The notes under the pieces: model-generated
Seen by the model: only the letters and a program-made list of their open reading frames with translations
Told to the model about the DNA's origin: nothing
The model's database searches: none
NCBI GenBank assembly: GCA_902783445.1
Contig: CACZQX010000069.1
Coordinates: 1 to 26,290, forward strand
Direction: 5' to 3'
Source of the DNA: an uncultured Lachnospiraceae bacterium
GTDB lineage: Bacteria; Bacillota; Clostridia; Lachnospirales; Lachnospiraceae
Length of the DNA: 26,290 nt
Shown here: in pieces, positions 1 to 26,290 of the stretch
Layout of the letters: every line of letters starts with the position of its first letter
Numbering within the stretch: position 1 is the stretch's first letter
Made by a program: the position numbers and the translations under genes

Positions 1-2706
1 ATCCAGATTGTGTTCGATAACCACAACAGTATTGCCGCCATCGGAAAGCTTTCTTAAAATATCAACCAACTTATGCACATCCGCAAAGTGAAGACCCGTT
101 GTCGGCTCATCCAAAATGTAAATTGTCTTACCCGTCGGGCGTTTGCTAAGTTCCGTTGCAAGCTTGATTCTTTGCGCCTCGCCGCCGGATAACTGTGTGG
201 ATGGTTGACCAAGCTTAATATAAGATAAACCTACATCATTTAATGTTTCAATCTTTCTCTTGATTGACGGTACATTCTCGAAAAACTTGACCGCTTCTTC
301 AACAGTCATATTCAAAACATCGTAAATGCTTTTTCCTTTATACTTAACCTCCAAGGTTTCGCGGTTATAACGCTTGCCCTTACATACATCGCAATTTACG
401 TATACATCCGGTAAAAAATGCATTTCAATTTTTAAAAGTCCGTCACCGGCACAAGCTTCACATCTTCCGCCTTTAACATTGAAACTGAAACGTCCCTTTG
501 CATAGCCTCTGGCTTTTGCTTCGGCCGTTGATGCAAATAAATCTCTGATTAAATCGAATACACCTGTATAGGTTGCCGGGTTAGAACGCGGTGTACGTCC
601 AATCGGCGACTGGTCAATGCATATTACTTTGTCCAGTTGTTCTATTCCTTCTATCTTTTTATGTTTGCCTGCAATTGTGTGGGCACGGTTGAGTTTCTTA
701 GCTAAGGATTTATACAAAATCTCATTTACCAATGAACTTTTTCCGGATCCCGACACACCGGTTACACAGGTCATAACCCCAAGAGGAAATTTTACATCTA
801 TGTTCTTTAAGTTGTTTTCTTGTGCGCCTACCACCTTTATCCAACCGGTTGGCTTGCGTCTTTTTTCAGGTACGGGAATCTTAAGTTTTCCGCTTAAATA
901 CTGACCTGTAATCGATTCTTTGACTTTCATTATTTCTTCGGCCGTTCCGCATGCCACAACCTCACCGCCGTGGTCCCCGGCTCCCGGTCCTATATCGATT
1001 ATATGATCTGCAAAGCGCATGGTGTCTTCATCATGCTCTACCACTATTAAAGTATTGCCCAAATCCTTCAACTTCTTAAGGGCGCTTAAGAGTCTGTCGT
1101 TATCTCTCTGATGCAAACCTATACTCGGTTCGTCAAGTATATAGGCAACGCCCACCAGGCCCGAACCAATCTGTGTTGCAAGCCTTATCCTTTGAGCCTC
1201 ACCGCCGGACAAACTGGCCGTAGGTCTTGAAAGTGTAAGATAGTTAAGCCCCACTTCCACCAAAAATCCCATACGAGCTTTGATTTCTTTTAAGATTTGC
1301 GAACCTATAAGCTTTTGCTGTGCATTTAGTTTCTTATCGATTTTTTCAAAGAAATCCTTCAATTCCTCCACGGTCATCATGGAAACTTGATGAATGTTTT
1401 TGTTTGCAACCGTTACCGCCAACGACTCTTTTTTAAGTCTCATTCCGTTACAAGAATCACATGAACTTATTCTCATATAGTTTTCATAGTCTTCTTTTTG
1501 TGACTGAGAGAATGTCTCGCTGTAGCGTTTTCTTACATTTGCAATCAAACCTTCAAAAGCTACCTTATAAACCCCTGCACCTCGCTGACTTTGATAATGC
1601 ACGGTTAGTTTTTTGTCCCCCGTTCCGTAAAGGATAATATCTCTTATTTTTTTAGGATATTTTTCAAATGGTGTATCAAGGTCAAAGCCGTACTCTTCGC
1701 AAAGGGCCACAAGCACCGCATTTGTAAAGCTTCCCTTTTTATTTGCCGACTGCCAGCCTGTAACGATTATGGCTCCTTCATTAATAGAAAGTGACTCATC
1801 CGGAATCATAAGTTCCGAATCAAATTCCATCTTATAACCAAGACCCGAGCAAACAGGGCAAGCACCAAAGGGATTGTTAAATGAAAAACTTCGAGGCTCA
1901 ATTTCCGAAATGCTGATTCCACAGTCAGGGCAGGCAAAATTCATGCTGAAATTAATAGGCTCGCCTCCTATAACATCCACAATCATCAGTCCGTCCGACA
2001 GTTTCATTACACTTTCTATAGAATCCGCAAGACGTTTTTCAATGCCCTCTTTTACGGCAATTCTGTCTACTATTATTTCAATATCGTGCTTTATGTTTTT
2101 ATCAAGCTCTATTTTTTCGTCCAGTTCGTAAAGATTTCCATCCACTCTGGCTCTTACGTATCCCGCACGCTTAGCCGCCTCCAACACCTTTTCATGGCGA
2201 CCTTTTTTTCCTTGAACAACCGGAGCCAAAAGCTGCAATTTACTGCCCTTTTCCAAAGCCATTATAGCATCTACCATTTGGTCCACGGTTTGTCTTTTAA
2301 TCTCTTTGCCGCATTCCGGGCAATGAGGAATACCGATTCTTGCATATAAAAGCCTTAAGTAATCATGTACTTCCGTAACCGTTCCCACCGTGGATCGCGG
2401 ATTACGGTTTGTTGATTTCTGATCGATGGAAATAGCAGGTGAAAGGCCTTCTATATGGTCTACATTTGGTTTTTCCATTTGCCCCAAGAACTGCCTTGCA
2501 TAGGAAGACAGCGACTCCATATATCTTCGCTGACCCTCGGCATAAATTGTATCAAAGGCAAGAGATGACTTTCCGGAACCGCTAAGTCCCGTAAGCACAA
2601 CAAATTCGTCTCTCGGAATTTCAACATCAATGTTCTTCAGATTATGCTCTCTCGCACCTTTAATTTTTATGTATTTCTTGTAAGTTAATTCTTTGTTTTT
2701 CATCAT
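1..2706 (-). CDS. uvrA: Excinuclease ABC subunit A, 3'-truncated by the window edge (not in the ORF track because no stop lies in the window)
   Basis: Manual minus-strand translation from 2706 gives [73 protein letters not shown] (Walker A GLSGSGKS). The same frame reads ...VVIEHNLD at position 1, typical of the end of the second UvrA ABC domain. It lies directly downstream of uvrB. The start could be ATG 2706 or 2703. Confidence 0.97.
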
Positions 2707-2783
2707 TAAAACACTATGCCGCGGCACCCAGGGCATTTGCTCTTTAAAGTGCATATGCCACCGTGTTGAACGTTGAGTGGCAA
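2706..2783 (-). CDS. Candidate 25-aa leader/u[28 protein letters not shown] (TTG start)
   Basis: SD AAGGAG (2796-2791) is followed 7 nt later by TTG (2783-2781). The frame is open to TAA (2708-2706), which overlaps the uvrA ATG by 1 nt (TAATG). Translation is unproven. Confidence 0.4.
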
Positions 2784-2788
2784 GCGGC
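2717..2788. repeat. GC-rich nested palindromic element upstream of uvrA
   Basis: TGCCGCGGCA (2717-2726) is a perfect palindrome. GGCATTTGCTCTTTAAAGTGCATATGCC (2732-2759) is a 28-bp palindrome with 2 mismatched pairs. TGCCAC (2756-2761) pairs with GTGGCA (2777-2782), and GCCGC (2718-2722) with GCGGC (2784-2788). GC is 43/80 over 2711-2790, against an AT-rich flank. Confidence 0.75.
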
Positions 2789-2866
2789 TTCTCCTTTTAT
2801 TGATTTATTATAATTTTTTCCCTCTTAAACAAACCTGTCTATTTATAACCGGCATAATATACAAAG

Positions 2867-4858
2867 CTACTTGCTTTTCATCTTTGCCAGATGCTCTTTG
2901 AGTTCCATCATCTGGTCTCTTAACATTGCCGCAGATTCAAAGTCAAGCTGAGTTGCGCAATGCTCCATTTGTTTGCGTACCTTATTGATTGTCTTTTCAA
3001 GTTCTTTAATACTCATGCTTTCCGGATCTTTTTCAATCTTATCGATAGCATAACTTGTTTCTTTTGATATACTGATAAGATCTCTGACAGCCTTTTTAAT
3101 GGTTGTAGGTACAATACCGTGCTCTTCATTATATTCGGACTGTATCTTACGACGTCTGTTTGTCTCCGAAATCGCATTATTCATGGAATCCGTCATCATT
3201 TCGGCGTACATAAGAACACGTCCTTCCGAGTTTCTTGCCGCACGACCTATAGTCTGAATCAAGGATGTTTCGGATCTCAAGAAACCTTCTTTATCCGCGT
3301 CCAAAATTGCTACCAATGATACTTCCGGTATATCCAATCCCTCTCTTAAAAGGTTGATGCCCACCAGCACATCAAACTTATCAAGTCGCATGTTACGTAT
3401 AATCTCCACACGCTGTAGAGCATCGATATCCGAATGAAGATATTCGACTTTTATTCCCGTTTCCTGCATGTATTTTGTTAAGTCTTCTGCCATTTTCTTT
3501 GTTAATGTGGTAACCAAAACCTTATGTTTTTTCTCGATTTCCACGTTTATCTCAGCGATAAGATCATCCACTTGACCCTTAACGGGTTTTACCGTAACCT
3601 CCGGATCCAACAAGCCCGTAGGCCTTATAATTTGCTCTGCTCTAAGCATTTCATGCTCTGCCTCGTACTTATTCGGTGTTGCGCTTACAAAAAGCATTTG
3701 GTCTATTTTAGATTCGAATTCCGTGAAGTTTAAAGGTCTGTTGTCAAGGGCCGACGGAAGTCTGAAGCCGTAATCCACAAGGGTTGTCTTTCTGCTTCTG
3801 TCACCTGCATACATTCCTCCGATTTGCGGAATCGTCATATGTGATTCATCCACTATAATCAAAAAATCATCCGGAAAATAATCAATCAAAGTATAAGGCG
3901 GAGTGCCGGGAGCTAAGCCCGTTAAATGTCTGGAATAATTTTCGATTCCCGAACAAAAGCCCGTTTCAAGCATCATTTCCACATCGAAATTTGTACGCTC
4001 TTCTATTCTTTGAGCTTCCAAAAACTTGTCTTCGCTCTTAAAATAAGCCACTCTTTCTTTAAGTTCTTCTCTGATTGCTTCCGCGGCTTTCCTTAGTTGG
4101 TCCTGAGGTACCACGTAATGCGAAGCGGGGAAAATTACCACATGTTCAAGTTTTGCCTTAATCTCCCCCGTAAGTATGTCTATTTCCGTGATTCTATCCA
4201 CTTCGTCCCCGAAAAATTCGATTCTTACGGCATCCATGGTTGTGTCCGCAGGTAATATTTCTATTACATCACCTCGTACTCTGAAAGTGCCGCGTTTAAA
4301 ATCCATGTCATTTCTAATATATTGAATGTCTATAAGATTTCTTATTACATCGTCTCTGTCCCTTTCCATGCCCGGCCTTAAGGAAACAGTCATGGTTTGA
4401 TAATCGATGGGACTACCAAGTCCATAAATGCATGAAACGCTGGACACCACAATAACATCTCTTCGCTCCGTAAGAGATGCCGTTGCCGAATGGCGCAGTC
4501 TGTCGATTTCATCGTTAATTGACGAGTCTTTTTCTATATAAGTATCCGTCTGAGGCACATAGGCCTCCGGCTGATAATAATCATAATAAGACACAAAATA
4601 CTCTACCGCATTGTTTGGAAAAAACTCTTTAAGTTCGCTGTAAAGCTGTGCCGCCAAAGTTTTATTGTGCGCCATTACAAGGGTCGGTTTATTAAGTTCT
4701 TTAATAACGTTTGCCATAGTAAATGTTTTGCCGGAGCCCGTCACTCCCAAAAGAGTTTCAAACTGATTGCCTTCTTTGAAGCCTTTTACCAGTTTTTCAA
4801 TAGCCTGAGGTTGATCTCCGGTAGGTTTGTATTCACTATGTAATTCAAAATGATCCAT
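2867..4858 (-). CDS. uvrB: Excinuclease ABC subunit B
   Basis: [10 protein letters not shown] Walker [52 protein letters not shown] and a C-terminal UVR domain. Start moved to ATG 4858 ([10 protein letters not shown]), which has an upstream GAAAGG. Confidence 0.98.
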
Positions 4859-4870
4859 AGTTTTGCCTTT

Positions 4871-4904
4871 CGAACGCTTGTTCATTCATTATAACATATG
4901 TTTT
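4871..4904. promoter_or_regulatory. LexA/SOS (Cheo-type) box at the uvrB promoter, plus a possible second weaker box
   Basis: CGAAC-GCTT-GTTCA (4871-4884) differs by one base from the Firmicute consensus CGAAC-N4-GTTCG. It lies between a minus-strand TATAAT (4893-4888) and the uvrB RBS. ATAAC-ATAT-GTTTT (4891-4904) is a weaker match. Confidence 0.75.
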
Positions 4905-4936
4905 TAATAAAATCTATCCTATAATTCTTATAAAAT

Positions 4937-4964
4937 AAAAATGAAGCCTTTTCGCTTCATTTTT
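4937..4964 (-). terminator. Intrinsic terminator downstream of the GntR gene
   Basis: AAAAATGAAGC-CTTTTC-GCTTCATTTTT inverted repeat directly after the stop at 4966, with A/T runs on both sides. Confidence 0.8.
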
Positions 4965-4965
4965 G

Positions 4966-5640
4966 CTAACTTATGTTATGTCTTTTGTTTATTAATTTAT
5001 CTATATAATACTTCTTGATATAGTCGGTATGCTCGTTCATTTCTTTCACCGCAACCTCTACATCTCTTTTGCACAGGGCTTCGTATATTTTTATATGCTG
5101 TTCAAGAGTTTCTTTTGCATGTTCGGGATCGTCAAAACTGGTTACATCAAAACGTCTTTTGTGATTAACCATAAGCTCAAACAACATTTTCAAATGCTTG
5201 TTATGAGCAAAATCCACTATCGCCTCATGAAACATAATATCCCAGTTCATACGCTCCGCCAAATCGCCCTTATCCAAGTATTCCTTTGCTTTTTCGTTTA
5301 TCTCTTTTAGTTTTTTATCATTATTGGAAGTGTATCCGGAAAGTGATGTCTCTATGGCATATACTTGCAAAACGCCTACCAAATCGTATACTTCCAATAT
5401 ATCTTCAATCCTATACTCCGGAACCGCTATACCTTTTCCCTGCTTGTTTTCAAGTATTCCTTCCGCGCATAATGCACTTAAGGCATGACGAATGGTTGAG
5501 CGACTTACTTCATAAATATCACAAAGCTTTCGCTCCACCATATCCGTTCCCGGCGGATATTTATTATCCAATATGTCTGTTTTTAAACGATTATATACGA
5601 GCATCCCTTTTGTGCCCATATTTTTTGTCATTTCCGACAT
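4966..5640 (-). CDS. GntR-family (FadR/FCD subfamily) transcriptional regulator
   Basis: N-terminal wHTH (VYNRLKTDILDNKYPPG...ERKLCDIYEVSRSTIRHAL...EG) and an FCD-like C-terminus (DIMFHEAIV, EQHIKIYEAL, MNEH). Start at ATG 5640 after GGAG. Confidence 0.9.
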   Translation of the reverse strand: MSEMTKNMGTKGMLVYNRLKTDILDNKYPPGTDMVERKLCDIYEVSRSTIRHALSALCAEGILENKQGKGIAVPEYRIEDILEVYDLVGVLQVYAIETSLSGYTSNNDKKLKEINEKAKEYLDKGDLAERMNWDIMFHEAIVDFAHNKHLKMLFELMVNHKRRFDVTSFDDPEHAKETLEQHIKIYEALCKRDVEVAVKEMNEHTDYIKKYYIDKLINKRHNIS

Positions 5641-5664
5641 TATTACTCCAATCAAAAAATATAA

Positions 5665-5693
5665 AAGCACCGTCAGAAATTCCGGCGGTGCTT
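5665..5693 (-). terminator. Intrinsic terminator downstream of the chemoreceptor gene
   Basis: AAGCACCGTC-AGAAATTCC-GGCGGTGCTT hairpin, followed by a T-run on the minus strand. Confidence 0.75.
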
Positions 5694-5706
5694 ATTAGTC
5701 TTTATT

Positions 5707-6534
5707 CTATCTTTTTACATTTGATGTTAAATCAAACATGGTTTGTGATTCTTCGGCAATAACTTCAACCGCACCCGATATTCCTTTTATTGCCTCTGTT
5801 TGATTTGTAACGGTTTTGTCTATAGCCTTAATATCATCAGCTACCCCGTCGAGTTTTTCAAACATTCCGCTAATTGCCGCCGATATATCTTCAGAACTCG
5901 AGTTACTTGCACTTGCCAAACGTCCCATTTCCTGAGCTACTATTGCAAAGCCACGTCCCGCTTCACCGGAACGTGCAGCTTCTATGGATGCATTAAGAGC
6001 AAGAATCTTTGATTTTGCTGCGTTTCCTTTAATATCAGCTACCAGTTTTGAGACAATTTGCATATTGTTTTCCACTTCTTTTATGGTTTTATTCAATGCC
6101 CCAACGGATGCAAACAACTCTTCAACCCCTTCAGTATATGTGCAAACGGTTGCGGATGTTTTCTCCAACGATTCCGTAATCGACTCAGCAGCAGACTCTA
6201 AAGCTATTTGGCGATCCATCGAAAATGCGGTTGCAACAATACAAACAAATTCTCCGTTTTCATCAAAGTAAGGAGAGTATTTACCGTGAATATTCACACC
6301 ATAAACTTCCTTCGGAATTTCATAATAGCCTTCTGTATGATTGCGCATGGAACCCCAAGCAGGGTCTCCTGCAGGTGGTCTTGAGCCAACCTCGTTTGTC
6401 ATTGTAAACCCTTTTGCAGAGTCAACATACTTAACCTGATCATCAGCAAGGATGGTAATCGTAACATCCTCATCAATAAGCATTTTCCAAAAAGGAATCA
6501 TTTTCTTTACTTTAGCAAGTTGTTCATCTGTCAT
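5707..6534 (-). CDS. Soluble (cytoplasmic) methyl-accepting chemotaxis protein, YfmS-like architecture
   Basis: MCP hairpin-tip signature [31 protein letters not shown]. No hydrophobic TM segment. An ~105-aa N-terminal sensor domain is present (IPKEVYGV...PYFDENGE). Likely start MTDEQ at 6534 after GGGGAA. Confidence 0.85.
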
Positions 6535-6680
6535 ATCGTATTCCCCCATAACTACACTTTTTATAAAGCAAATCCCTTATTATTAATTTGCTTTTTTACC
6601 TTTATCTATACTATTATCATTTTACCATAATATAACTTGCCTTACATCTATTTTTTTTGTCATATTAAACTAATATGTTT

Positions 6681-7904
6681 TTACATTGACAATATAACTT
6701 CCAAAGCTTTTTCAAATTGCATGTCATATTCAGAATTTGCGTCATCTTCCACCTCGTAATCCGGCGTGATTCCCACACCATCAAGGCATGTTCCGTTAGG
6801 AGTGTAATACTTGGCAGCGGTAAGTTTAATATATGAACCGTCTCCAATCTGATAAAACCTTTGAACAACCCCTTTTCCGTAGGTGGTTTTTCCAACAATC
6901 GTCGCCATTCCGTAGTCCTTTAAAGCTCCGGCAAATATTTCCGATGCGCTTGCGGTCTTTTCGTTTACAAGCACTACAATCGGAATATTAAGATAGTTTT
7001 CGGCGTCACTTGTTTTTTGTTCGAAGTAAGCAGGTCCTTTCATTGTAACGATTGTTCCTTCAGGCAACAACCTATCAAGCATTACACATGTGGTATCCAC
7101 ATCTCCGCCACCGTTATATCTTAAATCTATAATCAGTTTTTCCATTCCTTCTTCCAACATCAGATTAACATCATCTATAAACTGCTGAGCCGCTGTCAAT
7201 TGAAATCTCGAAACGTAAATATAACCGATTTTGTTTTCTTCATCTACTATTCCAAAAGGCATTCTTTGGTTCGATATGGCCCCTCTTGTTATGTTGACCG
7301 TATTTTCCACACCATTTCGCATATAAGTTACAGCTACTTCCGTTCCATCCTCGCCGCGCAAGTTTTCCATAGCCTTCTTGTATCCGATTGTAGCTACATC
7401 TTCGCCGTCAATTCCCGTAATATAATCGCCACGTTGTAATCCCGCATTATATGCCGGTGAATCCGTATAAACCTGCACTATTAATATATAACCGGATTCA
7501 TCATCTCCTCCTACAACGCCTATACCGTAAAACATATCGCCTTGAACGCTTTGCCTTGTCTGAGCGAATTCTTCGGCTGTATAGTATTCTGCATATTTAT
7601 CGCCCACACCCGCAAGAAAACCTCTTATGGCCTGATCCGCCATGTCTTCTCCGCTAAATTCTCCGTCATAGTAAGTCTCTACCAGATTGTATACTCTATC
7701 CATTTTCTGGGCAATTTCCGTGGATGAATATCCCTTTTCCCCGGCAACTTTTGAACTGTGATAATTTATAAGCAACATTATGACAATAAAGCCCATGGCC
7801 ATTATGAGTATACCCAGCAAAAGGCCTTTAATAAGGGCTATTTTCTCGGATTTTTCTTCTTTTTTTTCAGCTACTTCAGCTTTGTATTCCTTGTAATTTT
7901 CCAT
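6681..7904 (-). CDS. S41 family carboxyl-terminal processing protease (CtpA/CtpB-like, PDZ domain)
   Basis: N-terminal TM anchor, PDZ segment (GIGV...VQVYTDSPAYNAGLQRGDYI), DLRYNGGG, catalytic TASASE and KTTYGKGVVQ motifs. Confidence 0.93.
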   Translation of the reverse strand: MENYKEYKAEVAEKKEEKSEKIALIKGLLLGILIMAMGFIVIMLLINYHSSKVAGEKGYSSTEIAQKMDRVYNLVETYYDGEFSGEDMADQAIRGFLAGVGDKYAEYYTAEEFAQTRQSVQGDMFYGIGVVGGDDESGYILIVQVYTDSPAYNAGLQRGDYITGIDGEDVATIGYKKAMENLRGEDGTEVAVTYMRNGVENTVNITRGAISNQRMPFGIVDEENKIGYIYVSRFQLTAAQQFIDDVNLMLEEGMEKLIIDLRYNGGGDVDTTCVMLDRLLPEGTIVTMKGPAYFEQKTSDAENYLNIPIVVLVNEKTASASEIFAGALKDYGMATIVGKTTYGKGVVQRFYQIGDGSYIKLTAAKYYTPNGTCLDGVGITPDYEVEDDANSEYDMQFEKALEVILSM

Positions 7905-7956
7905 TTTTCTCTTTTATCTCTTTTCTTTAAGTATATTCCCTTTTCATTTATTCATA

Positions 7957-7983
7957 AAAGCCACTGCAGCCTGCAGTGGCTTT
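7957..7983 (-). terminator. Strong hairpin/terminator between the M23 peptidase and S41 protease genes
   Basis: AAAGCCACTGCAG-C-CTGCAGTGGCTTT, a perfect 13-bp inverted repeat 14 nt after the M23 stop, with TTTT downstream on the minus strand. Confidence 0.75.
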
Positions 7984-7996
7984 AGCATTTATTGAT

Positions 7997-9148
7997 TTAT
8001 AATCCAAGATAAGGTGCCGGATCCACGCGTCCGCTTGTGGAATAACCACCGCTGGTTTGAACTACACCGAAGTGAAGATGCGGGCCGGTTGAATATCCGG
8101 TACTTCCTACCAATGCTATGGTATCTCCCACATTTACATAGTCACCTTCTTGTGCATATCTTACACTTGCATGCATATACTCCGTATAAAGGCCGTTGCC
8201 ATGGTAAATAATTATAAAGTTACCTGCGTCATCATGCCATGCCGAATGTACAACAACACCCGAAGCCGCTGCCTTTATAGGCGTTCCGTATCCAACGGCA
8301 AAATCCATACCTGCATGGAAGCTTTGATCCCAGTCTCTCCATCCGAAATATGTGGAGATATATACATAATAATCAAGAGGCATTGCAAGTGCTCCACCGG
8401 TATAGCCTCCACCGGTATAGCCGTTCGCTATAGCATTTATCCTTGACTGAACCGCTGCAAGCTCTCTTTCGAGTCTTTGCTGACGCTCTTCGTATGAACC
8501 GATTTGGTTTGAATAATTTGCCATTTCGTTACTTTTTTCGTCAAGAAGTGCTTGTACCGCTGCTTCTTCGCTTAAAAGGTTCTCTCTGATTGCCTCTATT
8601 TCGGCCTGTTCACCCACAACTTTCTCTTTGGCTGTGGATATCGCCTTTATATTTGCATCGATGGCATCCATCTGACTTCTGTCATATTCCATTATCTTTT
8701 GAAGATAAGAATATTTGTTTAACATTTCGCCAAAGCTTTCGGATCCCAAAAATGTATCCAAAACTTGGTCATTACCGTTAACGTACATAAACTTGATTCT
8801 GAGCTTCATAGCTGCATATTGTTCCTCAAGTTTGGAATTGAGATTGGTAATCTGTGCATTTAAGCCGTCGATTTCTTCCTGTTTTTCGCCTATCTCTGCG
8901 TTGTAATAATCTATATTCGTTTGTATTTCCGCAACTTTTGCATCAAGTTCTCTTACATAGGCGGCTGCATCGCTCTTCAGGGCTTCAAGCTCACCTATTA
9001 TGCTTTGAACGTCCGTCAGTTCATTCTGCAACTGGCTCTTTTCTTGCTGTTTATCAGACATTTCGTCGGCCAAAATCGGTGTTGCAAAGCAAGAGCAAAT
9101 CAACAAAACCGCTATTAACTTTCCCGCAAATGTAAATTTTCTTTTCAT
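7997..9148 (-). CDS. Secreted coiled-coil + M23 metallopeptidase (FtsEX-associated murein hydrolase, EnvC/CwlO-like architecture)
   Basis: Signal peptide, long heptad-rich coiled coil, GGGYTGG linker, M23 motifs FHAGMDF (HxxxD) and STGPHLHF (HxH). Lies directly downstream of ftsX. Confidence 0.9.
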   Translation of the reverse strand: MKRKFTFAGKLIAVLLICSCFATPILADEMSDKQQEKSQLQNELTDVQSIIGELEALKSDAAAYVRELDAKVAEIQTNIDYYNAEIGEKQEEIDGLNAQITNLNSKLEEQYAAMKLRIKFMYVNGNDQVLDTFLGSESFGEMLNKYSYLQKIMEYDRSQMDAIDANIKAISTAKEKVVGEQAEIEAIRENLLSEEAAVQALLDEKSNEMANYSNQIGSYEERQQRLERELAAVQSRINAIANGYTGGGYTGGALAMPLDYYVYISTYFGWRDWDQSFHAGMDFAVGYGTPIKAAASGVVVHSAWHDDAGNFIIIYHGNGLYTEYMHASVRYAQEGDYVNVGDTIALVGSTGYSTGPHLHFGVVQTSGGYSTSGRVDPAPYLGL

Positions 9149-9183
9149 TTAACATTCATCTCCCAAAAGATCCGAATCTATGG

Positions 9184-10098
9184 TTACTTGATTGTTGAAA
9201 GATGCTTTTTGGATGAAAAAGCACTTCCGATTAAGCCTATTCCCGCACCAATAATAAGCGCTACCGGCGCAAGTATAATAAATACATTGTGTACCGGAAG
9301 GAATGAAAAGCTGCTTGTTATAGTCTGGAATTGGCCGATTATCAAATAAATTACGTTTTTGTAAATAAAATACAATACAACAAGAGGAATTACGGCACCG
9401 ATCAGTCCTATAATAACACCTTCTATAATGAAAGGTGATTGAACGAAATAGTCGGTAGCACCGATAAGTCGCATAATCCTTATTTCCTCTTTTCTGACGG
9501 TAATACCTATTACAACGGTATTGCTTATAAGGAAGATACCTACCGCAAGCAATATTATTATGATTGCAATGGATATTACGCCCGCAAGAGTACCGAAATC
9601 ACTCAATGCACCGGCTGTTATTTCCGAAGCGTTAACCTGGCGCACTCCGTCAATTCCTTCTATATAGTTTACAAGAGAGCTTTGCATATCAATGTCATTT
9701 AAATATACGGAAAAAGAAGCTTCATCCGCAAGGGGATTATCATCTTTAAAGCCTTCGGCCAAATCCGGATAATCTTTAAAATAATCAATCTTAAACTGCT
9801 CCCATGCTTCTTCCGCAGACGTAAACTCAATCCTGCTTACTTCCGCACGTTTTTTTATTTGTGCTTCAATATCGTCAATTTTCGATTGCTCGATTCCTTC
9901 ATCAAAGAAAACCGTGACGCAGACCGATTCCTCTGCCTGATTTATCATGTAATTAAAATTTGCAATCAAGGCATAAAAAATACCGATAAGCAGAATACAT
10001 GCCGCAATGGTTGCGATTGATGCAAGTGAAAACAGCTTGTTTCTTCGTATATTTTTAAAGCCCTGACCTATGCTATAAATTAATGTACTTATCTTCAT
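9184..10098 (-). CDS. ftsX: Cell division/cell wall ABC permease FtsX
   Basis: Four TM segments with a large extracellular loop after TM1; RKEEIRIMRLIGATDYFVQSPFIIEG motif; overlaps the ftsE stop. Confidence 0.93.
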   Translation of the reverse strand: MKISTLIYSIGQGFKNIRRNKLFSLASIATIAACILLIGIFYALIANFNYMINQAEESVCVTVFFDEGIEQSKIDDIEAQIKKRAEVSRIEFTSAEEAWEQFKIDYFKDYPDLAEGFKDDNPLADEASFSVYLNDIDMQSSLVNYIEGIDGVRQVNASEITAGALSDFGTLAGVISIAIIIILLAVGIFLISNTVVIGITVRKEEIRIMRLIGATDYFVQSPFIIEGVIIGLIGAVIPLVVLYFIYKNVIYLIIGQFQTITSSFSFLPVHNVFIILAPVALIIGAGIGLIGSAFSSKKHLSTIK

Positions 10099-10777
10099 AT
10101 AAATATCCGCCCTTTTTCTCGTCGCTGATTATTTGACCTTTTTTCATGGTGACAACTCTTTTTTTCATTGCATCAACAATTTCTCTGTTGTGTGTAACAA
10201 CCACAACAGTTGTGCCGCGCTCATTGATTTCTTCCAAAAGTTTCATTATGTCCCAAGAATTTTTAGGGTCGAGGTTTCCGGTTGGTTCGTCCGCAAGCAA
10301 AATCTTCGGATCGTTCACAAGCGCTCTGGCAAGGGCAACTCTTTGCTGCTCACCACCGGACATTTGATTTGGATAGGATCTGTATTTTTGTGAAAGTCCT
10401 ACCAAAGACAGCATTTGAGGAACCTTTTTACGAATCAGGCGTGCCGGAGCCTCAACAACTCTCTGCGCAAAAGCAATATTTTCATATACATTTCTGTCTC
10501 TGAGTAGTCTGAAATCCTGAAATACAACACCTATTTGGCGTCTGTATTTAGGTACTTTTTTTCTTTTAAGTCTGTTAATACATTTATTATTAACATATAT
10601 TTTTCCCGATGTTGGCTCAAGTTCTTTCATAAGAAGCTTAATCAATGTAGATTTGCCGGACCCCGAGTCCCCGACAATAAACACAAACTCACCTTCATTT
10701 ATACGCAAACTAATATTCCTGAGGGCAGGTGTTCCCCCGGGCTCATAAGACTTGCTTACATTTTCAAGTATAATCAT
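10073..10777 (-). CDS. ftsE: Cell division ATP-binding protein FtsE
   Basis: GDSGSGKST Walker A, RRQIGVVFQDFRLL, MSGGEQQRVALARALVNDPKILLADEPTGNLD; adjacent to ftsX. Confidence 0.95.
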   Translation of the reverse strand: MIILENVSKSYEPGGTPALRNISLRINEGEFVFIVGDSGSGKSTLIKLLMKELEPTSGKIYVNNKCINRLKRKKVPKYRRQIGVVFQDFRLLRDRNVYENIAFAQRVVEAPARLIRKKVPQMLSLVGLSQKYRSYPNQMSGGEQQRVALARALVNDPKILLADEPTGNLDPKNSWDIMKLLEEINERGTTVVVVTHNREIVDAMKKRVVTMKKGQIISDEKKGGYLYEDKYINL

Positions 10778-10807
10778 CTTTTCCTCCCGGATTTATTAAG
10801 ACCAATC

Positions 10808-11896
10808 TTAATACTCCATGTTTTCGATATATTTCATATATTTAACAACCATTAACGCAATTTTAAATGTTATTGCATCTTCAAATATTCTAAGGTCGAG
10901 ACCCGTACCTTTTTGCAACTTGTCAAGTCTGTAAACCAGTGTATTTCTGTGAATATAAAGCTGTCTGGATGTTTCCGATACATTTAAGTTGTTCTCGAAA
11001 AATTTGTTAATTGTAATCAATGTCTCCTCATCGAAATCATCAGGTGTTTTGCCATCAAAAACTTCTTTGATAAACATCTTGCAAAGAGGTGTAGGAAGCT
11101 GGAATATAAGACGTCCTATACCAAGGTTGCTAAATGCAACGATGTATTTGTCCTCAAAGAAGATTTTTCCTACATCCAAAGCCATCTTGGCTTCTTTGTA
11201 AGATTTTGAAACTTCTTTAATGTCATTGACTATTGTTCCGTAAGCAACATGAACGCGGCCCGCTTCTTCTCCGCCGAAATTATCCACAACAATCTTTGCA
11301 ACCTTTTTCATATCGCTGTAAGTCTCATTAACTTTTAATTCTCTTACGATAATAATATTCTTTTCATCAACCGCCGTTATAAAGTCGGATTGCTTTTGGG
11401 CAAACATAGTTCTTAAAAGTTCCAAAGCATTTGGATCTTTGTCGTGGTCCGTTTCGACAATAAAAACAATACGTCTTGCTTCAACATCGATGTGAAGCTT
11501 TTTTGTTTTGCTGTAAATATCAACAAGCAAAAGATTGTCCAACAAGAGATTTTTGATAAAATTATCTTTGTCAAAACGTTCCTTGTAAGCAACCATCAGA
11601 TTCTGAATCTGGAATGTTGCCATTTTACCTATCATATATAAATCATCCGAATTGCCCTTTACCATAAGAACAAGTTCGGTCTGTTCATCGTCGCTAACCT
11701 TAAAAAAAAGCTCATCCTGCATACTCTGGCTGTCGGCCTGGGAAAGAACAAAGCTCTTAACTGTTTCGGAATAGTCCGATGTTATTGGAAATGTAGTTGC
11801 AAAAACCTTGCCCTCCAAGTCCAGAACGCAAAAGTCTGCTCTTGTAATGTTTTTCATTCCCTCAAGTGTCGTTTGTAATATTTGGCTTGAAATCAT
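10808..11896 (-). CDS. CdaR/PucR-family transcriptional regulator
   Basis: C-terminal HTH signature NLNVSETSRQLYIHRNTLVYRLDKL...TGLDLR, preceded by a GGDEF-like middle domain. Confidence 0.88.
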   Translation of the reverse strand: MISSQILQTTLEGMKNITRADFCVLDLEGKVFATTFPITSDYSETVKSFVLSQADSQSMQDELFFKVSDDEQTELVLMVKGNSDDLYMIGKMATFQIQNLMVAYKERFDKDNFIKNLLLDNLLLVDIYSKTKKLHIDVEARRIVFIVETDHDKDPNALELLRTMFAQKQSDFITAVDEKNIIIVRELKVNETYSDMKKVAKIVVDNFGGEEAGRVHVAYGTIVNDIKEVSKSYKEAKMALDVGKIFFEDKYIVAFSNLGIGRLIFQLPTPLCKMFIKEVFDGKTPDDFDEETLITINKFFENNLNVSETSRQLYIHRNTLVYRLDKLQKGTGLDLRIFEDAITFKIALMVVKYMKYIENMEY

Positions 11897-12040
11897 AATA
11901 TATGCCTCACTAAAAAATCTTTGGGTATATTTTAACCTATTTTGGCAAAAATTTAAAGTGTCTTTTGTGCAAAATGTTTATAATAATGCCTGTTTTTTAT
12001 CCGATAAATTAAAAATAAGGACCATTTTTTGTTAAATATG

Positions 12041-12069
12041 TTGAAAGGCCCTATCCGTTATTCTATAAT
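12041..12069 (+). promoter_or_regulatory. Sigma-A-type promoter for the YjfB-like gene
   Basis: TTGAAA (12041-12046) - 17 bp - TATAAT (12064-12069). Confidence 0.7.
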
Positions 12070-12158
12070 TAAGCTAACATAAAATCATCACCAAGGGATG
12101 AAAACACTTTGTGTTTTTCATAAAAACGGCTTTTTTAAGCCAAGAAGGAGGAAAAGAT

Positions 12159-12335
12159 ATGGAGATAGGTGAACTGTCAACAGCACTTGCCATGACCGAT
12201 GTCGGCAATCAAGTCGCTGTAGCCGTATTGGATAACTCCTTAGATACCGTTGAGGCACTCGGAGACGGGATGGTAAAAATGATGGAGCAATCCGTCATGC
12301 CACATCTCGGCGGAAACATTGACTACTCAGTATAG
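12159..12335 (+). CDS. Small YjfB-family ('putative motility protein') protein, 58 aa
   Basis: Strong SD AAGGAGG before ATG 12159. MEIGELSTALAMTDVGNQVAVAVLDNSLD...MMEQSVMPHLGGNIDYSV ends in the PHLGGNID-type C-terminus typical of YjfB. Flanked by a promoter and a terminator. Confidence 0.8.
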   Translation: MEIGELSTALAMTDVGNQVAVAVLDNSLDTVEALGDGMVKMMEQSVMPHLGGNIDYSV

Positions 12336-12353
12336 TATGAGTCCAATCGGCAG

Positions 12354-12386
12354 AGAAAAAGAGCTGCAAATCGCAGCTCTTTTTCT
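12354..12386. terminator. Bidirectional intrinsic terminator between the convergent yjfB-like and traX-like genes
   Basis: AGAAAAAGAGCTGC-AAATC-GCAGCTCTTTTTCT, a perfect 14-bp stem. Confidence 0.85.
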
Positions 12387-12399
12387 TTATATCCGTTTA

Positions 12400-13203
12400 T
12401 TAATATCCCATACTCCAAATATTGGAAAGGGTAACATCGTCTTTGACTATAAGTCTTACAATTATAAGAATTATCAAATGAACCGGATAGAAGCCGTAAA
12501 ATACAACCTTCAAATATTTTCCGAAGAATTTTCCTCCTCTTTTTCCGTTGTATAAATACTTCAAAATAAACACCGGCGCTATCATTGCCAAAAGATAAAG
12601 TCTTTCCCACCAGGTGGTTTGAAATTTATCAGGTATTCCGTTCTTCTCGCAATAAAAGAAATAAATAATCGCAAACAACTCATATCCCACAACCGTTGCG
12701 GACACAAGTAAAAGTTGAGGTACAAATTTGTCCTTATAATGATAAAAAATAATCGTAAAGACAAGCGGTACCACCGGCCAGCCTCCAATGAAGAAGGACA
12801 GGGCAAACATCAAAATACAAATAAGCACTTTGAAGATTATTTTCACTTTTTTTGAATCAATTGCGGCTATGCAAATAAGTCCCATTAGGTAATCAAACAT
12901 AATATTCTGTCTGAAACCGTACATATCATAAAAGAATAATGTGAAAGGAATCGCTGATAAAAGTCCGCAAATAAAAAGCCTTATCATATACTTTTTAAGG
13001 TTTGATGTATAGAAAAAGCCTTCCACAATAAAATAACACATACAAGGCACGGAAATACGGCCTATAATATGAATTATCTGCGCTGCCGGCGTATGAATGT
13101 CAAGGGCACACCATGCCCAATGATCCAAAATCATCAACACCATGGTCAAAATTTTTAATGCCGATGATGAAATAAACTTTATATTAACTTTGCTTTCTTC
13201 CAT
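12400..13203 (-). CDS. TraX-family integral membrane protein (putative acyltransferase)
   Basis: LKILTMVLMILDH, IGRISVPCMCYFIVEGFFYTSNLKKY..RL, QNIMFDY, LYNGKRG and FYGFYPVHL patterns; multiple TM segments. Confidence 0.8.
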   Translation of the reverse strand: MEESKVNIKFISSSALKILTMVLMILDHWAWCALDIHTPAAQIIHIIGRISVPCMCYFIVEGFFYTSNLKKYMIRLFICGLLSAIPFTLFFYDMYGFRQNIMFDYLMGLICIAAIDSKKVKIIFKVLICILMFALSFFIGGWPVVPLVFTIIFYHYKDKFVPQLLLVSATVVGYELFAIIYFFYCEKNGIPDKFQTTWWERLYLLAMIAPVFILKYLYNGKRGGKFFGKYLKVVFYGFYPVHLIILIIVRLIVKDDVTLSNIWSMGY

Positions 13204-13311
13204 TATTATCCCCTAACATCGTTTTAGGCCCTTATTAATTACCCATACAGCCAATATATTTTACCCTAAAACTATTATTAATACAATAAAAATTAATATA
13301 AGTTTCATAAT

Positions 13312-14145
13312 TTATTTACGTACAAGGTGGATTTCACCCTCAACAAACTCTATTTTTTTCTCCTTAAACAAACGTCCCACCGCTCTCTTGAAGGCTGCTT
13401 TACTCATGTTAAAGTCCTTTTTTATGGTTTCCGGCGTCGCTTTGTCGTCATAAGGAAGCTCACCGTCATATTCCATTATGCCTTCCAAAACCTTTTTTGC
13501 ATCATCTTCCATTTGCAAATATGCTTTTTTGACAATGCTTAAGTTAAGTTTTCCGTCTTCTCTTACGGACGTAACTCTTGCCCTAACCACGTCACCTTCT
13601 TTTATTCCAAAGACCTCTCTTTTCGGTATAAGCCCATAAAATCTGTTGTCCACGGCCACAAAGGCTCCGAATCTGTCGCTTACTTCGTAAACGGTGCCCG
13701 TTACTTCATCTTCTTTTTCGTATTCTTCCGCCACTTTTAAAAGTTTGTCAATCTTCATGGAAGCGCAAAGACGGTTACTTTTATCCACATAAACGGTCAC
13801 AAGATAAGACTTGCCCTGCTCTACCGTGCCGCTTTGCTGTTTGTATGGAAGCAAAATGTCTTTTTCCAATCCCCATTCCAAGAATGCGCCGATTTTTGTT
13901 ACGGATTTAACCTTTAAAAGACCCAGTCCCCCGGGCATAACAGTCGGCATACTTGTGGTGCTGATAAGACGGTCTTCCGAATCTCGGTAAATAAATACCT
14001 CTATAGCATCACCTATTTCAATGTCTTTCGGCACTTGCTTTTTCGGCAGCAGAACTTTTTCGTCCTTGGTTCCCAAATAAACACCGAAATCCACTTTTTC
14101 TATTACGTTTAAACTTAATCTTTTTCCTACTTCAATAACTGACAT
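13312..14145 (-). CDS. cvfB: CvfB/YitL-family multi-S1-domain RNA-binding protein
   Basis: Repeated S1 motifs (FGVYLG...VLLPK; IGAFLEWGLEKDILLP; FGAFVAVD) and C-terminal winged-helix motif FNMSKAAFKRAVGRLFKE. Confidence 0.85.
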   Translation of the reverse strand: MSVIEVGKRLSLNVIEKVDFGVYLGTKDEKVLLPKKQVPKDIEIGDAIEVFIYRDSEDRLISTTSMPTVMPGGLGLLKVKSVTKIGAFLEWGLEKDILLPYKQQSGTVEQGKSYLVTVYVDKSNRLCASMKIDKLLKVAEEYEKEDEVTGTVYEVSDRFGAFVAVDNRFYGLIPKREVFGIKEGDVVRARVTSVREDGKLNLSIVKKAYLQMEDDAKKVLEGIMEYDGELPYDDKATPETIKKDFNMSKAAFKRAVGRLFKEKKIEFVEGEIHLVRK

Positions 14146-14149
14146 ATAC

Positions 14150-14866
14150 TTAAATCCTTTCGGTAAACTCCAGACTTACAAACAGTTCACCCTGCTCATT
14201 TTCCAAAAGCACATAATACGCATTCTTTTCTTTGGCTGTCTTTACTACTATATTATCATTTTTTCTTGCCGGAAGGTTGTATTGCACTCTGAGCATTGCA
14301 ATGTCCGCTTCCTCCGGAATATAGTCAAGAGCCATATCGATATATCTTGCATTATTCACATGATTGTTGGTATCAAGCTGATATCTTCTAACCTTTATAA
14401 TATCTTTCTTTTCAAACTGCGTGTCGGGAAGATCTATTTTTCTGGGAAGATATTCCATATCGAGTTTTTCGTCAAGCTCTATTCCCGTTTTTGCCGCATC
14501 CGAGACACGCATGGGAAAACCGGTTTCGGCATTTATCAATGTCCAAACCGAGTTGACTTTAACTATTTTTTCTTTGTTTTCGTCTTCTATAAGGAAGTTT
14601 CTGAATCCGCAACCGCCCTTAAATTCGTAAGGTATTGTGGAAACATCTATTTTTTCTCCCAAGCTCGGCCTTCTGTCTATTACGATTTGCCAAGAGTTTA
14701 ATATCCATGCCTGATTATATTCTTCCCTAAGTTTCATGGTTGGCATTCCGCGCTTTGCAACATGCATGGTGCTGCAATTTTGTATATCATCAACCATAGC
14801 CGTTATAGTCATTAAGGCATCCGAATCGATTTGCGAATATTTAACTTCCGTTTGATAGGTAAACAT
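14150..14866 (-). CDS. Acyl-[ACP] thioesterase (FatA/FatB-like double hotdog)
   Basis: WILNSWQIVIDRRP, RNFLI and LDTNNHVNNARYI catalytic motif. ATG 14866 fits the SD GAAGGGG better than ATG 14872. Confidence 0.88.
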   Translation of the reverse strand: MFTYQTEVKYSQIDSDALMTITAMVDDIQNCSTMHVAKRGMPTMKLREEYNQAWILNSWQIVIDRRPSLGEKIDVSTIPYEFKGGCGFRNFLIEDENKEKIVKVNSVWTLINAETGFPMRVSDAAKTGIELDEKLDMEYLPRKIDLPDTQFEKKDIIKVRRYQLDTNNHVNNARYIDMALDYIPEEADIAMLRVQYNLPARKNDNIVVKTAKEKNAYYVLLENEQGELFVSLEFTERI

Positions 14867-14905
14867 GGACATCCCCCTTCATTATACAAATCTATGATAC
14901 AAAAT

Positions 14906-14931
14906 AAGGGAGCTGTCAATTCAGCTCCCTT
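14906..14931 (-). terminator. Terminator hairpin immediately downstream of tRNA-Gln
   Basis: AAGGGAGCTG-TCAATT-CAGCTCCCTT, a perfect 10-bp stem followed by ATTTT on the minus strand. Confidence 0.8.
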
Positions 14932-14934
14932 TAA

Positions 14935-15006
14935 CTGGCCCACAAGGATTCGAACCTTGAAATGCTGGAGTCAGAGTCCAGTGCCTTACCGTTTGGCGAT
15001 GGGCCA
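14935..15006 (-). tRNA. tRNA-Gln (anticodon CTG); CCA not encoded
   Basis: TGGCCCA/TGGGCCA acceptor stem, D-arm GCCAAACGGTAAGGC, anticodon arm CTGGA-CT-CTG-AC-TCCAG, T-loop GGTTCGAATCC; 72 nt. Confidence 0.97.
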
Positions 15007-15035
15007 ATGTGTCTTACTCCGTAGCGACAAAGCAA

Positions 15036-15064
15036 ATTATACAACATCATAAAAAGATTTTCAA
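15036..15064 (-). promoter_or_regulatory. Sigma-A promoter for tRNA-Gln
   Basis: TTGAAA (15064-15059) - 17 bp - TATAAT (15041-15036) on the minus strand. Confidence 0.75.
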
Positions 15065-15192
15065 GCACTTTGTTAAAAATTATTTAAAGCAATTTTTTTA
15101 TGGCTCAAGTCACTTATCATCACATTCAAAATGTGCTATACTCAATAAAGCTTTACAGCTTTTGTTCATTAGTTTTTAAGGGAGTAAAAATC

Positions 15193-15783
15193 ATGAAATT
15201 AAAGGAAAAACTCAATTTATCGGATATATCATTCAAAAAGGTGCTGATACTTGCTGTTGTTATAGCAATTATCATCATCTGTCTCGTTAAATTCGCCACA
15301 TTCGGCACAAAAAATCCAAACGGTGATATTTCGGGCAAAACAAAACTTGTGGAAGTAACCGTAACCAAAGTCACCGACGGCGATACCATTTGGGTTGAAT
15401 ACGAAAATTACAAAAAGAAAGTCAGACTTATCGGTATCGATTGTCCCGAAAGTGTTGCCTACGATGCTGACAGAAACACAAAAGAAGGGGCAAAAGCAAG
15501 CGATTACACCAAATCCCTCATCAAAAAAGGAGATACCGTTTATCTCCAGACGGATGTTTCGGATGTGGACAAATACGACAGATATTTGCGCTATGTTTGG
15601 CTTGAAGAGCCGGAAGACGTAAACGACGAATCGGAAATCAGAGCCAAAATGCTCAATGCCATTATTTTATTAAACGGCTATGCAAATGCCAAAGAATATG
15701 CGCCTGATACAAAATACGCAGAGCTTTTTAAGAGCTTTGAAGAAGAATCAAAAAACGCCCACATGGGTTTGTGGGCGCAGTAA
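15193..15783 (+). CDS. Membrane-anchored thermonuclease (SNase family)
   Basis: N-terminal hydrophobic anchor; VTKVTDGDTI, VRLIGIDCPE, DKYDRYLRYVW and GLW motifs; SD AAGGGAG before ATG 15193. Confidence 0.9.
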   Translation: MKLKEKLNLSDISFKKVLILAVVIAIIIICLVKFATFGTKNPNGDISGKTKLVEVTVTKVTDGDTIWVEYENYKKKVRLIGIDCPESVAYDADRNTKEGAKASDYTKSLIKKGDTVYLQTDVSDVDKYDRYLRYVWLEEPEDVNDESEIRAKMLNAIILLNGYANAKEYAPDTKYAELFKSFEEESKNAHMGLWAQ

Positions 15784-15793
15784 AATTTGATAT

Positions 15794-16315
15794 TTAGTGT
15801 GTTTTTGGCTCATCATAGTTTTCGCCGAATGTTTCAACGCTGACTTTTTTAAGTTGCTGTTTTTCAACAGGCATATCAAACATATTTGTTTCAACACAAG
15901 CAATCTTATCAACAATATCAAGACCTTCGATAACTTTACCGAATGCTGCGTACTTGCCGTCAAGATGAGGGCTTGTTTGATGCATGATAAAGAACTGTGA
16001 ACCTGCGGAATTAGGGTCCATAGCTCTTGCCATAGAAAGAACGCCGGCTTCGTGTTTTAAGTCGTTTTTAAAACCGTTTGATGAAAATTCACCGTCTATT
16101 TCATATCCCGGGCCACCTGTTCCGTTTCCCAAAGGGTCTCCGCCCTGAATCATAAAACCGCGAATTATTCTGTGAAAAATAAGTCCGTCATAAAAACCTT
16201 TATTAATAAGACTTATAAAATTATTAACAGTATTCGGAGCTATTTCCGGGTAAAGCTCGGCTTTCATAACATCTCCGTTTTCCATTTCAAATGTAACAAT
16301 TGGATTTTGTGCCAT
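15794..16315 (-). CDS. ppiB: Cyclophilin-type peptidyl-prolyl cis-trans isomerase
   Basis: APNTVNNF, FYDGLIFHRIIRGFMIQGGDP, SMARAMDPNSAGSQFFI, HLDGKYAAFGKV. Start MAQNPIV at 16315 after AAGGAG. Confidence 0.93.
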   Translation of the reverse strand: MAQNPIVTFEMENGDVMKAELYPEIAPNTVNNFISLINKGFYDGLIFHRIIRGFMIQGGDPLGNGTGGPGYEIDGEFSSNGFKNDLKHEAGVLSMARAMDPNSAGSQFFIMHQTSPHLDGKYAAFGKVIEGLDIVDKIACVETNMFDMPVEKQQLKKVSVETFGENYDEPKTH

Positions 16316-16358
16316 TGCTAATCTCCTTTTTCTTTTTTTATTTCCTTCGGATTTTTTA

Positions 16359-16387
16359 ATCATATTAAAATATCATCTTATAGTCAA
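16359..16387 (-). promoter_or_regulatory. Sigma-A promoter for ppiB
   Basis: TTGACT (16387-16382) - 17 bp - TATGAT (16364-16359). Confidence 0.7.
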
Positions 16388-16410
16388 GTCCGCCACTATT
16401 ATTTTTAACG

Positions 16411-16439
16411 GTGCAAAAGCTTGTTTTCTGTGTTATTAT
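16411..16439 (+). promoter_or_regulatory. Putative extended -10 promoter for the zinc-ribbon/TPM pair
   Basis: GTGCAA (16411-16416) - 17 bp - TATTAT (16434-16439), with a TG at 16431-16432. Confidence 0.5.
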
Positions 16440-16472
16440 TGTACTGTATAAATACAAAATAGGAGGACTGAC

Positions 16473-17537
16473 ATGGTTAGAAATTACAAGTGTCCGGGTT
16501 GCGGTGCCGCAATGGAATTCGATTCCGTCTCGCAAAAAATGCACTGCAGTCACTGCGATACTTTTCTTAGTGTGGAAGAGCTTGATGCCCTTTACAAAGA
16601 CACAGATCAAAACAACAGTGAACAAGTTAACACATCAGGAGAATTCACAAACAGAGACGAGACACAAAACTTTCAAGTTTATAAATGCCCAAGCTGTGGA
16701 GCCGAGGTTCTTTGCGATGCTCACACAGCCGCTACTTTTTGCAGTTTCTGCGGAAATCCGACTATATTAAAAGACAGAGTCGAAGGTCTCAAAACCCCAG
16801 ATGCCATTATTCCTTTTAAAATAAGTAAGGAACAAGCCGTTGAAATGTACAAAGCCTGGACAAAAAAAGGACTGTTTACACCGTCTCTTTTTCGTTCCCG
16901 CACGGTTATAGAAAAAATCACCGGCATTTACGTGCCATTTTGGATTTACGATTATGATGCCGAAGCGGATATTACCGCTCATTGTACCAGAGTTCATCAT
17001 GAAAGACGTGGAAACACCGAATATATTCATACCGATAATTTCCGTGTAACAAGAGATGTGTGTGCCGATTATCTTAAGGTTCCCGCCGATGCATCCGAAA
17101 AAATGCCGGATGATGTTATGGATATGATGGAGCCTTTCAATTACGAAGAAATGACCAAGTTCGAAATGCCATATCTTTCCGGTTTTTACGCGGAAAAATA
17201 CAACTACGACCGCGACCAATTGGCTCCGAGAGTCGAAAAAAGAGTCGGCGAATATATAGTTGATGCTGCTCGTTCTTCAATTGTAGGCTACAGCACCGTA
17301 AATATCATCAATTCGCAAACAAACTTGATCAGAAACGATGCCCATTACACCATGTTTCCGGTTTGGGTTTTAAACTACCGCTATATGGACAAAGATTATA
17401 GTTTTACATTAAACGGACAAACAGGAAAAATCGTGGGTTATCTTCCTGTTTCCAAAGCAAAAGCCTTTGGTTTTTTTGCTGTGGCTACAGCCGTTCTGTT
17501 CGGCGTATTTACATTGATAGGAGGTATTTTCGGATGA
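16473..17537 (+). CDS. Double zinc-ribbon protein with C-terminal TM helix (YdjG-like)
   Basis: Four CxxC motifs forming two ribbons (CPGC...CSHC; CPSC...CSFC), central PDAIIPF/GIYVPFW/PVW..NGQTGK pattern, hydrophobic C-terminus; SD AGGAGG. Confidence 0.8.
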   Translation: MVRNYKCPGCGAAMEFDSVSQKMHCSHCDTFLSVEELDALYKDTDQNNSEQVNTSGEFTNRDETQNFQVYKCPSCGAEVLCDAHTAATFCSFCGNPTILKDRVEGLKTPDAIIPFKISKEQAVEMYKAWTKKGLFTPSLFRSRTVIEKITGIYVPFWIYDYDAEADITAHCTRVHHERRGNTEYIHTDNFRVTRDVCADYLKVPADASEKMPDDVMDMMEPFNYEEMTKFEMPYLSGFYAEKYNYDRDQLAPRVEKRVGEYIVDAARSSIVGYSTVNIINSQTNLIRNDAHYTMFPVWVLNYRYMDKDYSFTLNGQTGKIVGYLPVSKAKAFGFFAVATAVLFGVFTLIGGIFG

Positions 17538-18370
17538 AAAAATTTATACGTTTTTCAATTATTTCAAGCCTCCTGGTATGCATGTTTTTAAGCCTTTGCG
17601 CCTTTGACAAGGATGCTCAAAAAGTCTTTGACTATGCAGACGTTTTAACAAGCGGCGAAGAAGAAGAAATTACAAATGCTTTCAAAGCAAGAAACGACGC
17701 CTACGGCCTTGATTTTGTCTTTGTTACGACAAACGACACGCAAGGTAAAGACGAGGTTCAATATTCGGATGATTTCTACGATGAAGGCGGCTTCGGTTAC
17801 GACGAAAACCGTTCCGGAATCATGCTTTTAATGGATTTTGACAATCGCAAGGTTTATATAAACACGGTAGGATCCGCTCTTGCCGAAATCAATGATGTTG
17901 AAATCGAAGTGATTTTGGATCAAGTATTTGAATACATGGATGATGAAGAATATAAAGATGCTTGCCTTGCATTTTTGGATGCTTCAATTGAGGCATATAC
18001 TTCATCAAAATACGACGATGTTAGTTATTCCGGCCACCCGCAATCCGATTGGTTATCCCCTGTTTTTGGCGATTCCAATCCGGACAGTGCCGCATCCTAT
18101 TTTAGAAAGCCTTATGTTTCCCTTCCTATAGCAGCAGGCATTGCTCTTATAATTGTCCTGATAATTGCTTTTGCAAGGAGGCCTAAAATGACTGCCGGCA
18201 GCTCAACTTATATGGCTAAGAATTCTTTTTCCGTGAAACATCAAACTGATGTCTTCCTGGGTCGACATACGGTTACGAGACGTATTGACGAAGGTGGCGG
18301 AAGTCACGGCGGTTCATCCCATATGAGCAGCGGCGGAATCAGTCACGGAGGCGGTGGACGTAGTTTTTAA
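17534..18370 (+). CDS. TPM-domain membrane protein with Gly/His/Ser-rich tail (YdjH-like)
   Basis: Signal-like N-terminus; VFDYADVLT..EEEEI, DFVFVTT, YSDDFYD, GIMLLMDFDNR (TPM domain); TM helix; tail GGGSHGGSSHMSSGGISHGGGGRSF. ATGA overlap with the upstream gene. Confidence 0.85.
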   Translation: MKKFIRFSIISSLLVCMFLSLCAFDKDAQKVFDYADVLTSGEEEEITNAFKARNDAYGLDFVFVTTNDTQGKDEVQYSDDFYDEGGFGYDENRSGIMLLMDFDNRKVYINTVGSALAEINDVEIEVILDQVFEYMDDEEYKDACLAFLDASIEAYTSSKYDDVSYSGHPQSDWLSPVFGDSNPDSAASYFRKPYVSLPIAAGIALIIVLIIAFARRPKMTAGSSTYMAKNSFSVKHQTDVFLGRHTVTRRIDEGGGSHGGSSHMSSGGISHGGGGRSF

Positions 18371-18487
18371 AACCGCAGGAAAAGTTATAAAACGCTATAC
18401 GTGTTCACACTTTTTTAAAACTTAATTCTAAAAGCTTTCACAATTAGAACATTTTTATTTCACTATTTACAAATAAAATGGAAATAT

Positions 18488-18563
18488 AGAAACAAGGAAG
18501 TTGTTTCTTATATGAAAACTTTTTTCATACTTATGTAAGGAAACTTACATAACCCTCCCTTTT
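18488..18563 (+). ncRNA. Candidate structured RNA: three tandem hairpins followed by CCCTCCCTTTT
   Basis: AGAAACAA-GGAAG-TTGTTTCT (18488-18508); TATGAAAA-CTT-TTTTCATA (18511-18529); TTATGTAAG-GAAA-CTTACATAA (18531-18552); C-rich motif 18553-18560. Strand and transcription are unproven. Confidence 0.35.
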
Positions 18564-18585
18564 ATTTAAACATTAACAAACCACA

Positions 18586-18622
18586 ACCAAAAAAGGATAC
18601 CTACTCGGTATCCTTTTTTGGT
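18586..18622. terminator. Bidirectional intrinsic terminator between the TPM gene and the histidine kinase
   Basis: ACCAAAAAAGGATACC-TACTC-GGTATCCTTTTTTGGT, a perfect 16-bp inverted repeat next to the kinase stop. Confidence 0.88.
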
Positions 18623-18623
18623 G

Positions 18624-19529
18624 TTATTCTTTAAAGATTACGCTTATTGTTGTTCCTTCATTTTCAACACTTTCAACTTTTATTTCAGCTTTATGCATTA
18701 TTGCGATATGCTTTACGATTGAAAGACCGAGTCCCGTTCCGCCGGTTTTTCTGGAACGACTCTTATCCACGCGAAAGAACCTTTCAAATATTCTTTCCCT
18801 GTACTGCTTAGGAATCCCTATTCCCGTATCCGAAACATAAAGAATGATTTTTCCGTTTTGCTTTTTCAAACCTACATGAACTTCGCCTTCCGGCTTGTTG
18901 TATCTTATGGCATTGTCAATTAGATTATATATAAGCTCGTGGATGGAAGATTCATCCGCCTTGATGGATAAACTTCCCACAGGCAGTCTGTCAAGAATCA
19001 GCTTGATATTGTTTTCCCCCGCAGATGCTTCCAAACCATCCATACAATCCTGTATGATTTTGAACAAATCTATTTTTTCGAATTCCAAAAGCTTTTCGGT
19101 TTCGTCAAGCTCTGAAATCCTGATAATATCGTTAATAAGTCTTAATAGTCTTGCGGATTCTTTTTTTATTTTCCCGGCAAATTCTTTCCTTTTTTCTTCA
19201 TCATCCATGCCCTCTTCAATAAGTTCCGCATATCCCGAAATAGCCGTCAAAGGGGTTTTAAGCTCGTGTGAAACGTTTGCGGAAAACTCCTGACGCATTT
19301 TTATGGTGGCTATGTCAAGTTCATTCATGGATTTTATAATGGGAAGCAGACTCCGTCTTACGGCTATATAAGCCACAAGTTGCGAAATCACAATAATAAT
19401 AACAACCGCAGCAATATACTTTATGGGTTTGTTAACGATTTCTCCCCACATAAGCATTGTAAGTACCGCAATTGCTATACCGGCTGTTATTAAAGAAAAA
19501 ATATAGATTGTTATGCCCCTTTTTTTCAT
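18624..19529 (-). CDS. Sensor histidine kinase (PhoR/WalK-like HisKA + HATPase core, minimal N-terminal sensor)
   Basis: H-box ANVSHELKTPLT, N-box NLIDNAIRY, G1 DTGIGI, RFFRVDKSRSRKTGGTGLGLSIVKH; two TM helices separated by about 8 aa. Confidence 0.92.
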   Translation of the reverse strand: MKKRGITIYIFSLITAGIAIAVLTMLMWGEIVNKPIKYIAAVVIIIVISQLVAYIAVRRSLLPIIKSMNELDIATIKMRQEFSANVSHELKTPLTAISGYAELIEEGMDDEEKRKEFAGKIKKESARLLRLINDIIRISELDETEKLLEFEKIDLFKIIQDCMDGLEASAGENNIKLILDRLPVGSLSIKADESSIHELIYNLIDNAIRYNKPEGEVHVGLKKQNGKIILYVSDTGIGIPKQYRERIFERFFRVDKSRSRKTGGTGLGLSIVKHIAIMHKAEIKVESVENEGTTISVIFKE

Positions 19530-20194
19530 TATTCCAAAATATACCCTACGTTTCTTACTGTTTTAATGTAAGCTCCTGCATCTCCGAGTTTTTGTCTGAG
19601 AGTTTTTATGTGCATATCCACAGTTCTGGACTCTCCGGCAAAATCATATCCCCAAACTGCCTCAAGAAGCTTATCTCTTGAAAGTGCCTTTTGAGAATTT
19701 GCTATAAAATATTTCAAAAGCTCATATTCTTTAAAGGTTAAATCAATGCTTTTACCAAAAGCCGTTACACTTCTCTTGGCATCGTCGATGGAAATTTCCC
19801 TGTAACTGCAATCTGATTTATCATCGTTTTTAAAACGTCTTAAAAGCGCATTTACTCTTGATACAAGTTCCATTGTACCGAAAGGTTTTGTAAGATAATC
19901 GTCCGCACCCATATCAAGGCCTTTAACCTTATCTATTTCGGATGATTTGGCGCTTATAAGCATAATGGGAATTGTAGATAAATCCTTGTTTTCTCTTAAA
20001 TCCTTCAAAAGACTGAGCCCATCTTTTCCCGGAAGCATAATGTCAAGAATGATAAGATTCGGCCTTGAATCAAGACACTCATTAAGCAGATTTTCCCCAT
20101 CGGAAAACTCCCTCACTTCAAAGCCGTTCTTCGTGAGGGAATAGCTTTCGATTTCCCTTATATTCTCATCATCCTCAACAATATAAACCAACAT
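19529..20194 (-). CDS. OmpR/PhoB-family response regulator (PhoP-like)
   Basis: IVEDD, LDIMLP, SAK, GADDYLTKPF receiver motifs; LTFKEYELL...SRTVDMHIKTLRQKL...TVRNVGY winged helix; TAATG overlap with the kinase. Confidence 0.93.
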   Translation of the reverse strand: MLVYIVEDDENIREIESYSLTKNGFEVREFSDGENLLNECLDSRPNLIILDIMLPGKDGLSLLKDLRENKDLSTIPIMLISAKSSEIDKVKGLDMGADDYLTKPFGTMELVSRVNALLRRFKNDDKSDCSYREISIDDAKRSVTAFGKSIDLTFKEYELLKYFIANSQKALSRDKLLEAVWGYDFAGESRTVDMHIKTLRQKLGDAGAYIKTVRNVGYILE

Positions 20195-20202
20195 ATATTT
20201 AC

Positions 20203-22329
20203 CTACACTTCAAAAATCAAATCACCGTATGACGGCATCGGCCATGTCGATTTGCTTACTATCATCTCGGCCGCATCTATATTGCTTCTAAGTTCATTCA
20301 TGGCAGGAATAACTTTATCTCTGTAAAATACCGCCATTTCCTTGCCATAACTCATAGCGCTTGCTTTGTCGGCAAGATCGCTTAAGTTTTCCAAAGCAAC
20401 TTTTGAATCCGTAAGATTTGCGGACATTTCGTAGAGAATCTCTTTTTGTGTGCTTGCCATTTCTTCTCCGATTGCCGAAACTACCTGATTTATGGATGTG
20501 GCAAGTTCCGTAGTTCCCTGAATAATTGCGGGAATAATATGTTTACTTGCAATGTCTATCATTGTTCTTGCTTCGATATTTATTTGTTTCGAATACATTT
20601 CGTATTTGATTTCGGCGCGGGATTCAAGCTCTTTTCTTGTGTAAATGCCGAATTCTTCAAAAAGTTTTACGGACTTATCCGTTGTAAGAGCCTCGATTGA
20701 ATCCACCATATTTGTGATGTTTGGAAGACCGCGCTTAACAGCCTCTTCCACCCATTCTTTTGAATAACCGTTTCCGCTGAAAAGTATTCTTCTGTGGTCT
20801 TTTGCAAGTTTTACTATAATATCTTTTGCGATTTTTTCCGCTTCTTTAGCATTTGCCGCTTTTTCAAGTTCATCTGCGATTTCGCAAAAACTTTCAGCTG
20901 CAAGAGCATTTAACACGGTGGTTGATTCCGCAACGGAATCCGATGAACCTACCATTCTGAATTCGAATTTATTGCCGGTAAAAGCAAAAGGTGATGTTCT
21001 GTTTCTGTCGGTTGCGTCTTTTTTCCATTCCGGAACGGCTGAAAGGCCCATATTTACGGTACCTTTTTGAATACTTGTTTTTGCCTCTCCGGTCTCAACA
21101 AGCTGATTGATAATATCTTCAAGCTGTTCTCCAAGGAATGCCGAAACAATTGCAGGCGGAGCCTCATCAGCACCGAGACGAAGATCGTTACCCGGAACCG
21201 CAACGGATTCTCTTAAAAGATCCGCATGTTTATCCACACCCTTAAGTATTGCCATTAAGAATACAAGGAATGTAATGTTTTCATGTGGCTTCTTACCCGG
21301 TGAAAAAAGATTTATTCCGTCATCAGTTGTCAATGACCAGTTGTTGTGCTTACCGGAACCGTTAACGCCGGCAAAAGGTTTCTCATGAAGTATGCACATA
21401 AGATTATGGCGTTCCGCTACCTTCTTTAAAGTTTCCATTACCAATTGGTTATGGTCCGTTGCTATATTTGCTTCTTCATAAACGGGAGCAAGCTCATGCT
21501 GTGCCGGAGCAACCTCGTTATGCTGAGTTTTTGCAGGCACGCCAAGCATCCAGAGTTCTTTGTTTACGTCTCTCATAAAGGCGCCCACGCGCTCTCTGAT
21601 GCTTCCGAAATAATGATCTTCAAGTTCCTGACCCTTCGGAGGCATTGCTCCGAAAAGAGTTCTGCCGGAAAATACCAGGTCTTTTCTTGCTTTATATTTA
21701 TCTCTGTCTACAAGGAAATATTCCTGTTCTGCACCGACATTGGTTTTTACCTGCTTTGATGATGTATTTCCCAAAGCCTTAAGCACACGCATTGCCTGTG
21801 TTGCAACCGCCTGTGACGAACGAAGAAGCGGTGTTTTTTTATCAAGCGCCTCTCCCGTGTATGAACAGAAGATGGTAGGAATACAAAGGATGGATCCCGC
21901 AGCGTCGTTTTTTATAAATGCCGGTGATGTGCAATCCCATGCAGTATAGCCTCTTGCCTCAAATGTTGCGCGAAGACCGCCCGAAGGGAAGGATGATGCA
22001 TCAGGCTCGCCCTTAATAAGCTCTTTTCCCGAAAACTCAAGAATTTGCTTGTCATTTTCCATTTTTCCCGATACAAATGCATCGTGTTTTTCCGCAGTAA
22101 TACCCGTCATTGGCTGGAACCAATGGGTATAGTGGGTACAACCGTGTTCCAAAGCCCATTCTTTCATGGCCTTTGCAATATCGTTTGCAACATCGCTTTC
22201 AAGCTCCTTGCCATCAAGCAAAGTCTTTTGATACTTATCGTAAGACTCTTTGGAAATTCTCTTTCTCAAAGCCTTGTCATCAAATACTCTGCAACCAAAA
22301 AATTCTGATACATTTGTGTTTTCTTCCAT
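20203..22329 (-). CDS. glnA: Glutamine synthetase type III
   Basis: 708 aa; THWFQPMTG, GEPDASSFPSGGLRATFEARGYTAWD, EQEYF, HNEVAPAQHE, HEKPFAGVNGSGKHNNWS, DRNRTSPFAFTGNKFEFR. Confidence 0.95.
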   Translation of the reverse strand: MEENTNVSEFFGCRVFDDKALRKRISKESYDKYQKTLLDGKELESDVANDIAKAMKEWALEHGCTHYTHWFQPMTGITAEKHDAFVSGKMENDKQILEFSGKELIKGEPDASSFPSGGLRATFEARGYTAWDCTSPAFIKNDAAGSILCIPTIFCSYTGEALDKKTPLLRSSQAVATQAMRVLKALGNTSSKQVKTNVGAEQEYFLVDRDKYKARKDLVFSGRTLFGAMPPKGQELEDHYFGSIRERVGAFMRDVNKELWMLGVPAKTQHNEVAPAQHELAPVYEEANIATDHNQLVMETLKKVAERHNLMCILHEKPFAGVNGSGKHNNWSLTTDDGINLFSPGKKPHENITFLVFLMAILKGVDKHADLLRESVAVPGNDLRLGADEAPPAIVSAFLGEQLEDIINQLVETGEAKTSIQKGTVNMGLSAVPEWKKDATDRNRTSPFAFTGNKFEFRMVGSSDSVAESTTVLNALAAESFCEIADELEKAANAKEAEKIAKDIIVKLAKDHRRILFSGNGYSKEWVEEAVKRGLPNITNMVDSIEALTTDKSVKLFEEFGIYTRKELESRAEIKYEMYSKQINIEARTMIDIASKHIIPAIIQGTTELATSINQVVSAIGEEMASTQKEILYEMSANLTDSKVALENLSDLADKASAMSYGKEMAVFYRDKVIPAMNELRSNIDAAEMIVSKSTWPMPSYGDLIFEV

Positions 22330-22359
22330 CTTGCTACTTCCTTTGCAATAAATCTATAT

Positions 22360-23436
22360 TTATAAGTTCTCGTCCGTAGAATTGGTAAACATGTCGGCCA
22401 TGTACCACTCTCCGCCGCTAGCTACAAATACCCAAGTGTAATCGCTGTAATTTGTTTCCTCAATACCGGATTTTGTTATAACCTGTGTAAAGGTCACATT
22501 GCAGGAAAATGTGTTTTCATCATAAAGCTTAACATCTTTCATTTCCGCCTCGGTAATATTTAAGGAACTGTGGCTTGCAAACCATTTTACATCGGAGGAG
22601 CCGATTCTCCATTTCATCTCGGTTCCGTCCAAAAGGTATGGTGAAAGTCCCGAAAAAGCCAAATCATTGGCCTGGAAAAGGGCATAAGGTTCTATCACCG
22701 ACAACACTCTTTGTCTTACCGAGTCGCAAAACTCCCTAGGCGCCTCGTATTTTGGACAAATAATGCCTTCTTTTTCTTCTGTTTCCAGTTCGTTTCCCGC
22801 TTGGTCAATAACTTTGATTTGCGGTTTTGCAAGAAGCTCCGCTATCTCATATTTTGTTTCGAAACAGCTGTCGGAAACGAATCCCTGATTATATAAGGAT
22901 TCCAAATCTTTTGGAGGAAATTGCCCCAACAAAGATTCTTCTTTTGCCTCTATTCCGTTTATGTAAAGACTTGCCCCGTGTGGAACATAAATCTCCAAAG
23001 CATCCTGCTGTATGGCAGTTTCAACAATGTCAACCGACGAGATTTCCCATCCCGTCATGCCAAATCCCACGCTGCCGCTGTTTTTAAACACGGTCTTGAT
23101 AATTAAGTCTTCTCCGACTTTTGCGTAATATACAGGTGCTTCGGCACTGCTTTCTTTAAGATTTTTCGAATATGTTATATCATCTTTTTCAATAATGTCT
23201 TTCAGACTTGATGCCAGGCTTTCTTTAGTTTCGTACGGGCTTGTAGGGTTAAAATATTGTTCAACCGTACTTTCCGTATTACTTTTCAAATCTCCGACGA
23301 ATCTTTTTATTGCATCGTCGGATAAACTTTTTTGAAAGCTTACAAGATAAGCTCCCAGCAAAATCATAAGAGCTATCATGCATCCCGCAAGTATCAGACA
23401 ATATATCAAAAGTCCTTTTGCAAACTTAGTTTTCAT
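22360..23436 (-). CDS. Hypothetical membrane-anchored exported protein
   Basis: 358-aa ORF with an N-terminal TM helix and SD AGGGGGA; acidic extracellular region. The C-terminus has an alternating beta pattern ending ..GGEWYMADMF (NTF2-like by pattern only). Confidence 0.75.
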   Translation of the reverse strand: MKTKFAKGLLIYCLILAGCMIALMILLGAYLVSFQKSLSDDAIKRFVGDLKSNTESTVEQYFNPTSPYETKESLASSLKDIIEKDDITYSKNLKESSAEAPVYYAKVGEDLIIKTVFKNSGSVGFGMTGWEISSVDIVETAIQQDALEIYVPHGASLYINGIEAKEESLLGQFPPKDLESLYNQGFVSDSCFETKYEIAELLAKPQIKVIDQAGNELETEEKEGIICPKYEAPREFCDSVRQRVLSVIEPYALFQANDLAFSGLSPYLLDGTEMKWRIGSSDVKWFASHSSLNITEAEMKDVKLYDENTFSCNVTFTQVITKSGIEETNYSDYTWVFVASGGEWYMADMFTNSTDENL

Positions 23437-23443
23437 CTTCCCC

Positions 23444-24439
23444 CTACCTGCTTACCAAAAAACCGTTGGGAACACCTCTGGCTCCCGTCGGCGATGAAGG
23501 GCTGCTTATAAGTTCTCCGTCATAAAACATTTGCGAAGAATTACCGCCATCCATACAGCAAGCATTTACAACATCATGTTTAATCATTATTTCTATCAAA
23601 TCGGTAAATGTTGCGCCGAGGCTTGATGCCTGACGACCGTCAATTACAAGAAATACCACCGTTCCGTCGGCTTTTTGGCCAATGGCGGTTCTGGGATTTA
23701 CTCCACCGCCGTTACCTGATGTGATTTGCGGCTCACCGTTAACCACAAGCACCGGTGCGTATTCGTTCTTTACGCATACCGCGTCTCTCATTCCCATGGC
23801 AACCGCTTCGGAACCCTTCATGGTTCCCACAACCAAGATATTGTCGTTTGTAAAGCCAACCGTAACATAAGGTGTATCATTACCGCCGTAAAGCACTTCA
23901 CCCTTTGAAATTACAATTCCGTCGGGTGTGCCGCCGTTACCAAGGCCGTTGGTATCCAAAAAGCCTCCGCCGTTTATGCCGGCAATGGCATCATTATTAT
24001 TGGCAATGGTTTCTATATCCACCCCTGCACTTCCGTCATAGGCACCTTTCGGCGCAACAAAGACTCTGGAAGGGTCCGATATTTCCATAATATGACCTTT
24101 AAAGGTACTGCCGGAAACCGCTTCAACTTTTATGGCTTCCTTATTTTGCAAGGTCAAATCACCGGTTCCGAAATTAAGCAGTGACGTGTCTGTAATCTCA
24201 TCCGTTGCCTCAACTGAGTTCTTGCTTATTATCTCATCAACTTCCGCCTCGCTTAAATAAACCCCCGGAATCCATTTAAGCGCGCTTGATTCTTTAAAAG
24301 ATAAAACCATAAGATCTCTTGCGTTTTCCGACGGACCGCACATAACCACGCTTATAATACCCACCAGTCCCGCAAACAAAATTGCCACGGTCAGAACTAT
24401 CACGATTATTATTCTTTTTATTAATTTAGCAATTGACAT
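23444..24439 (-). CDS. Phosphodiester glycosidase (NAGPA/EpsL-like) family protein
   Basis: N-terminal TM; AGINGGGF, VNPRTAIGQKADG, VIDGRQ, MDGGNSSQM motifs. Confidence 0.87.
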   Translation of the reverse strand: MSIAKLIKRIIIVIVLTVAILFAGLVGIISVVMCGPSENARDLMVLSFKESSALKWIPGVYLSEAEVDEIISKNSVEATDEITDTSLLNFGTGDLTLQNKEAIKVEAVSGSTFKGHIMEISDPSRVFVAPKGAYDGSAGVDIETIANNNDAIAGINGGGFLDTNGLGNGGTPDGIVISKGEVLYGGNDTPYVTVGFTNDNILVVGTMKGSEAVAMGMRDAVCVKNEYAPVLVVNGEPQITSGNGGGVNPRTAIGQKADGTVVFLVIDGRQASSLGATFTDLIEIMIKHDVVNACCMDGGNSSQMFYDGELISSPSSPTGARGVPNGFLVSR

Positions 24440-24457
24440 TCCACACCCCGATGCCCT

Positions 24458-25528
24458 TTAAGCAATACTTTTTTTCTTTTTAAATACCCATGCTCTTTGA
24501 AGCTGAAAACTGAATATAAACAATGCGCAGTCAACAATAAATTTAGCCACAACCTGCAATCCGCCTTCTATTCCCAATACCTTTGTAAAAAGGAAGACGA
24601 GGCCGTAGGACGAAAGCATAATACCTATGCATAATATATAGTATTTAACCGCCGTTTTTGCGATGGATTCATCCGATTTAAATACGGCTTTTCTGTTAAA
24701 CATAAAATTATAGAAGGACGAAATGGCCCTGGCAAGAGCCGTTGCCAGCAAAAGTCTCGTGGCATCGTCAAACATTTTGAAAACCAAAAGGTTAAACAGC
24801 GCAAACAAAACAATATCGATTACCGCCGCCGAAAGGGAGCTGAAAACGTATTTTAATATAATTGCGTATATTTTAAAGGAATCTCTTATTACGTTAAAAT
24901 GCGAAGATTTGTTATCTTCTATGTATATGGTCGGAATCGGAACATCGATAAATTCTATTTCCGCATTTTTCATTTCAAGAAGCATATTTGTTTCGTATTC
25001 GTAACGCTCGCCGTTGATTTTGGTGAACATATCAAGATACTCAAAAGGAATGGCTCTAAGACCCGTCTGGGTATCCATGATTTTGATGCCGCAGCAAAAT
25101 CTGAATACGGCTCTTGTTAAGTTGTTGCCGAATCTGCTTCTGAAAGGAATATTCTTGTCTTTAAAAACTCGGGCGCCCAAAATAACGCTGTGGGGATTTT
25201 CTTTAAGCTTTTTCACACAGGCCATAATACCTTCGATGGTGTGCTGATTGTCACCGTCTACGGTTATGACACCCAATATGTCTTTTCTCGTTTCCTTAAT
25301 GTGAGCAAATGCTGTTTTTAATGCGCGTCCTTTTCCTTTGTTAACTTCGTGAGTCAGGACCTCGCATTGGCTATAAGATGCAAGCTTTTCGAAAGGTTGC
25401 CTGAATTCGGGCGCACTTCCGTCGTCCACAAGGACTATATCCTCAAATCCCGCCGCTATCAAGCCATCTACTACTTTTATTAAATCTTCGTCCGGATTAA
25501 GTGAAGGGACGATTGCCGTTACTTTCAA
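24458..25528 (-). CDS. Bifunctional GT2 glycosyltransferase / GtrA-family flippase-like protein
   Basis: IVPSLNP, VDDGS, NKGKGRALK, VDGDNQH, DTQTGLR GT2 motifs, then a 4-TM GtrA-like domain. Probable TTG start at 25528 after AAGAGGA. Confidence 0.88.
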   Translation of the reverse strand: MKVTAIVPSLNPDEDLIKVVDGLIAAGFEDIVLVDDGSAPEFRQPFEKLASYSQCEVLTHEVNKGKGRALKTAFAHIKETRKDILGVITVDGDNQHTIEGIMACVKKLKENPHSVILGARVFKDKNIPFRSRFGNNLTRAVFRFCCGIKIMDTQTGLRAIPFEYLDMFTKINGERYEYETNMLLEMKNAEIEFIDVPIPTIYIEDNKSSHFNVIRDSFKIYAIILKYVFSSLSAAVIDIVLFALFNLLVFKMFDDATRLLLATALARAISSFYNFMFNRKAVFKSDESIAKTAVKYYILCIGIMLSSYGLVFLFTKVLGIEGGLQVVAKFIVDCALFIFSFQLQRAWVFKKKKSIA

Positions 25529-25577
25529 AAAAATTCCTCTTTTCCTATTAAAAATGTATGCACGCATACCTTTCTAT

Positions 25578-25606
25578 AGCATACTAAAAAAAAGCAAAAA
25601 AAACAA
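25578..25606 (-). promoter_or_regulatory. Putative sigma-A promoter of the glycosyltransferase operon, with two T8 runs
   Basis: TTGTTT (25606-25601) - 17 bp - TATGCT (25583-25578). The plus strand shows A8 (25586-25593), GC, A8 (25596-25603). Confidence 0.5.
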
Positions 25607-25675
25607 GCAGACAGGCATATTATTTTGCAAGCATTTACGGAAATTGCACTTTTGGATTGTACTAAAATCAGAACA

Positions 25676-25699
25676 ATTTTTGTAATTATTTTTGTAATT
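25676..25699. repeat. Perfect 12-bp tandem direct repeat (ATTTTTGTAATT)x2
   Basis: Read directly at 25676-25687 and 25688-25699 in the divergent intergenic region. Confidence 0.8.
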
Positions 25700-25759
25700 T
25701 CAAGCTTCAAACTGCCTAAAATACTGGGTTTGTTTAATATACATCTTTTATACAAAAGA

Positions 25760-25777
25760 ATGATAAATTATTAACAA
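25760..25777. promoter_or_regulatory. Rex-like operator upstream of the Fe-S oxidoreductase
   Basis: ATGATAA-ATTA-TTAACAA has 2 mismatches to the clostridial Rex consensus TTGTTAA-N4-TTAACAA. A weaker copy is at 25816-25833. Confidence 0.55.
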
Positions 25778-25855
25778 TGCTTGTTTTTTCCTTAACTCTT
25801 TGTTAGCGTATTATTTGGTAGAAATATTAACAATAAATTATTCAAGGAGGTTCAT

Positions 25856-26290
25856 ATGAGCAGATTACAGCATGGCGATACTTATAATACTCAAAATACT
25901 GTTGCCAGACTCATTGACGACTTCACCCAAAGAATCATAGCCTGTCCTCCGGGCATTTGCCCTATCGACTTACAGCTATCTTTCTTGCAAGTCTGTCATA
26001 CTCAAAGCTGTGGAAAATGCGTTCCATGCAGAGTTGGTCTCGGACAGTTAGCCAGCCTTTTAAACGAAGTGGTAAATAACAAAGCCACCGAAAAGACACT
26101 TAAACTTATTGAAGAAACAGCAAGAAACATTATGGTTTCCGCCGATTGTGCAATCGGTTTCGAAGCTGCAAGAATGATTCTTACCGGTCTTGACGGTTTC
26201 AAAGAAGAATACGAATCACACATCAACTCAAAACGTTGTCTCGGTACTTTCGAGCAGCCTATTCCTTGTGTTGAACTTTGTCCTGCACAC
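25856..26290 (+). CDS. N-terminus (145 aa, runs off the window) of an Fe-S oxidoreductase: NuoF-type 4Fe-4S domain fused to the start of a GltD-like domain
   Basis: SD AAGGAGG before ATG 25856. Manual translation: MSRLQHGD...ACPPGICPID...QSCGKCVPCRVG...ADCAIG...QPIPCVELCPAH. Not in the ORF track because there is no stop in the window. Confidence 0.85.
   Translation, partial: MSRLQHGDTYNTQNTVARLIDDFTQRIIACPPGICPIDLQLSFLQVCHTQSCGKCVPCRVGLGQLASLLNEVVNNKATEKTLKLIEETARNIMVSADCAIGFEAARMILTGLDGFKEEYESHINSKRCLGTFEQPIPCVELCPAH

Follow-up and report, generated by a model that had tools for sequence, protein, structure and literature searches.

The gap between the Shine-Dalgarno sequence (SD) and the start codon of uvrA in this Lachnospiraceae genome is occupied by one copy (c1) of a genus-restricted, multi-copy cassette family and not by a leader specific to uvrA. 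The copy lies on the minus strand of the window, the whole 26,290-nt stretch of DNA that was analyzed, and contains a 25-codon upstream open reading frame (uORF) whose stop codon overlaps the uvrA ATG. Membership in the cassette family, together with a relay of termination and re-initiation through the uORF, probably provides the best explanation for the uvrA copy. This relay appears to be the likeliest mechanism for uvrA, its main rival being an SD that is bridged to the start codon by a hairpin.

The start region of uvrA

The uvrB gene (663 aa, positions 2870-4858, start ATG 4858-4856) is followed on the minus strand by uvrA (1-2706), which runs off the end of the window. Beyond the uvrB stop codon (TAG, 2867-2869), assigned from the sequence and from UvrB homologues, a native AT-rich spacer (2827-2866) precedes the cassette, which brings its own SD, AAAGGAG (2791-2797). 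The core of this SD (AAGGAG, 2796-2791) is separated by a 7-nt spacer, AAGCCGC, from the TTG (2783-2781) that opens the uORF. The reading frame extends to TTT 2709 (2709-2783) and closes with a TAA (2708-2706) that overlaps the uvrA ATG (2706-2704) as TAATG, a second ATG being available at 2703-2701 as an alternative start. An earlier sequence-only reading of the window had described a sole good SD far from uvrA, a TTG at 7 nt, an ORF of 25 codons and the TAATG junction, and all these statements were borne out. The geometry alone is weak evidence, since an SD-spaced start with an ORF ending at the uvrA start occurred in 6-8% of dinucleotide shuffles of the 84 nt from SD to ATG. A genome-wide scan for AAGGAG with a short ORF that is coupled to a long one gave about 15 mostly spurious cases and was uninformative, and a literature search retrieved no paper tying bacterial uvrA to a uORF or leader peptide.

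The uvrA frame is open upstream of 2706 and includes ATG 2754, ATG 2736 and GTG 2727, none of the in-frame starts having an SD of its own. Gene calls on public contigs begin at GTG 2727 (956 aa) or at ATG 2706 (949 aa). In about 110 relatives UvrA starts 16 residues ahead of a G-A-R motif, a distance that corresponds exactly to ATG 2706 and, on homology, confirms it as the true start. The seven extra codons of the 956-aa call (GTG 2727 to ATG 2706) hold two substitutions, each of which falls on a first position of the uvrA frame and alters the residue encoded there (TGG to CGG and CCG to TCG). An N-terminal extension of UvrA from ATG 2754 or GTG 2727 was ruled out by homology together with this substitution pattern, and the mis-starting of uvrA at GTG 2727 by gene callers is attributed to the inserted leader. 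In 28 other genera the insert is absent and an ordinary SD-like motif is found mostly 4-10 nt before the homologous uvrA start. The ancestral SD of uvrA probably decayed within the 2827-2866 spacer; AAAGGA occurs in the uvrB-uvrA spacer only in the haplotype of the sister-genome type (G001). The SD core is missing at the first starts of about 30% of the long ORFs of this genome, so initiation without an SD does exist in it.

A candidate LexA box of the Cheo type, GAACAAGCGTTC (4872-4883), is located immediately downstream of the TATAAT in the promoter of uvrB. Control of the operon by LexA, which the sequence-only reading had taken as the layer beneath the proposed uORF control, is plausible given this GAAC-N4-GTTC box. 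No LexA box was found in the insert. Inspection of the uvrB-uvrA gap revealed no terminator after uvrB, and a candidate promoter element within the gap (TATAAT, 2812-2807) was discarded as it is not conserved, other haplotypes reading CATAAT or CAGAAT. As the gap holds neither a terminator nor a conserved promoter, uvrA would be transcribed from the LexA-box promoter of uvrB.

A genus-restricted family of cassettes

Copy c1 spans about 115 nt (2712-2826), with its 5' boundary at approximately 2826/2820 and its 3' boundary at 2712, and was delimited with a covariance model and an alignment to copies c2-c5. It comprises a 5' arm, the internal SD, a stem named P1, a central hairpin and a 3' motif, and its match to the R2 covariance model (2704-2820) scored 92.6 bits with an E value of 5e-16. 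The 3' motif, GCGGCATAGTG (2712-2722), consists of the 3' strand of P1 plus AUAGUG and is invariant in all clear copies. Three clear copies are present in this genome (G000) and five in its sister genome, the congener G001, which also carries three weak or degenerate ones. The pattern GCGGCATAGTG-N5-7-ATG occurs three times in this genome and five times in the congener versus 0-1 times, the control level, in 399 other genomes of the family. The R2 model recovered the same eight loci at 65-128 bits and gave one marginal match in 149 other relatives. Among the approximately 550 relatives searched, the cassette was found only in this genus.

Cassettes range from about 50 to 118 nt. Every copy is a single unit placed between the SD and the ATG of a gene, in the same orientation and ending 5-7 nt before the ATG, and c1 begins 40 nt downstream of the uvrB stop. 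The genes that follow are unrelated and include, besides uvrA, queA, a xylose-isomerase-like TIM barrel protein and a 76-aa carrier-like protein, as well as genes for a rhodanese lipoprotein, a rubrerythrin-like protein and RACo. Shared by the copies are the SD, as part of the motif AAAAGGAGA that is identical across all of them, a GCCGC/GCGGC stem (P1), GCGGCAUAGUG and an A/U-rich tail of 5-7 nt adjoining the ATG of the gene; the termini read AAGTTTGAAAAA.. and ..GATGCCTGCGGCATAGTG. The interiors differ and the central hairpin is copy-specific. Internally deleted forms, m1 and m2, retain just the SD, a hairpin, the tail and the AUG.

An ORF driven by the cassette SD is present in three of the six long or medium copies and is lacking in c4, c5, c6 and the minimal form m1. 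The encoded peptides differ between copies, and so does the position of the stop codon, which overlaps the start of the gene as TAATG in c1 and precedes the ATG by 9 nt in c2 and c3. The claim of the sequence-only reading that a coupled uORF controls uvrA was partly upheld: the insert does split uvrA from its SD and the uORF could deliver ribosomes by overlap, but the element is not dedicated to uvrA, as it is repeated before unrelated genes and one locus exists in filled and empty form.

Diverged copies are detectable by the covariance model and not by BLAST. A BLAST search with the 101-nt element against its own genome and 400 genomes of the family returned the orthologue only, and the insert at first seemed unique. 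Weak BLAST matches in C357, C273, G243, G238 and G144 were rejected as chance matches inside coding regions. A scan of the region against Rfam 15 gave no family match, only chance snoRNA-like ones with E above 0.2.

Gain, loss and possible mobility

A dltC-like locus carries the cassette in the sister genome and lacks it in this genome. The empty site reads AAAAAGGAGAT-TTTTAAA-ATG, the filled one has a net insertion of 108 nt at this place, and the cassette-free dltC-like gene has a normal ribosome-binding site (RBS). The orthologue of the rhodanese gene in this genome likewise has a plain RBS and no cassette. The filled/empty locus implies that cassettes of the family have moved, or have at least been gained or lost, after the two species diverged. 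Sequences of the copies are, at the same time, well preserved between the species, c1 showing 3 differences in 120 positions versus 15.7% at uvrA third positions and c3 one in 60 versus 50%.

P1 forms subterminal inverted repeats, to which c1 adds the pair UCAAUAAAA/UUUUAAUGA. The target duplication at the one filled/empty pair amounts to at most a 2-nt TA; no clear terminal duplication or transposition mechanism was found for the cassette, and a non-exhaustive search among the matches to the 3' motif showed no obvious autonomous partner or longer relative. A more ambitious view, advanced here only tentatively, is that the cassette could be a mobile element that is active, orientation-specific and targeted to SD-ATG gaps, and that brings a portable initiation module (own SD, clamp stem, relay frame and A/U tail), with GCGGCAUAGUG serving as the recognition site of a trans-acting nuclease, transposase or RNA-binding factor. 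Such an element would be a Firmicute counterpart of the mycobacterial MIRUs and might point to a widespread, largely undescribed class that parasitizes ribosome-binding sites and is able to rewire them.

Predicted RNA structure

The description of the insert as structured, made in the sequence-only reading, held for some features and failed for others. The minimum free energy is not unusual (z -0.5 to -1.6), whereas the 5' strand of P1 (GCCGC, 2784-2788) is predicted to pair with GCGGC with a probability near 1 and the region of the uvrA AUG is predicted to be more paired than in 97% of shuffles (unpaired probability 0.21). Only P1 emerges as a consensus helix across the family. C-to-U changes convert C-G into U.G pairs in two copies, the helix is broken in c5, and the weak copy c6 shows a change on both sides (AUCC/GGAU), all among few independent sequences; within the uvrA copy by itself, substitutions are too few for covariation. 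Each copy has its own central hairpin, which in c1 (2732-2759) is formed by GGCAU..AUGCC with an inner UGC/GCA stem. The GGAG of c1 is predicted to be unpaired within an internal loop, and a long-range helix is predicted between UCAAUAAAA, located 5' of the SD, and UUUUAAUGA, which lies across the uvrA AUG. P1 plus the GGCAU/AUGCC pairing could alternate with UGCCAC/GUGGCA plus AUGCC/GGCAU.

Variation among haplotypes

The frame of the uORF, its start and the adjacency of its stop to the uvrA start were retained in all seven haplotypes found, one of which was contributed by a pattern scan of metagenomes. Six haplotypes have the TAATG overlap and one (L049/L050) reads TAAGGATG, in which 2 nt separate the uORF stop from the second ATG. 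The changes observed across the seven are V5I, Q6H, H7H, G8A, P18P and C20C. Variable sites amount to 4 of 25 third positions, similar to the flanking genes, where about 20% of third positions vary, and to 2 of 50 first and second positions. This bias toward third positions is not significant by itself (p=0.09). Versus the neutral spacer (2797-2866 bin), where 18 of 70 sites vary, all of them at 2810 or above, the first and second positions are significantly conserved (p=0.002); the 2827-2866 portion evolves at about the neutral rate. Searches for closer outgroups with UvrB, UvrA and a UvrA N-terminal fragment gave no lineage of 86%-99% identity with a usable flank, the sole 86% UvrB contig stopping 40 nt past the uvrB stop codon.

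Initiation of uvrA through the cassette

In the relay reading, the cassette SD would drive initiation at TTG 2783, 7 nt downstream, and the ribosome would translate 25 codons across the cassette, melting P1 and the long-range UCAAUAAAA/UUUUAAUGA helix. It would then terminate at the UAA within UAAUG and re-initiate at the SD-less uvrA AUG, so that translation of uvrA would be relayed through the cassette as has been proposed for MIRUs. The Cys and His residues of the peptide would simply reflect the conserved, GC-rich sequence of the cassette. The lack of an SD at uvrA and the predicted pairing of its AUG are supportive features from which a dependence of uvrA translation on the uORF may be inferred. 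As a counterpoint, the relay ORF is not a family-wide feature. The genes downstream of c4, c5, c6 and m1 are presumably expressed without it, and the cassette must therefore permit initiation by another route, possibly also for uvrA. When no SD is present, re-initiation in Escherichia coli usually drops by 60-90%, and Firmicutes rely heavily on SDs at overlapping gene pairs (PMC6728339).

The route that such copies would need is the basis of the principal alternative, a split or standby RBS, which is regarded as possible but distinctly less probable than the relay. The cassette SD would act directly on the uvrA AUG and the uORF would be incidental or auxiliary, either because the closed P1 loops out about 70 nt and reduces the effective SD-AUG distance to 13 nt, or because a 30S subunit docked on standby at the exposed SD moves along to the A/U-rich start. 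This reading accommodates the common denominator of all copies (SD, 2 nt, P1, AUAGUG, 5-7 nt of A/U tail and AUG), the reduction of m1 and m2 to little else, the maintenance of P1 through U.G variants and the two-sided change of c6, and, in c1, the predicted accessibility of GGAG next to a P1 of probability about 1. A precedent exists in T4 genes 38 and 25, in which hairpins turn a 22-nt spacing into one of 5 nt and a 27-nt spacing into one of 11 nt, respectively (PMC3014915). However, closure of P1 would leave 13-15 nt plus a helix, exceeding the T4 cases, and the T4 hairpins are much smaller than the roughly 70 nt that would have to be looped out. The fold energies of c1, c3, c4 and c5 are ordinary (z -1.0 to -1.6), the predicted pairing of the uvrA AUG in c1 speaks against direct access, and the third-position bias and retained frame of the c1 uORF are left unexplained.

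It is unlikely that the cassette acts as a cis-regulatory RNA in which GCGGCAUAGUG, P1 and the alternative pairings form a binding site for, or a switch responding to, a shared trans factor or ligand and define a post-transcriptional regulon. The strong conservation between the two species relative to neutral sites and the possible alternative pairings are compatible with this idea, but the downstream genes are functionally unrelated, the filled/empty polymorphism separates close relatives, interiors vary from copy to copy, and the family has no match in Rfam and is confined to a single genus.

A role of the encoded peptide, proposed in the sequence-only reading as a thiol- or metal-sensitive or stall-prone Cys-rich leader, found no support. 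That a Cys/His-rich peptide, nascent or released, senses thiols or metals or stalls the ribosome and tunes uvrA translation is very improbable, although H7, C11, C17 and C20 are invariant over the seven haplotypes, the His and Cys codons take two of the three synonymous changes, and the first and second codon positions of the uORF are constrained. The CPGCRGIVF tail is the cassette 3' motif (..GCCGCGGCAUAGUG..) read in one frame, the same nucleotides being kept by copies that read them in other frames or have no SD-driven ORF, and invariance of the residues fits a constraint at the RNA level equally well. The 32-residue stop-to-stop translation had no homologue among 1.84 billion proteins, only two chance matches to repeat proteins, and inspection of the peptide revealed no known arrest motif. 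Peptides are different or absent in the other cassette copies, unlike arrest or sensor leaders of the ErmCL, SecM, TnaC or SpeFL type, and the element itself is genus-specific and recently mobile.

Least credible is a programmed -1 frameshift from the TTG 2783 frame at U_UUA_AAG (2748-2742), which would lengthen UvrA by about 26 residues at its N-terminus: the heptamer stands in the uORF zero frame, the -1 (uvrA) frame is open from 2796 onward, a GGUGG ends 9 nt upstream and an AUGCC/GGCAU hairpin may form 5 nt downstream, but the heptamer is probably coincidental, an in-frame one occurring in 5-9% of shuffles and this one lying in the loop of the copy-specific central hairpin, while a tRNA-Lys(CUU) gene should suppress slippage at AAG, the substitutions farther downstream are synonymous for the uORF but replace W by R and P by S in the frame of uvrA, GGUGG is GCUGG in one haplotype and the only downstream hairpin is weak (5 bp).

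Relation to known systems

The closest known analogue of the cassette is the mycobacterial MIRU, reportedly first described by Supply et al. in 1997. Bacterial repeats of the MITE/REP type, such as Correia, RUP and ERIC elements, are co-transcribed with genes. The cassette resembles them in being small, palindromic, multi-copy, non-coding and polymorphic for presence, with conserved termini, variable interiors and internally deleted derivatives, and departs from them in its low number (3-8 copies), its strict location in the SD-ATG gap, its single orientation and the lack of a clear target duplication or of an autonomous partner in the searches made. Of the features of a dnaX-type frameshift site, the heptamer and the open -1 frame are present, whereas shift-prone decoding of AAG and a strong stimulator are not.

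MIRUs are inserted at start codons and carry a coupled internal ORF; like them, the cassette is short, repeated, apparently mobile and placed at start codons (PMC12548453). No sequence relationship is expected, the host being a Lachnospiraceae-like Firmicute, and the cassette has its own SD and GC stem. The start of the internal MIRU ORF overlaps the upstream stop, while that of the cassette is clear of the uvrB stop; cassette units are single and not arranged in tandem (VNTR) arrays, a relay ORF is missing from half of the copies, and copies also precede first genes instead of lying only between cistrons. Translational coupling by bacterial uORFs has been described, for example, in Sinorhizobium (PMC13285730). 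As in coupled uORFs, overlapping pairs and bicistronic designs, a short ORF with a strong RBS ends at the start of a main gene that has no usable RBS (PMC13285730, PMC6728339, PMC5995908). Natural or synthetic coupled leaders usually hold the SD of the second cistron inside the leader, which the cassette does not, and the uvrA leader was supplied by a repeated insertion instead of having evolved in place. The split RBS of T4 genes 38 and 25 shares with the cassette a distant SD and AUG, an intervening helix that could join them and a restriction to one lineage (PMC3014915), although the T4 hairpins are small and leave a spacing of 5-11 nt.

For uvrA alone the significance is modest: a Lachnospiraceae-like genus of gut or rumen type expresses an essential repair gene via an inserted leader. 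In broader terms, a small repeat has settled exactly between the RBS and the start codon at several unrelated genes, seemingly without inactivating them, which bears on how translation initiation tolerates long structured spacers. The cassettes also bear on the ways in which insertion, instead of selection for regulation, can produce "uORFs" and "leader peptides", and counsel caution against over-reading cassette-derived peptides as sensors. The filled and empty dltC-like genes of the two species constitute a ready-made natural experiment.

The uvrB-uvrA Gap and the Start of uvrA

On the minus strand, uvrB (stop TAG, 2869-2867) is separated by 160 nt from uvrA, the frame of which continues off the window end. 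Within this gap an AAGGAG Shine-Dalgarno sequence (SD, 2796-2791) precedes by 7 nt a TTG (2783) opening a 25-codon ORF (uORF), whose TAA (2708-2706) forms TAATG with an overlapping ATG (2706-2704); directly after it comes another ATG (2703). The SD, its spacing, the TTG ORF and the overlap (2796-2704, minus strand) are present as a sequence-only reading had described them. Upstream of ATG 2706 the uvrA frame is still open, with ATG 2754, ATG 2736 and GTG 2727 as further starts, none of the three having an SD, and public gene calls begin at either GTG 2727 (956 aa) or ATG 2706 (949 aa). In about 110 relatives the UvrA N-terminus comprises 16 residues ahead of a G-A-R motif, which a start at ATG 2706 matches exactly; in 28 other genera the homologous start has no insert before it and, in most cases, an SD-like motif 4-10 nt upstream. 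By the SD-less upstream starts, the N-termini of relatives and the comparison of 28 genera, that description is correct and ATG 2706 (or 2703) is the real uvrA start. An N-terminal UvrA extension is disfavoured by the two UvrA-frame substitutions between GTG 2727 and ATG 2706, both nonsynonymous first-position changes (TGG to CGG, CCG to TCG).

An SD-spaced start with an ORF that terminates on the start of uvrA arises in 6-8% of dinucleotide shuffles of the 84 nt from SD to ATG, so that the geometry, taken alone, argues only weakly against chance; the fold energy of the insert is ordinary (z -0.5 to -1.6). An SD core is found at one of the first three starts in ~70% of long ORFs of this genome, vs 13% at internal control starts, and therefore SD-less genes do exist in it.

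Directly after the TATAAT of the uvrB promoter lies GAACAAGCGTTC (4872-4883), a perfect GAAC-N4-GTTC candidate box of the Cheo/LexA type; the true uvrB start is ATG 4858, the ORF-maximal ATG 4885 having been rejected. Since no terminator or conserved promoter was found between uvrB and uvrA, a uvrBA transcript under LexA-type control is plausible, with the cassette described below acting at the translation step only.

A Repeated Cassette Ahead of Unrelated Genes

By BLAST the element was found in only one congeneric genome among 400 of the family. A covariance model was built from seven uvrA-locus haplotypes, taken from contigs on which UvrB or UvrA is nearly identical and from one metagenome match. 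It retrieved a second, diverged copy from the sister genome and, from the genome of the window, a short one. The pattern GCGGCATAGTG-N5-7-ATG occurs three times in the genome of the window and five times in the congener, and 0-1 times in 399 other family genomes, the level of the reversed-pattern control. A second model, built from five distinct copies (c1-c5), found these eight loci again, with scores of 65-128 bits, together with one weak full-length copy (c6) and two internally deleted forms (m1, m2) in the congener and a single marginal match in 149 other relatives. All copies are oriented alike, immediately 5' of a start codon, and the genes they front are unrelated to one another: uvrA, queA, a xylose-isomerase-like TIM barrel, a 76-aa carrier-like protein adjoining an MBOAT-like gene, a rhodanese lipoprotein, a rubrerythrin-like protein and RACo.

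The insert before uvrA (c1) is therefore one copy of a repeated cassette, and the earlier proposal of a uvrA-specific device does not hold. It represents a new Firmicute MIRU-like repeat, lodged at a start codon and carrying a relay ORF, rather than a uvrA-specific sensor; the original observation stands, as does the relay idea for uvrA. For MIRUs it has been proposed that insertion at a start codon couples an internal ORF to the gene and thereby limits the cost of insertion (PMC12548453); the relay idea for c1 is of this kind.

The cassette consists of a 5' arm (AAGTTTGAAAAA.. or AAGAGGGAAAAA..), an invariant motif (AAAAGGAGA), a closing stem P1 (GCCGC(A)/(U)GCGGC), which is the sole consensus helix of the family, a central hairpin of copy-specific sequence in every copy (in c2 a perfect 13-bp stem, z -3.9), a 3' motif (GAUGCCUGCGGCAUAGUG) with a small local hairpin possible as alternative fold, and an A/U-rich tail of 5-7 nt before the ATG. 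C-to-U changes give U.G pairs in P1 of two copies; the stem is broken in c5, and both strands are replaced in c6 (AUCC/GGAU). The uvrA copy extends from ~2826/2820 to 2712 (minus strand) with 52% GC, against 24% for the spacer around it and 38.7% genome-wide.

Insertion Polymorphism and Constraint

The carrier-protein gene in the genome of the window has an ordinary RBS (AAAAAGGAGAT-TTTTAAA-ATG) and no cassette, and the same site in the sister genome holds a net 108-nt insertion between flanks 97-99% identical; the rhodanese orthologue in the former also has its own RBS without a cassette. The family was therefore gained, or precisely lost, after the split of the two species, which share about 94% DNA identity. 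There is no clear target duplication at the filled/empty site (at most TA), and a non-exhaustive search by 3'-motif listing found no autonomous partner.

Between species c1 differs at 3/120 sites, vs 15.7% at uvrA third positions, and the queA copy (c3) at 1/60, vs 50% at queA third positions. Differences so far below those at third positions indicate that the cassettes are probably under purifying selection in place, as expected if they now are working translation-initiation regions. First and second positions of queA itself (G000:C211, L079; G001:C39, L081) differ by 7%, and the near-identity of the 60-nt cassette is suggestive of very strong constraint, of recombination or of independent acquisition.

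A Proposed Relay Through the uORF

An SD-driven ORF ending at or near the gene start occurs in three copies: in c1 (internal SD and TTG, 25 codons, TAATG overlap), in c2 (host SD and a TTG at the cassette 5' end, 32 codons) and in c3 (internal SD and GTG, 9 codons), the last two having the same stop, the UAG within CAUAGUG, which lies 9 nt 5' of the ATG. Copies c4 (a three-codon remnant), c5, c6 and m1 have none. The relay peptides have nothing in common, the copies read the conserved 3' motif in differing frames (the uORF C-terminus, CPGCRGIVF, is this motif translated) and a peptide search gave no homologues of the uORF product; a thiol/metal-sensing or arrest peptide, as had been suggested, is thus unsupported.

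The uORF frame of c1 is unbroken in all seven haplotypes, with no indels or stops and the substitutions V5I, Q6H, H7H, G8A, P18P and C20C; in one haplotype TAAGGATG replaces TAATGATG, which abolishes the overlap and leaves the second ATG 2 nt past the stop. Variable sites amount to 18/70 in the spacer, ~20% of third and ~0.4% of first and second positions in uvrA and uvrB, and 4/25 third and 2/50 first and second positions in the uORF. The latter are significantly less variable than the spacer (p=0.002); the third vs first/second contrast within the uORF reaches only p=0.09.

Coupling through uORFs is established in bacteria (PMC13285730; PMC6728339). The thermodynamic fold predicts P1 with a probability of about 1 and an outer helix in which UUUUAAUGA, spanning the uvrA AUG, pairs with UCAAUAAAA immediately 5' of the SD, and leaves GGAG exposed in an internal loop; the uvrA start region is predicted to be more paired than in 97% of shuffles, and the outer frame of the fold is predicted in all haplotypes. 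A ribosome starting at TTG 2783 would have to open P1, and at termination on UAAUG the strand masking the uvrA AUG would already be unwound, so that it could re-initiate there. Re-initiation without an SD is, however, usually inefficient (PMC6728339). As with all functional statements on the cassette and the uORF, we infer this from sequence, and the chances that uvrA is translated by such a relay seem even or slightly better. The re-initiation proposed earlier is retained for the uvrA copy, not for those lacking a relay ORF.

Copies without a relay ORF must initiate by another route, for which a natural candidate is a split or standby RBS, the cassette SD acting across closed P1 or as a standby site. 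There is precedent in T4 genes 38 and 25 (PMC3014915), but the SD-AUG spacing after P1 closure, 13-15 nt, is long, and for uvrA we hold this route to be rather improbable as the explanation; relay and split or standby initiation may both contribute there. A -1 frameshift at U_UUA_AAG, which lies in the uORF frame and would lead into the open uvrA frame, is unlikely: such a heptamer turns up in 5-9% of shuffles, a tRNA-Lys(CUU) is encoded in the genome, and substitutions downstream of it favour the uORF frame. A common riboswitch-like regulator is also unlikely: the genes are unrelated, insertion is polymorphic, and Rfam gave no match.

Minimal Forms and Similar Sequences

Minimal derivatives at G001:C11:23655-23721 (L094) and G001:C54:32576-32633 (L095) precede a gene of the RACo family and one of 150 aa. 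In these only the SD, the tail and the ATG are left, along with a short hairpin of the GUCGCA..UGCGGC type; they resemble split RBSs of natural origin or products of internal deletion. At L092, cassettes 500 nt apart (G001:C33:70149-70267 and 70651-70768) front the consecutive rubrerythrin-like and rhodanese lipoprotein genes, P1 being AUCC/GGAU in the first.

The cassette 5' string also occurs in ordinary RBSs, at G000:C296 (L002, about 1501-1517; ATAAAAGGAGAAGCCGC-GAAT-ATG, 17 nt identical) and G000:C78 (about 449; AAAAAGGAGAAGCCGTT-ATGATG), a match that could be coincidental or could mark a footprint or a preferred target. The gene at G000:C382:1792-1802 (L004) opens with the cassette 3' motif (ATGCGGCATAGTGATTTAAAAAT..) after a normal AAGGA RBS and may represent a truncated copy or chance. 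In another Lachnospiraceae lineage (P0141-P0149), over-extended UvrA calls expose an in-frame unit of 25 residues (75 nt) directly upstream of the MEEIKK start, in tandem duplicate in some, which may be another repeat lodged at a uvrA start.
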